Origin: an uncultured Candidatus Saccharibacteria bacterium
GTDB taxonomy: Bacteria > Patescibacteriota > WWE3 > UBA101185 > UBA10185
Reading direction: 5' to 3'
Length of the DNA stretch: 64,000 bases
NCBI GenBank assembly: GCA_964385105.1
Contig: CAYLMU010000002.1
Coordinates: 186,583 to 250,582, forward strand
Part shown: positions 1 to 64,000 of the stretch, piece after piece
Numbering within the stretch: position 1 is the stretch's first letter
How the letters are laid out: each line of letters starts with the position of its first letter
Made by a program: the position numbers and the translations under genes
Notes under the pieces: generated by a model
Seen by the model: the letters and a program-made list of their open reading frames with translations, nothing else
Told to the model about the DNA's origin: nothing
The model's database searches: none

Positions 1-640
1 ATGCTGTTGGAGCTTGTGGAAGCCCTGCCAAAAACGTTGCTTCTCCCATAGATAGTTCATCTACTCTTTTATTAAAGTACTTTTTTGCAGCTGCTTGAAT
101 TCCCCACGCTCTGCCTCCATATGGAATATTATTCATATAGTGTTGCAAAATCTCGTCTTTTGTATATTTTTGTTCAACAATCATTGCAAGTACTATTTCT
201 TTAACTTTTCTGCTGTAGGTTTGCTCAGGGCTAAGCAGTACATTTTTAACTAATTGCATAGTTATAGTAGAACCGCCTTGAGTTTGACCGTCAATTAATG
301 TTTCTTTTGCTGCACGTGCCAAACTTGAAACTCTTATACCATTGTGTTCTCTAAATTTTGCATCTTCAATTGCCAAAGTAGCATTTATTACATAAGGGGG
401 TATATCTTCTAAAGGAACAGGTTCATACCATCTATCTTTTGGAACTTCGTATAGTAAATTGCCGTTTCTGTCATAAATAGTAATTGTTCGGTAAGAGTCA
501 GCAAGAGTTAAATCTGTAAATGCATTAACTGAAGGTAAATTACTAAACCAGGCAGTGAATGCCGATAAAATTATGAGTAATAATACTGAAATTATGGCTT
601 GACTTACTCTTGTATCGTTATGAATTCTGTATATATCCAT
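1..640 (-). CDS. Class A penicillin-binding protein (PBP1), N-terminal transglycosylase (GT51) part; gene continues beyond window start
   Basis: Reverse-strand translation from ATG (complement of cat at 638-640) gives MDIYRIHND...signal/TM anchor...EDAKFREHNGI...GGSTITMQLVKN...RKVKE, the canonical GT51 transglycosylase motifs. There is no stop before position 1. It is absent from the ORF track only because it is open-ended. Confidence 0.7.
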   Translation of the reverse strand, partial: MDIYRIHNDTRVSQAIISVLLLIILSAFTAWFSNLPSVNAFTDLTLADSYRTITIYDRNGNLLYEVPKDRWYEPVPLEDIPPYVINATLAIEDAKFREHNGIRVSSLARAAKETLIDGQTQGGSTITMQLVKNVLLSPEQTYSRKVKEIVLAMIVEQKYTKDEILQHYMNNIPYGGRAWGIQAAAKKYFNKRVDELSMGEATFLAGLPQAPTA

Positions 641-716
641 CTTACGCTTATTATTGTTTATTTGTATGTGAATGAATATAAGAATATGTAAAGCTTTTGT
701 TAGATATATAGGTTAT

Positions 717-1583
717 TTAAAAAGTCCATTGTTCAAGAACCTCAATCATGTCTATACCGTTTTTTGTAAGCGCGTCCTTCCAAACATCGCCACGTTCTTT
801 TAATCTCAACGGTACTGATTTAAGTGTAAAGTTTCTTGGATTAAGGTTATTATCAACTTCATCCCAAGTTATGGGAGTTGAAACTGTTGCAGTTGGAGTC
901 GCATTAAGTGTATAAGGAGCTGTTACAGATCCTCCAAGTACATTGTTTTTAAAATTAATTAAAACCTTTCCGTTATTATCCTCAAATACGTTACTTAACG
1001 TAGTTATACTCGGAATCCGTTTATGAATTTCAATAGAAATTAATTTTGCAAAACTATATGCCTGTTTATATGTATATAGGTTTCCTAAAGGAATGTATAT
1101 GTGTAATTCATCCTCGCTTGATGTTTTGATGCTTGGTTTAACTTCGAGTTTATTTAATAAATCGTTTATTGCAAGAGCTACTGCTATCACCTTTTCAAAA
1201 TTTGTGTTAATGGGTTTAAGCTCAATAACAGCATAATCGGGCCGTTGTGTGTTAGTTAACCGTGAATGCCATGTATGAAATTCAATTGTTGCTTTATTCG
1301 CCAAATAGGTTAGTGTACTTTTGTTTTGACAGATTATGTTAACTGTGTTGAAAAAGTAGTTTGTTACATAATTATAAGTTGTTGCAAATTTGGGTATGGC
1401 TTCAAAGTTTTCTTGAAAAAACCCTTTATTATGTACTCCTTCAGGAAACCTTCGAACCATTAATGGTCTATCGTAAAGATAAGGAAGAAGCACTTTTGAA
1501 ATCTGTTCATAATAATTTAATACATCGTTCTTAGTGTATTGAGGCTCGGGAAAGTATATTTTATCAATATTGGTTAAATACAC
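717..1583 (-). CDS. LigD-type polymerase domain (PolDom, archaeo-eukaryotic primase-polymerase), stand-alone
   Basis: The 288-aa ORF carries the PolDom signature GKVLINFKNNVLGGSVTAPYTLNATPTATVSTPITWDEV (cf. LigD GKVLIDYLQN..TAVAPYS.R....PVSTPL.WDEL), and its N-terminus (YFPE...TKNDVLNYY) matches LigD_Pol. Confidence 0.75.
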   Translation of the reverse strand: MYLTNIDKIYFPEPQYTKNDVLNYYEQISKVLLPYLYDRPLMVRRFPEGVHNKGFFQENFEAIPKFATTYNYVTNYFFNTVNIICQNKSTLTYLANKATIEFHTWHSRLTNTQRPDYAVIELKPINTNFEKVIAVALAINDLLNKLEVKPSIKTSSEDELHIYIPLGNLYTYKQAYSFAKLISIEIHKRIPSITTLSNVFEDNNGKVLINFKNNVLGGSVTAPYTLNATPTATVSTPITWDEVDNNLNPRNFTLKSVPLRLKERGDVWKDALTKNGIDMIEVLEQWTF

Positions 1584-1633
1584 ATTATATTTCTCCTTAT
1601 TATGTAGTATGCGTTTGTAATATAAAATAAGAT

Positions 1634-3013
1634 TTAATTTCTTGTTAGAGGTGAGTAAGAAGATTTTTTTATAATCTTAATGTTTTTTGCGTTTTTTTGA
1701 TTATTTAAATATGCATATATTATTTTATATGTGTCCAAGTCAAAATTATGATCTTTTAACCCCCAGTTTTCAATGGTAAAAGTATCAACTAAGCTATTCT
1801 CTTCATTTGATTCTATAATTTCAATAAAACCTTCAAATGGCCAGTTTTTTACTTTATTGCCTGATAATGCGGTATAAAGCCTAATATTATATTTCAACGG
1901 ATTTTCATTTTTTATACATGCACCGGAACAAATATTCAGTTTGTGCGAAAAACATGATCCCGACGTTTTTTCTAGCCCCAGTAATTTATCACAAAGATTA
2001 TATTCCTTTAAGATTGCCTGAAGAAATTGCTTTGCACTTTTTTTTCCGGTAAATATGCCATATGAATCTTTTATATTTTCGTATGTACATTCGTAACTAT
2101 CGACAATTTTAACCTCTTCATACCCGTCTTCATTTTTTTCTAAATTAAGCAGTACAAGATTGTGGTTTCGACGCAATTTTTTATTATATAAAGGTTGTAA
2201 TTGTTTAATTAATTCGGCTTCTTTAATCAATGCACCAAACTCACCTGCTGTATTAATAATTTCCAATCGATTTATTTGTTGAGCTATTTTTAAATCTTTT
2301 CCGTAAATATGATCGCCTGAAAAATGCGAAAGTACCCTTCTTTTTAAATTTATACTTTTGCCAATGTATATAGGCAAGTTGTTTTGTCCGTAAAATATAT
2401 ATACCCCGGGCGTCTCAGGAAGCTCATCCAGCACACTTTGCGGTATATTCAACGGAACAGAAGGTTTCTGCATATTTGAGTTAATGGCGCTTAGAACTTT
2501 TTCATGTGAAAAGTCTGTTTTTACTCTTTCAAAGAATTCCCAAATTACGGTTGCATCATCTAAAGCTCTGTGCCTATTTTTTACTTGAAAGTTAAACCTA
2601 TCTATAATTGCATCCAGATTGTGTTTTCTAAAGTTGGGAAATAGCTTTCTTGATAATTTTACTGTGCAGATTTGCGTTGCATTAAACTTTACTTCCTGAA
2701 GCCCAAACTCTTTTTTCAAAAATGCATAATCAAAGCGTACATTGTGTGCCACAAAAACACTATCATTTAAAAGTTCAAAAATTTCGTCTTTAAGGTCATA
2801 AAATGTCGGGGCTAATTCAAGCTCTCGTTCATCAATACCTGTAAAATCTAATATTTCTTTAGGAACATGGTCTTGCGGGTTTATGAGTGAATTAAAGACG
2901 TCAGTCACTTTTTCGTTTTCTACTCTTATTATTGCAACTTCAATAATTCTGCTTTTTGAAAGACTTCCCCCGGTAGTTTCGATGTCTACAAAAGATAGTT
3001 TATTTGGCAGCAT
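1634..3013 (-). CDS. DnaQ-like 3'-5' exonuclease fused to a GIY-YIG (Cho/UvrC N-terminal-like) nuclease domain
   Basis: Exo I motif FVDIETTG, Exo II HNVRFDYAFL and Exo III HRALDDA, followed by GIY-YIG (GVYIFYG...IYIGKSINLKRRVLSHF) and a Cys-rich UvrC-like segment. The ORF-track start at 3082 lies inside a terminator hairpin, so the start was moved to the in-frame ATG at 3013 (MLPNKLSFVDIETTG). Confidence 0.7.
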   Translation of the reverse strand: MLPNKLSFVDIETTGGSLSKSRIIEVAIIRVENEKVTDVFNSLINPQDHVPKEILDFTGIDERELELAPTFYDLKDEIFELLNDSVFVAHNVRFDYAFLKKEFGLQEVKFNATQICTVKLSRKLFPNFRKHNLDAIIDRFNFQVKNRHRALDDATVIWEFFERVKTDFSHEKVLSAINSNMQKPSVPLNIPQSVLDELPETPGVYIFYGQNNLPIYIGKSINLKRRVLSHFSGDHIYGKDLKIAQQINRLEIINTAGEFGALIKEAELIKQLQPLYNKKLRRNHNLVLLNLEKNEDGYEEVKIVDSYECTYENIKDSYGIFTGKKSAKQFLQAILKEYNLCDKLLGLEKTSGSCFSHKLNICSGACIKNENPLKYNIRLYTALSGNKVKNWPFEGFIEIIESNEENSLVDTFTIENWGLKDHNFDLDTYKIIYAYLNNQKNAKNIKIIKKSSYSPLTRN

Positions 3014-3052
3014 ATATTTGTGAATCGTAGCAAATCTTCGGGTTTTATTCAA

Positions 3053-3080
3053 CTTTTGAAAAGGGCGGCTTGCGCCGCCC
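3053..3080 (-). terminator. Intrinsic terminator hairpin after the acidic small-protein gene (minus-strand sense: GGGCGGC-GCAA-GCCGCCC then CTTTTC)
   Basis: A perfect 7-bp GC stem (plus strand 3063-3069 gggcggc, 3074-3080 gccgccc) in a ~30% GC genome, followed on the minus strand by a T-run. It sits 9 nt after the stop of the 3089..3292 gene. Confidence 0.6.
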
Positions 3081-3088
3081 ATAATTAC

Positions 3089-3292
3089 CTATTCCCAATC
3101 ATCATCACCGTCTTCATCATCAAAATCAAAATCGTTATCATCGTCTTCATCGCCAACACCTGGTAGACCATTTTCGTCCATATCGTTTGTTTCCATTTCA
3201 CGTTTTTTTCTCTTTTCTTCTTCATCCTCATCTAGCATGTCATCCATATCCATATCTGTTGTCATGTCATCAGTAGTATCAAAGTCTGCCAT
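3089..3292 (-). CDS. Hyper-acidic 67-aa protein (Asp/Glu-rich, C-terminal DFDFDDEDGDDDWE)
   Basis: ORF preceded by a perfect Shine-Dalgarno AAGGAGGTG (complement of 3300-3308) 7 nt upstream of ATG. A candidate TTGATT-N17-TATGCT promoter lies upstream and an intrinsic terminator follows. Composition is about 60% D/E. Confidence 0.65.
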   Translation of the reverse strand: MADFDTTDDMTTDMDMDDMLDEDEEEKRKKREMETNDMDENGLPGVGDEDDDNDFDFDDEDGDDDWE

Positions 3293-3299
3293 GTTAAAT

Positions 3300-3349
3300 C
3301 ACCTCCTTCAATATTACCTAGCATAAGTTGAACTTAATAATAAATCAAT
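3300..3349 (-). promoter_or_regulatory. Shine-Dalgarno (3300-3308) plus candidate sigma70-like promoter (-35 TTGATT at 3344-3349, -10 TATGCT at 3321-3326) for the acidic small-protein gene
   Basis: Read directly from the sequence; spacer is 17 nt. Confidence 0.45.
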
Positions 3350-3387
3350 ACATTTACAATGTATAAATTACTTTATAAAATTAAACT

Positions 3388-4098
3388 ATGCAAACAACTA
3401 ATTTAAAAAAATTTATACTTCCTGTTTTGGTAGTTTTATTCTTCACATTATTTTACTTAGCTGTAGGAAGAAAGTCTTATATAACAGTAACGGGTACATA
3501 TAGCTCACAAGAATCAAATCAACAGGCATCTTTTGGTGCCTATTTAGAATCTAAAAACGCCGATAAACAGGTAGCGGTTGATAATCTTAGTGAACGAACA
3601 GAAGCTGTAATGACTGCATTGCGTGATTTTGGAATTCCACAAGGTGATTTAATGACAACAACTGTAAATGTATATCAGGAGCAATTATATAATCCTGACA
3701 CAAGTAGATCAGATTTAGGTGATTGGATTGCTTCAACCAACATCGAGGTAAAATTAGCTGAAGGTGACAGAGCTCAAGAATTAATCAGTTTATTAACTTC
3801 ACTTGATATAAATAACTACTATGGACCCAACTATACATACAGTAATGAAAATGTGGATCAAAGTGCCCTTTTAACCGGAGCTTATGAGAATGCAGTTGAA
3901 AAAGCACAGTCTATGGCACAACTAAGAGGTATGAGACTGGGTAGAATGGTAAGCTTTGTAGAAGGTTACTCACCCGACAGCCCTATAATTTACGGCAGAA
4001 TGGATGGTCTTGGTGGTGGCGGCGGAGTACCCGTTGAACCGGGAACATCAGAGATCTCAAAAACTGTCACCGTTACATTTGAATTGAGTAAATTTTAA
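3388..4098 (+). CDS. SIMPL-domain (DUF541/BP26-like) secreted protein
   Basis: N-terminal signal/TM, length ~236 aa, and a C-terminal pattern (AVEKAQSMAQLRGMRLGRMVSFVEG) typical of SIMPL proteins. Confidence 0.55.
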   Translation: MQTTNLKKFILPVLVVLFFTLFYLAVGRKSYITVTGTYSSQESNQQASFGAYLESKNADKQVAVDNLSERTEAVMTALRDFGIPQGDLMTTTVNVYQEQLYNPDTSRSDLGDWIASTNIEVKLAEGDRAQELISLLTSLDINNYYGPNYTYSNENVDQSALLTGAYENAVEKAQSMAQLRGMRLGRMVSFVEGYSPDSPIIYGRMDGLGGGGGVPVEPGTSEISKTVTVTFELSKF

Positions 4099-4835
4099 TA
4101 CTTGCGGTAAATAAAGTAAGTATTCAAGTTATTTTCTCTTCCGTCGTTTATAAATGAGGCTTCAAGCCTCGTTTTGTTTTTTTCAAGCAAGTTGTTTATA
4201 TCTTTAATTTCATCAGGTGAGAATTGATGTACATATCTTAAATTTTCATAATTTCCATTCCACCCCAAGAATATGTCTCCATTTTCAAGTTCAGACATGT
4301 TAATTCCTATTTTTTTAGCTACTGTACTAGCATTTGCGGGAATAAAGCGGTAATTATCTGTATTCCATAATGTAAATACAAAAAGGCCACTTTCGTCTAT
4401 TATGGGCAGAACTTGTTCAAACCACTTCAATCTAAAATTATATGAAGGAATGTGATGTATAAGACCAAAAGCACAAATTACATTGTAGACGTCGTTAATC
4501 TTATTAATCTCATTAATTACATCCATATTAAAAAAATGTGCATCTACTTTTTCGTTTAAATCATTATGTGCAATTTTGAGTAATTTTTCATTAGTATCGA
4601 CACCAATATACTTAAATGGGTCATTTAGTGAGTTTTGCAAAAACTTTAAAAACCTGCCATTACCACATCCCAAATCAAGAATTTTAATATTTTTATTTTC
4701 AAGTTTCATAATTTCATCAACAACTCTTCCCCACCCTTTCCACGCATATTGCCGTGATACAGAAAATTCATCTGCAATATTGTTATAAAACTGCTTATTC
4801 AAATCTATTAATTTTTGCATAATTTGCTTATCCAT
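4095..4835 (-). CDS. Class I SAM-dependent methyltransferase
   Basis: Motif I ILDLGCGNGRF; Rossmann methyltransferase layout. Confidence 0.6.
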   Translation of the reverse strand: MDKQIMQKLIDLNKQFYNNIADEFSVSRQYAWKGWGRVVDEIMKLENKNIKILDLGCGNGRFLKFLQNSLNDPFKYIGVDTNEKLLKIAHNDLNEKVDAHFFNMDVINEINKINDVYNVICAFGLIHHIPSYNFRLKWFEQVLPIIDESGLFVFTLWNTDNYRFIPANASTVAKKIGINMSELENGDIFLGWNGNYENLRYVHQFSPDEIKDINNLLEKNKTRLEASFINDGRENNLNTYFIYRKY

Positions 4836-4870
4836 TTGCGTTCATTATAATTCACACAGAAAGAAGTTAC

Positions 4871-6643
4871 ATGTCAGAATATAAAATTGATGTACAGCAA
4901 AATAAAAGTAGTCTTGAAAGACTTATTTTTGAGGTTTCAAACTTAAGTAACCCAACAAACAATGAGCTATACAAGCTTTTCAAGAAAAATACTAGCAGTG
5001 ATGGCGATATGTTTTCAAAAAGTGATGTTATTATTGCCTACCGTAAGTTAAAAAGAAAAAAGCTATTTGAATTAACCGGCGACAAAGAAAAAAACTTTTA
5101 TAAAAACATTAAAATGAAGAAAATTCGTACTATGTCGGGGGTTACTCCTGTTACCGTTCTCACAAAGCCTTTTCCTTGCCCGGGCAAATGTATATTCTGC
5201 CCAAATGATGTAAGAATGCCAAAAAGTTACCTTTCTGATGAGCCCGGGGCGCAACGGGCTGAATCAAACAAATTTGACCCATATTTGCAAACGTTTAACA
5301 GGCTTGTTGCTTTTAGAAACACAGGCCACCCAACAGATAAAGTTGAGTTGTTAATTTTAGGAGGAACTTGGTCGTCGTATCCTGAAAGTTATCAAATTTG
5401 GTTTGTTAAACGTTGCTTTGATGCGATGCATGATTTTAGCCAGTCTGATACATCCGAAATGCTAGACCCAAAAACTGTAGAATACCCTTTTGAAGAAAAC
5501 AAGCTTTCAGAAATAAACGGTGAAAATATGCAATTGACTTACAATCAGGTAATTGCAAAAGCAACATTACAATTAAGAAAAAATCATGAAGAGTCGGCAA
5601 CATGGGAAGAACTATTTAAGGTTCACAAACAAAATGAAACCTCACCAACACGATGCGTGGGCTTGGTTATAGAAACAAGACCTGATGAAATTAATGAAAA
5701 AGAAGTTATTAGAATAAGAAAACTTGGAGCCACAAAAGTGCAAATAGGAATCCAAAGTTTAAACGATAAGGTTTTAAGCTTAAACAAACGCGGTCATGAC
5801 GTTAATCAAACAAAGCGAGCAATGTATTTATTGCGGTGTGCTGGTTTTAAAATTTTGGCTCATTGGATGCCCAATCTATACGGCTCAACTCCTGAAAATG
5901 ACATTAAAGACTTTAAAAAGCTTTTTTCAGATATTGCAATTAGACCTGATGAATTAAAAATTTATCCATGTTCATTAGTTAAAAGTGCTGAATTAATGAG
6001 ATATTATAATGATGGTTTATGGCAGCCGTACACAGAAGAGGAGCTATTACACGTGGCCGTAAACATTATGCCCGAAACACCCAGATATTGCAGACTTACC
6101 CGTGTAATAAGAGATATTCCGTCAATCGATATAGTTACCGGAAACAAAAAAACCAATTTTAGACAAATTGCCGAACAGGAAATAGCAAAAAAAGACAAAA
6201 AATTAAAAGACATTCGTTCAAGAGAAATAAAAACAAAAACCGCAGAAATTGAACAACTAGAACTAAAAATAACAAAATACAAAACAGCGGGAAGTGAAGA
6301 GTATTTTATAGAGTACATAACAAAAAATGACTTAATTGCTGGTTTCTTGAGATTATCAATTCCAAATACAGATGGTTTAAAAGCACAATTTATGCCTGAA
6401 CTTGAAGATATGCCAATAATTAGAGAAATTCATGTTTACGGGCAAAGTGTTGAAATTGGAAAAAACGATTCTTTAAATGTTCAGCATAAGGGATTAGGTA
6501 AAAATCTCATAAATGAAGCCAAAAAAATAAGTAAGCAGATGGGTTATTCTAAAATTGCAGTAATTTCATCAGTTGGAACGCGTGAATATTACAAAAAAAG
6601 TGGGTTTACGATGAAAGGTCTTTATCAGGTTTCAAATCTTTGA
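4871..6643 (+). CDS. elp3: Elp3-family radical SAM / GNAT acetyltransferase (tRNA wobble-uridine modifying enzyme homolog)
   Basis: Radical SAM CxxxCxxC (CPGKCIFCP) with the Elp3-specific flank GVTPVTVLTKPFPCPG and the YLSDEPGAQRAE motif. A C-terminal GNAT region (HVYGQSVEIG...HKGLGKNLI) is present; 590 aa. Confidence 0.8.
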   Translation: MSEYKIDVQQNKSSLERLIFEVSNLSNPTNNELYKLFKKNTSSDGDMFSKSDVIIAYRKLKRKKLFELTGDKEKNFYKNIKMKKIRTMSGVTPVTVLTKPFPCPGKCIFCPNDVRMPKSYLSDEPGAQRAESNKFDPYLQTFNRLVAFRNTGHPTDKVELLILGGTWSSYPESYQIWFVKRCFDAMHDFSQSDTSEMLDPKTVEYPFEENKLSEINGENMQLTYNQVIAKATLQLRKNHEESATWEELFKVHKQNETSPTRCVGLVIETRPDEINEKEVIRIRKLGATKVQIGIQSLNDKVLSLNKRGHDVNQTKRAMYLLRCAGFKILAHWMPNLYGSTPENDIKDFKKLFSDIAIRPDELKIYPCSLVKSAELMRYYNDGLWQPYTEEELLHVAVNIMPETPRYCRLTRVIRDIPSIDIVTGNKKTNFRQIAEQEIAKKDKKLKDIRSREIKTKTAEIEQLELKITKYKTAGSEEYFIEYITKNDLIAGFLRLSIPNTDGLKAQFMPELEDMPIIREIHVYGQSVEIGKNDSLNVQHKGLGKNLINEAKKISKQMGYSKIAVISSVGTREYYKKSGFTMKGLYQVSNL

Positions 6644-7541
6644 CTTTGAATAAAGGTTTTTATTATTTGCTTTATGTTTGATGCAATGTATTCAAGTCTG
6701 TTACGTTCTTTGCAATATTCCATCAACATTTCAAAATCTTCGTCACTGAGTTGAGCAGAATCCGATGAAACCGGGTTCATTATTGAGTCTTTAACCTCTA
6801 AGTGTGACAACCCGATAACATGGCCAAACTCATGCGCTGCAGTGTGTATAAATCGATTGTGGTTCTCATAAAAGAAAACATCGATTTTGTTGTTTAACGG
6901 GTCATAAATCCCTTCTTCGGGTTTTTGGGTTAATAAGTAATTAAAATTATTAACATTGTCATTTAAAGTATCAATTTTATTTCTTAATCCGTCTGATTTG
7001 GCATTAAGCTCTGCTGCTTCACGATTTATAGCGTCAATTTCATTCTCAATTTCTTCTCTTCGTTTTTTTATTTTTTCATATTCTTCAGGAGGTGCTCCGC
7101 CCTGCTTATTCCATGATTGAATTTCATCATTTAACTTTTCGATTTCTTTGTTTAAAGCATTTTTTCTGACATTAAAATCTTGAGCTTTACGTGATAATTC
7201 ATCGGATTCTTCTGAAACCTGAAAATTTATATCTTTATTGTGCTTAATGATGTTTGTCTGCCGTCGTAAACCAGATTTACCTTTAATTCTGCATCGGGAC
7301 TATATACAAACAAATCTTTATCCAGTGCATCATTCCAAAGTGCCGCTGCAATTTTAGTGTTTTGTTCAACTTCGCTTTTTGTGATGCCAAATTCTTTGTC
7401 AATTGTACCTATGCTGTAGTAAATAGGTTTCTCACAAAACGAAAATTCAACAAATGAATTGAGCAGGTTTTTTGTTGACGAATTTAAATATAATAAAGTG
7501 CCGACAAGTATTAGTATTAATAATGTGAGTAACCTTTTCAT
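6625..7541 (-). pseudogene. Metzincin-type zinc metalloprotease (matrixin-like HEFGHVIGLSH + Met-turn SIMNP) with signal peptide and a ~110-aa coiled-coil insert; interrupted by a frameshift near 7240-7290
   Basis: The N-terminal ORF 7227..7541 (signal peptide MKRLLTLLILILVG...) ends at a stop. A second frame is open without any ATG/GTG/TTG from ~7300 down to 6625. It encodes a heptad-rich segment, then VFFYENHNRFIHTAAHEFGHVIGLSHLEVKDSIMNP (HExxHxxGxxH plus Met-turn). The two frames overlap at gacggcagacaaaca (homopolymer-adjacent). Confidence 0.5.
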
Positions 7542-7568
7542 AACAATCGTTATTATATCAAGTAATAG

Positions 7569-8309
7569 CTAATGTTCCAGAAGTTCAGTTGCAAGTATTA
7601 AACCGATTCCAATCATAAAAATTAAAAATGAGAGCCATGAGCGTTTTTGGTTTCGTTCCTGCCTTATTTCTGGAAGCAAATCTGCCGTTGCAATATAAAT
7701 AAATCCTCCGGCGGCAAAGGCTAGAAAATAAGGTATTAAAAACACATTTGCTGTTGACCAGAAAAATCCCACAACACCGCCAATAACCGCAGGGATTGTT
7801 ACAAGTAAATTGGCAAATAAAGCTTTTTTCTTTGAAAAACCGGAATGAAGCATGACACCAAAATCCCCTATTTCTTGCGGTATTTCATGCAAAGCAACCG
7901 CAATACTGGTTGAAATCCCTAATGGAATGCTAGTCAAAAACGCTGCAGCTATAATCAAACCATCCAAAAAATTATGAACTGAATCACCAACTAAATTCAT
8001 TTGGCCGTGCATTGCTTCTTCACAATCACCTCTATGGCAATGGTGCCACATCAAAAGCTTTTCAATTAAAAAAAACACAATAAACGATAACAAAACAATC
8101 TTAAGCAACTCATCAATGTAAAAGTAATTTGAAGCTTCGGGAATTAAATAAAAAAACGCACTACCCATTAACGTGCCAGCCGACAATGAGACTATATAAA
8201 TTAAAAATTCATTTAACCTTTTTGTACCAAGGGATAAAGTTATAAGACCGGCAAGAGAACCAAGACTGATTAGCGTTGTACTAAAGAGAATGTAGAAGAG
8301 TGTGGACAT
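7569..8309 (-). CDS. ZIP-family metal (zinc) transporter
   Basis: Multi-TM protein with histidine-rich loop HHCHRGDCEEAMHGQ and ZIP signature HNFLDG...HEIPQEIGDF. Confidence 0.75.
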   Translation of the reverse strand: MSTLFYILFSTTLISLGSLAGLITLSLGTKRLNEFLIYIVSLSAGTLMGSAFFYLIPEASNYFYIDELLKIVLLSFIVFFLIEKLLMWHHCHRGDCEEAMHGQMNLVGDSVHNFLDGLIIAAAFLTSIPLGISTSIAVALHEIPQEIGDFGVMLHSGFSKKKALFANLLVTIPAVIGGVVGFFWSTANVFLIPYFLAFAAGGFIYIATADLLPEIRQERNQKRSWLSFLIFMIGIGLILATELLEH

Positions 8310-8341
8310 TGTTTAAGTATAATGTAGGTGTGTAGTTATTT

Positions 8342-8869
8342 CTAGGTTTGTATGTTTGCTTTACGTTTGTAGTTTTCTAAAATATTCGTAGTTGATTCTA
8401 TCCCTGAATATGGCAGCTCCCTTATTATCACCTCATCTTTGTCAATATAATTGTTAATTATTTTTATTAAAGGTGAATCTTTTACAAGGCAAATTACATT
8501 TGGTTTCAGTAAATCAATGAAATCAATTGTTATATCGTTTGGCTGAATTAGTCTTTCTATTTTGAACACATAATTTACAATATTTGTATTTAGAAGAAGA
8601 AAAGCTCTATGATTAAAATTACATAAGGGTCTTGTATTGTCTTTTAGTTCTCTTACAGCAGTATCGCTTAATAAACCAACAATTAAAATAGAATCGGTAT
8701 CTTTACAATTTTCAAGGAATATTAAATGTCCCGGATGAAGAACATCAAAGACTCCGATAGTTAACACTATTTTTTTATTTAAAGAATTAATTTGTGAGGT
8801 TACAAATTCTAGTGTCGTATTTTTATTGGTTAATTCCCATTGATGCCTTAGTGTTGCCTTTGATTCCAT
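8342..8869 (-). CDS. Cytidylyltransferase-like nucleotidyltransferase (HxGH family; RfaE domain II / TagD-like)
   Basis: GVFDVLHPGHLIFLENCK matches the (T/H)xGH nucleotidyltransferase motif; size 175 aa. Confidence 0.5.
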   Translation of the reverse strand: MESKATLRHQWELTNKNTTLEFVTSQINSLNKKIVLTIGVFDVLHPGHLIFLENCKDTDSILIVGLLSDTAVRELKDNTRPLCNFNHRAFLLLNTNIVNYVFKIERLIQPNDITIDFIDLLKPNVICLVKDSPLIKIINNYIDKDEVIIRELPYSGIESTTNILENYKRKANIQT

Positions 8870-8921
8870 AAGTAAATATTACTATATTTTTTAACCATTA
8901 TATCAGCTTATGAAAGACCCT

Positions 8922-9164
8922 TTAGGGCAACCCCTCCTCAACCATCAAATCAGCCTCAACATCATCCGCATCATCAAAAATATTAAATCCGGATTCAGTT
9001 GTATTAAGCTCAAATGCCTCTTTATTAATAGCTCTTATAATACGATTTTTATTGTCTACAGAAATAACATACGTGAGTCCGGTGACCAAAAAAGCTATAA
9101 AAATTACAAGCAATTTAGCTTTTTTATTATTTATATGGCTATTATGAATATTAAAAAATTTCAT
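8922..9164 (-). CDS. Small membrane-anchored protein (hypothetical)
   Basis: One clear TM helix (LLVIFIAFLVTGLTYVI), same strand and tightly packed between the kinase and the nucleotidyltransferase. The overlapping plus-strand ORF looks non-coding. Confidence 0.3.
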   Translation of the reverse strand: MKFFNIHNSHINNKKAKLLVIFIAFLVTGLTYVISVDNKNRIIRAINKEAFELNTTESGFNIFDDADDVEADLMVEEGLP

Positions 9165-9170
9165 ATAATT

Positions 9171-10853
9171 TTAAATAAATTCCTTTACCGGTAGTGTAAA
9201 GAAAAATTTAGCCCCCTCACCCTTTTTGCTTTGAACCCAAATTTTGCCTCCTTGATTGCTCACAATTTGATGTGTAAGATACAAACCGTTGCCAAGACCT
9301 GGATAAATATTGTAGTTATCTTCGCTGACTCTATAAAATCTGTTAAAAATTTTGTGTTGTTGGTCTTTGTCAATTCCGATGCCAAAGTCTTGAATTCCGA
9401 CTACAATTTCGTTATTTTCACATTCTGTTGTAATTATTACTTTGTCTGCGCTTGGCGAGTATTTTATAGCATTTGTTAATAAATTTATTAATACTTGTGC
9501 TATACGGTCTCTATCCCCTTTTATAATGCAGTTACTATTTGTGTTACAAATTATTGTGTGTTGCTCAGAAAGTAAATTAACTTCATCAATAATTTCCTCT
9601 AATAGCTGGTTAAAGTTAAATTCAGTCTCGTTAAAGAGCATTTTTCCTGAATGCATTTTAGTTGCGTCTAGTAAGTCGGTTATAAGTTTGGCGAGGCGCG
9701 TAATCTGATTATCAATTTTTTTCATTTGCATTTCTGCCTCTACGTCATTTTTTTGTTTGAATATTCTTTGAAGTACCTGAGCGTATGCTTTAATACTTGT
9801 AACCGGAGTTTTAAGCTCATGACTTACAATACTTAAAAACTCATCTTTATGTTTTTCTGCAACTATTCTGTCATGAATATCGTAAAATGTGCTGATTGAC
9901 CCTGAAATATTATTATCATAGTCATACAATGGAACAGCGTTAACAGATAAGTGAGTAATAGTTCCATCCCCGCGTTTGTATTTTATGGTTTTTTGAGTTA
10001 CGATTTCACCGTGTCTTAAAGATTTATAAATTGGATAATCCTCATATTTATAAAATGTTCCGTCTTCATGTAATGCTCCGTATGCCTTTTTATATTTGAA
10101 CGCGTCTGCGTCAATGCCGTGTCTAAGTAATTTTGAAGCTTCTTCGTTAAAATAAGATATTTTTTGAGATTTTGCATCAGCCACAAGTACTCCTGACGGC
10201 ATCTGCTGTAACACGGTCTCAAACCTGGTTTTTTCTATATCAAGTTGAATCATCAAATTTGTTCTTTCATCTGTTATTTGTTTTTGTTGAATTGTTTGTG
10301 CCAGAATGTTAGCTACAGATTGCAAGAATAAAACTTCATCTTCAATAAATTTTCTTTTTTTTGTTGTATGTATGCCAAGTACCCCCCAAGGAGCTTCTTT
10401 TCCGTGAATAATAACACTAATACCGCTAACAACATTGTGATCTATTAGTAGTTGAGGACCATTGAACCTTGTCTCTTCTTTTAGATTGAGCACAATAACC
10501 GGTTCTTTTGAATGTAAGGTGTAACCTGCTTGTGAATCCATTCCTATGCCTACAGTTGATTCATCAACGATTACATTAGGATTCCATCCTTTGCCTGCTC
10601 TGAGTATTACACACTCTTCACCCGGTACAAGTTGAAGAACTTTAGAATATTCCACGTCTAAAACATCAACAAGCTTATTACAACATTCATCCATTAAAGT
10701 TTTTAATTCACAGCCTTCCAGAGCAAGTAGTCCTAAATTTGCTACAACCTCATGCTGATTAACTTTACTTTGTAGTTTATTTAAACTATTTTTCATTAGT
10801 ATACTGAAATTTTTATGTAATTTTGGTGAAATTAATGTTTCCCAATCACCCAT
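9171..10853 (-). CDS. Cytoplasmic sensor histidine kinase (GAF + PAS + HisKA + HATPase_c)
   Basis: H-box SIVSHELKTPVTSIKAY, N/G boxes (LINLLTNAIKYS, DFGIGI, GLGNGLYL); N-terminal GAF-like and PAS-like regions; no TM segments. Confidence 0.8.
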   Translation of the reverse strand: MGDWETLISPKLHKNFSILMKNSLNKLQSKVNQHEVVANLGLLALEGCELKTLMDECCNKLVDVLDVEYSKVLQLVPGEECVILRAGKGWNPNVIVDESTVGIGMDSQAGYTLHSKEPVIVLNLKEETRFNGPQLLIDHNVVSGISVIIHGKEAPWGVLGIHTTKKRKFIEDEVLFLQSVANILAQTIQQKQITDERTNLMIQLDIEKTRFETVLQQMPSGVLVADAKSQKISYFNEEASKLLRHGIDADAFKYKKAYGALHEDGTFYKYEDYPIYKSLRHGEIVTQKTIKYKRGDGTITHLSVNAVPLYDYDNNISGSISTFYDIHDRIVAEKHKDEFLSIVSHELKTPVTSIKAYAQVLQRIFKQKNDVEAEMQMKKIDNQITRLAKLITDLLDATKMHSGKMLFNETEFNFNQLLEEIIDEVNLLSEQHTIICNTNSNCIIKGDRDRIAQVLINLLTNAIKYSPSADKVIITTECENNEIVVGIQDFGIGIDKDQQHKIFNRFYRVSEDNYNIYPGLGNGLYLTHQIVSNQGGKIWVQSKKGEGAKFFFTLPVKEFI

Positions 10854-10969
10854 AATTGCACTTTTTTCTTACTTTGACAGTTGAAGTACTTTTTTAAATT
10901 ATATTTATTGAGTAATAGATTTATGTGATTAGTGTTAAAAGTGTGTAAGAGGACAAATTTTTTTATTGT

Positions 10970-12350
10970 TTAGTATACGTTAATTGTTACCGGATCTACC
11001 ATTCCCATTGTACAGCTTAATTTGTAAGTACCTTTTTTTTCCGGTGTGAATTTAATAACATTCATACCCTGTTCTAAATAAATTACATTAGGATACAAAC
11101 CATGCACATAAGCAGCTTGGGCACATCCGTATACCCCATGGTTATAAAATTCCCATACAACAGGAACACCTGCTTTTAAATTGATTTCTTTTGGATAGTA
11201 ATCAAATTTTGATGCTTCCATTTGAATATATTGTATTTCTTCCGATTCATCTTTTTTATTAGATAAAAAGCTTTTTTCGAATTTTTCACTATTAGGTTTT
11301 AGAATGTCATTTAAACTTGTAACTCCCAGAACATTTAATTGGGAATTTAAAGTATATAAAGCAAAAAATACTACAAGCAACCCGGCAAAGTAATTAAATT
11401 TAGTAGAAAATTTGGGATTTGAGTGAAGTTTTATACTAGTAAAGCTAATAATTGCTAAAATTGGCAATGTACCAAGCGCAAAAAATAATAGCATTAGCGC
11501 ACTATTTATAAAGTTTCCTGTAACAAGAGCAGTTGATTGTGCAATAAGAGTAAATCCGCACGGTACAAAAAAAGTTAAAACGCCGGCTGCAAAAGGCATG
11601 TACTTTCCTGAAAAGTTGTTTGTATTTGAGATGTTTTTTGTGAATTTTTTGGGTAATTTTAATTGAAATTGATTTAAAAATTTTACACCAAGCATTTGAA
11701 ATCCAAGTAATAGCATTATTAATGAGACTACAAGAGTGACCGTTGCAGTAGTACCAATTGAAATCTGCAAAGCACCACCAATCAAGCCTAATAAACCTCC
11801 TAAAACAGCAAATGAGACTAAACGACCGACATTAAAAAGTATAAAAGGTGTGTATTTATTGTCAGCTTTATAAGAATCATTCCATTGTTTTGATAATGAA
11901 AGCAATATACCTCCAACAAGTGCCGCACAACTTGAAAGCCCTGCCACAAGCCCAAACATGAAAAATACAGGTAGCGAAGAGGTATTTGTTATAGAAAAGC
12001 TCATTAATACAGGTGATTTTTCGATGTAAGAAAACAAAGTTACAAAAACTAAAACTATTAAAATAATTTTAACAAAATCACCTCTACTTACAGTTGTGTT
12101 TTTTGGTGCTTCTGTTGAAAATGTATATCCAAGTTCTTTGAATTTAGAATTTAACTCGTTTATATGTGGCAAGTGCTTTTTACTTTTTGCAACCACAGTC
12201 ACGCAATTATTTTTTAATGAAGCAGTTACCTTTTCTATGCCATTTAGTTCTGAAATTTCAGTTTCAATAATTGTTTCGCAGGATGCACAGTGCATTCCAT
12301 TTATAAAGTAAGTTTTTTTTGATTTATTAGCATTAGTTTGTTTATTCATG
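10970..12350 (-). CDS. HMA-domain membrane protein (N-terminal GMHCASC metal-binding domain, multi-TM DsbD_2/CcdA-like region with Cys in TM helices, C-terminal beta-rich Cys/Met domain)
   Basis: MxCxxC motif INGMHCASCE; about 6 TM helices with SSCAAL and VPCGF; C-terminus has GCAQAAY and SCTMGM. The ORF-track start (TTG at 12361) overlaps the csoR -35 box, so the ATG at 12350 was used. Confidence 0.55.
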
Positions 12351-12354
12351 AGTG

Positions 12355-12383
12355 TTGACAATACCCATACGGGGTATTAGTAT
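12355..12383 (+). promoter_or_regulatory. csoR-copA promoter with embedded CsoR operator (TTGACA -35; operator ATACCCATACGGGGTAT at 12361-12377; -10 TAGTAT)
   Basis: Perfect -35 TTGACA and a GC-rich pseudo-palindrome ATACCC-N5-GGGTAT between -35 and -10. It closely matches the B. subtilis copZA CsoR operator (TACCCTACGGGGGTA). The csoR ATG lies ~7 nt after the -10. Confidence 0.65.
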
Positions 12384-12389
12384 ATTGTA

Positions 12390-12668
12390 ATGCAAGAAAA
12401 AAATAAAAACAAGAGCAAAAATTCGGTGAATCACCGCTTAAAAATTATTTCAGGGCAAATAAACGGGCTTGCAAAAATGATAGAAGAAGACAAGTATTGT
12501 GTCGATATAATTACTCAATCAACTGCCATACAAAGAGCCTTGCAACAATTAGATAAAATAATTCTAGAAGAACACATTAACCATTGTGTTGTAGACCAGA
12601 TGCAAACAGGAGAATCAGATAAAGCTGTAGAAGAACTCGTAAAAATTTTTAGTATTTCAAGAAAATAA
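12390..12668 (+). CDS. csoR: CsoR-family copper-sensing transcriptional repressor
   Basis: 92 aa, DUF156 layout with Cys (YCVDI) and His/Cys (HINHCV) ligand positions; directly upstream of copA with its stop/start fused (12668). Confidence 0.8.
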
Positions 12669-14872
12669 TGAAAAAAACCACATTTCATGTTACAGGTATG
12701 CATTGTGCGAGTTGTGCAGTGCTTGTTAGTAAAAATCTCAAAAAGTTGAGTGCTGTAAAATCCGCACATGTAAACTATGCCAACGAACAAGCTGTTGTTG
12801 AACATAGTGAATCTTTATTACAAAGTGATTTACTGCTAGCCGTGCAAAATGCCGGTTATAAAGCTGTATTTTTGGACGCCAATGCAGAAGCAAAAATAGA
12901 ATCACAAAAAAAAGATGATTTAAAACAAATGAAGATAAAGTTTTTAATTAGTGCAGTTTTTACCGTTTTGCTAATAATTGGGGCAATGGCTCCTTTTGCA
13001 CCTGCTGTTTTAAAAAATCCTATTGTTATGTGGTTACTAGCTACTCCGGTTCAATTTTGGATAGGAGCCCAATACTATAAAAGTGCATTTTCTGCTCTTA
13101 GAAACAAAACAGCTAATATGGATTCTTTAATAGCTTTAGGAACATCGGTTGCATACTTTTATTCGGTTTTTGTGATTTTATTTAGTGATTTATTGATGAG
13201 TTTGGGAATTGACTCACATGTTTATTTTGAAACTTCGGCTACAATAATAACTTTAATTTTGCTAGGAAAATTGTTAGAAGCACGTGCTAAGGGTCAAACG
13301 TCACAAGCTATAAAAAAGCTATTAAATTTACAAGCAAAAACAGCACGCGTTGAAAGAAATGGACAAGAACTAGAAATACCGCTTGAAGATGTAATGCTAA
13401 ACGATGTACTAATTGTAAAATCCGGTGAGAAGATTCCGGTTGATGGGGTTGTAATTAGTGGAAGCTCTTCAGTTGATGAAAGTATGGTTACCGGTGAAAG
13501 TATGCCTGTTAAAAAACAAAATGGAGATGAAGTAATTGGCGCAACAATAAATACATCCGGTTACCTGAAAATAAAAGCCACAAAAATCGGAAACGAAACA
13601 ATGTTGGCTCAAATAATAGAAATGGTAAAAGATGCTCAGGGTTCAAGTGCTCCTATACAAAAGCTTGTTGATAAAATATCAGGTGTATTTGTTCCGGCTG
13701 TGATTGTTTTGAGCATAATAACCTTTTTGATATGGTTTGCATTTGGCCCTCAACCTTCGTTTGTTTTTGGTCTGGTTAACTTAATTGCGGTACTTATTAT
13801 AGCTTGTCCTTGTGCATTAGGTTTAGCTACACCAACTTCAATTATGGTGGGCACAGGTAAAGGTGCGCAATACGGAATTTTGGTGAAAAATGCAGAAAGC
13901 CTGGAAATTGCAAACAAAGTTGATTACGTCGTTTTTGACAAGACTGGAACTCTAACCAATGGTCAACCTAATGTAACCGAACTTATTTTGGAGGAAAGCT
14001 TGTACCCATATATATTTTCTGTTGAAAAACAGTCTCATCACCCTTTAGCCGCTGCTGTTGTGGAACATTTGCAAAAGTTTCATGTAAGCGAACTAAATGT
14101 TAACGAATTTACAGACCACTCAGGTTTAGGAGTAAGCGGCATTGTTAATGGTGAAGTGGTTTTAATAGGCACACAAAAGCTACTTGAACAATTTAATGTT
14201 ACTTTAAAACAAGATATTGTACTTCAGGCAGAAAAATTAAAATCACAAGCAAAAACAGTTTCATATATTGCAATAAATCATGAACATGTGGGATTGCTTG
14301 GAATTTCAGATACTATAAAAGAAGGTTCGAAAGAAGTTATTTCTGATTTGGTTAATATGGGCATAACTCCGGTAATGCTGACAGGAGATAATGAGGCAAC
14401 TGCAAAGTCTATTGCCCATGAATTAGGAATATCACATGTTATAGCAGAAGTACTGCCCGGGGATAAAGCAGCTAAAATAAAAGAATTGCAAAAACATGCA
14501 AGTGATAAAAAGATTGTTGCAATGGTTGGAGATGGAATAAACGATGCACCTGCACTTGCTACTGCTGATATTGGCATTGCAATGGGAAGCGGAACTGACG
14601 TGGCTATTGAATCTGCCGGAATAACACTTTTACGAGGAGACATTACATTAGTTACAAAATCGCTAAAGCTTTCAAAAGCAACTATGAGAAACATTAAACA
14701 AAATTTAAGCTGGGCATTTGGATACAATATTATACTTATTCCTGTTGCTATGGGCATGCTCTACCCCTTTACAGGATTATTGTTGAATCCAATGCTTGCA
14801 AGCGCGGCAATGGCATTTTCAAGCGTTTCGGTTGTGGCCAATGCTCTACGACTAAGAAGTATAAAGTTGTAA
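12668..14872 (+). CDS. copA: Copper-translocating P1B-type ATPase
   Basis: N-terminal HMA GMHCASC, TM6 CPC ([11 protein letters not shown]), DKTGTLT phosphorylation site, GDGINDAP hinge, and TGES in the actuator domain. Confidence 0.9.
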
Positions 14873-14900
14873 TTTTTTTTATTTGCTTTAGTATGAGCAA

Positions 14901-16022
14901 TTGCAGAATAATTATTTTAAAAACCTTGTATCCTCAATTAATCTATGTAAAAATTTAAATATGAAATCCAAAGCCCGCATAAAGTTTGATGAACTCTTAA
15001 AATTAAATACAGACAAAAAATTACTAAAAAATTTAAATTTAATAGCTGTTGCCTACTCACATGTAGACCGCGAAATGTTTCCTACAGAAGACGCGTACAT
15101 TGCTGAACTTGAAGTAGAAGATAGATCCGTGGAAGTAGAGGAAGAAGTAAAAAAACTTGGCCTTAATGTTAAAAGATTTGCAGGCGATCCATACTTTTTA
15201 ACAAACATTCTAGTTGATAAGCCTGATTTAGTTATAAATTTAGTAGATACGGTAAAAGGTCAAGATCATTTACAAACTTCAGTGCCGGCTTTTTTGGAAT
15301 ACGCAAATATTCGTTATACAGGAAGCGGTATGACAGGTTTAGTTATTGGTAACAATAGACACCTTGTGAAACAACTTTTGATTTCACAAAACATTCCAAC
15401 TCCAAAATATAAATATGTTAAAGATTTGCGTTCAAATACTCCTCCTGATTTTGAACCTCCATATATTGTAAAGCTAAACGAAAGCGGGGGAAGTGTTGGA
15501 ATAGATAACAAAGCTGTAAAAGAAACTGCAAAAGAAGTTGAGGAAAAAGTTGCTAAAGTTGTTGGAGAATACAAAATTCCGGTATTGATCGAACAATTTA
15601 TCGGAGGTCCGGAAATTACTGCAGTTGTTTTTGATGACGGTAGAAATAAGCACGTATTTTTGGCGCAAAAAGTGTTTAAAGTAAAACCTGACGGTAAACA
15701 CGATTTCACCAGTTTAGAAAGCTATGAATTTGAGAAGGCTTATGTTTACAAGTTTGTACCTGAAGACATGGAAGAGAGTCTAATGCCTCTTGTGGCCAAA
15801 GCATTTGATGTACTAAAATTCAAAGACTACGCAAAATTTGATATTCGGGTGGGTTTGGAGGATAATATACCTTACTTCATAGACTGCAACCCGAATACGG
15901 CATTCGGACCGGATAAGGGCTTGCCTATGACCGAGGTTTTAGGCCTTCATGGAGTGTCTTTTCAAGACATTCTATTGAGCCTAATAAGCAAGCATGCCAA
16001 AGCAATCGCCAGAGAAAAATAG
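14901..16022 (+). CDS. ATP-grasp enzyme of the D-Ala-D-Ala ligase family (substrate unknown)
   Basis: Ddl-like N-domain, central ATP-grasp (IEQFIGGPEITAVVFDDG), C-terminal FIDCNPNTAFGP. The true start may be the internal Met at 14961. Confidence 0.6.
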   Translation: MQNNYFKNLVSSINLCKNLNMKSKARIKFDELLKLNTDKKLLKNLNLIAVAYSHVDREMFPTEDAYIAELEVEDRSVEVEEEVKKLGLNVKRFAGDPYFLTNILVDKPDLVINLVDTVKGQDHLQTSVPAFLEYANIRYTGSGMTGLVIGNNRHLVKQLLISQNIPTPKYKYVKDLRSNTPPDFEPPYIVKLNESGGSVGIDNKAVKETAKEVEEKVAKVVGEYKIPVLIEQFIGGPEITAVVFDDGRNKHVFLAQKVFKVKPDGKHDFTSLESYEFEKAYVYKFVPEDMEESLMPLVAKAFDVLKFKDYAKFDIRVGLEDNIPYFIDCNPNTAFGPDKGLPMTEVLGLHGVSFQDILLSLISKHAKAIAREK

Positions 16023-16611
16023 AAGAATCCGTAGAATCAAGCAGATCAGTGAAGATCATTGCGGACCCGCTGTAATTCAAATGCTTTTAGACAATTTAGG
16101 AGTATTTGTTTCGCAAGAAGAAATAACTAAGGCAGCCGGGGCAGAAAAAACCATTAAGAATAAGGGTACACGTGTTGACCAGCTTGGGCGTGCAGTTAAT
16201 ACATTAACTCCACAATTTACTTTTTGGTACAAAGAAAAATCAAGCATCAAAGACCTAAGAACCGTAATTAAAGAGCATAATTATCCGGTTGGGGTTGAGT
16301 GGCAAGGGTTATTTGAGGATGACCTTGATGACGAAGACGACGAGACAGATTATGGTCATTACAGCATAATTTCACATATCGATGACTCAAAAAAGCAATT
16401 AATTATTGTTGACCCTTACAAATCATTTGTAGATCAAGATAGAATTGTACCTATTAAACTTTTTAGAAAAAGATGGTGGGATTGGAATGTGTTTGTCGAC
16501 CCTGAAACAGGTGAATCGGAGTATAAAGAAGATATACGTTTATTCTTTTTAATCACCGAAAAGAATCAAACATTTCCGTTAGATATTAAAATGACTGAAT
16601 TTAAGTCTTAG
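15994..16611 (+). CDS. Peptidase C39-like (papain-fold cysteine peptidase/acyltransferase) domain protein
   Basis: Catalytic Cys context EDHCGPAVIQMLL (cf. C39 Q..DCG.AAL.M) and His in GHYSIISHIDD. Overlaps the ATP-grasp stop by 29 nt, consistent with translational coupling. Confidence 0.5.
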   Translation: MPKQSPEKNRRIRRIKQISEDHCGPAVIQMLLDNLGVFVSQEEITKAAGAEKTIKNKGTRVDQLGRAVNTLTPQFTFWYKEKSSIKDLRTVIKEHNYPVGVEWQGLFEDDLDDEDDETDYGHYSIISHIDDSKKQLIIVDPYKSFVDQDRIVPIKLFRKRWWDWNVFVDPETGESEYKEDIRLFFLITEKNQTFPLDIKMTEFKS

Positions 16612-18088
16612 ATTTTACCACTGGAAGTGAAAAATAAAATATTGAACCCCTACCCTCTTCGCTTTCAAACCAGATTTTCCCATTGTGCCTTTCAATAATA
16701 CCCTTTGAAATATATAAACCTATTCCCAAGCCCTCCGCCTTCTCTGAACTTATTTCGGTTCTATAAAATTTTTTAAATATATCTTGCTGGCTATTTTCAG
16801 GTATTCCAATGCCGTAGTCCTGCACACTGACTACAACATCATCACTATTTTTTGAAATATTAACTTTAACCGGAGCTTTATTCTTAGAATACTTTATTGC
16901 ATTGTTTAGCAAATTTTCAAAAACCTGCTCAATTTTTTCTTTGTCACAAAAAACAACACATTCTTTGTCATTTCCTGCAACTTCTATTGTTACTTTGCTA
17001 AGGTTTGTTTGTTTTTCAATAATTTCGTTTATTAATGAATTTAAGCTAAAGAATCTGCTATTTATAATAATTTCATTATTGTCAATTTTTGATAAATCAA
17101 GGAGTTCATTCACCATGTTTGAGATTTTACGTGCTTCTTTATTAATTTTGTTTGCAAGTTGGGTATATTTTTTCTCGCCTGCTAAACCGTCTTCCAATAA
17201 TTGCGAGTACAACATAATGCTTGTAATGGGGCCTTTAATTTCATGGCTGGCTATACTTAAAAATTCGTCTTTACGCTGGTTGATTTTATCTATTTCGTGA
17301 AACAAGAGTTTATATGGTTCACTTAAACCAACCTCAATAATTGCCTTATAAACATAGTAATAAGACAAAACTTTAAAAGTGTGTCCAAGTATATTAACTG
17401 AATTTATCAAACTAATGTTTAAAGAGAATATTATGTCGGTAAATGCGCTAATAAGAAACGATGTAGTTAATAAATTAAAAACTCTTTTGTCAAAGCTTTT
17501 TGAATTTTTTTGCAGCAGAATAACAGAAAGTACAAAAATAGAAGCAATTATCAATTCACTTGTAACAACAAAAGCAGAAACATTTCCTAAAGCTTCATAG
17601 CTAGATGGAAAAGTTCTAAAAATAAGAATTGAGATTAAAATCAATACAAAACCCAGTGATGTCAAAACTAAAGCACCAAAATAATTTAAAGAACGCCTGA
17701 TAAAAAGTACTGAACCTAAAAACGTTATTGCCAGAAGATATCTACTTGAAATCCAAAATTGATCTTCAAGGGATAAGTGTATGCTGCTGAACAAGCCAAA
17801 TTCTCTGTTATTAAGCGCATAAACAAAATCCAAAATCCCCACAAATAAAAACCCTATGCTCAAGTACATTAAAAAATTATTTTTTATTATTGAGCGGCCG
17901 TTCCATGCCAATAAAAATACACTTAGAGCTATTGTTGAGCTAATTAAACCGTAAGATGTGTGAAATAAAGGTTTGCTGTAGTAATTTAAAACATAGGCTG
18001 TCACATATAGAACAACCAATTTAAATAAAATGGGCGATATTGAAAAATATAAAAATAGTAAATTTTTAGCGATGCTTTTTATTTGCAC
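16601..18088 (-). CDS. Membrane sensor histidine kinase (about 7 TM sensor domain + HisKA + HATPase_c)
   Basis: H-box SIASHEIKGPITSI, N box LLNNAIKYS, G boxes DYGIGI / GLGIGLYI; N-terminal 230 aa polytopic. Confidence 0.75.
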   Translation of the reverse strand: MQIKSIAKNLLFLYFSISPILFKLVVLYVTAYVLNYYSKPLFHTSYGLISSTIALSVFLLAWNGRSIIKNNFLMYLSIGFLFVGILDFVYALNNREFGLFSSIHLSLEDQFWISSRYLLAITFLGSVLFIRRSLNYFGALVLTSLGFVLILISILIFRTFPSSYEALGNVSAFVVTSELIIASIFVLSVILLQKNSKSFDKRVFNLLTTSFLISAFTDIIFSLNISLINSVNILGHTFKVLSYYYVYKAIIEVGLSEPYKLLFHEIDKINQRKDEFLSIASHEIKGPITSIMLYSQLLEDGLAGEKKYTQLANKINKEARKISNMVNELLDLSKIDNNEIIINSRFFSLNSLINEIIEKQTNLSKVTIEVAGNDKECVVFCDKEKIEQVFENLLNNAIKYSKNKAPVKVNISKNSDDVVVSVQDYGIGIPENSQQDIFKKFYRTEISSEKAEGLGIGLYISKGIIERHNGKIWFESEEGRGSIFYFSLPVVKSKT

Positions 18089-18153
18089 CTGACACTGCCT
18101 TTCTCTACATTAGGATTATATTCCAATAGTTCGTAAAAGAGAAGATTTTAAAT

Positions 18154-18177
18154 AAACCAGGCCTGAAAGCCTGGTTT
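18154..18177. terminator. Bidirectional-type hairpin AAACCAGGC-CTGAAA-GCCTGGTTT downstream of the cupredoxin gene
   Basis: A perfect 9-bp stem with A/T-rich flanks on both sides, between 18088 and 18208. Confidence 0.5.
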
Positions 18178-18207
18178 AAAAGATATGTTTAATTAATGTA
18201 ATTACGT

Positions 18208-18708
18208 TTACTCAACAATAAGTGTGCCTACCATACCCATTTCTCTGTGATTTCCAACGCTGCAGTAAAACTCATAAGTTCCGGCTTTGTCGGCAACAAA
18301 TTCTATTTCATCCGTTTCACCTGCATTGATTATTTCGGTTCTGGCGTTAAATTCATCAACAACCCAGTCATGCACACCATTGGCATTACTCAAAACAATT
18401 CTTACAGTATCTCCTTCATTTACTCTTATTTCATTTGGCGTGTAGCTAAAAGTAGTAGATTCAACTTCAAAAGTTTTAACTTCACTCACTGCTTCTGTTT
18501 CATCTTCATTTTCTGTGGTGGTTTCCGCAGGTACATCTACTACAACCTCATTAACCGCTTCTGTGGCTGTTCCTTGAACACTTTCGTTCTCACCATTTAG
18601 TGAAGTTAAAAAGTAAATTGCACCTACAATTAAAATAAGTACTATACTTCCTATAAGAAGTAATTTTTTGCTTGGGGCGGGTTGTGTGGAGGTTTCATTA
18701 TTATCCAT
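18208..18708 (-). CDS. Membrane-anchored cupredoxin (type-1 blue copper protein, plastocyanin/amicyanin-like)
   Basis: N-terminal TM anchor; C-terminal beta-sandwich with ligand pattern His (GVHDW)...YCSVGNHREMGM (Cys-x4-His-x3-Met). Confidence 0.65.
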   Translation of the reverse strand: MDNNETSTQPAPSKKLLLIGSIVLILIVGAIYFLTSLNGENESVQGTATEAVNEVVVDVPAETTTENEDETEAVSEVKTFEVESTTFSYTPNEIRVNEGDTVRIVLSNANGVHDWVVDEFNARTEIINAGETDEIEFVADKAGTYEFYCSVGNHREMGMVGTLIVE

Positions 18709-18787
18709 ATTCTTCCTTTAAACTTTACACTAAAAAAATTAATATGTAGTAAAATACTACTGCTAATAAATTATAGCATTTAATAAT

Positions 18788-19558
18788 TTGCTTATGACAA
18801 ACAAGACGTTACTTATTTTTTCAATAGCTATTTTAACTTTATTTGGTGTGACATGTTATTCATATTTTCAAAATTCAAAACGGGAAATTGCAAGTAATTA
18901 TGGGGCTCCTCCGTATATAGAAGAGCCTGAACGGGATTCCAGCGACTTATTTTTTAATCCTACAACTTGGAAAAGGCCTGATGGCCCAATTAGGGTTGGT
19001 TTACAAGCCGGTCACTGGAAAACGAATGAAATGCCCGATGAATTACGAAGAATACGTGAAAGCGGACATGGTACAAGTAACGGAGTGGTTGCAGAATGGG
19101 AAGTAAATTTGAATATTGCAAATGAAACGGCAAAAATTCTCGAAGAAAAAGGCATTGTAGTTGATGTTTTGCCCGCCACAGTTCCCGAATCATATTGGGC
19201 AGATGTTTTTGTAGCAATACATGCCGACGGAAGTGAAAACTTTTCAGTGTCGGGTTATAAAGTAGCAGCCCCAAGACGTGATATTACTGGTAAAGCCGAT
19301 GAACTAGTACAAATAATAGAAAGAAAATATGGCGAACATACTAATTTAATTCTTGATCCCAATATTACAAGAAACATGACAGGATACTATGCTTTTTCAT
19401 GGCGCAGATATAAACACGCTGTTCATCCCATGACACCTTCAGCCATACTCGAAACAGGATTTCTAACAAATCCTAGTGATGCTTACATGTTAGTCAATAA
19501 TCCACAATTGCCGGCTCAGGCATTGGCTGATGCTATTATTGAGTTTCTTGGAATTTAA
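18788..19558 (+). CDS. N-acetylmuramoyl-L-alanine amidase (Amidase_3 family), membrane-anchored
   Basis: N-terminal TM; VFVAIHADG...GYKVAAP pattern of Amidase_3; zinc-ligand His/Glu positions plausible. Confidence 0.55.
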   Translation: MLMTNKTLLIFSIAILTLFGVTCYSYFQNSKREIASNYGAPPYIEEPERDSSDLFFNPTTWKRPDGPIRVGLQAGHWKTNEMPDELRRIRESGHGTSNGVVAEWEVNLNIANETAKILEEKGIVVDVLPATVPESYWADVFVAIHADGSENFSVSGYKVAAPRRDITGKADELVQIIERKYGEHTNLILDPNITRNMTGYYAFSWRRYKHAVHPMTPSAILETGFLTNPSDAYMLVNNPQLPAQALADAIIEFLGI

Positions 19559-20673
19559 TTTATTGAATTTAAAGCATTGTGAGCTTCTTTTAGATTTTTA
19601 TTGTAGAATACTGCCTTTTCATATTCTTCACGTGCAGCCTCAATATTCCCTTGTTTTTTATAAATATCTCCTCTTAAAACATAAAGTTCAGAAAACGCTT
19701 TATTTCCATTATTTAAAATGTTGTCTGTAATTTCAAAAACCCGTTCATAATCATTTAACTCATAATATGATTTAATGGGTTCAATCTGATACCACAACGT
19801 TCTTTTTGACAAACTTGTCTCAACTTTTTCAAATTCTTCAACCGATTTTTCGTACTCGCCAATGTTGTACAGTGCCACTGATAAGTTAAACCTCATATCT
19901 GTATCAGTAGAATTTTGATTTAGCTCTTTTTGTATATTTTCAACTGCACGTTCCCAAGACTTTTCAAATTCTGCATCATCGCCTAAAATTTCTTGTGCAA
20001 TTTGTTCTTTTTCTTTTGGGACTAATACTAAGTACTCAAAATTAAACTTTTTCCAAATGGCGTTAAAATCATCATACTTGTACCATAAATTCTTTCCCTG
20101 CAATGAGTCATCCTGCACTAATTCTCCTCTTGAATCATCATATCCTTTTATTATTCTGTAATGGCCAATATCATCATCAACTTTAAGCCAAGTTCTTGCA
20201 ATTACGGGTATATCATTTGCAATAAAAAGTTTAATTATGTCAATATTTCCGTTTGGACGCCTATAGGCCAGTAAATCATACTCTTCTGCTTTTTTTGCTA
20301 CTTCTTCAAGTGTTACTGACTTATCATCATTATCTCCCTGCGGATTTTGATATGGTCTTAGCTGTTCGCCGAGTTCTTGCTGAGTTACATTAATACCGTA
20401 GTATGAAAGTGCCATAGACATCGCAGCCGGTCCGCAGTTGTTAAATGTTTGAAAAATGTGATAATTATTATTCAATACTTTTCTGGATGGAATTTCTTTG
20501 TATACAGGTTCATTGTTATTTGACTGGGTATTTGTTTTGACCTGTACCGGTATAACCGGTTCCTGCAATATTTCTATATTTTTGTATGTGTTTTGTAACT
20601 GCGGATATTGCCACCACACAACTCCCAAAGACAATGCCGCTGCAATCACAATAAATATCAGCTTTTTATTCAT
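19555..20673 (-). CDS. Secreted/anchored peptidase C39-like domain protein with C-terminal TPR repeats
   Basis: Signal/TM, FNNCGPAAMSMALSYYG (C39-like Cys) and IGHYRIIKGYDD (His); C-terminal TPR-like helices (YKKQGNIEAAREEYEKAVFYN). Confidence 0.55.
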   Translation of the reverse strand: MNKKLIFIVIAAALSLGVVWWQYPQLQNTYKNIEILQEPVIPVQVKTNTQSNNNEPVYKEIPSRKVLNNNYHIFQTFNNCGPAAMSMALSYYGINVTQQELGEQLRPYQNPQGDNDDKSVTLEEVAKKAEEYDLLAYRRPNGNIDIIKLFIANDIPVIARTWLKVDDDIGHYRIIKGYDDSRGELVQDDSLQGKNLWYKYDDFNAIWKKFNFEYLVLVPKEKEQIAQEILGDDAEFEKSWERAVENIQKELNQNSTDTDMRFNLSVALYNIGEYEKSVEEFEKVETSLSKRTLWYQIEPIKSYYELNDYERVFEITDNILNNGNKAFSELYVLRGDIYKKQGNIEAAREEYEKAVFYNKNLKEAHNALNSIN

Positions 20674-20683
20674 TAGGTGTATT

Positions 20684-22267
20684 CTACCTCAGCGGTAGTT
20701 TAAAGAAAAATTCAGAACCTTCGTCTTTTTTACTCTCAACCCAAATTTTTCCCTTATGCCTTTTTATTATTTCCGAAGATATATAAAGCCCTAAACCCAT
20801 GCCTCCATAGGTGTCGGTTGTTCTACCCTTTTCTCTATAAAATCGATCAAATATTTTGTTTTGATTATTTTTTGAAATACCAATTCCAAAATCCTGTACG
20901 CTGAATGTAAAACTTGTGCGGCTGGTTTTTGTTTTAATAATCACATCCCCACCATTAGGTGAATATTTTATAGCATTAGTCATAAAATTAATTATTACCT
21001 GTCCTATTCGGTCTCTATCGGCAAAAACTTCTTTTGTTTCATCGAGTCGTGTAATTAAACGATGATTATTTGTTGTTCGTTGAACTTCTTCTGTTATCTC
21101 ATAAATAAGATCGTTTAAATCAAACTTTGATTTTCTAAAAAGTAGTTTTCCTTTTTCTATTTTATTTATATCAAGCAAATCTGAAATTAATGTGGTGAGT
21201 TTGGTAAGTTGGGCATCCATTTTGTTTAATAAATCAGCGGATGCAGAATCGCCGCTTTTTTCAAACCTTTTTTGTAAAACCTGTGTGTAGGCTTTTATGC
21301 TTGTTACCGGCGTTTTTAGTTCATGCGAAGCAATTGATATAAAATCATCTCTTAAAGTTATGGCTGCAAGTGAATCAGAGTATAGTCGAGAGTTTTCAAT
21401 TGCAAGAGCAGTTCTTCTTGCTACCTCTTCAGCTGTGGTTAAGTCAGACTTGTTGTAATTCCGGCCGCCGTCTAAAGTAAAAAATACAAAAACTCCAAAA
21501 ACCTTTTTTCTTATTCTAAGCGGAACACACATAAAGGAGTTAATACTCATTTTTGGAAACAGGTTTTTCTTTAACTTTGTTAATTCAGGTATTATTAACG
21601 ATTTATCACTATTCATGACTTTAAATATGTTAAAAGTATCTTCAACACGTTTTGGCATATCTCTTAGCATTTTTTCTGTAAATTTATCTTTTTTTAATTT
21701 GTTATATGAAATTGATGAAACTACAAGCCTCTCATTATCATAAATATAAATGATGCAGCAGTCTGCCATATGCGGAACTGCAATATTTGAAATCTTTTTT
21801 AGTGTAATATTGTTATTTAACGATGAAGCAACTATTTTACTAACATCAGCTAAAAATTTTGTGTTAATATCATTATTTTTTCTTTCGGTAATATCTCTAA
21901 ACACAGTAACAATCATTTGCGGAACACCCTGACTGTCGGTCACCAATGTTCCGGTACCTTCCAAAGTTAAATATTCACCGTTTTTATGTAAATATTGAAT
22001 GGTTATTGCACTTGAACCATATTTTATAGTTTTCATGAACTGTTTTTGTGCTTCTTCAATATGTGCAGGGTGTACAAGTGAAAAAGCATTCATACTTAGC
22101 ATTTCGTCCTTTTTATATCCTAAGACCTTAAGGTGAGAAGGATTAACATACAAAAAATTTCCTTGTAAATCTACAAGCGTAACCAGGTCATGCGTGCTTT
22201 CAAGTATTAATTTGTGAAGATTCTTGTTATATAAAAGTGAGTGTTTATTTTGATGAATTGTAACCAT
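20684..22267 (-). CDS. Cytoplasmic sensor histidine kinase (PAS + GAF + HisKA + HATPase_c)
   Basis: H-box SIASHELKTPVTSIKAY, N box IINFMTNAIKYS, G boxes DFGIGI, GMGLGLYI; no TM. Confidence 0.8.
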   Translation of the reverse strand: MVTIHQNKHSLLYNKNLHKLILESTHDLVTLVDLQGNFLYVNPSHLKVLGYKKDEMLSMNAFSLVHPAHIEEAQKQFMKTIKYGSSAITIQYLHKNGEYLTLEGTGTLVTDSQGVPQMIVTVFRDITERKNNDINTKFLADVSKIVASSLNNNITLKKISNIAVPHMADCCIIYIYDNERLVVSSISYNKLKKDKFTEKMLRDMPKRVEDTFNIFKVMNSDKSLIIPELTKLKKNLFPKMSINSFMCVPLRIRKKVFGVFVFFTLDGGRNYNKSDLTTAEEVARRTALAIENSRLYSDSLAAITLRDDFISIASHELKTPVTSIKAYTQVLQKRFEKSGDSASADLLNKMDAQLTKLTTLISDLLDINKIEKGKLLFRKSKFDLNDLIYEITEEVQRTTNNHRLITRLDETKEVFADRDRIGQVIINFMTNAIKYSPNGGDVIIKTKTSRTSFTFSVQDFGIGISKNNQNKIFDRFYREKGRTTDTYGGMGLGLYISSEIIKRHKGKIWVESKKDEGSEFFFKLPLR

Positions 22268-22934
22268 AAAATATATAGTTGTCGGCTATAGACGGATACT
22301 TTATCTTTTTAAGATTTACATTTTTCATATATAACTTCAACTTGTCTTCAAACTGGTTAATTATTTCCTCTTTATCTTTATATACTATTCTGTTAAATAT
22401 AACCAGCCCATTATCAGCACATAGCTCAAAAATGTTTGATAATAAACTGTTACCTATAGCCTCAGGATATTCCCCTCCAATATAAGTGTCTACTATTATG
22501 CAATCAAATTTGTTTAAAATATCAAATTTGCCTGAATTTTCTAATATTTCAGCAGCATCGGTGTTTATAATCTTAAGGTTACTTGATTCGGCTATATTAA
22601 AGTATCTACGGGCTATTTTAATAATTACTTCATCAATTTCAACCGCTGTAATTTTTGCAGCTGGGTACTTCTCATTTAATAAATGGAGCATTGTACCGCC
22701 GCCCATACCCAAAACTAAAATGTTATTTAAGTTAGGCTTGTTCTCAATAATAATTTTAACTACTTGACCCCACACCTTATTTTTTGCAAAACCCGAATTA
22801 TCATTAAATGACTGTACAAACCCATTTACTATAAGTTTTGTTGTATTTCCATATTTAATAACTTTTATGTCATTACTATATTGCGAACTGCCTTCGTATA
22901 AAATTTGAGGGAGTAAATTTTTAAGAATACTCAT
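22245..22934 (-). CDS. Spermidine-synthase-like class I methyltransferase-fold protein
   Basis: LVLGMGGGTMLHLL...VEIDEVIIKIARRYF resembles the SpeE / PABS fold. Confidence 0.45.
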   Translation of the reverse strand: MSILKNLLPQILYEGSSQYSNDIKVIKYGNTTKLIVNGFVQSFNDNSGFAKNKVWGQVVKIIIENKPNLNNILVLGMGGGTMLHLLNEKYPAAKITAVEIDEVIIKIARRYFNIAESSNLKIINTDAAEILENSGKFDILNKFDCIIVDTYIGGEYPEAIGNSLLSNIFELCADNGLVIFNRIVYKDKEEIINQFEDKLKLYMKNVNLKKIKYPSIADNYIFYGYNSSK

Positions 22935-22954
22935 GTGTGTAATAATACTATTTA

Positions 22955-23827
22955 ATGCAAGTACATGACATAAGGCAATCTAAAAAATGGTCTGAGTATT
23001 TATCGATGTATAATTGGAACTCGATTGAGCTTGATAACGGGATTATTTTAAGGTCTATACCTGTGTACATATTTAAATTGGCAAAATGCCAGCGTCCTAG
23101 GCCATTTACAGATAAAGACCTAACTATTATTGAAGACGTATGCAAAAAAAATAAAATTTTATATTTAACAATTTTCCCGCACCAACAACAAAATGAGGAT
23201 GTTTTTTTGCAAATGGGCTATAAACCAACAAAAAACCTTGATGTACCGGTAAAAACAATGTTTATTGATTTAACATTAAGTGAAGATGTACTTTGGAAAA
23301 ATTTATCTTCGAAATGTCGTTATTCTATAAAACGAAGTGAAAAAGATAAGGTTCACATTGAGTTTATTCGTAATCCTGATGCTGAACAAATTAAAAAATT
23401 TTACAATGTAGTTAATAATCGAGGAAAAAGCAAAAAATTTTATGTTCAAAGCCTTAAAGATTACTACAAAAAGGGTGAAGTATTTGGTGATGAGGCATAC
23501 ATTGTAAATGCTTATACTCAAGATGGTTTGTTGGGTTCAAAAATGTTTCTTGGGCATAATAAATGTGTGTGGTACATGTACGCCGGAACCACACCAATAG
23601 GCCAAAAATACCAGTCAGGATATAAAATGATGTGGGAATCTATACTATACTTTAAAAAGTTGGGGTATGAAACTATGGATCTCGAAGGATTAGCAGATGA
23701 TAGAGTTCCAGCATTTTATAATCGTATGTTGGGATTTTCTGCATTTAAGCAGAAATTTGGGGGTGAAATTATAGAATTTCCTCTTCCCTACTCAAAAAGG
23801 TTAAAAATTTATAATAATCTCTTCTAA
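22955..23827 (+). CDS. FemAB-family aminoacyltransferase (peptidoglycan interpeptide-bridge type) / Acetyltransf_6-like
   Basis: CRYSIKRSEK..., WYMYAGTT, YKMMWESILYFKKLGYETMDLEG fit the FemABX pattern. Confidence 0.55.
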   Translation: MQVHDIRQSKKWSEYLSMYNWNSIELDNGIILRSIPVYIFKLAKCQRPRPFTDKDLTIIEDVCKKNKILYLTIFPHQQQNEDVFLQMGYKPTKNLDVPVKTMFIDLTLSEDVLWKNLSSKCRYSIKRSEKDKVHIEFIRNPDAEQIKKFYNVVNNRGKSKKFYVQSLKDYYKKGEVFGDEAYIVNAYTQDGLLGSKMFLGHNKCVWYMYAGTTPIGQKYQSGYKMMWESILYFKKLGYETMDLEGLADDRVPAFYNRMLGFSAFKQKFGGEIIEFPLPYSKRLKIYNNLF

Positions 23828-24616
23828 CATCTTTTTCTCTGTTTCGGTTTCAATAATTGCCCTAATAGAAAGATATTTTTCAATTCCCGAGCCTTTTACT
23901 TTTTGTTTTAATAACTCATCAACTTGAAATATTCCTGCCGAATTATGCATTGTGATTAAAATCTCAACAGGATTCTGTTTACCTTCACGTATTTCAACCT
24001 TTTGAACAGCTTCTGCCGATAATTCATAAATTGAAATATGGCCGCTTTCAAACGGAACCCGTGCCCTGCCTTCAGACATATCAAGCGCATCTGCTACCCT
24101 GACAATGCCTGCTTCAACAGTATATGGATGCCCGTTTTTTCTATGACCGATGATTGCATGAAGTGTTTCTGAAATTACAATGGTTCTCTCTTCAACTGGC
24201 ATAAAGTGCAGTAGTTCACGCAATAAATTATTTACTAGCACTATGCTAAATTCTTCATGCCCGATTCTGTGAACAGACATTCCCATATCGTGCAGAATTC
24301 CGGCCAAAAAAATTACCAGCTCACCATGTTCTCTACTTAATCCAAAGTCTTTTTCTATAGAAAGTTCAATTTCGTTTTTTGCAAAAATTCTTGCTATTCT
24401 TAATGCACTATTTGCTACGATTTGAACATGAACAATTCCATGATCACTCATGTGCATACGATCTATAGCATTCACGTTTATAACCTTCCATAGTGTGTGA
24501 ACTTCTACATTATTATTTATTTCATTGAGAACCTTTGTTAGTAAATCGTTATGTTCGGCAGGCACATACAATAGCTTTAGTTCTGATTTATTTTTCACCC
24601 GGATATCATAACACAA
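23801..24616 (-). CDS. HD-domain metal-dependent phosphohydrolase
   Basis: HD motif region LAGILHDMGMSVHRIGHEEFS and upstream HGIVHVQ histidines. Confidence 0.5.
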   Translation of the reverse strand: MCYDIRVKNKSELKLLYVPAEHNDLLTKVLNEINNNVEVHTLWKVINVNAIDRMHMSDHGIVHVQIVANSALRIARIFAKNEIELSIEKDFGLSREHGELVIFLAGILHDMGMSVHRIGHEEFSIVLVNNLLRELLHFMPVEERTIVISETLHAIIGHRKNGHPYTVEAGIVRVADALDMSEGRARVPFESGHISIYELSAEAVQKVEIREGKQNPVEILITMHNSAGIFQVDELLKQKVKGSGIEKYLSIRAIIETETEKKMLEEIIINF

Positions 24617-24744
24617 ATTGGAATTAATTTACAATCTTGCTTTTTATTTTAATTCTAATAATAGGTAATTTATGTAAATCCAGCATAGTGTGCTATACTC
24701 TTGTTTGTGATCGTTCGAAATAGATAAAGCATATTAACCTTGTC

Positions 24745-25980
24745 GTGTCTTTTTCTCTTTTGCACAACTCACCAAATATAAAAATGTATAAAAAAAAGTA
24801 CAGGCCAAAATATGGACGTTCTTATAACGCGCCACGAAAAGGCTACAAAAAACAATATAATAGAGGGTATAGTCATACCGGCATAACACGAGAAACCTAT
24901 ATATCAGAGGGTGAAAAATATGTACCTGATTCTATTTATAATACCGACAAGACATTTGATGATTTTAATTTAAACAACTTGTTGAAAAACAATATAAATA
25001 ATCGAAATTACAAGAATCCCACTAAAATACAATCTATAGCTATACCAGAAATACTTAATCAAAAAGACATTTTAGCAATAGCAAGCACAGGTTCAGGAAA
25101 AACCGCGTCATTTTTAATTCCGCTAATTAACAAAAATTTAAATGATTCAAAGCAAAGGTGTTTAATAATAGTACCAACGAGAGAATTAGCTCATCAAATT
25201 CAACAGGAACTACGACAGTTCACAAAAAATTTAGGATTACGTGATGTTGTAATTATAGGTGGAGCCAGTATGAGAGACCAGATTATGATTTTAAACAAAA
25301 ACCCTCAGTTTGTAATCGCTACACCGGGCAGACTTTTAGATTTATACAAACGTAACAAGATTAATCTCGCAAGTTTTAATAATGTTGTATTAGATGAAGT
25401 AGATAGAATGCTTGATATGGGGTTTGTACATGATATAAAAACAATAATTTCCAAACTAAATTCTAATAAGCATACGATGTTTTTTTCAGCAACCTTAAAC
25501 AATGAGGCTGAAACCATAGCAAATTCGATTTTAAAAAATCCTGCAAAAATACAAATTGCACCACAACAGGCACACAAATATGTTGATCAAAATATTGTTA
25601 GAGTAAAAGGCTCTGAAAATAAGGTTGATGTTCTTCATAAGTTATTGATTAAAGAAGAATTTGAAAAAGTATTAATATTTTCAAGAACCAAAAAAGGTGC
25701 AGATATAGTTTCTTATGAACTCAAACAGCGCGGCTTAAAAACCGACTCATTGCACGGAGACAAACCAATGGGTAAGCGAACAAAAGTATTAAAAATGTTT
25801 AAACAAGGAGATATTAATATATTGGTGGCTACAGATGTGGCGTCACGTGGTATTGATGTACCCGATATTACTCACGTTATTAATTATGATGAGCCGGCTA
25901 CAAAAGAAGATTACATTCACCGTATAGGCAGAACGGGTAGAATCGGAAGAAAAGGTGTTGCACTAACGTTTGTTAAATAG
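24745..25980 (+). CDS. DEAD-box ATP-dependent RNA helicase
   Basis: Q motif/PTKIQ, motif I ASTGSGKTASF, Ia PTRELA, II DEVDRML, III SAT, VI HRIGRTGRIGRKG. The basic N-terminal tail means the start could be the Met at 24784. Confidence 0.85.
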   Translation: MSFSLLHNSPNIKMYKKKYRPKYGRSYNAPRKGYKKQYNRGYSHTGITRETYISEGEKYVPDSIYNTDKTFDDFNLNNLLKNNINNRNYKNPTKIQSIAIPEILNQKDILAIASTGSGKTASFLIPLINKNLNDSKQRCLIIVPTRELAHQIQQELRQFTKNLGLRDVVIIGGASMRDQIMILNKNPQFVIATPGRLLDLYKRNKINLASFNNVVLDEVDRMLDMGFVHDIKTIISKLNSNKHTMFFSATLNNEAETIANSILKNPAKIQIAPQQAHKYVDQNIVRVKGSENKVDVLHKLLIKEEFEKVLIFSRTKKGADIVSYELKQRGLKTDSLHGDKPMGKRTKVLKMFKQGDINILVATDVASRGIDVPDITHVINYDEPATKEDYIHRIGRTGRIGRKGVALTFVK

Positions 25981-25985
25981 TAAAT

Positions 25986-27086
25986 TTGTTAAAATATATT
26001 GTAATGAAAATTGCATTACTTATTATTCCACTTTTGGCAATTGCGGCATTGAGTTATAAAAGTGGTGTATTAGAAGAATTTACTAAAACCTCACCAATTG
26101 TTACAACTGAGGAGATCAGAGAAGCTATACCTGATGAAATAATTAAACCCTATGTTTCACCCATTAGTATTGAGCGCCTTCGTGGCATGAATTTTAAAGG
26201 CAGCGACATAACAATTGAACAAAAACTTTCAAATGGGTCGAATTATGAACAATACATTGCCAGCTACATAAGTGAAGGTAATAAAATATACGGATTACTT
26301 ACTATTCCAATTTCACAACCACCTGAAGGCGGTTTTCAAGCAATTATATTTAATCATGGCTACATACCTCCACACCAATATGTTACAACAGAGAAATATT
26401 TAGCTTATGTTGATACACTGGCAAGAAATGGATTTGTTGTGTTTAAAATCGATCTTCGTGGTCATGGTAATTCCGAAGGTGCTCCAACAGGATCATATTT
26501 TTCACCGGCTTATACCATTGATGCGATTAATGCGCTAAAAAGCTTACAACGGCATAAAAGTGTGAATCCTGAAAGAATTGGTATGTGGGGACACAGCATG
26601 AGCGGAAACCTGTTATTAAGAGCTATGCTTGTGAATGAAGATGTTAAAGCAGGTGTTATCTGGGCAGGAGCAGTATACAGCTATGAAGATTTTGCAAAGT
26701 ATGGAATAAGTGATAATAGCTACACACCACGTCGACCTGATTCTGAAGAAGAAAACGAACGTGAGGCAGAAAGAAATCGTGAAAATTCACCACAAGTGCA
26801 GGATTTGAGAAGAAATCCCGAAAAACTTGATTTTAATGATGATTTTTGGACAAGTATTTCGTTAACAAAAAATTTAAATTATATTTCAGGGCCAGTACAA
26901 ATTCATCATGCCGTTAATGATAATGTTGTGAATATTGCATATTCGCGAGACCTAGCGCAAGCTTTTAAATCTCAAGGCAAAGCTGTTGAACTGTATGAAT
27001 ATAATGGGGGTGGTCATAATATAGAATCACCATATTTTGAAACTGCTATGCAACGAACCGTTGAGTTTTTCAAAAATAACCTTTAA
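25986..27086 (+). CDS. Secreted alpha/beta hydrolase (dienelactone-hydrolase/S9-like fold)
   Basis: Signal/TM, nucleophile elbow GMWGHSMSGN, HGN oxyanion region; paralog of 38877..39950. Confidence 0.6.
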   Translation: MLKYIVMKIALLIIPLLAIAALSYKSGVLEEFTKTSPIVTTEEIREAIPDEIIKPYVSPISIERLRGMNFKGSDITIEQKLSNGSNYEQYIASYISEGNKIYGLLTIPISQPPEGGFQAIIFNHGYIPPHQYVTTEKYLAYVDTLARNGFVVFKIDLRGHGNSEGAPTGSYFSPAYTIDAINALKSLQRHKSVNPERIGMWGHSMSGNLLLRAMLVNEDVKAGVIWAGAVYSYEDFAKYGISDNSYTPRRPDSEEENEREAERNRENSPQVQDLRRNPEKLDFNDDFWTSISLTKNLNYISGPVQIHHAVNDNVVNIAYSRDLAQAFKSQGKAVELYEYNGGGHNIESPYFETAMQRTVEFFKNNL

Positions 27087-27116
27087 GTGATACAACGTTT
27101 AAATTTTAACTTAAAA

Positions 27117-27731
27117 TTAAAATCCAATAGCCTCTTTTACAATAATCATGTTAATACGATTTGGCCGTGTTTCTTCGTTAATAATGAGTACTTTGCTAAC
27201 ATTACTACCCTCAACGCCGTATGCTTCTTTAGCACGTTCAGATTCCAACGGCAATGAATGCTCGTATATGCGTTTGAAGCCTTGTTCAAGGTTATTCACG
27301 ATTTTTTGCGAACCAACAATAAAAAGTACATTTAGAGCTCCATATGCATAAGCTGGTAATTGACTTCCTGTGTTTGAAGCAATAATAATTTCACCTTGTT
27401 CTGTTACTGCATGAACACTACCCACAGCCCATTCCGGTGCAGAACCCAAACTTTTCATTTGTTTTTCATCAGTCTCACGATTTAATTTATTTAAAGTATT
27501 TCTAACCATTTTATAGTTTCGTGAGTTATATAGCTCGTCAGTTAAACCTATTTGAGCCAAGGTGACTGATGTCATATCCATAATTTCAGACCCCTCCGGA
27601 ATAATATCTAATGCCAGTTTTTTTGCCTCTTCAAGGGATTCAGCAATATGCACATTCATATTATTATTTTCAAGATTAGATTTTGCATTTTGAATTTCAT
27701 TTTTGGCTGCTTCCTGATTCCATGTTGTCAT
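27117..27731 (-). CDS. LUD-domain (LutC-like, DUF162) protein
   Basis: Length and pattern (GSEI...; VLFIVGSQKIV; MIIV) match the LUD fold. Confidence 0.45.
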   Translation of the reverse strand: MTTWNQEAAKNEIQNAKSNLENNNMNVHIAESLEEAKKLALDIIPEGSEIMDMTSVTLAQIGLTDELYNSRNYKMVRNTLNKLNRETDEKQMKSLGSAPEWAVGSVHAVTEQGEIIIASNTGSQLPAYAYGALNVLFIVGSQKIVNNLEQGFKRIYEHSLPLESERAKEAYGVEGSNVSKVLIINEETRPNRINMIIVKEAIGF

Positions 27732-27926
27732 ATAAGCATTGTACCATTATAGTTTAAGGTTGGGGTAAGGGTTTGTTAACACTGTGTATGAGTTATTCTA
27801 ATTATTATTGAGATACATAATTGACTTCGGCTTTTTCGCTTTAATGGGCAAACTTATGGTATTTATTTAAACTAAATGACTCAAATAATGTATAATGACA
27901 TGCTGGCATACAAAAGCCGGGTTAAT

Positions 27927-29738
27927 ATGAAAATAAGAAACGTAGCCATAATTGCACATGTAGACCATGGAAAAACCACTATTGTTGATGGTTTGTTAAA
28001 GCAGTCCAAAACTTTTAGAGAGAATGAATCATTTATGTCCCAGGATTTAATTATGGACTCTAATGACCAGGAACGTGAACGTGGAATTACTATTTTAGCT
28101 AAAAACACGGCTGTTAAGTATAAAGATGTAAAAATAAATATAATTGACACCCCCGGACATGCTGATTTTGGCGGCGAAGTTGAAAGAACATTAAATATGG
28201 CTGATGGTGCCTTGTTAATTGTAGATGCTCAAGAAGGCTCCATGCCGCAAACTAAATTTGTTTTAAAAAAAGCTCTTGAGTTGAACTTAAAAATTATTGT
28301 AATCATTAACAAAATAGACAAACCCAACTCAAGAATTGAACACACTATTTCTAAACTTTCTGATTTATTTCTAGAACTCGCAACTCACGAAGATCAGCTC
28401 GAGTTTCCTGTTTTATTTGCCTCGGGAAAATCAGGAAAAGCTTGGGACAGTGTTCCAGGCGACTATAATGAAATTGCAGATTTTTCACCTATTTTCGAAG
28501 CAATAATAAGCTATGTACCTGAACCGGACGCAAATTTAGAAAAGGCATTTAGTATGCTTGTTACTACATTAGACTGGGATTCTTACAAAGGTAAATATGC
28601 AATTGGCAAAGTAAACAGCGGCACAGTAGTTTCGGGACAAAAAGTGCTTGTTATAAAAAATAATGGTTCTTCAACAAATGCAACAGTTGAAAAGGTTTAC
28701 GAGAATCAAGGATTAAAGCGTGCTGAACTTTCCCAAGGAAATTCAGGTGACATTATTGCAATAACCGGTATAAAAGATGCCGAAATTGGAGATACTCTAA
28801 CAGACCCTTCAATGCCACATGCGCTACCGACAATAAAAATAGAAGAGCCAACTTTGAGTATAACAATCGGGCCAAACACCTCACCGTTTGTAGGAAAAGA
28901 AGGTAAATTGCTCACAGGAAGGCAGATTTTAGAAAGAATTGAGCGTGAATTACAAACAAACGTTGCAATGAAGCTATCTATTTCACCTGAAGGTAAATAT
29001 GTAGTTTCAGGGCGAGGCGAGCTTCACTTGTCTGTGTTTTTAGAAACATTACGAAGAGAAGGTTTTGAACTTGAAGTCAGCAAACCTACAGTAATTGTTA
29101 AAGAAGAAAACGGTATTTCGGTAGAACCGGTGGAAGAATTAACAGTTGATGTTGATAACGAGTATGTTGGTGCAGTAAAAAGTGAAATCGGCAAACGAAG
29201 AGGTGTACTGGTCTTACAAGAAGAAATATCTTCAGATACAACAAGGTTGGTTTTTGAAATAACAACAAGAGGAATTTTAGGTTTGAGGGGGGCTTTGTTA
29301 ACACTCTCAAAAGGAACAGCCATTACCAGCTCGGTTTACTTAAGAAATGACCCGATTGGGTCACAAATGCAAAAGCTAAGAAAAGGCGTAATTATTGCGT
29401 CAAACACCGGAAAAGCCGTTCCATACGGGTTAGTAACCGCACAGACAAAAGGCCCTACTTTCATAAGCCCGCAAACTATGGTTTATGAAGGAATGATAGT
29501 AGGCTTAAATGGCCGTGACGAGGATATTGAAGTTAACGTCTGCAAAGAAAAGCAACTAACAAACAATAGGTCTGTTGGTGAAGAAGGAATTATTTTAACG
29601 CCTCCTGTTGAAATGAGCTTAGAGCAATGTTTAGGTTTTTTGGAGGACGATGAACTTTTAGAAATTACTCCAGAAAGCTTGAGGTTAAGAAAAAAGATTT
29701 TAGACACAAACGCCAGACGTAAAGCATCTAAAAACTAG
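27927..29738 (+). CDS. typA: Translational GTPase TypA/BipA
   Basis: G1 AHVDHGKTT, G3 DTPGHADFGGEVER, G4 NKIDK, then EF-G-like domains; ~600 aa. The internal Met at 27927 (MKIRNVAIIAHVDHGKTT) was chosen over the ORF-track start at 27876. Confidence 0.9.
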   Translation: MKIRNVAIIAHVDHGKTTIVDGLLKQSKTFRENESFMSQDLIMDSNDQERERGITILAKNTAVKYKDVKINIIDTPGHADFGGEVERTLNMADGALLIVDAQEGSMPQTKFVLKKALELNLKIIVIINKIDKPNSRIEHTISKLSDLFLELATHEDQLEFPVLFASGKSGKAWDSVPGDYNEIADFSPIFEAIISYVPEPDANLEKAFSMLVTTLDWDSYKGKYAIGKVNSGTVVSGQKVLVIKNNGSSTNATVEKVYENQGLKRAELSQGNSGDIIAITGIKDAEIGDTLTDPSMPHALPTIKIEEPTLSITIGPNTSPFVGKEGKLLTGRQILERIERELQTNVAMKLSISPEGKYVVSGRGELHLSVFLETLRREGFELEVSKPTVIVKEENGISVEPVEELTVDVDNEYVGAVKSEIGKRRGVLVLQEEISSDTTRLVFEITTRGILGLRGALLTLSKGTAITSSVYLRNDPIGSQMQKLRKGVIIASNTGKAVPYGLVTAQTKGPTFISPQTMVYEGMIVGLNGRDEDIEVNVCKEKQLTNNRSVGEEGIILTPPVEMSLEQCLGFLEDDELLEITPESLRLRKKILDTNARRKASKN

Positions 29739-29745
29739 TTAATTT

Positions 29746-30414
29746 TCAATCAATAGCCATATAAGTATATTGATTAAGCTGTTTTTTATATGTTTTCCAA
29801 TCAGGCAAATGTTTATTTAACAACGCATAAAACTTTTTTCCATGATTTGGCTCTATTAAGTGGCAAAATTCGTGAATAATCACATAATCAATACACTCAG
29901 AAGCTGTTTTTATTAATGAGTAATTAAAATTAATAACTCCATCACTTCTGCATTCACCCCATCTGCTTTTAGTCTTTTTAAACCCAATCTTAGGGGTACT
30001 TAAGCCATAAACATTAAAAATTTCAAATAATTCCAGACTTCTTGTTTCAACGTATTCAATGGCTTGCTTTTTTAGCCATAGTGAAAGAGTAGTATTTGCT
30101 GAAAACTGGTTGTTAATACGCGGATTTTTTATAATAATTTTATTCTCTATTATTTCAATACTTTCGCTATAACCAAACAATTGTTCTACTTGGTATTTTT
30201 TTCCTAAATATAAGCATGTATTTTTTGGTAATTGAGAATTTTTAATTAACTTTATTTTGGTATTAAGCCACCTTGATTTACTTTTAACGAAATCGTCAAT
30301 TTGTTGTGATGAGACGTGCATAGGCGCTTTAACAATAACTTCACAATTATTATTTATACTCAATGCAATAGATTTCTTTCTTTTTTTTGAGTACTTTATT
30401 TTATAATTATGCAT
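29746..30414 (-). CDS. YgjP/DUF45-family (SprT-like) zinc metallohydrolase
   Basis: HExxH as HEFCHLIEPNH near the C-terminus, typical of DUF45. Start taken at the Met whose ATG overlaps the upstream GIY-YIG stop (ATGCATAA). Confidence 0.6.
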   Translation of the reverse strand: MHNYKIKYSKKRKKSIALSINNNCEVIVKAPMHVSSQQIDDFVKSKSRWLNTKIKLIKNSQLPKNTCLYLGKKYQVEQLFGYSESIEIIENKIIIKNPRINNQFSANTTLSLWLKKQAIEYVETRSLELFEIFNVYGLSTPKIGFKKTKSRWGECRSDGVINFNYSLIKTASECIDYVIIHEFCHLIEPNHGKKFYALLNKHLPDWKTYKKQLNQYTYMAID

Positions 30415-30667
30415 TTTGTTGAAACTCATTAATAAGGGAAGTTTTTTTGTTTCGAGGTAGCTTTTTGATCTCATATTCCCGCTTTAAAGCTTTGTTGAGT
30501 GAATCATACCTCTCAAAATATACAAGCTCTACAGGACGCCTTGTTTTTGTATATTTTGCTCCAATTTTTGATGAATTATGCTGTTTTATTCGCTGCTCAA
30601 TGTTTTTTGTGCTGCCGCAATAGTATGTGGTATCAGAGCATTTGAGTAAGTAGACGTAATAAACCAT
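30407..30667 (-). CDS. Small stand-alone GIY-YIG nuclease-domain protein (UPF0213-like)
   Basis: VYYVYLLKCSDTTYYCGSTKNIEQRIKQHN is the GIY-YIG signature with the conserved Arg/Glu spacing; 86 aa. Confidence 0.7.
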   Translation of the reverse strand: MVYYVYLLKCSDTTYYCGSTKNIEQRIKQHNSSKIGAKYTKTRRPVELVYFERYDSLNKALKREYEIKKLPRNKKTSLINEFQQNA

Positions 30668-30702
30668 GTGTTACTAATAAAGTAATAGCATATAATTTCA
30701 TC

Positions 30703-31500
30703 ATGTACAAATATAATCTTTTAGATATTGAACGTTATATATACGACAGAGAGAAGTATAAAGGTGCTATAGTATTTGCATATACTTATAAATCACAGCT
30801 TTTAAAATATATAGGCGCTCGACATACATGGGATCCACATCATCCCGATATAAAGTTAATTGAAGACGAGTTTTATGAATTTTTATCAAGAACTGATAAT
30901 TTAAATAAAGTGGTCTTTGTTGAAGGTAATCTTAAAGCAAAAGATACTTCGAAAACAAATGCCAATATAAATGCTGGTGAAGGCGGTCTTGTCTCATATC
31001 TTGCATCTTCCAATAATGTTGAAGTATATTGTCCTGAACCCGAAGAAACATTAATAAAAAGCAAATTACTTAAGGAGTTCACACGTGAAGAAATTTCTAC
31101 ATTTTACTTTTTAAGATGGGTCTCCTTATATTATAAAATGAATATGAGAGTATCCTTAGAAGAGTTCACAAATACAATTTTCTTAAATTGGTCAAAACAA
31201 TTAAATTGGGATGATTTTGATTTCAGTTACGAAAATATGCGGAGAATTTCTAAAGAGCTGTTAAATGGTAGTATTGATATAAACAATAAAAAAGATGTGA
31301 GTATAATGGTTTTGCCTATACCTAATAAAAGTGTAATTAATAACATCTCTATTAAAGTTCTATTTTTAAGAGATCAATTTATATTGAGTGAAATTGAAAA
31401 GTTCTGGAAAAATGGGTTTAGTATATTTATTGTTTACGGAAAAATACATGCTTACACTCAAAAACCCGCTCTTGACACAATTGTTAATAAGAATAGATAG
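30703..31500 (+). CDS. Hypothetical protein (265 aa), no recognisable motif
   Basis: Long ORF; nothing recognised. Confidence 0.35.
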   Translation: MYKYNLLDIERYIYDREKYKGAIVFAYTYKSQLLKYIGARHTWDPHHPDIKLIEDEFYEFLSRTDNLNKVVFVEGNLKAKDTSKTNANINAGEGGLVSYLASSNNVEVYCPEPEETLIKSKLLKEFTREEISTFYFLRWVSLYYKMNMRVSLEEFTNTIFLNWSKQLNWDDFDFSYENMRRISKELLNGSIDINNKKDVSIMVLPIPNKSVINNISIKVLFLRDQFILSEIEKFWKNGFSIFIVYGKIHAYTQKPALDTIVNKNR

Positions 31501-31568
31501 TTCTTTTTCATCAAAAACTCCTAAAACGGGTTTCCATTAAATAAAATAACCTTGTTATTTATCATAGC

Positions 31569-31961
31569 TTAAAGCTTATAATCTGTATATTGTCTTGGTA
31601 ATGGGGATTTATCTTTTGGATTACCATTATAATTAATAAAAATCTCCTCATCCTGCTTTATGTCTTTTATAGCAACAAAGTTCATTAGCATGTTCTTAAA
31701 GTCTTTTATAAATCTGGCATTGGGTTCATATGAGTGGTTTATTAAAATGCTATATCCTACAACAAAACATTCATATTTATCGTTCCATTCAAAGTTATAC
31801 CATCCTAATGTGGTGTCTTCTACCAGTGAAACCTGTCTTTTAGGTATTAAGATTATTGGTGCTGCTTCTATAATTTCACCCTCTTTAATGGGTTTTTCAG
31901 CTAATAAACATCTGATTCCGTTTAATGTGGGAGATTTGCCGACTTTAAATTTAAATTGCAT
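31569..31961 (-). CDS. SET-domain protein (putative protein-lysine methyltransferase)
   Basis: SET core motifs INHSYEPNA (cf. NHSCxPN) and EEIFINY (cf. EELtfdY), with the N-terminal GxG-like region; 130 aa. Confidence 0.6.
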   Translation of the reverse strand: MQFKFKVGKSPTLNGIRCLLAEKPIKEGEIIEAAPIILIPKRQVSLVEDTTLGWYNFEWNDKYECFVVGYSILINHSYEPNARFIKDFKNMLMNFVAIKDIKQDEEIFINYNGNPKDKSPLPRQYTDYKL

Positions 31962-31986
31962 TCTTTAAGTATACAAAAGTTAAATT

Positions 31987-33441
31987 TTAATAACCAGTGA
32001 AATAATCCGTTTTTATACCTTTTACACCTAATTTGGATAATATTTGCTTAAATGCCTTAACCATAGGCTCCGGGCCTGATAAGTAAAATACACGCTCTTT
32101 GTAATCTGGAATTTCATCTTTAATTTTATTTTCGTCAACAAAGCCGTCTGCATCAGTATTTACATAGACAGTTTTTAAACCAACACTTTCGGCTTCCGAA
32201 AACAAATTTTTAAATGCAGCTTCTTCTTCAGTTTTATTTGAATAAATCATTAGAATGTCTCTTTTTTCATTTTCATCGAGTAAGTGTTTAACCATACTTC
32301 TAAAAGGAGTAACACCAATTCCTCCGGCGAGAAATGCCAATTTTTCAGATTTCTCATGTGGTAATACAAAACTCCCAAGTGGGTTTGAAACCGTAATCAC
32401 ATCACCTTCGTTCATTTTAAGCAAAGCATTTTTAAACGAGCTTGAATTTTCAAATATGCGCATTGTCACTGAAACCAGTTCTTCTTTAGGTGACGAGGCA
32501 ATTGTGAAGTATCTCCTAACACCTCTTGCATCTAATTTTTTGTGGGGTAAAGTCCATTCCAAAAATTGTCCGGGTATAAAATTAAACTTTTTGCTTGGTG
32601 TAAAATAAAATGTCCAGGTGTTTTTTGCAGCTTGTTCTTTACGATTAAAAATTAAATAAGTATTAAATGAAGGAACAGCAACAAATGCATAAATGTTTCC
32701 TATAAGTAATGAGGTTTCAAGTCTATAGGGAAATGTTGGCAAGAAATATTGCATTAAAACATACGAAAATCCAACAATAGTACTAAAGATTATTTGATTT
32801 TTCTTTGTAGATGGTGATGTTAGTGGTTCAACAAGCATTACCAAAGTAAAAAACCATACTGAAGGTGCTAAAAATAGCGAAATATCAAATCCGCGTCTTA
32901 AAAACACTGAAACAAAATAAATAGCTAAAAATACAAAAACCATTTCTAAACGCTTTATTTTGTAGTTAATCCACAAACCCCCTAAAATTATAAATATTAC
33001 AGTTGATGTATCTTCAATCCACCATGACGCTCCCATGTTTAACAAAATCCCGGTAAGCATAATTGCCAACACTGCAGGATTAAAAATATGTTTTTTGTTA
33101 TAAGCAATCAGGTACTTTGAACCCATTGCAGCAACACCCAAAAAGAGCAAAACCGGAAGTCTTTCTATAGAACTAAACGGGCCGGAAACCAACGCTAATA
33201 TTAACGAAGTGATAGTGGCAGATTCAAAATTTGTTTTTGCATTAAATATTTTAGCTAAAAGCAGGTTAAAAGCATTGCAAATAATAAAAAGTGCTATTGT
33301 TGTGAAAATTATTGATTTGTAATCATAGGGCATCCTACCTGTTAAATTGAATATTATTCCTAAAAAAAGCAAAAAGAGCAATAAATAAAGAACCCGGCGG
33401 TACATTGTTAAATTAAGCAAATCTTTGACTTTAAATCTCAT
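31987..33441 (-). CDS. Polytopic membrane protein fused to a ferredoxin-NADP reductase-like FAD/NAD(P)-binding module
   Basis: About 8 TM helices; C-terminal RRYFTIASSP (RxY(S/T) FAD motif) and LAGGIGVTPFRSM (NAD-binding GGxGxxP). Confidence 0.6.
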   Translation of the reverse strand: MRFKVKDLLNLTMYRRVLYLLLFLLFLGIIFNLTGRMPYDYKSIIFTTIALFIICNAFNLLLAKIFNAKTNFESATITSLILALVSGPFSSIERLPVLLFLGVAAMGSKYLIAYNKKHIFNPAVLAIMLTGILLNMGASWWIEDTSTVIFIILGGLWINYKIKRLEMVFVFLAIYFVSVFLRRGFDISLFLAPSVWFFTLVMLVEPLTSPSTKKNQIIFSTIVGFSYVLMQYFLPTFPYRLETSLLIGNIYAFVAVPSFNTYLIFNRKEQAAKNTWTFYFTPSKKFNFIPGQFLEWTLPHKKLDARGVRRYFTIASSPKEELVSVTMRIFENSSSFKNALLKMNEGDVITVSNPLGSFVLPHEKSEKLAFLAGGIGVTPFRSMVKHLLDENEKRDILMIYSNKTEEEAAFKNLFSEAESVGLKTVYVNTDADGFVDENKIKDEIPDYKERVFYLSGPEPMVKAFKQILSKLGVKGIKTDYFTGY

Positions 33442-33514
33442 AGCAATATTAATCTAATTATACAGAATAAAACCACAATCTTAAATTAAACAATAAGCTG
33501 TAAATAATATCAGC

Positions 33515-34040
33515 TTTAATGTAAAAAAGGCGACTTTTTTGCTTTTAGGGCCAAGCTGTGCAGGAAAAACAACAACAATTTCAATTTCAAATACTACATT
33601 GTCAATAACTTAGGCGATGTTTTTGTCGCAGGCTATAGTGTTTCAGAGAATCCGGATGAAGTTAGACAAAACATTGGAGTCATTTTTCAAAACCCGAGTT
33701 TAGACCAAAATCTTACAGCAGAAGAAAATATTAGATTTCATGTAAATTTGTTTGCACTTGTTGCTGGTGTTCCTCTTTCAATTAAATCGTTAATTGTGGC
33801 ATTTCCGTTTGGAATCTTAGTTGCATTATTTGGAGGTGCTTTTGGTTTGATTGTTATGGCAGATATAAATGAACAAAAGTCTGCAATTCAGATTTTTCCT
33901 TTTTTACTGTTTCCGCAGTTCTGAATACTCTCAAGTAGTTTTGTTTAATCCTGTTACAAACCTTGCAATAGTTGGCACATTAACCTTAATATTTCTTATT
34001 ACCGGAACTTACATATTTGTAAAAAAAGAAAATAACCGTT
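33515..34040 (+). pseudogene. Decayed ABC transporter (ATPase Walker-A/Q-loop fragment joined to an ABC-2 permease fragment)
   Basis: Short frames read ...LLGPSCAGKTTTI (Walker A) and GYSVSENPDEVRQNIGVIFQNPSLDQNLTAEENIRFH, then a permease-like VAFPFGILVALFGGAFGLIV..., all broken by stops and frameshifts; no intact ORF of 60 aa or more. Confidence 0.45.
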
Positions 34041-34110
34041 AATTAATATATTGAGCTATATCTATAACATTGACATAAAATAATCCAAAGTCTAAAGTAA
34101 ATATGATTTT

Positions 34111-34485
34111 ATGAATAAATCTATTTTAACCTTCTTAATTGTTCTGACGATTGTTTCTATAATCAGTGTGATTGTTCTTGGAAGTAGAAATCAACGTAAC
34201 AAACAAATTACAACCGAGTCAAATACATATTTTTACGGAGATACATGCCCACACTGTAAAGAGCTTGAGGCATGGATGGAAGAAAATAAAATTGAGGAAA
34301 AACTAACAATCGTTAAAAAAGACGTTTACAATAACAAACAAAACGCTTTAGAACTTTCAAATGTAGCAGCAAGTTGCAATATTCCAGCTAATAGCATAGG
34401 TGTGCCGTTTTTTTATGCAGAGGGTGAATGTTATATCGGTACACCTGATATTCAAAATTATTTAATTAGCAAAGTTGGTCAATGA
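34111..34485 (+). CDS. Membrane-anchored thioredoxin-fold protein with a CPHC active site (DsbA/glutaredoxin-like)
   Basis: N-terminal TM, then YGDTCPHCKELEAW (CxxC, with His in the DsbA-like position); 124 aa. Confidence 0.5.
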   Translation: MNKSILTFLIVLTIVSIISVIVLGSRNQRNKQITTESNTYFYGDTCPHCKELEAWMEENKIEEKLTIVKKDVYNNKQNALELSNVAASCNIPANSIGVPFFYAEGECYIGTPDIQNYLISKVGQ

Positions 34486-34988
34486 GATACATTACTTCAA
34501 TAATCGGTTTACTGATGATTTTAATTTACCCGATTAAGGTTAAAGCTGTGTGTCCGTTGTGTACAATTGCGGTAGGAGCGGGACTTGGCTTATCAAGATG
34601 GATTGGTATTGACGATTCGATTACCGGGGTTTGGGTAGGAGGATTGATTGTATCAAGCGGTTTATGGATTTCAAGCTGGGTTAAAAGTAAGAATTTTAAA
34701 CTCCCAACAAATAAGATCTTTTATATTTTAATTATGGCACTTTTTGTAGTACCACCTATGTACATTAACGGCATAATAGGCATAGCCGGAAACACCATTT
34801 TTAGCATTGATAAGATTATTTTCGGTAGTATTATAGGCATTTTTGTGTTTGCCACTGCATTACAAATTGACACTTACTTAAGAAAAATACACAACGACAA
34901 AGTATTTATTCATTATCAAAAGGTTTTATTACCTATACTATTGCTTACAGTAACAAGTTTATTTTTATACCTATATGTCACAATCTAA
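34482..34988 (+). CDS. Integral membrane protein with a CPLC motif (possible DsbB/VKOR-like redox partner)
   Basis: Four predicted TM helices; CPLC at the extracytoplasmic end of TM1; start overlaps the upstream stop (ATGA). Confidence 0.4.
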   Translation: MRYITSIIGLLMILIYPIKVKAVCPLCTIAVGAGLGLSRWIGIDDSITGVWVGGLIVSSGLWISSWVKSKNFKLPTNKIFYILIMALFVVPPMYINGIIGIAGNTIFSIDKIIFGSIIGIFVFATALQIDTYLRKIHNDKVFIHYQKVLLPILLLTVTSLFLYLYVTI

Positions 34989-35532
34989 AAATGTACCAAG
35001 CATCGAAGATTTTATGAATAAAGTAAAGTCATTAGAAAAAGGCGAAAAACTTGATTTATCTTCTGATGAAGATTTATCTGTCGCCATTATGAACCTGATT
35101 TCAATTGAAGAGCATTTGTTTTTTACTTATAACAAAACTAATGACGCCAAATACCTTGAATTACTTAGTGAAATTCGTGAGATTAGAAAAAGTGCACTTA
35201 AAAAAATAATAAAAGAGTATGAAGGTGAGGTTTGGTGTATAAGTAAGCATTTGCTGGCCGCATCAATGAGATTTATGGAAGTAGGTACTAAGGCGTTAAC
35301 TAAAGGTGATACTACGGATGTTGAAGATATGTTTCAAAAATCATATCAGCTGTACAGCCTGTTTTGGGGATTAAATTTAGGATTAGTAAAAACAAAAGAT
35401 GTAGAACATATTGAACCAACTGAAGCTGCTTTTATAAGTGACGATATTAACCCTAATCTCAAAGGCACAGCAAGCTTACTTTCAAAACTAGGTGTTGTAG
35501 TAAAAAAAGCTATCGACTGCTGTAAAGAATAG
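34975..35532 (+). CDS. Hypothetical cytoplasmic protein (185 aa)
   Basis: ORF only; co-directional with the CxxC pair and overlapping by 14 nt. Confidence 0.35.
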   Translation: MSQSKNVPSIEDFMNKVKSLEKGEKLDLSSDEDLSVAIMNLISIEEHLFFTYNKTNDAKYLELLSEIREIRKSALKKIIKEYEGEVWCISKHLLAASMRFMEVGTKALTKGDTTDVEDMFQKSYQLYSLFWGLNLGLVKTKDVEHIEPTEAAFISDDINPNLKGTASLLSKLGVVVKKAIDCCKE

Positions 35533-36643
35533 ATGGTACAGCGGTTCTTAGTTTATTTATGAGCAAACCGGTATTTTTGTACGCATATACCATAGTAACA
35601 ACAACTACAACTCCCAAGCTGGTTATAACAAAGTTTACAAATGAATGCCCGGATGTATATACGTAATAAGCTAAAAATAAGATTATTGATTGTATTATGT
35701 ATGTAACTAAAGAGTTTTTACCAAAAGTTAGCAAAATCCAACCGAAGTGTTTTTTTAAATTTTCTTTAAATAAATCAAAAATATAATAATAAAATATAAA
35801 CCAGATAAAAAAAGTTATAAGTCTTCCGGGGCCTAAAGTTTGTTTTACGAATACAACACTTGCGCTTTCTTTAGAAATGAAATAGTAATTACCAAAAAAA
35901 TAGGATTGAATACTCAAAAAGTACGTAATACCAAATAATAAAAATACAAAGGCAATAATTAATTTTTTATTTGTTTTATAAAATTCTGTAAGCTTGGCTT
36001 TATACATTCCTGTTACGACACCAATATAAAACAAAAATTGCCATGACAAAATCTCAAATGAACTTAAGTACGAATTATAAACACGTTCTGTTTTATAACT
36101 GTAAATCCATAGAAAAAGTGAGAGTATAAATGGTATTGCAACTAAATTGCGCGATTTTGCAATAAAAAATAAAGAAGAAAAAGCGATAAATATTGAATAT
36201 AAAATTAAAACATCAGCCCAACCGTAGTTATAGCGCAGTGTAACGGTATGTGTAAATATATTTCTAAAAGGTTCAATTAAGATTCCGTTTCCTAATTCTG
36301 GCCAATCACCTATATTTATTGCAAGTAAAGTAAATGAAACAGTTAATATAGTATGTAAAAAAAATAACTTGGAGGACCGTAAAAACAGATTTTTAATAAC
36401 AAAACTTAAACCATTTTTTTGTAATTTTTTTGTAATTATTATTCCAAGCAATAAACCTGAAATAAAAACAAAACCTTCAGCTGCAGACACCCATAAGTTT
36501 CCATAGCCATTAAAATACCCATAAATTGGAGTATAAAATTTATACCCCAAGTGATCAATTAGAATTATAAACAAGTAGTATCCTCGTAGAAGATCTAATG
36601 TTACATTGCGTTTATTTAATTTAACTGGTTCAGACGCTTCCAT
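35510..36643 (-). CDS. Acyltransferase-3 / DUF1624-like polytopic membrane protein
   Basis: N-terminal NVTLDLLRGYYLFIILIDH signature and ~10 TM helices. Confidence 0.5.
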   Translation of the reverse strand: MEASEPVKLNKRNVTLDLLRGYYLFIILIDHLGYKFYTPIYGYFNGYGNLWVSAAEGFVFISGLLLGIIITKKLQKNGLSFVIKNLFLRSSKLFFLHTILTVSFTLLAINIGDWPELGNGILIEPFRNIFTHTVTLRYNYGWADVLILYSIFIAFSSLFFIAKSRNLVAIPFILSLFLWIYSYKTERVYNSYLSSFEILSWQFLFYIGVVTGMYKAKLTEFYKTNKKLIIAFVFLLFGITYFLSIQSYFFGNYYFISKESASVVFVKQTLGPGRLITFFIWFIFYYYIFDLFKENLKKHFGWILLTFGKNSLVTYIIQSIILFLAYYVYTSGHSFVNFVITSLGVVVVVTMVYAYKNTGLLINKLRTAVPSILYSSR

Positions 36644-36687
36644 AATGTAAACAAAGTAAAAAAGTATATATAATTTCTAAACAATGA

Positions 36688-37362
36688 CTAACAGTCCAGC
36701 GCCGCTAAACAGTCAGCACGAGCTGATGCGTCTTGTATTGACTGGCATGCGCCGCACATATCCTGATTATTCATTACACCTGTTGGTGAATTTGAAGAAT
36801 TAAATGTCTCTATCATTGCACTCATATCAACAAAATTCACATCAGAAGGTACATTAAACAGAGAATTATCAACATCCCAATTTGTACAGTCAAAATCATA
36901 GTTTGCAGTGTAGTTTAAGTCAGGCATAGTAGCATCCCCTTCAAAGTTTTCGAAATCTGACGGGTCAAAACTTTCTCTTGAAACTTTCATTCCTTCTTTA
37001 GTGGTTTGATCCCAAACATACATGAAATCGGTCAAGTAAAGGATTCGCATTAATCTTGTTTCATTGTTTATTACTGTGTCTATTTCTCCATACATCTGCT
37101 CACTATTAGCTGCATAAATTGACCCATTGCTTAGTACTTCACCGTCTTCATATGTATAAGTACACATTTTGTTATTCATACCAACCAGGTCGAAAATAGA
37201 ACCTGATACTGAATCCACAGAATCGGTATCATCTAGAGTTGTTTCCTCAATCATTGATTCTTCAAGTTGTGAGTCTGGTTTGTTTAATACAGTAGTGTAA
37301 GCTAAATATCCTACGACTGCTACTGCTAAAACTAATATTATGGGTATTATGGTTTTTTTCAT
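36688..37362 (-). CDS. Secreted acidic protein with C-terminal 6-Cys cluster (hypothetical)
   Basis: Signal peptide MKKTIIPIILVLAVAVVG; C-terminal CGACQSIQDASARADCLAALDC. Confidence 0.4.
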   Translation of the reverse strand: MKKTIIPIILVLAVAVVGYLAYTTVLNKPDSQLEESMIEETTLDDTDSVDSVSGSIFDLVGMNNKMCTYTYEDGEVLSNGSIYAANSEQMYGEIDTVINNETRLMRILYLTDFMYVWDQTTKEGMKVSRESFDPSDFENFEGDATMPDLNYTANYDFDCTNWDVDNSLFNVPSDVNFVDMSAMIETFNSSNSPTGVMNNQDMCGACQSIQDASARADCLAALDC

Positions 37363-37415
37363 GTTTTTATATTATCAAAAAATAACCTATATTACTATTT
37401 TAAAGTATTCCACAC

Positions 37416-38831
37416 TCATATGCTCAAACTCCCAGTCATACCCACTCTTTCTACAAAAAACCTGTCATGAGAGACCAAAAGCAATGTACCTTCAAAATTC
37501 TTTAGTGATTCTTCGATAACCTCTTTTGCTTCAATGTCTAAGTGATTAGTAGGTTCATCAAGTATTAAAAAGTCATAGTCGTTATATGCAAATACTGCAA
37601 ATGCAAATCTGGCACGTTCTCCCGGACTCAAATTTCGAATTCTTTTTTTTAAATCGTCTTTTTCGAACATAAATCTTCTCAACGCACCAAATGCATCGGT
37701 GTAATAACAACCGGTTTGCTCAATAAAATAGTCAAATAAATTCTTGTCAAAATCCAAATGCGTTTGTTTTTGTGCAAAATATCCAACTCTTAAGTTGTTG
37801 CCCACTCTAACCCTACCTCCCGTAGGTTTTTCTTCACCCATAATCAATTTTACAATTGTGGTTTTACCGGAACCGTTTGATCCAAATAACCATATTTTTT
37901 CGCCGCCTCTAATTTCAAATGACAAATCGCTTAAAACAGTTTTTTCATCGTAGTTTTTAACAACCGAGTCAAATAACACAATTAGCTTACTTGAAGTTAT
38001 ATCTGTATCAAAAGTAACTGGTTTTATACGTTTATCTATATATTTTTCTTTTAACTTCATTTCAATTTCACGTTCAATTCTCTTTTTAACCGACTGTACA
38101 CCCTTTCCGCTTCGACTGATATTACTTCTTCGAGCTTTTTTCAATAATTCATCAAGCTGGTTTTTTCGTTTAACAAAGCGAATATATTCCTCATTCCATT
38201 TATCAATTAGTTTTAGCTTCTGTTCCTTGTAGTTATCGTAGTCCCCCACAAACTTTAAAATATTCTTATTCTCAATTTCCCAAATTTCATCTACCGTATT
38301 GTTTAAAAACTCTCTATCATGTGAAATCATTACAACGGTTTTGTTTATGTTTTTAATATATTCTTCAAACCACATAATTCCTTCTATATCCAGGTGGTTT
38401 GTCGGTTCGTCTATTAAAAGCACGGTTGGATCTTTTAGCATAACCTCAATTACTTTTAGTTTCATTTTTTGTCCTTCGCTTAAAGTTTTTATCTCCTGGT
38501 ATGGGTCATAATTTTTAAAATCAAGCTGATGCATTAAAATATCTATTTTGTAAGTTTCGTATGGGTTATTAAGCTTTTTCTCAAGGTATTCACCCACAAG
38601 CTCATTTGGATAATTAAATTCTTGTGGTATATAGCCGATTTGTTCTCCCTGAGATTCAATATTCCCCACGTCGGGTGCAATTTCGCCAACTACCAATTTA
38701 AACAAAGTAGACTTACCACAACCGTTTTTACCAACTACTCCAATTTTACGGTTATTGCCGATTTTAAATTCAATATTTTGCAGTATTGGCTCACCTGTAA
38801 ATGTTTTGGTGATTCCTTTGCCTGTTATCAT
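37416..38831 (-). CDS. ABC-F family ATPase (tandem ABC domains, no TM; ribosome-associated type)
   Basis: Two Walker A sites (GKNGCGKST, GSNGSGKTT), two LSGG-type signatures (LSEGQKMK, LSPGERAR), and an inter-domain charged linker. Confidence 0.8.
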   Translation of the reverse strand: MITGKGITKTFTGEPILQNIEFKIGNNRKIGVVGKNGCGKSTLFKLVVGEIAPDVGNIESQGEQIGYIPQEFNYPNELVGEYLEKKLNNPYETYKIDILMHQLDFKNYDPYQEIKTLSEGQKMKLKVIEVMLKDPTVLLIDEPTNHLDIEGIMWFEEYIKNINKTVVMISHDREFLNNTVDEIWEIENKNILKFVGDYDNYKEQKLKLIDKWNEEYIRFVKRKNQLDELLKKARRSNISRSGKGVQSVKKRIEREIEMKLKEKYIDKRIKPVTFDTDITSSKLIVLFDSVVKNYDEKTVLSDLSFEIRGGEKIWLFGSNGSGKTTIVKLIMGEEKPTGGRVRVGNNLRVGYFAQKQTHLDFDKNLFDYFIEQTGCYYTDAFGALRRFMFEKDDLKKRIRNLSPGERARFAFAVFAYNDYDFLILDEPTNHLDIEAKEVIEESLKNFEGTLLLVSHDRFFVERVGMTGSLSI

Positions 38832-38876
38832 ATGGTGATTTTATCATTGTGTGGGGATTTTTTTGTTTCTTTTAAA

Positions 38877-39950
38877 TTACTTCAAATATCTATCAAAAAA
38901 CTCAACCGAGCGTTGCAAGGCTACACTTAGATTTGCTCCAATATTGTGATCATCGCCATTGTAAATAAAAATCTCAACTTCTTTGTCGACAGCTAACAAT
39001 TGCTCATTTAAGGTTTCAGAAAACTCAACAGGCACAGATGTGTCGGATGTTCCATGGTGCAGTTGTACCGGACCTGAAATGTCACTTAAGTATGAGTTGG
39101 CCGATATTGAATTCCAAAAATTAGGGTTATCTTTCGGCTCCCCATATTGTTCTATGAGATCTTGTCTCCAACCGCGTCTAACCGGCATATTGCTAGAACC
39201 GGTGGAATTATTATTTCTTCTTCTCCAGTTATTTAGCAAATCTTCGTAAGAGCCAACCACTCCCGCCCAAATAACTCCGGCCTTTATGTCTTTGTTCACA
39301 ACCATTGATTTTAGTGTAATTGACCCTCCCATGGAATGCCCCCACATACCAATACGATTTGAATCGGCATCTTCATAGCGCTTAATTGATGCAAGTGCAT
39401 TTAAAACATCAATTGTATAAGCATTTGACCCATAACCTCCCTCAGCACGCCCTTCAGAATTTCCATGGCCACGGTAGTCGGGTCGTAGCAAAATATATCC
39501 GTTTCGTGAAAATGCATCAGTATAAGCTATATATCTTTCAGTGGTTCTATATTGCTCGGGAGGAATATACCCATGATTAAATATAATTACAGGCCAACCT
39601 GTTTCCGGCTTTTCACCATACGGTACAGTTAACAATGCATAAATTTTTAAACCTTCAGATTTATAAGAAACTATGTACCTATCGTAGTTTGACCCGGGAC
39701 TTAAAGTTTGCTCAAATTCAAGGTCACTGCCGGTGTATTCCCCTTTTCGCATATATTCTATTGATAATGGATGTAATTCAGGTTCTGGTGCGTGGCCTTC
39801 AATTAATGGATTTTCAAAAAATGCTTCTTGATTGCTATTGGCTATACCGGATGGTGTCTTTAATGATGTGTAATAGTAATAAATTGCTAAAAACAAACCA
39901 AACGTTAATAAGAGTGTAATTGTTAGTTTTTTTGACGTAATTTTTTTCAT
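38877..39950 (-). CDS. Secreted alpha/beta hydrolase, paralog of 25986..27086
   Basis: GMWGHSMGGS nucleophile elbow; IIFNHGYIPPEQYRTTERYIAYTD nearly identical in pattern to the other copy. Confidence 0.6.
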   Translation of the reverse strand: MKKITSKKLTITLLLTFGLFLAIYYYYTSLKTPSGIANSNQEAFFENPLIEGHAPEPELHPLSIEYMRKGEYTGSDLEFEQTLSPGSNYDRYIVSYKSEGLKIYALLTVPYGEKPETGWPVIIFNHGYIPPEQYRTTERYIAYTDAFSRNGYILLRPDYRGHGNSEGRAEGGYGSNAYTIDVLNALASIKRYEDADSNRIGMWGHSMGGSITLKSMVVNKDIKAGVIWAGVVGSYEDLLNNWRRRNNNSTGSSNMPVRRGWRQDLIEQYGEPKDNPNFWNSISANSYLSDISGPVQLHHGTSDTSVPVEFSETLNEQLLAVDKEVEIFIYNGDDHNIGANLSVALQRSVEFFDRYLK

Positions 39951-39958
39951 ACTAACTA

Positions 39959-41086
39959 TTAATGTACATGATTATGACTACTAGCACTATCCTCTTTAGT
40001 AATAATATACGATGCAAGAAGTGTTGTAATAGGAATTGCCAATATCAACCCAATACTGCTCACAAGCATAGTTAAAATTTCTTCTGCTATAACTTGTGTG
40101 TTTACAACTTCACTAAAAGACCTTTCTGAATTTACAAATAAGAGCAGTAACGGCAAGGCTGAACCGGTATATACAAGAACTAGAGTGTTTACGGTTGAAG
40201 CTATATGGTCATGTCCGACTTTCATTGCTTCGCTAAATACTTGAGACGGTGTTAAACGAACATTCAAACTTTTGAGACGGGCAACAATAGACGCTTGGGT
40301 TATTGTTACATCATCTAAAATGCCTAAAGTGCCAATGACTACACCCGCCAGCAATAAACCTTGCATATTAATTCGTCCTTGCTTTGCTACTTGTAAAAAA
40401 TAAGCTTCTTCAGTGCCAAATCCAATAAGTTTTGTTGCATTTATAAAGATTATTGCAAGTATTCCAGTAATCAAAAGTGCAATAAAAGTAGAAATAATCG
40501 CAACTACAGTTTTTTTATTTAACCCGTGCGACAAGCTAAATGTAACCGGAGCAATTAACATTGCACCAATAATTGTAATAAGCAAAGGGCTTCTTTCGTT
40601 TAACAACTGCGGAAGAATAAAATTCATAATTATCAAAAATGAATACGCAAGGCCTAATAACGACGCGAATCCCCAAAACCTGCTAACTGCCAACACAACA
40701 ATTACAAAAATAATAAATAACCAAAGTAATGGATCACGCCTTACATAATCACTTATATAAAAAGTTACCTTACCGGCTTCATCTTCAACTCTAAGCAATT
40801 GTAATTCATCACCAAGTTTATATACTGGAGAATCAATTGTTGGAACATTTCCTACTTCAACAATCGCTTCTTCATTACTATCAGTAAGAATTTTGAGCTT
40901 TTGGTATGTTTGTGATTCTCCATAATACTCAACTTCTTGCTGTTCTATAATTTCAACAACTTTGCCTTCAACCGTTTCCTGTTTTAGTTCTGGTGGCATG
41001 AATATTTGTGGTTCAGGGTCTTGTGCTTGGGCCATTGTGTTTGCTGAAAGCATGATTAACAAAATAGCAAAAAAATATCTTATCAT
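39959..41086 (-). CDS. YibE/F-family membrane protein
   Basis: Signal peptide, extracytoplasmic N-domain, then multi-TM region with the YibE/F pattern. Confidence 0.55.
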   Translation of the reverse strand: MIRYFFAILLIMLSANTMAQAQDPEPQIFMPPELKQETVEGKVVEIIEQQEVEYYGESQTYQKLKILTDSNEEAIVEVGNVPTIDSPVYKLGDELQLLRVEDEAGKVTFYISDYVRRDPLLWLFIIFVIVVLAVSRFWGFASLLGLAYSFLIIMNFILPQLLNERSPLLITIIGAMLIAPVTFSLSHGLNKKTVVAIISTFIALLITGILAIIFINATKLIGFGTEEAYFLQVAKQGRINMQGLLLAGVVIGTLGILDDVTITQASIVARLKSLNVRLTPSQVFSEAMKVGHDHIASTVNTLVLVYTGSALPLLLLFVNSERSFSEVVNTQVIAEEILTMLVSSIGLILAIPITTLLASYIITKEDSASSHNHVH

Positions 41087-41128
41087 ACTCTAATAATATA
41101 TAAGTTTACGCCTTATTTCTAATTTGGG

Positions 41129-42532
41129 GTGTTATACTCTTTAAATATGCACGATAAATTTGTTAAAACTAATAGTCATTATCACAATGATTTAGTTAAT
41201 TTTTATACATATAACACAATGAAGAATAAGCGAGTTCTAGAAATCGGAAGTGGCACGGGCTATTTATTAAACGCAGTTGAACCCTCTTATGGAGTTGGAA
41301 TAGATATAGACAAAGAAATGGTAAACTTTGCCAGAGCTAAATATCCGCATTTAGTTTTTTATGAGACGGCTGCAGAGGAACTAACTGTTGAAAATTTAAA
41401 CATTGATATGAATTTTGAAGGATTTTTTGATTATATCCTAATTTCCAATACTTTATCTCTTACAGGCGATATACAAAAAATATTTTCAAGAATTAATGAA
41501 CTAAGTAATAACGACACGCGCATAATTATAAATAGTCATAATTTTTTATGGAGACCGTTAATATTACTAGTTGAAAAGTTTGGTTTTAAAAATAAGCATC
41601 CACGTGAAAACTGGCTTAATCTTGATGATATAGAAAAAATGCTTTATATGGAAGATTTTCAAACAATAAAACGTGGACAAAGATTCATATTTCCATTAAA
41701 AATACCGATAATTGAACCGTTTATTAACAAATATATAGCACCACTTCCAATAATAAACAGATTCTGTCTCACAACTACAATAATAGCAAGAAAACACGAT
41801 AATCAACCATTAAACTATTCAACAAGTGTAATAATTCCGGTTAGAAATGAAGCAGGAAATATTGAAAATGCAATTAAAAGGTTGCCCTATTTAGGTCCAG
41901 AAGTTGAGATTATATTTATTGAGGGGGGTTCGTCAGATAATACTGCAGATGAAATAAATCGAGTTATAAAAAAATATAAAACTCATAATATAAAACATCT
42001 AACACAAAAAGGAAAAGGAAAAGCAGATGCAGTATGGATGGGTTTTGATAATGCTACCGGTGATGTATTAATGATTCTTGATGGGGATCTAACAGTACCA
42101 CCGGAAGAATTAGAAAAATTTTATAAAATCATCAATACGAACAAAGGTGAGTTTGTTTATGGTTCTAGGTTGGTTTACACACCTGAAAAGCAAGCCATGA
42201 TGACGCTTAATATTTTTGGAAATAAGTTTTTTTCTTATATTTTTTCATGGCTTCTAAATGCAAATATTAAAGATACTCTGTGTGGTACTAAAGTTATGAC
42301 CTCTGAAAATTATAATAAACTTAAAGAAAACAGGGCCTATTTTGGGTATTTTGATCCTTTTGGGGATTTTGATTTAATTTTCGGAGCCTCAAAACTTAAT
42401 TTAAAATTCATAGAAATTCCAATAAAATATAAAGCGAGAACATATGGCAGTACCAATATATCTAGATTTAGGAATGGCGGACAACTTCTAAAAATGGTGC
42501 TCTTGACTTTAAATAAAACAAAATTTATTTAA
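41129..42532 (+). CDS. Bifunctional class I SAM methyltransferase / GT2 glycosyltransferase (Dpm1/polyprenyl-phosphate sugar synthase-like) fusion
   Basis: N-terminal VLEIGSGTGYL motif I; C-terminal GT2 VIIPVRNEAGNI...DGDLTVPPEEL (DxD). Confidence 0.7.
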   Translation: MLYSLNMHDKFVKTNSHYHNDLVNFYTYNTMKNKRVLEIGSGTGYLLNAVEPSYGVGIDIDKEMVNFARAKYPHLVFYETAAEELTVENLNIDMNFEGFFDYILISNTLSLTGDIQKIFSRINELSNNDTRIIINSHNFLWRPLILLVEKFGFKNKHPRENWLNLDDIEKMLYMEDFQTIKRGQRFIFPLKIPIIEPFINKYIAPLPIINRFCLTTTIIARKHDNQPLNYSTSVIIPVRNEAGNIENAIKRLPYLGPEVEIIFIEGGSSDNTADEINRVIKKYKTHNIKHLTQKGKGKADAVWMGFDNATGDVLMILDGDLTVPPEELEKFYKIINTNKGEFVYGSRLVYTPEKQAMMTLNIFGNKFFSYIFSWLLNANIKDTLCGTKVMTSENYNKLKENRAYFGYFDPFGDFDLIFGASKLNLKFIEIPIKYKARTYGSTNISRFRNGGQLLKMVLLTLNKTKFI

Positions 42533-44291
42533 GTTTGTAAATGTGTGCGAATGAGTGGTCTGAATCATTTCTAACAGATTCAACTAAAACATAGTTCTCA
42601 TTAATAAAATCAAAAATCTCTATACTGTAATCCTGTCCAAAATACGAACTTCTATCTGTAATATTTAAGTACTCAGACATGCTTCTATCTACAATAACAA
42701 TATATGTAGCGTTTACATGACTCAAATAATTAATCATATACTCCTCTCCAAGTACATCAATAAATAAAGGAAAAAATGCAGTAAATAGAAAAGGGTCGCT
42801 TTTCCTCTGCGTTTTAAGACTTAATATTGAACTTTCAGGCACAAATACTACAATGTCACTTGAATCCGTTAATCTATTTACAGCGGTCGCTACCTTATCA
42901 TAATTATTTGCTACATTTGTACTTGTTCTTATTTCACCATACGGAGTATTAAAAACCTTATCAAAGTTATTAGTATACAGACTTAATAAATAGCTAATAA
43001 TTGAGCTTATAATTAAGATGCCAGTAAAAATATTAATTAGGACAACCCGATTTTTATAAAATTTACTTTCAATTAACTGATTTGCCAAAATAAAAAATGT
43101 TAATACGCACAGTGGAAATGATGTAGAGATGTAAACATCTGAGTATAAGAGAAAAAAAGATTTAGATAAAGAAGAAACTGATAATAAGATTAATAATATA
43201 TACAAAAGGGTTGGTTTCATGATATAAGACTTTTTATGTTCTTTGATTAAAAAATATACTAACGCACAAAGTGAAAAAATCTGAGCCAACCACAATAATA
43301 AATAATTTTTTGTGTATACATTAAAAAACATCAATAATAATGATAAAACTATTAAATTAATGTGGGTTGAGATTTTTTCATATGAGTTTGCTTTCGTATT
43401 CTCTAAATTTTTTGTGATAAACAATATAAAACATATAAAAAAAGTTCCAACGAAAACAAGTATAAGCTTATAAAAAATAAATGTACTTGGAAATGAACCA
43501 TTTAATATATAAAGATTTTTTAATGATTGACTTTTAGATAATGAATGCATAAATAATATTCCTTGTTTCATGTCGTAAATACTCACTCCTGTATTTATTA
43601 GGCCTAAATAAGATATAAAAGGTACAACAAGAAATAAGACACACACAGTAATCATCCTTCTAAAAGACAATAGATGTTTAAAAAACAAAATAAGATATAT
43701 GCTGACTATAATAATTGAGATAATATAGTCTAATTTAAAGCTTAATGATGCCCCGTAAAAAAGATATGCAAGATGTAGATAATTACTTTTTTCTGTTTTA
43801 GCAAATAAAATAAAAAAATATGAACCTAAATAAAATGTGCAAGTTGCATAAGTAACTGCATATGCATACGGTAATATATATTTACCAAAAGGTGTTATAA
43901 GAAATACTATAAGAATTACGTTTGCAGAAAAGCTAAAAGTTTTTGAATTATAAATCCTTGAAATCAGATAAAGTGCTATTACAACCATTAAACCAGTAAG
44001 TAATCCAGAAATGTATAATACATCAAAACTTAGTCCAAAGATTTTAAGTAAAGCAACATTGAGCTGATAAGACAGCGGGCCATAAATATTTAAAACATTT
44101 TTATACAATGCCCAATTGTACTCGACTATCTGTATTGGTAAGAATAATTCCCTGCCTGTATCAATGAATTGTTTAGTATAGCTAATTCCATAAAACGGTA
44201 GTGATAATAATAAATAAATGATTGAGAGTAGCAACAATATAATACAATCATTAAATCTCTCAATGTTTAGCAAAAACCTTCTCAAAAACAT
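42525..44291 (-). CDS. Large polytopic membrane protein, probable GT-C-fold glycosyltransferase (polyprenyl-phosphate-sugar dependent)
   Basis: 588 aa, at least 12 TM helices in the first 450 aa, soluble C-terminal domain. Context with the GT2 synthase supports a GT-C role. Confidence 0.45.
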   Translation of the reverse strand: MFLRRFLLNIERFNDCIILLLLSIIYLLLSLPFYGISYTKQFIDTGRELFLPIQIVEYNWALYKNVLNIYGPLSYQLNVALLKIFGLSFDVLYISGLLTGLMVVIALYLISRIYNSKTFSFSANVILIVFLITPFGKYILPYAYAVTYATCTFYLGSYFFILFAKTEKSNYLHLAYLFYGASLSFKLDYIISIIIVSIYLILFFKHLLSFRRMITVCVLFLVVPFISYLGLINTGVSIYDMKQGILFMHSLSKSQSLKNLYILNGSFPSTFIFYKLILVFVGTFFICFILFITKNLENTKANSYEKISTHINLIVLSLLLMFFNVYTKNYLLLWLAQIFSLCALVYFLIKEHKKSYIMKPTLLYILLILLSVSSLSKSFFLLYSDVYISTSFPLCVLTFFILANQLIESKFYKNRVVLINIFTGILIISSIISYLLSLYTNNFDKVFNTPYGEIRTSTNVANNYDKVATAVNRLTDSSDIVVFVPESSILSLKTQRKSDPFLFTAFFPLFIDVLGEEYMINYLSHVNATYIVIVDRSMSEYLNITDRSSYFGQDYSIEIFDFINENYVLVESVRNDSDHSFAHIYKLK

Positions 44292-44307
44292 GTAATAATA
44301 TTACATT

Positions 44308-45033
44308 ATGGAAATCAAAAGTTATATTGATGTGTGGCATAGTAAAAAAGCTTTGAGAATGTGTTATGAAAAATGGTATAAAAATCAAAAAAGTGATATG
44401 TCTGAAATTCATGGCATTAATATAGAATTGGGTTCAGGTATAAGTAATATTAAGTTTTTCATTGAAAACATTATTACCTCAGACGTAAATGGTGAATTGA
44501 GGCCAGATATGGTATTTGATGCATATAACATTCCATTCGAGGATAACACATTATCCAACATTTTAATGCTTGATGTAGTACATCACTTGTATGATCCGGT
44601 GAGATTTTTGGAAATTGCATATAAAAAACTTAAATCCAAAGGCCGCATTTTAATGGTAGAGCCATATCCAAGTATTTGGTCGTTACCTATATATAAAATA
44701 TTCCATAATGAACCATTTAATTTCAAAATAGATTACTTTAATGATGATTTATCACACTTTAAATCAAAAGATCCGTGGGATTCTAACCAAGCTATACCAT
44801 ATTTAATTTTTTTCAAAAACGAAAAAAAATTTAATGATAATTTTGGAAAAAAATACAGAATAATTAAAAAAGAACGTATGGATTTTATTTTATATCCCCT
44901 TTCCGGGGGCTATGGCAATCCACAGTTGGTACCGAATAAACTTATAAAATCCTTTTTAAGACTTGAAGCAACTTTAGAGCCTTTGTCAAAATTCATGGCA
45001 TTTAGATGTTATGTGGTACTGGAAAAACTATAA
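44308..45033 (+). CDS. Class I SAM-dependent methyltransferase (type 11-like)
   Basis: IELGSGISNI motif I, acidic motif II LMLDVVHHL. Confidence 0.5.
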   Translation: MEIKSYIDVWHSKKALRMCYEKWYKNQKSDMSEIHGINIELGSGISNIKFFIENIITSDVNGELRPDMVFDAYNIPFEDNTLSNILMLDVVHHLYDPVRFLEIAYKKLKSKGRILMVEPYPSIWSLPIYKIFHNEPFNFKIDYFNDDLSHFKSKDPWDSNQAIPYLIFFKNEKKFNDNFGKKYRIIKKERMDFILYPLSGGYGNPQLVPNKLIKSFLRLEATLEPLSKFMAFRCYVVLEKL

Positions 45034-45063
45034 CTATACTTCATACCTTTTCCTACCCCAAAC

Positions 45064-45348
45064 TTAAGAACCGGCAAAAGGTGTTCCAAAAATCCCCACT
45101 GCTAATTCTGCCCAAATTAATAGAAATACACCCATAATTATCATTACAGCAATAACTCTATTATTCTTATTATTTATTTTACATGCTGTATACTCTATGA
45201 ATGTTCCTGTCATGAATAATAAAAACCCCATAACTATAAAATCAAATAAATTCCAGTCAACCTCTTCGCTAAATTGCATGGCAATTAAAGGAATTAATAG
45301 CAAAATTGCTGTTGCACCAAATATTCTTGTTAAACTTTTTGAATTCAT
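45064..45348 (-). CDS. Small 3-TM membrane protein (hypothetical)
   Basis: 94 aa, three hydrophobic helices. Confidence 0.3.
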   Translation of the reverse strand: MNSKSLTRIFGATAILLLIPLIAMQFSEEVDWNLFDFIVMGFLLFMTGTFIEYTACKINNKNNRVIAVMIIMGVFLLIWAELAVGIFGTPFAGS

Positions 45349-45372
45349 ATTCCTGCGCCTCCATTAAATTTT

Positions 45373-45936
45373 CTAAAGTATTAACTTTGCACGAAAACCG
45401 CGTGATGCATAGTAAGATTCTGCTCCATTGTGGTATAAAAAAACAGTATTGTAGCGCCTATCACAAAATACAGCGCCACCAAGCTCTCTAATTTTTGTTG
45501 GTGTTTCTACCCAAGTAGATGTTTTTGTATCAAACTCACCAAATGTCTGGAGTGTTCTGTATTCGTCTTCAGTTAATAGCTCTGTACCCATTGACCCGGA
45601 CATTCCAACCGCACTACCGTTTGGTTTGTGCTTTTTACGGGATTTTAAAGCTGCTTCGTCATAACATAAACTTCTCCTACCGCTTGGGCTTTCAGGTGAA
45701 CAATCAATAAAAACAAACTCATTTTTGTTATTACTAATATCAACAACATCAGGCTCACCTCCTGAATCTTCCATTTCGTTTAATGACCATAGCTTTGAAT
45801 CTTCTTTTTCGAGTTTTGCTAAAACATCAGCCCATTTTGTATTTTTGTGGCGCTGCATGTTTTTATTAAATCTTTCTTCGAGTGTTTGTAAAAATTTTTG
45901 TTTTTGATTTAAAGTCAGTTTTTTTGATGTATTCAT
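45373..45936 (-). CDS. DUF4256-family protein
   Basis: Conserved pattern LWSLNEMEDSGGEPDVV...GRRSLCYD...SRKKHKP...GGAVFCDRRY...HNGAESYYASRGFR, which I recognise as DUF4256. Confidence 0.5.
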   Translation of the reverse strand: MNTSKKLTLNQKQKFLQTLEERFNKNMQRHKNTKWADVLAKLEKEDSKLWSLNEMEDSGGEPDVVDISNNKNEFVFIDCSPESPSGRRSLCYDEAALKSRKKHKPNGSAVGMSGSMGTELLTEDEYRTLQTFGEFDTKTSTWVETPTKIRELGGAVFCDRRYNTVFLYHNGAESYYASRGFRAKLIL

Positions 45937-46043
45937 TCATTGGTATTATAACAGTTTTATCTTTTATGCTAGTATTCATACATAAGTCAGGAAGTAAATA
46001 TGAATTTGTTGACATTAACAACTTTATAACCTATAAACTGTGC

Positions 46044-47129
46044 ATGAAATTCATAATCATGGCCGGAGGGCAAGGCACAAAACTTTGGCCGCTAAGCACT
46101 GAAGCCCGACCTAAACAGTTTAGTAATATAATAGGAGGTAAATCACTCTTTCAGCGAAATCTGGAAGATCTTCTTTCTTCATTTTCACCTGATGACATTT
46201 TTGTTTCAACATCTGAAGATTATAAAAACTATGTTTATGAACAAGCACATATGCTACCTAAAGAAAACTTTATATTTGAACCGCATATTAAAAAAGGGAC
46301 GGGTCCTGCATCATGTTACTCAATGGCTCACATGCTGAAAAAATTTCCAAATGAGGTTATTAGCTTTTATGTACAACCTGTAGTTATAAGAGAACCACGA
46401 GAAGCTTATATAGAAATGCTTAAAGAGATGGAGGTTTTAGTAAAGCGCCACGGTAAACTCATTACCGGCGTTATGAAGCCGACGCATCCTGAAGTTGGAA
46501 GTGATTATATTGAGCTGGGCCAAAAGCTAGACTCAACCGGCAGTCTTGAGGTTTATACAAACAACCATTTTGTTGAGCGACCAAAAACTATGGAAGAAGC
46601 CATTAAAATGATTGAGACAACCTCTTTGGGAATACATTGTAACCACTATGCATGGACTCCGGCAAAATTTTTTGAATCATTAAGTAAGCATCACAAAAAC
46701 TGGTTTGACATTAGTATAAAAATGGCCGAAGAATTAGAAAATAATGCAACTTTTGAACAAATCAGCAACATATACAACGAATATGAACCCGGCAATGTAG
46801 AAATTTTCACTAAAAAAGTTTATGAAGATGAGGGTGTTCAAATTGTAATGTTGCCGTTTAATTGGATTCACATAACGACCTGGAATGATGTCTACGAGTA
46901 CCTCGCAAAAAACACAGACGCTACCTTGCAAGGAAACGTAGTACAGGTCAATTCGAAAAACAATTTAGTTATCAATAATACTACTCAATTAGTATCTGTA
47001 CTAGGTTTAAATGACATAGTAGTTATTCAAACCGAAGAAGCAACTTTGATTTGCCCTAAAAGTATGTCCGGTAAACTTTCGGAACTTTTGAACGAAGTTG
47101 ATAATAAAGGTTATGATGCTTTGCTTTAA
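46044..47129 (+). CDS. Mannose-1-phosphate guanylyltransferase-like sugar nucleotidyltransferase
   Basis: N-terminal MKFIIMAGGQGTKLWPLS (G-rich NTP_transferase motif); length ~360 aa. The internal Met at 46044 was used instead of the ORF-track start at 45882. Confidence 0.65.
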   Translation: MKFIIMAGGQGTKLWPLSTEARPKQFSNIIGGKSLFQRNLEDLLSSFSPDDIFVSTSEDYKNYVYEQAHMLPKENFIFEPHIKKGTGPASCYSMAHMLKKFPNEVISFYVQPVVIREPREAYIEMLKEMEVLVKRHGKLITGVMKPTHPEVGSDYIELGQKLDSTGSLEVYTNNHFVERPKTMEEAIKMIETTSLGIHCNHYAWTPAKFFESLSKHHKNWFDISIKMAEELENNATFEQISNIYNEYEPGNVEIFTKKVYEDEGVQIVMLPFNWIHITTWNDVYEYLAKNTDATLQGNVVQVNSKNNLVINNTTQLVSVLGLNDIVVIQTEEATLICPKSMSGKLSELLNEVDNKGYDALL

Positions 47130-47135
47130 TCTTTA

Positions 47136-47558
47136 TTACTCACTTGCCGCAACATCTATCATCCAACAAACACCAAACTTATCTTTAAAAGAAGCAAAGT
47201 ATGATCCCCAAAACATTTTTTCATAAGGCATTTCTACAGTGCCACTTTCAGAAAGTTTTTCAAAAAGTCTTTTTCCCTCGGCTACATCTTCAGGGCTCAA
47301 ACAAATATAGTTGTTATTTCCTTCTACAAGTTTCATCCCCTGTGACTCGGAAATGTCTGATGCCATTAAAATTGCATCACCAACAGGAAGTGAAATATGC
47401 ATTATTTTATTTGCTTCTTCATCGCTTACTTGATGCTCCTCATTAGGTACATCACTAAATCTCATAACAGCAGTAAATTCCCCTCCAAATACAGATTTGT
47501 AAAAATTAAAAGCTTCTTCGGCATTTCCGTTAAAATTTAAGTATGGGTTTATTTTCAT
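47136..47558 (-). CDS. VOC-family (glyoxalase/PhnB-like) protein
   Basis: MKINPYLNFNGNAEEAFNFYKSVFGG is the PhnB/3-demethylubiquinone-like VOC N-terminus. Confidence 0.6.
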   Translation of the reverse strand: MKINPYLNFNGNAEEAFNFYKSVFGGEFTAVMRFSDVPNEEHQVSDEEANKIMHISLPVGDAILMASDISESQGMKLVEGNNNYICLSPEDVAEGKRLFEKLSESGTVEMPYEKMFWGSYFASFKDKFGVCWMIDVAASE

Positions 47559-47684
47559 GTATGCTCCAAAAAAATAGTTACTTTATATAGTTTAGCTTTT
47601 TTTACACTTTATTTCATCAAAGTTTTAGTAAATAAACATGATAATCGATCCTATTCTGCGCAAATTTAGTTATACATTGTTTGC

Positions 47685-47930
47685 TTAAGAAATATTATTA
47701 AGCTGTTTGTAGCGGGTAAGAATTGTATTTGACCACCACATACTTACACCATACTCTTCTCTCAAATAACGTGAGATTGCAGGAGAGCCGTGCTTTTTCA
47801 CATTTAACTCATCAAGGATTTTGTCCCACTCCTCCCAGCTTCGACCGGTTTTAACAGCAACAGTTTCTGGTTTGATTCGTTTTATGAAAGTATCTGTTAA
47901 AATACCTTTTTTATGTTTACCTTTTATCAC
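47685..47930 (-). CDS. DUF4287-like small protein
   Basis: KTGRSWEEWDKILDE...KHGSPAISRYLREEYGVSMWWSNTILTRY pattern. Confidence 0.4.
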   Translation of the reverse strand: MIKGKHKKGILTDTFIKRIKPETVAVKTGRSWEEWDKILDELNVKKHGSPAISRYLREEYGVSMWWSNTILTRYKQLNNIS

Positions 47931-48172
47931 AACTTATCTCCTTACTTAATTAATGTAATTTATTATAACTTAATGCCTGATAGTCTATATTTTAAGGGTT
48001 ATTTTTTAAGACTGCATAATCTACAATCCATACTTAGGAGAATATTCTGTCAAATTGTTATAATGGTAAATTTGGCATAAAGTTCCTTTTAAATTGTATG
48101 GTTAGTGAACTAAAATAAATTGATTTCTGTCATCAAAGTTAAAAATAGACTAAACATAGATGGTTTATAATT

Positions 48173-48835
48173 TTGTATATGAGCCATTTTAACGAAATAG
48201 ACTTTGGAATTCCTTTGTCTGATGAAAGTCAAAACACAAATAGTGAGGTTACTGACGCTATAGTAAGCTTACAATCAGAAGGATTTACTATAAGCCCAAT
48301 AATTCAAGAACAGTTTGAGGACGGAGACTTATCAAAGGCATTGGGAGAAAAGTTTTCTTCAACTGAAATAAGAGAGTTTATAAAAAACAGTAGTCTTTTT
48401 TTAGATTTTAGAGCATCAGAAAAAGCATTGATTATGCTTGGAGATAACGTAACAATCCCCGAATCAATTGGTGCAAATGGAACTATTAGAAGAAGCGAAA
48501 CAGGGCAACGTGTATTAATAAGCGTTTTAGAAAGTGAAGGTATTGATCCATCTAAGGTTTTGATGTTTCGTGTGACTCAACCTAGTGAGTTACCAAAACC
48601 TGAATACTATTGGACATCTGCGTACTTTGAAGCAGTCAATGGCTTAAACGAAGAAATAGATCCGTAAATTAGATCACAGTCTGTTATTTTGGTTAGTACA
48701 ATTAAAGAAATAAATACAAATGAGGGGCTGATTGTAGATATAAATGATGATAACCAATTACCTGTACGACAAATAGGATTGGCGCCCTTTGATCAATCTC
48801 GATGTTTAGCTATTATAACAAGAGAAGTTTTATAG
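48173..48835 (+). pseudogene. Paralog copy 1 of a 214-aa unknown protein; in-frame TAA at 48665-48667 where copy 2 has GAA
   Basis: Aligns along its length with 52263..52907. The ORF ends ...EEIDP at TAA, but the same frame continues IRSQSVILVSTIKEI...RQIGLAPFDQSRCLAIITREVL, homologous to the copy 2 C-terminus. Confidence 0.5.
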
Positions 48836-49158
48836 AAGTATTCTTCTAGTCCAGCTGGTTTCCCACTCTTTATCTGTTTCAACCTTTTGTTTCGGATTTC
48901 TATATTCGATATTCGTTTTTCTAGTTCATCTATTGTTATGTATAAATTTTATCACGTGAAATTATACAAAATGTCGTAGCTCAAAATGGACAGTTTTTTG
49001 ATACTATTTTAGAATTTTCTTTCGTGACAGTAAGTGTTGTTTTCAACTTTGGGTGGGTATTAGCAAACAAGTTCGAACTATATTATATGCATAATTATAT
49101 TAAACTTCGTGTTATAGAGTTTATTGATGGAGACCCCAAGTCTATTATGCTCAAAAAG

Positions 49159-50283
49159 CTAGTTTTTGCTAATACCCTTAACTAGTCTTTCGCCAATACC
49201 TTTTGCTTCAAATTTTGCTAGTTCTCTTCTTATATCCTCAATAGTACCTATCACATTACAAGACAATCTCTTATCTAAGTCGATTTTTTGAGCTTTCATC
49301 TCGTCTCTACTCAACCAACTCCCTCCCACTTCTACTCTGAAACCAAATCTTGATGCAAATTGAGCCATTGTAGGGTTTGTAGTACCAGATAATGCTATTA
49401 AGTGAACATTGCCTAACTGATGTTGTTCGAAAGCGTGTAAAAAATTTTTCATTCCTCTATATGCCATTGCCATCGCTACTCTCGGGTCTACTTCGCCCGG
49501 TGATGTTGCATTGAAAGGTGTGAAGTCTATTTTTGCTATTTGTGATTCCCCGACTGTTACAAATATTCCACATGACTTAAAATAAGTGTTTCCTGGATCG
49601 CTTTTGTCAATATTATATCTTGTAAGAAAATTATTTTCACCCTCGTAAGCTGTGTTTGTATTATTGTAATGGCTTTCTTCTCCCGATAAAGTTAGGTATG
49701 AGTGTGGGTTAAAATAACGATATTCTTCCTCATCTTCATAATATTCTGGCTCGTATTCATCACCTCCAAAGTCCAAAAAGTCATAGGCTCTATTTGCCAT
49801 GTCAACTAATCTACCTCTTAGAATGTATGTCTCTGTATTTTCTTCTGCCTCTGGTATTAATTTTGATGCTCTTTCTGAAGTATCCGCTAATATATAAATC
49901 TCAGGGTATCGTAAATGTTCAAATCTGTTGTTTGGTATTTTGGACATTTGTAAAATTACTCTATACAAAGGCGATTCAGTTCCTATTTCAATATTGTTAG
50001 CTTCAGCTATCCTTGTTAGTAAAGAAATGTCCTCTATAAGTTCTTGTAAGTCGTGTTCGGTTACTAAAGCATGCGTCAATTGTTCTGAGCGATACGCTAT
50101 TAAGCTTTCAGGGTTTGATATGTGTAACTCTGTAAGTGTCTCTGGGAATTCCTCGTTCCAGCCAATTGAATTGTAATTCTCCCTTATAGATGACCAACTT
50201 TTCGCTAAGTTCACATCACTTTCTGCTACCTCATGAGGTTGTCCCTCACCATGTTCTACAATGTTTGATGCTAATCTAGGCAC
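49159..50283 (-). CDS. Hypothetical 374-aa protein with an acidic Tyr/Glu-rich linker and a possible GNAT-like C-terminal fold
   Basis: No confident motif. Central GGDEYEPEYYEDEEEYRYF; C-terminal VAMAMAYRGMKNF...HLIALSGTTNPTMAQFASRFGFRVE is loosely acetyltransferase-like (weak). Confidence 0.45.
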   Translation of the reverse strand: MPRLASNIVEHGEGQPHEVAESDVNLAKSWSSIRENYNSIGWNEEFPETLTELHISNPESLIAYRSEQLTHALVTEHDLQELIEDISLLTRIAEANNIEIGTESPLYRVILQMSKIPNNRFEHLRYPEIYILADTSERASKLIPEAEENTETYILRGRLVDMANRAYDFLDFGGDEYEPEYYEDEEEYRYFNPHSYLTLSGEESHYNNTNTAYEGENNFLTRYNIDKSDPGNTYFKSCGIFVTVGESQIAKIDFTPFNATSPGEVDPRVAMAMAYRGMKNFLHAFEQHQLGNVHLIALSGTTNPTMAQFASRFGFRVEVGGSWLSRDEMKAQKIDLDKRLSCNVIGTIEDIRRELAKFEAKGIGERLVKGISKN

Positions 50284-50416
50284 GGTTAATACTTAAATTA
50301 ATTTTCATAAGAACATTATATCATGTTGATTTATCTTGTGGCTTGTGCCTAGAAATATTGTTGTTATAGGTAGAAAACCATGGCTGGGCGTTGGAGTCCA
50401 AGTTCGAACTATAGTC

Positions 50417-59969: not shown

Positions 59970-60662
59970 ATGTATATGAAGTACGCATTAATCACAGGAT
60001 CCTCTAGTGGTATAGGTAAAGCCATTGCTTTGAGATTATCCAAAGAGGGTTATTTTATTTTTATTACGTATAAAGATAATGTAGAAGGTGCTAACAAAAC
60101 GTTGAAGTTAGTGAGAGAAACTTCTGATGGTAAGGTTATACAGCTTAATCTAATGAGTTCCACAAGTATTGAACAATGTTTCACAGAAGTAAGGGGCGTT
60201 ACAAAGTACTTGGATGTATTAGTTAATAATGCAGGAGTTACAGAGGATTTGGTTAACTTTTTTTCTTCTGGTTTTGAAGATATTGCACAAGTGGTAAATA
60301 CAAATATTACGGGGACATTTTTCTTAACCCAAAAATTAATACCATTACTAAAAGAAGCAAAATCCTCTTTCATAATTAACATCGGTTCTATTAAAGGAGA
60401 GATTGCAGGTAGTTCCACAATTGTTTATGGTGCTACAAAATCAGCTTTAATTAACTTTACAAAAACATTATCTAAAGTTTTACCTTCAAATATCAAAGTG
60501 GAAATATTAAATTTAGGGTATGTGAGAACAGAGAGATATGACAGTTTTAGTAAAGAGTCTTTAGACAATATGTTAGCTAAAATCCCAACTCATAAATTTA
60601 CTACTCCTGAAGAGGTTGCAATTAAAGTAAACAAGTTAATTGATGTTTTGAAATCTAGTTAA
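59970..60662 (+). CDS. Short-chain dehydrogenase/reductase (SDR) family oxidoreductase
   Basis: TGSSSGIG cofactor motif, NNAG, catalytic YGATKSAL (YxxxK); TATAAT at 59962-59967. Confidence 0.75.
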   Translation: MYMKYALITGSSSGIGKAIALRLSKEGYFIFITYKDNVEGANKTLKLVRETSDGKVIQLNLMSSTSIEQCFTEVRGVTKYLDVLVNNAGVTEDLVNFFSSGFEDIAQVVNTNITGTFFLTQKLIPLLKEAKSSFIINIGSIKGEIAGSSTIVYGATKSALINFTKTLSKVLPSNIKVEILNLGYVRTERYDSFSKESLDNMLAKIPTHKFTTPEEVAIKVNKLIDVLKSS

Positions 60663-60804
60663 CTGTCCTATACTCTGTTTCTCTAGGCTATATGGCTGGG
60701 GCTAGTTGATGATTTTGGAACTCCTGATTGGTTGGAATCAATAGAATTTCCTGAATTAGTTTACGCAGAAAGTTTAGTATTGGTTAATTCCTAAAGGAGG
60801 TTTT

Positions 60805-61158
60805 ATGTTATACAGGGGTGAATCAAAAACAGGTAGACCAACAGTAGTTGATACAAATGTTGTAAAAGTATTAGAGGATGTGCTAAAGGAAGGTGCGACC
60901 ATAACTCAAGCCTGTGATATAGCACAAATCAGCCGTCAGAGTTTCTACAACTATATGAAATCTGATGAGGGGTTTTTTTACAAAATGTCGGTTGCTAGAG
61001 AACATCTCAAACTTATAGCTTTGAAAAACATTGTTAAAAAGATTGAGGAAGGTGATGTGAAAACTTCTATGTGGTATTTGGAGAAATGGATTCCTTATGA
61101 AGTTCCTGCAAGAAGTAAGGAGGCTAGTGAGTTTTCTTTTGGTGTGATGGATTTATAA
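60805..61158 (+). CDS. Phage terminase small-subunit-like HTH protein
   Basis: GRPTVVDTNVVKVLEDVLKEGATITQACDIAQISRQSFYNYMKSDEGFFYKMSVARE matches the GRPTkyTpE...G.S...iC...G.s.sT...W....e.F..qY..Ar pattern of Terminase_2-type small subunits. A good RBS GGAGG lies 8 nt upstream. Confidence 0.45.
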   Translation: MLYRGESKTGRPTVVDTNVVKVLEDVLKEGATITQACDIAQISRQSFYNYMKSDEGFFYKMSVAREHLKLIALKNIVKKIEEGDVKTSMWYLEKWIPYEVPARSKEASEFSFGVMDL

Positions 61159-61908
61159 CTATATCAAATCGAAAATTTCTTTTTCTAAATCCATTAAGGT
61201 TGTTCTGATTTCTCTTAACTCGTTTACTACAGAATTTATGTTGTCGTCTTTACTTAGAATTGCTAGGAATTCGTTTGCTCTGTTAGGTATCTCTTTCCAT
61301 TCTAAGTGTTTTTTCAACTCATCATCGGAAATGTTTGCGAATAATTTAGCTTTCAAGTACATTACCATTCGGTTATCATTTGCAGCTATCATATTAGCTT
61401 TATGATGCTCGGCTCTTACAAACTGTCTTATAAGATTTTCCAATCTTTCACCCACAATGTATCCTTTTCTAACTTGCTTATATAACTCCCCGTATATTGT
61501 AGTTAATTTGTCTGTTGGAAAATAAGCGTTGTAATCGGTTATTGAGTTGAAGTTATCCTGGTAAACATCAAATAGAGGGTTTATATGTGAACCATCGAAG
61601 TAAAATTTATTATACCCAGATAAGTTCCATATTGAAGGTCCTCTCTGCTTTACATCTGAGACATCTAGCAATAATTTGTTCTTATAAAAAGATTTAGCTT
61701 TGTCTTTGCTTGCTTGATATTCATTAGATTCCTCTAAATAAAAGAAAACACCAGATACGATTACACCCAACACTCCACCTCCAATAACCTCGGCTATTAC
61801 AGTCTCTTTAAGTGATTGTGTTATTGGTAAACAAAGTACAACCAGGATTATGATTACACACAGAATTAGTATTACAAGTGATGATTTTAATGCTTTAGTT
61901 ATTTTCAT
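61159..61908 (-). CDS. Hypothetical protein with two N-terminal TM helices and a ~170-aa soluble domain
   Basis: ORF; TM helices LVILILCVIIILVVLCL and GVLGVIVSGVFFYL. Confidence 0.4.
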   Translation of the reverse strand: MKITKALKSSLVILILCVIIILVVLCLPITQSLKETVIAEVIGGGVLGVIVSGVFFYLEESNEYQASKDKAKSFYKNKLLLDVSDVKQRGPSIWNLSGYNKFYFDGSHINPLFDVYQDNFNSITDYNAYFPTDKLTTIYGELYKQVRKGYIVGERLENLIRQFVRAEHHKANMIAANDNRMVMYLKAKLFANISDDELKKHLEWKEIPNRANEFLAILSKDDNINSVVNELREIRTTLMDLEKEIFDLI

Positions 61909-61912
61909 TGTT

Positions 61913-62683
61913 TTAGCTTACTTTCCTTTGCTCAACTATCCTAAAACCATCAAAATAGGTTTTATCCCCCTTAAAAATAGCTTTATATTTATTTCCTGCT
62001 GTATCTTTGTATTTGCATTTGATTTCAAGAACATCCGTCTCAATGCAGGATGCAAGCCAAGTTCTCATATGGTTGATGTTATCTTGCATATTATCTGTGT
62101 TATTTTCCTTTGCTAGTTCGTCAGCTTTAACAAATGATGTGCCTTCTGGTGTCATAATTGGTCTGGTCATAATTTTAATTGGATTCATTGGACCTCCACT
62201 ACTTATGTTTATAGTTTCGAACTCTACATCTACAGCACTTCCTCTACCGTGATTTTTAATTTTAATAACATTACTTCCATCTTTTGATGGATTGTTCATA
62301 AATTGCAAGCGTAAATAAGGTCCAACCTCGTATTCAAATAGCTTTCTGGACTCCACAATTTGTTTATTTGCGATTTTCTTTTGGTCAAATGTTTCCCTTG
62401 CGACCCATAAAGCACCTACCCAAGTGAGGTATAGCAACACAATTGTTAATAAATCAGCGAAATTACTACCAAAACTGCTAACATCAAACCCGTCTTTTGA
62501 CTGTTTGTACAAGAGGTATACGGTACTTCCAATAAAGACAGTAACGCCAATGCTGGAAAGTATTTTTACCAATTTTCGGTAATTTTTTGAGGATTCCATA
62601 GCATCAAAAAGTCTATAACCAGTAATAACCTTTATTAGCGAGATTATTTTATCTCCAATTATCTTAAATAGTTTTTTAATCAT
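61913..62683 (-). CDS. Hypothetical protein with two TM helices and a beta-rich soluble domain
   Basis: ORF; 4-nt spacing to the downstream gene suggests an operon with 61159..61908. Confidence 0.4.
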   Translation of the reverse strand: MIKKLFKIIGDKIISLIKVITGYRLFDAMESSKNYRKLVKILSSIGVTVFIGSTVYLLYKQSKDGFDVSSFGSNFADLLTIVLLYLTWVGALWVARETFDQKKIANKQIVESRKLFEYEVGPYLRLQFMNNPSKDGSNVIKIKNHGRGSAVDVEFETINISSGGPMNPIKIMTRPIMTPEGTSFVKADELAKENNTDNMQDNINHMRTWLASCIETDVLEIKCKYKDTAGNKYKAIFKGDKTYFDGFRIVEQRKVS

Positions 62684-62811
62684 TTTGTATATTATATCAA
62701 TAGATACTGTGGTTGTAAGATTTACTATGTTTGTTGAATGATTTTATGAACTACAGAACAAGTTAAAATCTTGATATTTATAATCCTAGTGTTTTTAAAA
62801 ATAGTGTCTGC

Positions 62812-63573
62812 TTAATTACAACTTGCAGCCATAGATTGTACTGCTGTTGCGTAATCTCTAAATTCCTTGTTATTCTTTGTTAAACTTGTGATGTACGCCT
62901 CTGCCTCTTTCTTATCTGCAGGCATACCCTTAACCAAATTGTTTATTTCCATAAAACCGTCAACGCCGTATCTGTCTATTATTTTTTCAAACATACACTC
63001 ACAATGTTTTTTTGTATCTCCCCCATAAACACAACCTTCTATATAACCCGCCCTTAAGTCACTCTCACTCATACCTGTTTTTGTCTGTTCAATTTCACCA
63101 AACACAGAAGTTGACAGAACAGATAAAACAATGATTAGTAAAATATAAACAGCGCTTAACTTTGCGTTTCTCTTTGTATTAGCCTTTGTATCTCTTTCTT
63201 TTTTATCCTTCTTTAAGTCTTTAGCAAATATGTATAAGACAATACCCGATGGTGCAAAACTAAAAAATGTAGTTATAGCAGGTATAGTGAAACCCAGTAC
63301 CACCCACAGACCTTCTACAAATATCACTCGGACTAAACTTGAAAGGATAATTGCTGATATGAGTAAGACAGCACCGACTACAAAACCAACTATTTTTGGC
63401 ACTATAGTACTATCTGTATTTTTCTTTTTCTCCATTGTTTTGGACATACTAGTAGGCTCTTTTGAGCCCAATATACTAGCTTTTTCCTTGTTAAACTCCT
63501 CCTCAGTCAAAATACCCTTTTCTTTTAGTTCGGATATTCTTTCTAGCTCGGTGTATTTATTTTTTATTTCCAT
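62812..63573 (-). CDS. SHOCT-domain membrane protein
   Basis: N-terminal LERISELKEKGILTEEEFNKEKASIL is the SHOCT motif; then about 4 TM helices and a Cys-containing C-terminal domain. Confidence 0.5.
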   Translation of the reverse strand: MEIKNKYTELERISELKEKGILTEEEFNKEKASILGSKEPTSMSKTMEKKKNTDSTIVPKIVGFVVGAVLLISAIILSSLVRVIFVEGLWVVLGFTIPAITTFFSFAPSGIVLYIFAKDLKKDKKERDTKANTKRNAKLSAVYILLIIVLSVLSTSVFGEIEQTKTGMSESDLRAGYIEGCVYGGDTKKHCECMFEKIIDRYGVDGFMEINNLVKGMPADKKEAEAYITSLTKNNKEFRDYATAVQSMAASCN

Positions 63574-63696
63574 ACTTCAACACTTTCGTTAGATAGTCGC
63601 TCTTGGGTTAATACAGATATTTGTTTCATAAATAAATTATACCAGTGTGTAAGTAATAGGGCATTATCTTATAATGAATCTAGATTGAAATTGATA

Positions 63697-64000
63697 TGGC
63701 TATTAAAACAGATAAAAAAATTGATAAATATGTTAACCCAAACAATGTAAATTGTGCCTATTTTATTTTGCTAAAAGAGTTTGAGACATTTAAAAAGATT
63801 GCACAGGAGGGTAATGAAATTAAGGACACGGTTCCTCGTAAAAAACTTTATTCAGACAAAGTTACTACTGTGTTATCCAAGTACTTCAAGCCAGTTATAC
63901 CCTACTGGGTGAGTACATTTATAACCTTTGTAGAAACAAAAGAACTAAAAATTCAACCGAATGATGCCTACTTGCGTATAGACCCTCAAACAAAAGAAAT
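63697..64000 (+). CDS. Hypothetical protein, 5' part only (runs off window end)
   Basis: ATG at 63697 preceded by TATAAT (63671-63676); open frame of 100+ codons to the window end; no motif recognised. Confidence 0.4.

Follow-up and report, generated by a model that had tools for sequence, protein, structure and literature searches.

In split Ku-PE-Lig-Pol operons (Patescibacteria loci L092-L100), the LigD-type polymerase domain (PolDom) is a free protein of about 300 aa encoded together with Ku, phosphoesterase (PE) and ligase (Lig), and the structure of a stand-alone NHEJ polymerase from Methanocella paludicola has been solved (5DMU). Outside NHEJ, mycobacterial Prim-PolC (5OP0/6SA0) is a stand-alone PolDom paralogue of the LigC complex that serves in base-excision-repair gap filling and acts on 5'-phosphorylated gaps. 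Gap filling by PolDoms during excision repair has been reported for short gaps with a 5'-phosphate (PMC5663958, PMC7442782), and 5'-phosphate-dependent end synapsis by PolDoms has been reported to rely on the phosphate pocket (PMC8656161). On the nuclease side, Rv2191-type DnaQ-UvrC/Cho fusions (PRK07883) join an epsilon-like DEDDh exonuclease, a GIY-YIG domain and a Cys-rich/Cho C-terminal region, in this order; the architecture and a model have been described in mycobacteria (PMC1564403, PMC11348249). The mycobacterial fusion is described as a nucleotide-excision-repair-type enzyme; in the proposed model it makes a UvrAB-dependent 3' incision and then resects 3'-5', which would leave a 3'-OH primer usable in repair synthesis (PMC1564403). 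E. coli Cho (YdjQ) is a further GIY-YIG relative, without an exonuclease domain. To our knowledge, no pairing of Rv2191-type fusions with a PolDom is known, and a literature search for a link of LigD or PolDom to GIY-YIG or DnaQ, or for PolDom pseudoenzymes, found nothing relevant among the papers it covered.

The locus described here lies in the window, that is, the whole 64-kb stretch of DNA analysed, and encodes on one strand a DnaQ-Cho fusion nuclease, a free PolDom and a penicillin-binding protein (PBP) (Table 1). Our preferred reading, in which we place about even confidence, is that the PolDom is an orphaned, catalytically degenerate protein that is kept for binding 5'-phosphates or gaps and possibly aids the co-directional nuclease. 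It resembles the PolDoms of the split operons in being free and in its fold, but differs from them in having DnaQ-Cho and a PBP as neighbours in place of Ku, PE and ligase, in lacking the catalytic triad and the NTP-binding residues, and in sitting on a long branch.

Table 1. Features of the locus in window coordinates; residue numbers of DnaQ-Cho refer to the 482-aa ORF 1634-3082(-).
Feature	Position	Strand	Evidence or details
Class-A PBP gene, start of	2-640	-	transglycosylase E 5e-56
LigD-type PolDom homologue, stand-alone, degenerate active site	717-1583	-	288 aa; PF21686
Degenerate motif III LINFKNN (D210N, Q213N) and APYTLN (R227N)	903-962	-	
Motif II KTSSEDELH; both SGxxGxH glycines replaced (G156S, G159E), H161 kept	1101-1127	-	
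Degenerate motif I, E121-L-K123 replacing D-x-D	1215-1223	-	alignment to relatives
Further pocket residues R45, P47 of PolDom	1443-1451	-	
5'-phosphate-binding pocket, retained: N5, K8, Y10, K18	1530-1571	-	alignment
Spacer, 50 nt, unstructured, AAGGAG ribosome-binding site at 1593-1598	1584-1633	-	
DnaQ(DEDDh)-Cho fusion gene, 459 aa from likely true start	1634-3013	-	Pfam and NCBIfam
UvrC_M/Cho_C region, four invariant Cys	1673-2065	-	PF27096 and homologues
GIY-YIG nuclease domain	2183-2407	-	PF01541, residues 226-300
DnaQ/RNase_T 3'-5' exonuclease domain	2537-2992	-	PF00929, E 6e-33, residues 31-182
Terminator-like hairpin GGGCGGC-GCAA-GCCGCCC + UUUU, following upstream acidic ORF	3059-3080	-	

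PF21686 (Pfam LigD_Prim-Pol, AEP superfamily) matched the PolDom over 1-254 of the 254 positions of the profile (E 4.9e-62), and 8735 homologous sequences were collected at E<=1e-3; a search of a genome-contig collection that does not include the source genome matched only an unrelated Burkholderiales LigD. With an AF2 model of pLDDT 94.5 and pTM 0.92, the 288-aa protein is confidently predicted to keep the LigD-type fold: Foldseek aligned the model to 5dmu, 6sa0, 2r9l, 2fao and 2iru at TM 0.86-0.92, and to 5dmu, 6sa0 and 2fao at TM 0.90-0.92, with 0.90 for the M. paludicola polymerase and 0.92 for Prim-PolC. The latter is longer, at about 330-350 residues, and TM falls to about 0.80-0.81 when normalised to its length.

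The residues needed for DNA synthesis are degenerate. The D-D-D triad is present in all solved PolDom structures compared and in 156 of 164 relatives, whereas it reads E-K-N in the window and E-I-D in a sister genome, which has replaced two of the three metal-ligand Asp, with I at the second motif I position, and kept the motif III Asp. D140, D142 and D231 of Prim-PolC align with E121, K123 and N210 of the window protein (residue positions from PMC7442782), and unlike Prim-PolC, an active polymerase adjoined by LigC, the window PolDom has no ligase next to it. At the 51 positions that are at least 90% conserved in 36 other PolDoms, the window PolDom keeps 37, K8, K18, R45 and P47 among them, and has changed 14, among them every catalytic Asp, the two motif II Gly, Q213, R203 and the invariant R227; the sister has changes at seven of these 14 positions as well, and the other seven are altered in the window only. 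Since the replacement residues differ between window and sister, no conserved compensating site is apparent. K153, T154, S155 and H161 of motif II are retained, and metal binding by E121 together with the acidic SSEDE loop is conceivable; judged from the lost residues, the NTP-contact residues Q213 and R227 among them, polymerisation by the window PolDom is very unlikely. The other relatives without D-D-D are either fused to a ligase or stand-alone, and none is fused to a nuclease.

Meanwhile, the 5'-phosphate pocket is retained. N5, K8, Y10, K18, R45 and P47 align with N20, K23, Y25, K35, R63 and P65 of Prim-PolC (PMC7442782), so that all of its pocket residues are conserved in the window protein; the M. 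tuberculosis pocket residues N13, K16 and K26 (PMC8656161) were also used for the alignment, and the FFQ template-stacking motif is kept. Because the fold and the end-binding pocket are kept and the DNA-making residues are lost, we take the protein for a probable relic or helper that binds DNA, rather than for a new repair polymerase module.

Purifying selection acts on the PolDom gene. The sister PolDom is 59% identical to that of the window, and both ORFs are intact in DNA of 32% GC, where the chance of a random 288-codon frame staying open is about 1e-10, as estimated from base composition. As synonymous sites are saturated against the sister in every gene, dN/dS was dropped and pN alone was compared across genes: the PolDom has a pN of 0.275 (pS 0.88, saturated), against 0.25 for RuvA and 0.27 for SIMPL. 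The shared loss of Asp, together with a pN matching that of neighbouring genes, indicates that the gene is selected, probably not as a polymerase. By its sequence relationships, the window PolDom is best explained as a descendant of ligase-linked PolDoms, separated from its Ku-PE-Lig partners before the window genome and its sister split. Its closest relative (P0136, 44% identity) is a Lig-Pol LigD, and in P0004 the ligase is encoded by an ORF of its own, 16 nt upstream. The NJ distance to the nearest LigDs is 0.57-0.60, against 0.34 for the PolDom of L032, a locus described below.

The nuclease has the domain order of the Rv2191-type fusions, but is shorter (about 460 vs about 560-640 aa) and belongs to a distinct Patescibacteria clade; it shares the GIY-YIG catalytic residues of E. 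coli Cho. The best NCBIfam match was PRK07883 'DEDD exonuclease' at 5e-66 (223 bits, below the equivalog cut-off of 495) and PRK10545 'excinuclease Cho' matched at 1e-56 over residues 215-441 (192 bits, below the equivalog cut-off of 367). PF27096 was precomputed for a protein identical to the window DnaQ-Cho (P0015), and most homologues, including that of the sister (P0016), carry PF27096 and PF27115. The DEDDh residues D33, E35, D118, H171 and D176 show no variation across 22 homologues, and Y228, Y239, R249, E288 and N300 of the GIY-YIG domain and C364, C377, C385 and C389 are likewise invariant in the homologue alignment. Such fusions are abundant in Patescibacteria (4454 matches at E<=1e-20), and the window protein is apparently an active nuclease of this widespread, already described type.

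The likely start of DnaQ-Cho is MLPNKLSFVDIETTG, at position 3013; the homologues begin at the same Met, and the terminator-like hairpin lies inside the longer ORF, which together make 3013 the likely true start. The segment 3040-3095(-) folds with a dG of -18.1 (z -2.56), and its terminator-like hairpin marks off the DnaQ-Cho transcription unit on the 5' side; a terminator scan of 1-3600 missed it because its U-run has only 4 U. In the same interval, a sigma-70 promoter scan gave promoter-like matches at or below shuffle expectation. Between DnaQ-Cho and PolDom, no terminator-like site was found, the spacer folds no better than shuffles, and AAGGAG precedes the GTG start codon of the PolDom by 9 nt; the PolDom gene may be co-transcribed with the nuclease gene. 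The PBP gene follows 76 nt downstream with no hairpin between; beyond the window edge, RuvC, RuvA and RuvB come next (gene table of L001, a 14-kb Logan contig), and the order DnaQ-Cho, PolDom, PBP, RuvCAB is the same in the sister. A sequence-only reading of this DNA had described a free PolDom gene, a co-directional exonuclease/Cho-like GIY-YIG fusion 50 nt away and a penicillin-binding protein as the next gene on the strand, and the full-length profile match, the Pfam and NCBIfam matches and the transglycosylase match confirm each of these; the stated coordinates, the shared strand and the spacing hold as well.

That reading had also noted no Ku or ATP-dependent ligase domain in 64 kb, and this holds. 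In about 56 ORFs of the window, Pfam found no PF02735, PF13298, PF01068 or PF04679, tblastn of the window with Ku/LigD queries was negative, and Patescibacteria-specific Ku, PE and Lig HMMs run on its six-frame translation gave a best E above 1, against E<1e-117 for the positive control (for Ku, 3.1 vs 8e-148). Ku, PE and Lig were also absent from L001, 10 kb beyond the window edge, and from a 21-kb stretch of the sister contig, L002, with E>1 for the Lig and PE HMMs in both; for the window genome the coverage is 64 kb and about 10 kb more on a contig of 319 kb. A free PolDom gene with neither Ku nor PE or ligase in its vicinity supports reading the locus as something other than classical NHEJ.

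Other Patescibacteria have standard, though split, synteny. All six loci checked for Patescibacteria-type stand-alone PolDoms are split Ku-PE-Lig-Pol operons, with PE, Lig and Pol contiguous in 6/6 and Ku called alongside in 5/6 (L092/L093 have PE-Lig-Pol, with no Ku gene called within the flank). Their PolDoms share about 70% identity among themselves and 36-41% with the window PolDom, and none of the six loci has DnaQ-Cho. Conversely, only one of 80 other DnaQ-Cho loci, all from metagenomes, adjoins a PolDom (L032). Neighbour clustering of the 80 loci gave no conserved DnaQ-Cho partner, the top family occurring in 7, and no repair-gene family among the neighbours. In L032 the two genes adjoin in the order opposite to that of the window; its PolDom has canonical motifs and a frameshift, the contig ends 55 nt upstream of it, and it probably ends an NHEJ operon. 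The DnaQ-Cho-linked PolDoms do not appear to be monophyletic: in the NJ tree the L032 PolDom joins canonical Patescibacteria/Bacteroidota-like PolDoms and not those of window and sister. On this evidence, which is weak for an NJ tree with a long branch, the two adjacencies seem to have arisen separately.

The sequence-only reading had proposed a minimal or non-canonical end-processing module of primase-polymerase, 3'-5' exonuclease and GIY-YIG endonuclease. An active module that incises, resects and refills, comparable to Prim-PolC gap filling, would agree with the gap filling reported for PolDoms, with the 3'-OH primer left under the Cho-exonuclease model, with the co-directional, tightly spaced genes and with the canonical motifs of the L032 PolDom; we nevertheless consider it improbable, as the window PolDom lacks all three metal-ligand Asp and has K in place of the second Asp of motif I, the sister has replaced two of the three, and G156, G159, Q213 and R227 are lost, with replacements that differ between the two genomes. 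The nearest relatives, moreover, are canonical LigD-embedded or ligase-linked PolDoms, and together with the split but standard synteny elsewhere in Patescibacteria this bears out part of the refuting conditions that the sequence-only reading had set. DnaQ-Cho, being abundant, without conserved neighbours and already described in mycobacteria (PMC1564403), is not a special partner. We give similarly little credence to classical NHEJ with dispersed genes, in which Ku, PE and ligase would lie elsewhere and the PolDom would serve non-catalytic end synapsis or partner recruitment. Patescibacteria do encode split NHEJ sets, the pocket needed for synapsis is retained (PMC8656161), and the search covered the window and about 10 kb beyond it; against this stand the absence of Ku, PE and Lig around both the window and sister PolDoms, the contiguous PE, Lig and Pol of all canonical examples, and the identity of their PolDoms, which is about 70% to one another but only about 40% to the window PolDom.

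A less remote, though still rather unlikely, explanation is that the gene is a relic of a broken Ku-PE-Lig-Pol operon, under unrelated or weak retention or in slow decay, and adjoins DnaQ-Cho and PBP by accident. The highly variable DnaQ-Cho neighbourhoods, the single PolDom among 80 other loci and the absence of DnaQ-Cho beside canonical Patescibacteria PolDoms favour an accidental adjacency, and the stepwise degeneration of the active site on a long branch favours a relic; yet the reading frame has stayed open in both genomes despite saturated synonymous sites, its pN resembles that of housekeeping neighbours, selective retention is seen in the 5'-phosphate pocket and the structural core, and the gene has a good ribosome-binding site and lies 50 nt behind the nuclease gene. 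Under the preferred reading of a retained binder, the PolDom would most likely bind 5'-phosphorylated nicks, gaps or ends non-catalytically. In the published mycobacterial model, the GIY-YIG/Cho part would nick 3' of the lesion and the DEDDh exonuclease, entering there, would degrade the damaged strand in the 3'->5' direction; the PolDom may dock at the 5'-phosphate side of the resulting nick or gap, and may there position, limit or hand off resection. Such coupling is suggested only by adjacency, in the lineage of the window and its sister, which have extended synteny in common in any case, and in L032. The more specific proposal, that a catalytically dead PolDom was exapted in a Patescibacteria lineage to serve a Cho-exonuclease excision nuclease as its accessory subunit for sensing 5'-phosphates or gaps, is doubtful.

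PolDoms have structural roles besides catalysis, namely 5'-phosphate-dependent gap binding and end synapsis, and paralogues such as Prim-PolC illustrate a shift from end joining to excision repair. If the adjacency is accidental, the locus is an annotation caveat, in that 'LigD/NHEJ ligase' labels and inferences of NHEJ or polymerase activity on such orphans would be wrong. A selected PolDom without any catalytic carboxylate would amount to a separation-of-function allele made cleanly by nature, and could gauge the non-catalytic worth of the domain. If the PolDom is a partner of DnaQ-Cho, it would give a first handle on the targeting of a common, uncharacterised fusion nuclease of Patescibacteria and actinobacteria; if the exaptation is true, it would be a natural PolDom pseudoenzyme working by DNA binding alone, and the non-catalytic functions of NHEJ polymerases would be selectable by themselves and recruitable into excision repair.

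In the window, a LigD-type polymerase domain (PolDom) lies beside a fusion of a DnaQ (DEDDh) exonuclease with a Cho/UvrC-like GIY-YIG nuclease (DnaQ-Cho), a pairing that the sequence-only reading had identified correctly. The PolDom spans its Pfam family end to end (E 5e-62), its AlphaFold2 model has a pLDDT of 94.5 and a pTM of 0.92, and Foldseek gives TM values of 0.90–0.92 to 5DMU, 6SA0 and 2FAO. It has been reported that D140, D142 and D231 are the metal ligands of Prim-PolC (PMC7442782); the Mtb equivalents are D137, D139 and D227 (D227 per PMC8656161). In alignments with solved PolDoms, with 17 relatives and with 163 relatives, all three in agreement, these are replaced by E121, K123 and N210, while the D-D-D triad is present in 156 of 164 relatives. 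The protein keeps 37 and changes 14 of the 51 positions conserved at ≥90% in 36 other PolDoms, the changes including the three aspartates, G156S and G159E in motif II, Q213N, R203N and R227N. Meanwhile, the 5′-phosphate pocket is wholly kept (N5, K8, Y10, K18, R45 and P47, corresponding to N20, K23, Y25, K35, R63 and P65), as are the FFQ stacking motif and structural prolines and aromatics. The window PolDom is probably not a polymerase, and the proposed module of primase-polymerase, exonuclease and endonuclease is unsupported as stated.

Table. Features of the PolDom locus, compared split loci and other features of the window
Feature	Position or locus	Strand	Remarks
Class-A PBP gene	2-640	-	cut by window edge; 76 nt downstream of PolDom
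PolDom gene, LigD-type, 288 aa	717-1583	-	Pfam PF21686
Intergenic spacer, 50 nt	between DnaQ-Cho and PolDom genes	-	unstructured; carries AAGGAG
DnaQ-Cho fusion gene	mechanical ORF 1634-3082	-	likely true start Met at 3013 (MLPNKLSFVDIETTG)
GC hairpin + U-run	3059-3080	-	terminator-like; follows acidic ORF
Acidic ORF, 67 aa	3089-3292	-	strong ribosome-binding site (GAAGGAGGTG); D/E-rich, C-terminus DDDWE
Split NHEJ loci with adjacent separate PE (LigD_N), Lig and Pol genes	L092, L094, L095, L097, L100, P0285 locus		Patescibacteria, e.g. Doudnabacteria
Bacterial Elp3 homologue	4871-6643	+	radical SAM, Radical_SAM_C and GNAT domains; 69% conserved in sister
Copper-handling cluster	10970-14872 and 18208-18708		HMA-DsbD-cupredoxin membrane protein, separate plastocyanin-like cupredoxin, and two members judged from translation: small putative CsoR-type repressor ORF, putative CopA-like P-type ATPase
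Bacterial SET-domain protein, 130 aa	31569-31961	-	PF00856 E 1.6e-14
Direct repeat, 300 nt	48215-48514 and 52290-52589		86% identity, 4075 nt apart; duplicates N-terminal part of a Pfam-less protein (ORFs 48173-48667, 52263-52907); APH-type kinase, PRTase-CE-like gene and 374-aa protein between copies

The sister genome has the same order, DnaQ-Cho > PolDom > PBP > ... > RuvCAB, with identities of 59% for the PolDom (P0002) and 66% for DnaQ-Cho. The sister triad is E-I-D and 7 of the 14 deviations are common to both proteins, with K against I at position 123 and N against L at 227, which suggests that catalysis was lost before the split and that those sites have drifted since. The alternatives include an accidental relic and, less probably, a still-active polymerase, the latter having the replaced metal ligands against it. 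Synonymous positions have reached saturation between window and sister (pS 0.88), pN of the PolDom (0.275) is similar to that of RuvA (0.25), SIMPL (0.27) and a methyltransferase (0.32), and the frame is still open, where a 288-codon frame without selection would not remain open in 32% GC DNA; these observations argue that purifying selection maintains the PolDom for a function other than nucleotidyl transfer.

A non-catalytic part in a dispersed NHEJ system is the further alternative. No Ku, phosphoesterase (PE) or ATP-ligase (Lig) was found in Pfam scans of ~56 window ORFs or by tblastn with one Bacillus Ku and five LigDs, and six-frame hmmsearch, using profiles for Ku, PE and Lig derived from NHEJ operons of Patescibacteria, gave a best window E>1 (positive control L094, E<1e-117). 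The claims that Ku and ATP-ligase are missing from the 64 kb and that this is not classical NHEJ are thus right locally, the search covering the 64 kb, another 10 kb adjoining it (L001) and, from the sister, a 21-kb stretch of contig (L002); the gene lies on a 319-kb NCBI contig. In an exhaustive phmmer search, most of the nearest PolDom relatives are LigDs of 600–900 aa in which the PolDom is C-terminal; P0136, the best match, is a Lig-Pol protein (44% identical), P0003 (39%) is a Saccharimonadales LigD, and the gene for P0004 (37%) follows a separate ATP-ligase ORF at a distance of 16 nt. Stand-alone PolDoms are common in Patescibacteria, e.g., Doudnabacteria and Yanofskybacteria, and in all six Patescibacteria loci checked PE and Lig are genes of their own, with the PolDom gene coming last behind them; Ku is called too in five of these loci, being absent from the calls in L092/L093, and two opposite-strand genes separate Ku from PE in L100. 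The window PolDom, only 36–41% identical to these operon-type proteins and on a long branch, is best seen as one that parted from its NHEJ partners and lost catalysis afterwards.

Two other PolDom neighbourhoods were observed. In the Patescibacteria NHEJ operon L094, an 88-aa stand-alone GIY-YIG gene (5709-5975) between the ligase and PolDom genes forms a second, different GIY-YIG/PolDom juxtaposition. In L005, apparently from a non-Patescibacteria genome (a sigma-54 activator is encoded), PolDom P0005, which shares 36% identity with the window protein, comes after a 242-aa ORF (9273-10001) that matches nothing in Pfam. The stop of this ORF overlaps the start of the PolDom gene, and its product may be a partner of P0005.

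For DnaQ-Cho, the Pfam hits are RNase_T (E 6e-33) and GIY-YIG, and the NCBIfam hits are PRK07883, "DEDD exonuclease" (5e-66), and excinuclease Cho (1e-56). At E≤1e-20 the protein has 4454 homologues; the best of these share ~50% identity with it, and those among them that carry a taxon name belong to Woesebacteria, Roizmanbacteria and "Patescibacteria group", which assigns the window to a Patescibacteria (CPR) bacterium. The enzyme looks active, because three sets of residues (numbered on the 482-aa ORF) are invariant across 22 aligned sequences: D33, E35, D118, H171 and D176 of the DEDDh site, Y228, Y239, R249, E288 and N300 of GIY-YIG, and the cysteines C364, C377, C385 and C389. The first 23 codons of the mechanical ORF contain the terminator hairpin and homologues begin at the internal Met, so the start given by the sequence-only reading, 3013, is likely the true one. 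The same architecture is already known from mycobacterial Rv2191, for which it has been proposed that the exonuclease starts at the GIY-YIG cut and degrades the damaged strand past the lesion, so that a 3′-OH remains for repair synthesis (PMC1564403; PMC11348249). Its neighbours are unconserved: across 80 metagenome loci, the commonest neighbour family occurs in seven, and no repair genes recur as neighbour families.

Functional coupling of the two genes is plausible but unproven, as the genomic context speaks both ways. In favour, they are co-directional and tightly spaced, with a ribosome-binding site and no terminator between them, their order is kept in the sister, and one independent case exists, L032, where a PolDom (56-966) lies 94 nt upstream of DnaQ-Cho (1060-2478), in the opposite gene order. 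Against it, window and sister share long synteny anyway, and the pairing is missing from 79 of 80 other DnaQ-Cho loci and from all six canonical PolDom loci. In addition, the L032 PolDom, which has canonical motifs and one frameshift near nt 480-490, is probably just the last gene of a truncated NHEJ operon, since it is ~70% identical to operon-type PolDoms; the contig ends 55 nt before its start.

The surroundings are rich in DNA-repair genes: no more than 10 kb downstream of the PolDom come ruvC-ruvA-ruvB and a gene for a RecD-like helicase with AAA_30/UvrD_C_2 domains (L001 4358-6429 and 8909-10081, past window position 1). GC content ranges over 0.27–0.37 in the window. The acidic ORF has no Pfam match and no tblastn match in the loci compared, sister L002 included; its product could be a DNA mimic or an SSB-tail-like small protein.

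The residues and the model together point to an intact DEDDh and GIY-YIG nuclease beside a folded PolDom with a predicted dead active site and live 5′-phosphate pocket. If the two act together, a GIY-YIG nick would expose a 3′-OH and a 5′-phosphate, and the exonuclease would then enlarge it 3′→5′ to a gap, exactly the 5′-phosphorylated type that PolDoms bind (PMC5663958, PMC7442782). On the 5′-phosphate side of such a gap, the degenerate PolDom could dock and position or limit the nuclease, or it could flag the site for the cell's housekeeping polymerase and ligase.

Non-canonical triads also occur in other relatives (P0155 DNN, P0191 EED, P0241 NND, P0268 EHD, P0274 NTD and P0169 DDV), three of which (P0155, P0191 and P0169) retain their fusion to ATP-ligase domains. 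With 8 such cases in the 164 sampled, degeneration of PolDoms may recur without having been remarked on. What is new here, judged from sequence, is an orphan PolDom that is under selection and catalytically degenerate, a variant of a known family observed in one lineage (two genomes).

Follow-up and report, generated by a model that had tools for sequence, protein, structure and literature searches.

A small hyper-acidic gene with its own translation and termination signals upstream of DnaQ/Cho and LigD-type genes in a Patescibacteria chromosome

Immediately 5' of genes for DNA-repair nucleases, on the minus strand of the 64-kb stretch of Patescibacteria DNA analysed here as a whole (the window), lies an open reading frame (ORF) for a 67-aa hyper-acidic protein, which raises the question of whether so short and biased a frame is a gene at all and, if so, whether its product acts with its neighbours or on something else. 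The ORF runs 3292->3089 from ATG to TAG (CDS with stop codon 3089..3292, minus strand; sequence MADFDTTDDMTTDMDMDDMLDEDEEEKRKKREMETNDMDENGLPGVGDEDDDNDFDFDDEDGDDDWE), as given by the ORF list and the sequence, and all the elements listed by the first-pass annotation sit inside 3053-3349 on that strand. The evidence from composition, from a homolog in a related genome and from a shuffle test indicates that it is a genuine, self-contained gene, the product of which is a lineage-restricted polyanion carried by a Patescibacteria chromosome (candidate phyla radiation, CPR, Microgenomates-like). Asp and Glu account for 34 of the 67 residues, i.e. 50.7% rather than the ~60% originally announced, with a marked excess of Asp (24 D vs. 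10 E), a pI of ~4.05, a net charge of ~-29 and a GRAVY of -1.83, to be compared with -1.20 for the homolog.

Regarding the expression signals, the ATG is preceded by the Shine-Dalgarno (SD) 9-mer AAGGAGGTG (3300..3308, minus strand), 7 nt upstream, which occurs as a single copy in the window with both strands counted; few other window genes show any SD and this one is the strongest translation signal within 64 kb, in agreement with the well-spaced SD reported at first. On the other side, 8 nt past the stop codon, the perfect 7-bp hairpin GGGCGGC-GCAA-GCCGCCC (3080-3063; -17.7 kcal/mol) and the following TTTT (3062-3059) form an intrinsic-terminator-like element (3059..3080, minus strand), and no second perfect 7-bp hairpin with at least six G/C is present in the window. 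As to a terminator proper to the gene, the G+C-made stem stands but the tail does not fully, as only four T follow (TTTTCAAAAG), the reason why the consensus terminator scan missed it. The candidate promoter fares less well: TATACA-17-TATTAT together with the block AAAGTAATTTAT, the latter partly kept in the related genome (3337..3374, minus strand; 9/12 in a consensus scan, alignment with the homologous locus), is only putative since the region holds 13 promoter-like matches vs. 12.3 +/- 3.1 in shuffles. By itself, the length of the ORF is within chance expectation for 33% GC DNA; what goes beyond chance is an SD and a hairpin each found once in the window, along with the conserved ortholog cassette. 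The feature is thus a monocistronic cassette, in which a 67-codon ORF stands between a strong SD and a hairpin terminator proper to it; as a DNA pattern it can be written as the SD and ATGGCAGAYTTTGAT ... TGGGAATAG and the GGGCGGC hairpin, and such signals suggest that the gene is probably heavily translated.

In the closest related genome found, i.e. the Patescibacteria contig L035, a 105-aa homolog was identified by synteny (L035:4851-5168) within a block common to both genomes (Elp3-MTase-SIMPL ... DnaQ/Cho-PrimPol-PBP). The similarity between the two proteins beats composition, with a global z of 6.6 and none of 2000 shuffles reaching the score (0/2000), as well as a local z of 4.4 with 2/2000 shuffles. 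Besides, the SD contexts are nearly alike (AAGGAGGTGATTTCTAATGGCAGAT vs. AAGGAGGTGATTTAACATGGCAGAC), the terminator in L035 lies 7 nt past the stop codon with an identical stem and a different loop (TTATAA), and the protein ends DDFDEDEDDEDDWE, with the final DDWE and the stop codon TAG the same as in the window gene. Conservation extends to codons at the start (ATG GCA GAY TTT GAT) and at the end (TGG GAA TAG), 12 of the 37 identical residues are encoded by a different synonymous codon, and the reading frame is kept across in-frame indels of 6, 42, 63, 18 and 3 nt. At the sequence level, the related genome keeps the whole cassette together, from the surroundings of the SD through both ends of the protein to the stem of the terminator, and the small hyper-acidic gene, expressed independently under translation and termination signals of unusual strength, is upheld in that respect.

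Along the protein, conservation as read from this alignment is centred on both termini (ADFD..DMD.DD.LDE and DFD..DDWE-COOH) and on a basic cluster, while the acidic linker varies in length by ~40 residues. The N-terminal motif MADFD-x2-DD[MI]-(x2)-DMD-x-DD-x-LDE covers residues 1-22 (3227..3292), the basic cluster KRKKR residues 27-31 (3200..3214; RRKKK in L035, the common pattern being [KR]RKK[RK]) and the aromatic-acidic tail DFDFDDEDGDDDWE residues 54-67 (3092..3133), all on the minus strand; since the family known so far counts two members (three contigs), the term conserved motif rests here on one pairwise comparison. In composition-matched shuffles, a protein that starts exactly with ADFD or ends exactly with DDWE turns up at a frequency of 0.0004. 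The invariant columns are grouped at residues 1-25, 28-30 and 49-67, with indels of 14, 21 and 6 residues between them. Aromatic-acidic repeats are common to both proteins, where F4, F55 and W66 are identical and F57 stands opposite a gap, L035 having a DFDLFD repeat of its own. KRKKR provides the sole basic residues of the 67-aa protein and falls inside the only helix predicted by AlphaFold2 (residues 23-35, low confidence; mean pLDDT 55.7, pTM 0.18), a single-sequence prediction to be taken as weak evidence. With such a pLDDT and one short helix, the protein is probably disordered, i.e. unstructured apart from that helix around the basic cluster. Conserved termini and a conserved basic cluster joined by variable linkers make up a pattern typical of a disordered protein using short linear motifs.

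Searches of the sequence collections returned no relative of this protein. No match was obtained with the 67-aa protein in a word-index homology search or in an exhaustive phmmer search against 1.84 billion representative proteins, nor with a two-sequence profile against 5.8 billion proteins at E <= 10, and the exact-sequence cluster look-up indicated that the protein is absent from the collection. No family matched in NCBIfam, and the sole line from Pfam (E <= 10) was NLS_NINJA_AFP (E = 0.63, 10.3 bits vs. a cut-off of 23.7), a sub-threshold chance match. Among PDB chains searched by profile and phmmer, the only match was WAVE1 (E = 0.45), again by chance; the suggested fold similarity to Ocr, ArdA or DMP19 consequently finds no counterpart in sequence or profile, and the model is disordered. 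PHROGs, phage genomes searched by tblastn, and IMG/VR searched by protein patterns and two cassette DNA patterns yielded no match or family member; the 74 IMG/VR matches to TGGGAATAG-N5-10-GGGCGGC were set aside as chance, none of them being preceded by an acidic ORF. The homology between the window and L035 proteins escapes even a tblastn search of the 64-kb window. Synteny combined with a shuffle test thus exposes a homolog that phmmer, profile and tblastn searches all miss and, as standard searches overlook so clear a case, families of this kind are systematically under-counted. Of note, a second small acidic family with the same perfect SD, unrelated in sequence, is present in other Patescibacteria (L040, L042); kinship with it was rejected, the alignment scores being equal to those of shuffles (z ~0).

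As for the neighbourhood, the position first described is correct: a fusion of a DnaQ-type exonuclease with a GIY-YIG/Cho-like domain, then a LigD primase-polymerase (PrimPol), follow on the same strand. In the window, a spacer of 75 nt with a conserved box precedes the DnaQ/Cho start (3013), and that gene has this separate upstream box and a start codon of its own. In both genomes with the acidic gene, DnaQ/Cho is found less than 1 kb downstream. A synteny walk from DnaQ/Cho covered ten Patescibacteria genomes, with ~0.2-10 kb of upstream stretch scanned (~0.2 kb in L045), and the acidic gene was present in one of them, the 67%-identical relative (L035-L037); the nine others, eight scanned as DNA and one by its gene table, showed no acidic ORF in the stretch examined, and neither did 33 distant loci (15 from genomes and 18 from metagenomes, mostly Bacteroidota or Lachnospiraceae, 30-52% identity). 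The side-by-side arrangement in two genomes is explained by the synteny of the whole block. Several features of the surroundings also deserve mention. The neighbours in the window include a SIMPL/YggE-like gene, to which L035 adds a BON/OsmY-like gene, and DnaQ/Cho genes of Patescibacteria often stand among general-stress genes (YflT, GlsB/YeaQ, KGG). Within 10 kb are metal-homeostasis genes, namely CopA, HMA-DsbD and a ZIP-like transporter, this last one as judged from sequence only. No integrase, transposase or phage gene occurs at the locus, which is a conserved chromosomal block.

Considering what the ORF could be, the idea of a spurious low-complexity frame without product, whose conserved elements would serve something else such as an RNA, can draw on the lack of database homologs in standard searches, on lengths that arise by chance in AT-rich DNA, and on an antisense frame that is also open. 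This last feature stems from the GAT/GAC runs and that frame has neither start codon nor SD, while the perfect and properly spaced SD, the conserved start and end codons, the frame kept across indels, the synonymous differences at identical residues and the want of any Rfam match in the window leave this idea hardly credible. The first-pass annotation suggested instead that the protein could be a mimic of the tail of SSB, or a regulator or decoy of the DnaQ/GIY-YIG (Cho-like) nuclease and the LigD PrimPol, given the adjacency on the same strand and an acidic tail with aromatic residues; the position within 1 kb of DnaQ/Cho in both carrier genomes also speaks for it. The SSB tip, tethered to an OB-fold ssDNA-binding domain, inserts into a basic-rimmed hydrophobic pocket of partner enzymes such as exonucleases. 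It reads DDD[IL]PF, the last Phe being invariant, and one residue added after this Phe cripples binding (PMC3632105). Both are disordered chains whose last residues form an acidic run with an aromatic residue close by but, in place of [IL]-P-F-COOH, both the 67-aa and the L035 proteins end Trp-Glu, with the aromatic residue penultimate and no Pro; besides, the acidic protein is free-standing, with no OB fold domain found. The 64-kb window does not include the organism's SSB gene and, the acidic one apart, none of its ORFs of at least 60 aa has an acidic tail or terminates in PF. The postulated tie with the nuclease genes is further weakened by the hairpin parting them, by the signals proper to DnaQ/Cho, by the convergent BON gene that lies between the two genes in L035, with a PRTase gene upstream, and by the nine Patescibacteria genomes and 33 distant loci lacking the ORF in the stretch examined. 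With a hairpin between the genes and an adjacency not conserved beyond the syntenic L035 block, as appeared when the three-gene neighbourhood was looked for elsewhere, an operon with DnaQ/Cho and LigD-PrimPol is not supported by the sequences compared, and a role as SSB-tail mimic or nuclease regulator appears quite improbable. Still less probable is a DNA mimic that came from a mobile element and counters restriction or other defences, as Ocr, ArdA and anti-CRISPR proteins do. Numerous phage DNA mimics are acidic proteins of 50-110 aa, and a short, strongly negative protein with strong expression signals would suit this class; Ocr, ArdA, Ugi, p56 and others likewise share a high carboxylate density with the acidic protein. 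These mimics are rigid folds presenting charges with a DNA-like geometry so as to take up the DNA-binding site of a target, whereas the acidic protein is predicted to be disordered, belongs to a chromosomal block with no mobile element, and has no match in PHROGs, phage genomes or IMG/VR contigs. Inspection of the sequence spoke against an EF-hand or Ca-loop. A modifier of the Pup/UBact type was rejected too, for the protein ends DDWE and not GG[QE] and has no Pfam Pup match; among the annotated neighbours, of which some ORFs were profiled, there is no PafA/Dop-type ligase.

An alternative that is unlikely but has to be reckoned with is a bulk protectant, that is a hydrophilin- or LEA-like 'molecular shield' or a counter-ion/divalent-cation (Mg2+/Ca2+/metal) buffer, made at high level when cells meet general stress or turn dormant, and having no specific partner. 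This would accord with the extreme hydrophilicity of both proteins, the predicted disorder and the abundance of Asp, as well as with the metal-homeostasis genes nearby and the existence of a second, unrelated small acidic family under the same SD. In related genomes, the full AAGGAGGTG SD also precedes genes for stress proteins of the BON/OsmY-like and YflT-like kinds and, taken together with the SIMPL/YggE-like and BON neighbours, it makes a bulk stress-protectant role fit equally well; the stress genes around DnaQ/Cho in Patescibacteria point the same way. Hydrophilins and LEA-like proteins are marked by Gly above 6%, high hydrophilicity and repeated amphipathic motifs, and Gly amounts to 4/67 (6.0%) in the window protein, a borderline value, and to 9/105 in the L035 homolog; by inspection, the protein has no repeated LEA-type 11-mer and no EF-hand or DxDxDG loop. 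The conserved positions sit at the two ends and in the basic cluster, with an acidic bulk free to vary in length between them, which argues for specific recognition over a bulk property.

The explanation put first, quite possible though held at less than an even chance, is that of an abundant polyanionic disordered protein docking basic, probably nucleic-acid-binding, partners via its conserved terminal motifs in a DSS1-like manner. The protein would be made in large amounts, as its signals suggest, and would use its aromatic/acidic end motifs and overall negative charge to cover the basic surfaces, probably those that bind nucleic acids, of at least one partner protein. In this way it may mimic nucleic acids, compete with them or serve as a chaperone, as do DSS1 in eukaryotes and MsyB or DMP12 on HU in bacteria, and the DnaQ/Cho and PrimPol genes next to it would have no part in this; a looser reading, in which a polyanion imitates nucleic acids or acts as their decoy, is conceivable as well. 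MsyB and DMP12 are folded proteins. Like the acidic protein, MsyB from Escherichia coli and DMP12 from Neisseria are chromosomal, highly acidic and small, and compete with DNA for a basic nucleoid protein, MsyB sequestering HU (bioRxiv 10.1101/2025.02.25.640118) and DMP12 being described as binding HU (PMC3643605); unlike it, they show no sequence similarity to it in PDB-chain or family searches, and the clamp-binding motif (F)QLEPP of MsyB is absent from it. What is conserved in DSS1, a small, acidic and disordered protein, are aromatic/hydrophobic residues set between acidic ones; DSS1 binds the OB-fold proteins BRCA2 and RPA, and the binding of CSNAP needs its Phe/Asp-rich C-terminus (PMC8442969). 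With DSS1/Sem1 and CSNAP (57-70 aa vs. 67-105 aa here), the acidic protein shares a strongly acidic and disordered chain with at most one transient helix, here as predicted, and Phe/Trp patches flanked by Asp/Glu, a resemblance in kind only. On the other hand, it is bacterial and has no PCI complexes to join, and DSS1/CSNAP have neither its conserved KRKKR cluster nor its exact DDWE-COOH terminus. Against the DSS1-like reading also stands the outcome of the searches, in which neither DSS1 nor any DNA mimic or PDB chain resembled the protein by sequence or profile; DSS1/Sem1 (PF05160) gave no Pfam match at E <= 10, and BLASTP against the human DSS1 sequence gave E > 5.

Beyond this locus, a much broader and speculative concept, rather improbable as it stands, would be that the ultra-small cells of CPR/Patescibacteria give top-tier translation to free-standing polyanionic disordered proteins, counterparts of the nucleic-acid mimics of the DSS1/prothymosin type, which would control nucleoid, ssDNA- or RNA-binding proteins via terminal aromatic-acidic motifs; the present gene family would be one instance and the L040/L042 family another, in a class invisible to composition-corrected homology searches. 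As the evidence stands, the locus holds a solid lineage-specific small gene whose function is inferred and whose link to the DNA-repair nucleases does not hold. Should the protein be abundant and act as proposed, it would represent a rare bacterial case of a free-standing disordered polyanion using short linear motifs, a mode of regulation well known in eukaryotes (DSS1, CSNAP, prothymosin and the acidic tracts of histone chaperones) and barely documented in bacteria and, if true, it would be at work in the CPR, a lineage about whose cell biology hardly anything is known.

The acidic gene runs on the minus strand of the window from an ATG at 3292 to a TAG stop at 3091-3089 and encodes a 67-aa protein, MADFDTTDDMTTDMDMDDMLDEDEEEKRKKREMETNDMDENGLPGVGDEDDDNDFDFDDEDGDDDWE, in which 24 Asp and 10 Glu make up 50.7% of the residues, rather than the approximately 60% given by the first-pass annotation. 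The five basic residues form a single cluster (K27-R31), aromatic residues number four (F4, F55, F57 and W66), and the protein has a pI of about 4.05, a net charge of about -29 and a GRAVY of -1.83. A perfect Shine-Dalgarno (SD) sequence, AAGGAGGTG (3308-3300, minus strand), lies 7 nt 5' of the ATG, and a hairpin, GGGCGGC-GCAA-GCCGCCC (3080-3063, minus strand; -17.7 kcal/mol), followed by TTTT, starts 8 nt past the stop. Both signals, already pointed out at first reading, are exceptional for this DNA, where the GC content in 2-kb steps is 27-37% and about 33% for most: the 9-mer SD is present as a single copy in 64 kb (both strands), no second perfect 7-bp stem reaching 6 G/C is present in the window, and a recognisable SD is found in few other window genes. 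The promoter proposed alongside them matches the consensus at 9 of 12 positions only, with a match count for the region no higher than in shuffled sequence. The feature is thus real and well beyond chance, with its acidic fraction and promoter in need of correction. Of note, one antisense frame (3089-3292, plus strand) is fully open and would be Ser-rich, as is the antisense of the related ORF at L035:4851-5168; having neither an SD nor a suitable start codon, it was rejected as a gene and considered a by-product of GAT/GAC/GAA runs.

That related ORF was reached by synteny from the downstream gene encoding a DnaQ-type exonuclease fused to a GIY-YIG/Cho-like domain (DnaQ/Cho). The closest relative of the window DnaQ/Cho protein, P0002 (67% identity), is encoded on Logan contigs L035-L037 from the closest related Patescibacteria genome found, which have in common with the window the block Elp3-MTase-SIMPL ... 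DnaQ/Cho-PrimPol-PBP at 47-77% protein identity. Between SIMPL and DnaQ/Cho lies an ORF of 105 aa (L035:4851-5168; MADFDLQDDIDMDDDDLLDE...RRKKK...DDFDLFDEN...DDFDEDEDDEDDWE). This ORF and the window gene have in common the SD context AAGGAGGTGATTT-(3 nt)-ATGGCAGAYTTTGAT, the first 22 residues, a cluster of basic residues, aromatic-acidic repeats, a protein ending in DDWE and a TAG stop; 7 nt past the L035 stop stands a hairpin with the same GGGCGGC/GCCGCCC stem and a different loop. Against 2000 composition-matched shuffles, the global alignment of the two proteins gave z = 6.6 with none equalling the score, and the local alignment z = 4.4 with 2 doing so; 0.04% of such shuffles start exactly with ADFD or end exactly with DDWE. 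Besides, different synonymous codons are used at 12 of the 37 identical residues and every indel is in frame. Conservation sits in both termini and the basic cluster, and the acidic linkers differ in length by about 40 residues. The acidic gene, conserved between the two genomes, is a monocistronic cassette whose translation signals are top-tier.

Database searches returned no homolog of the acidic protein, be it by word-indexed search of 5.8 billion proteins or by exhaustive phmmer against 1.84 billion representatives; nor was there a match in Pfam, NCBIfam, PHROGs, the PDB, phage genomes or IMG/VR, or an assignment in any family library. Even with SEG off, tblastn queried with the L035 protein gave no match in the 64-kb window at 1e-3, and a two-sequence profile of the window and L035 proteins drew nothing at E <= 10 from 5.8 billion proteins. 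These absences therefore reflect statistics that correct for composition, applied to a short and biased sequence, and do not prove the family to be very small.

The window is part of a bacterial chromosome and encodes TypA, CopA, histidine kinases, an ABC-F protein and glycosyltransferases, with no tRNA and no Rfam match in the respective scans. Since the sources named for close homologs of DnaQ/Cho are Patescibacteria, Woesebacteria and Roizmanbacteria among them, the organism is a CPR/Microgenomates-like bacterium. Upstream of the acidic gene and divergent from it comes a SIMPL/YggE-like gene, then a methyltransferase gene and an Elp3-like radical-SAM/GNAT gene. The Elp3-like protein (radical SAM, Radical_SAM_C and GNAT; 590 aa), which the class I methyltransferase gene adjoins, is encoded at 4871-6643 (plus strand) and L035:775-2511, with 69% identity. 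Downstream, on the same strand as the acidic gene, are the DEDD exonuclease/excinuclease fusion DnaQ/Cho (RNase_T 6e-33, GIY-YIG 2e-7, NCBIfam Cho 1e-56) and a stand-alone LigD primase-polymerase (PrimPol) domain (5e-62).

This proximity had suggested a coupling of the acidic protein to repair nucleases, which the comparison of loci does not support. The hairpin stands between the acidic gene and DnaQ/Cho, whose true start is likely ATGCTGCC at 3013 (minus strand; MLP..., 459 aa, MLPNKLSFVDIETTGG), as this start is kept in L035 and fits homolog lengths; the longer 482-aa form, as in NCBI-derived P0001, would start at 3082 within the hairpin and is probably too long at its N-terminus. Between hairpin and start lies a box, AAAACCCGAAGATTTGCTA (3046-3028, minus strand), with a counterpart upstream of L035 DnaQ/Cho, AAAACCCGAAACTTTGTTA (L035:5980-5998), both 15-20 nt from the start; a similar box, GAAGAAAAGCCAAACTTTTTAAT, is seen at another Patescibacteria locus (L043). 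The box, loosely like a CGAAC-N4-GTTCG-type box, may serve as a promoter or as the site of a damage-response regulator. It belongs to the control region of DnaQ/Cho itself, since in L035 it comes after a divergent gene. There, the acidic gene is preceded by a phosphoribosyltransferase gene and separated from DnaQ/Cho by a BON/OsmY-like gene convergent with it. No acidic ORF was present in the stretch examined in nine further Patescibacteria genomes with DnaQ/Cho, eight by DNA scan (L038/39, L040-L046; upstream reach of about 0.2 kb in L045 to 10 kb) and the ninth, a JGI contig with a YflT-family gene immediately upstream of DnaQ/Cho, by gene table only, nor in any of 33 more distant DnaQ/Cho loci. 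Given the hairpin, the separate box, the BON gene and these absences, the adjacency in the window is general synteny of two related genomes and not a functional module. PrimPol follows DnaQ/Cho in the window and L035 only. In the other Patescibacteria (L038-L046 and the JGI contig), DnaQ/Cho is often found among genes of general-stress type, namely YflT, GlsB/YeaQ (Transgly_assoc), KGG, BON, SIMPL, G6PD/6PGD and CopA/CsoR-like metal genes, and in no fixed repair operon.

Across the Patescibacteria loci (window, L035, L040-L046), where most genes have no recognisable SD, the full AAGGAGGTG occurs in 12 copies in approximately 210 kb, and for 11 of them a start codon follows at a distance inside the range tested. 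Behind these 11 are four small acidic genes, one BON/OsmY-like, one YflT-like and one mechanosensitive-channel-domain gene, three micro-ORFs (23-31 aa) and one gene running off the locus end, which suggests that the full 9-mer marks a few genes with high translation and a possible link to stress. Two of the micro-ORFs (23-25 aa; MEELVRKIIELFIPKPAPAYVKA at L041:6044 and MFEEIIREILKLLGFKPNYAKVKAN at L043:6975, plus strand) are homologous, bear perfect AAGGAGGTGA SDs and closely precede class A penicillin-binding protein genes; their products may be small peptides with a membrane or regulatory role. A second small acidic family of 69-91 aa (L040:914-1189 and L042:1668-1877, minus strand; MNDDNDDK... 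and MMSDDNDDKK...), also behind a perfect AAGGAGGTGA, has two members whose mutual relationship is clear (z = 13-16); kinship with the window protein was rejected, the likeness being of composition only (z ~0). In L042, tRNA-Arg and tRNA-Lys genes flank the acidic gene of this family; in L040, tRNA-Lys follows it closely and tRNA-Arg is about 1.7 kb away on the upstream side.

Regarding function, a DNA-mimic fold had been envisaged, but PDB searches gave no match and the single-sequence AlphaFold2 model is disordered (mean pLDDT 55.7, pTM 0.18, no residue above 70), with a helix at 23-35 around the KRKKR cluster as its only secondary structure; model and composition together indicate a protein predicted to be intrinsically disordered. 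Conserved termini and basic cluster, with linkers free in length, suggest action via short linear motifs and bulk charge. Tentatively, it would be an abundant protein that serves as decoy or chaperone to basic partners, themselves probably nucleic-acid-binding, on which it would dock via its ADFD..LDE and DFD..DDWE motifs. The closest analogues in mechanism, none of them homologous, are DSS1/Sem1 and CSNAP, acidic disordered proteins of 57-70 aa with conserved aromatic/hydrophobic residues between acidic ones, DSS1 having BRCA2 and RPA as partners and CSNAP requiring its Phe/Asp-rich C-terminus (PMC8442969). In bacteria, these are acidic proteins that titrate HU off DNA: MsyB (bioRxiv 10.1101/2025.02.25.640118) and, reportedly, DMP12 (PMC3643605).

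A bulk stress protectant or cation buffer would agree with the stress-type genes plentiful around the acidic gene and with its rare SD being shared by BON/OsmY-like and YflT-like genes, but the focus of conservation on the termini makes this unlikely. The C-terminus had also been likened to the SSB tip, DDDIPF, whose ultimate Phe is invariant and where one extra residue weakens binding (PMC3632105); both homologs end in W-E and the linkage to DnaQ/Cho fails, so that an SSB-tail mimic or nuclease regulator is quite improbable. Very improbable is a mobile anti-restriction mimic, the setting being chromosomal and syntenic and phage genomes, PHROGs and IMG/VR holding no viral match. As for a spurious ORF, the conservation of start, frame, end and SD between window and L035 leaves it scarcely credible. 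Beyond the decoy or chaperone role tentatively preferred here, the second, sequence-unrelated acidic family bearing the same SD suggests that small acidic proteins may recur across CPR genomes, and the interest of the acidic gene lies in its belonging to a class that escapes homology tools.
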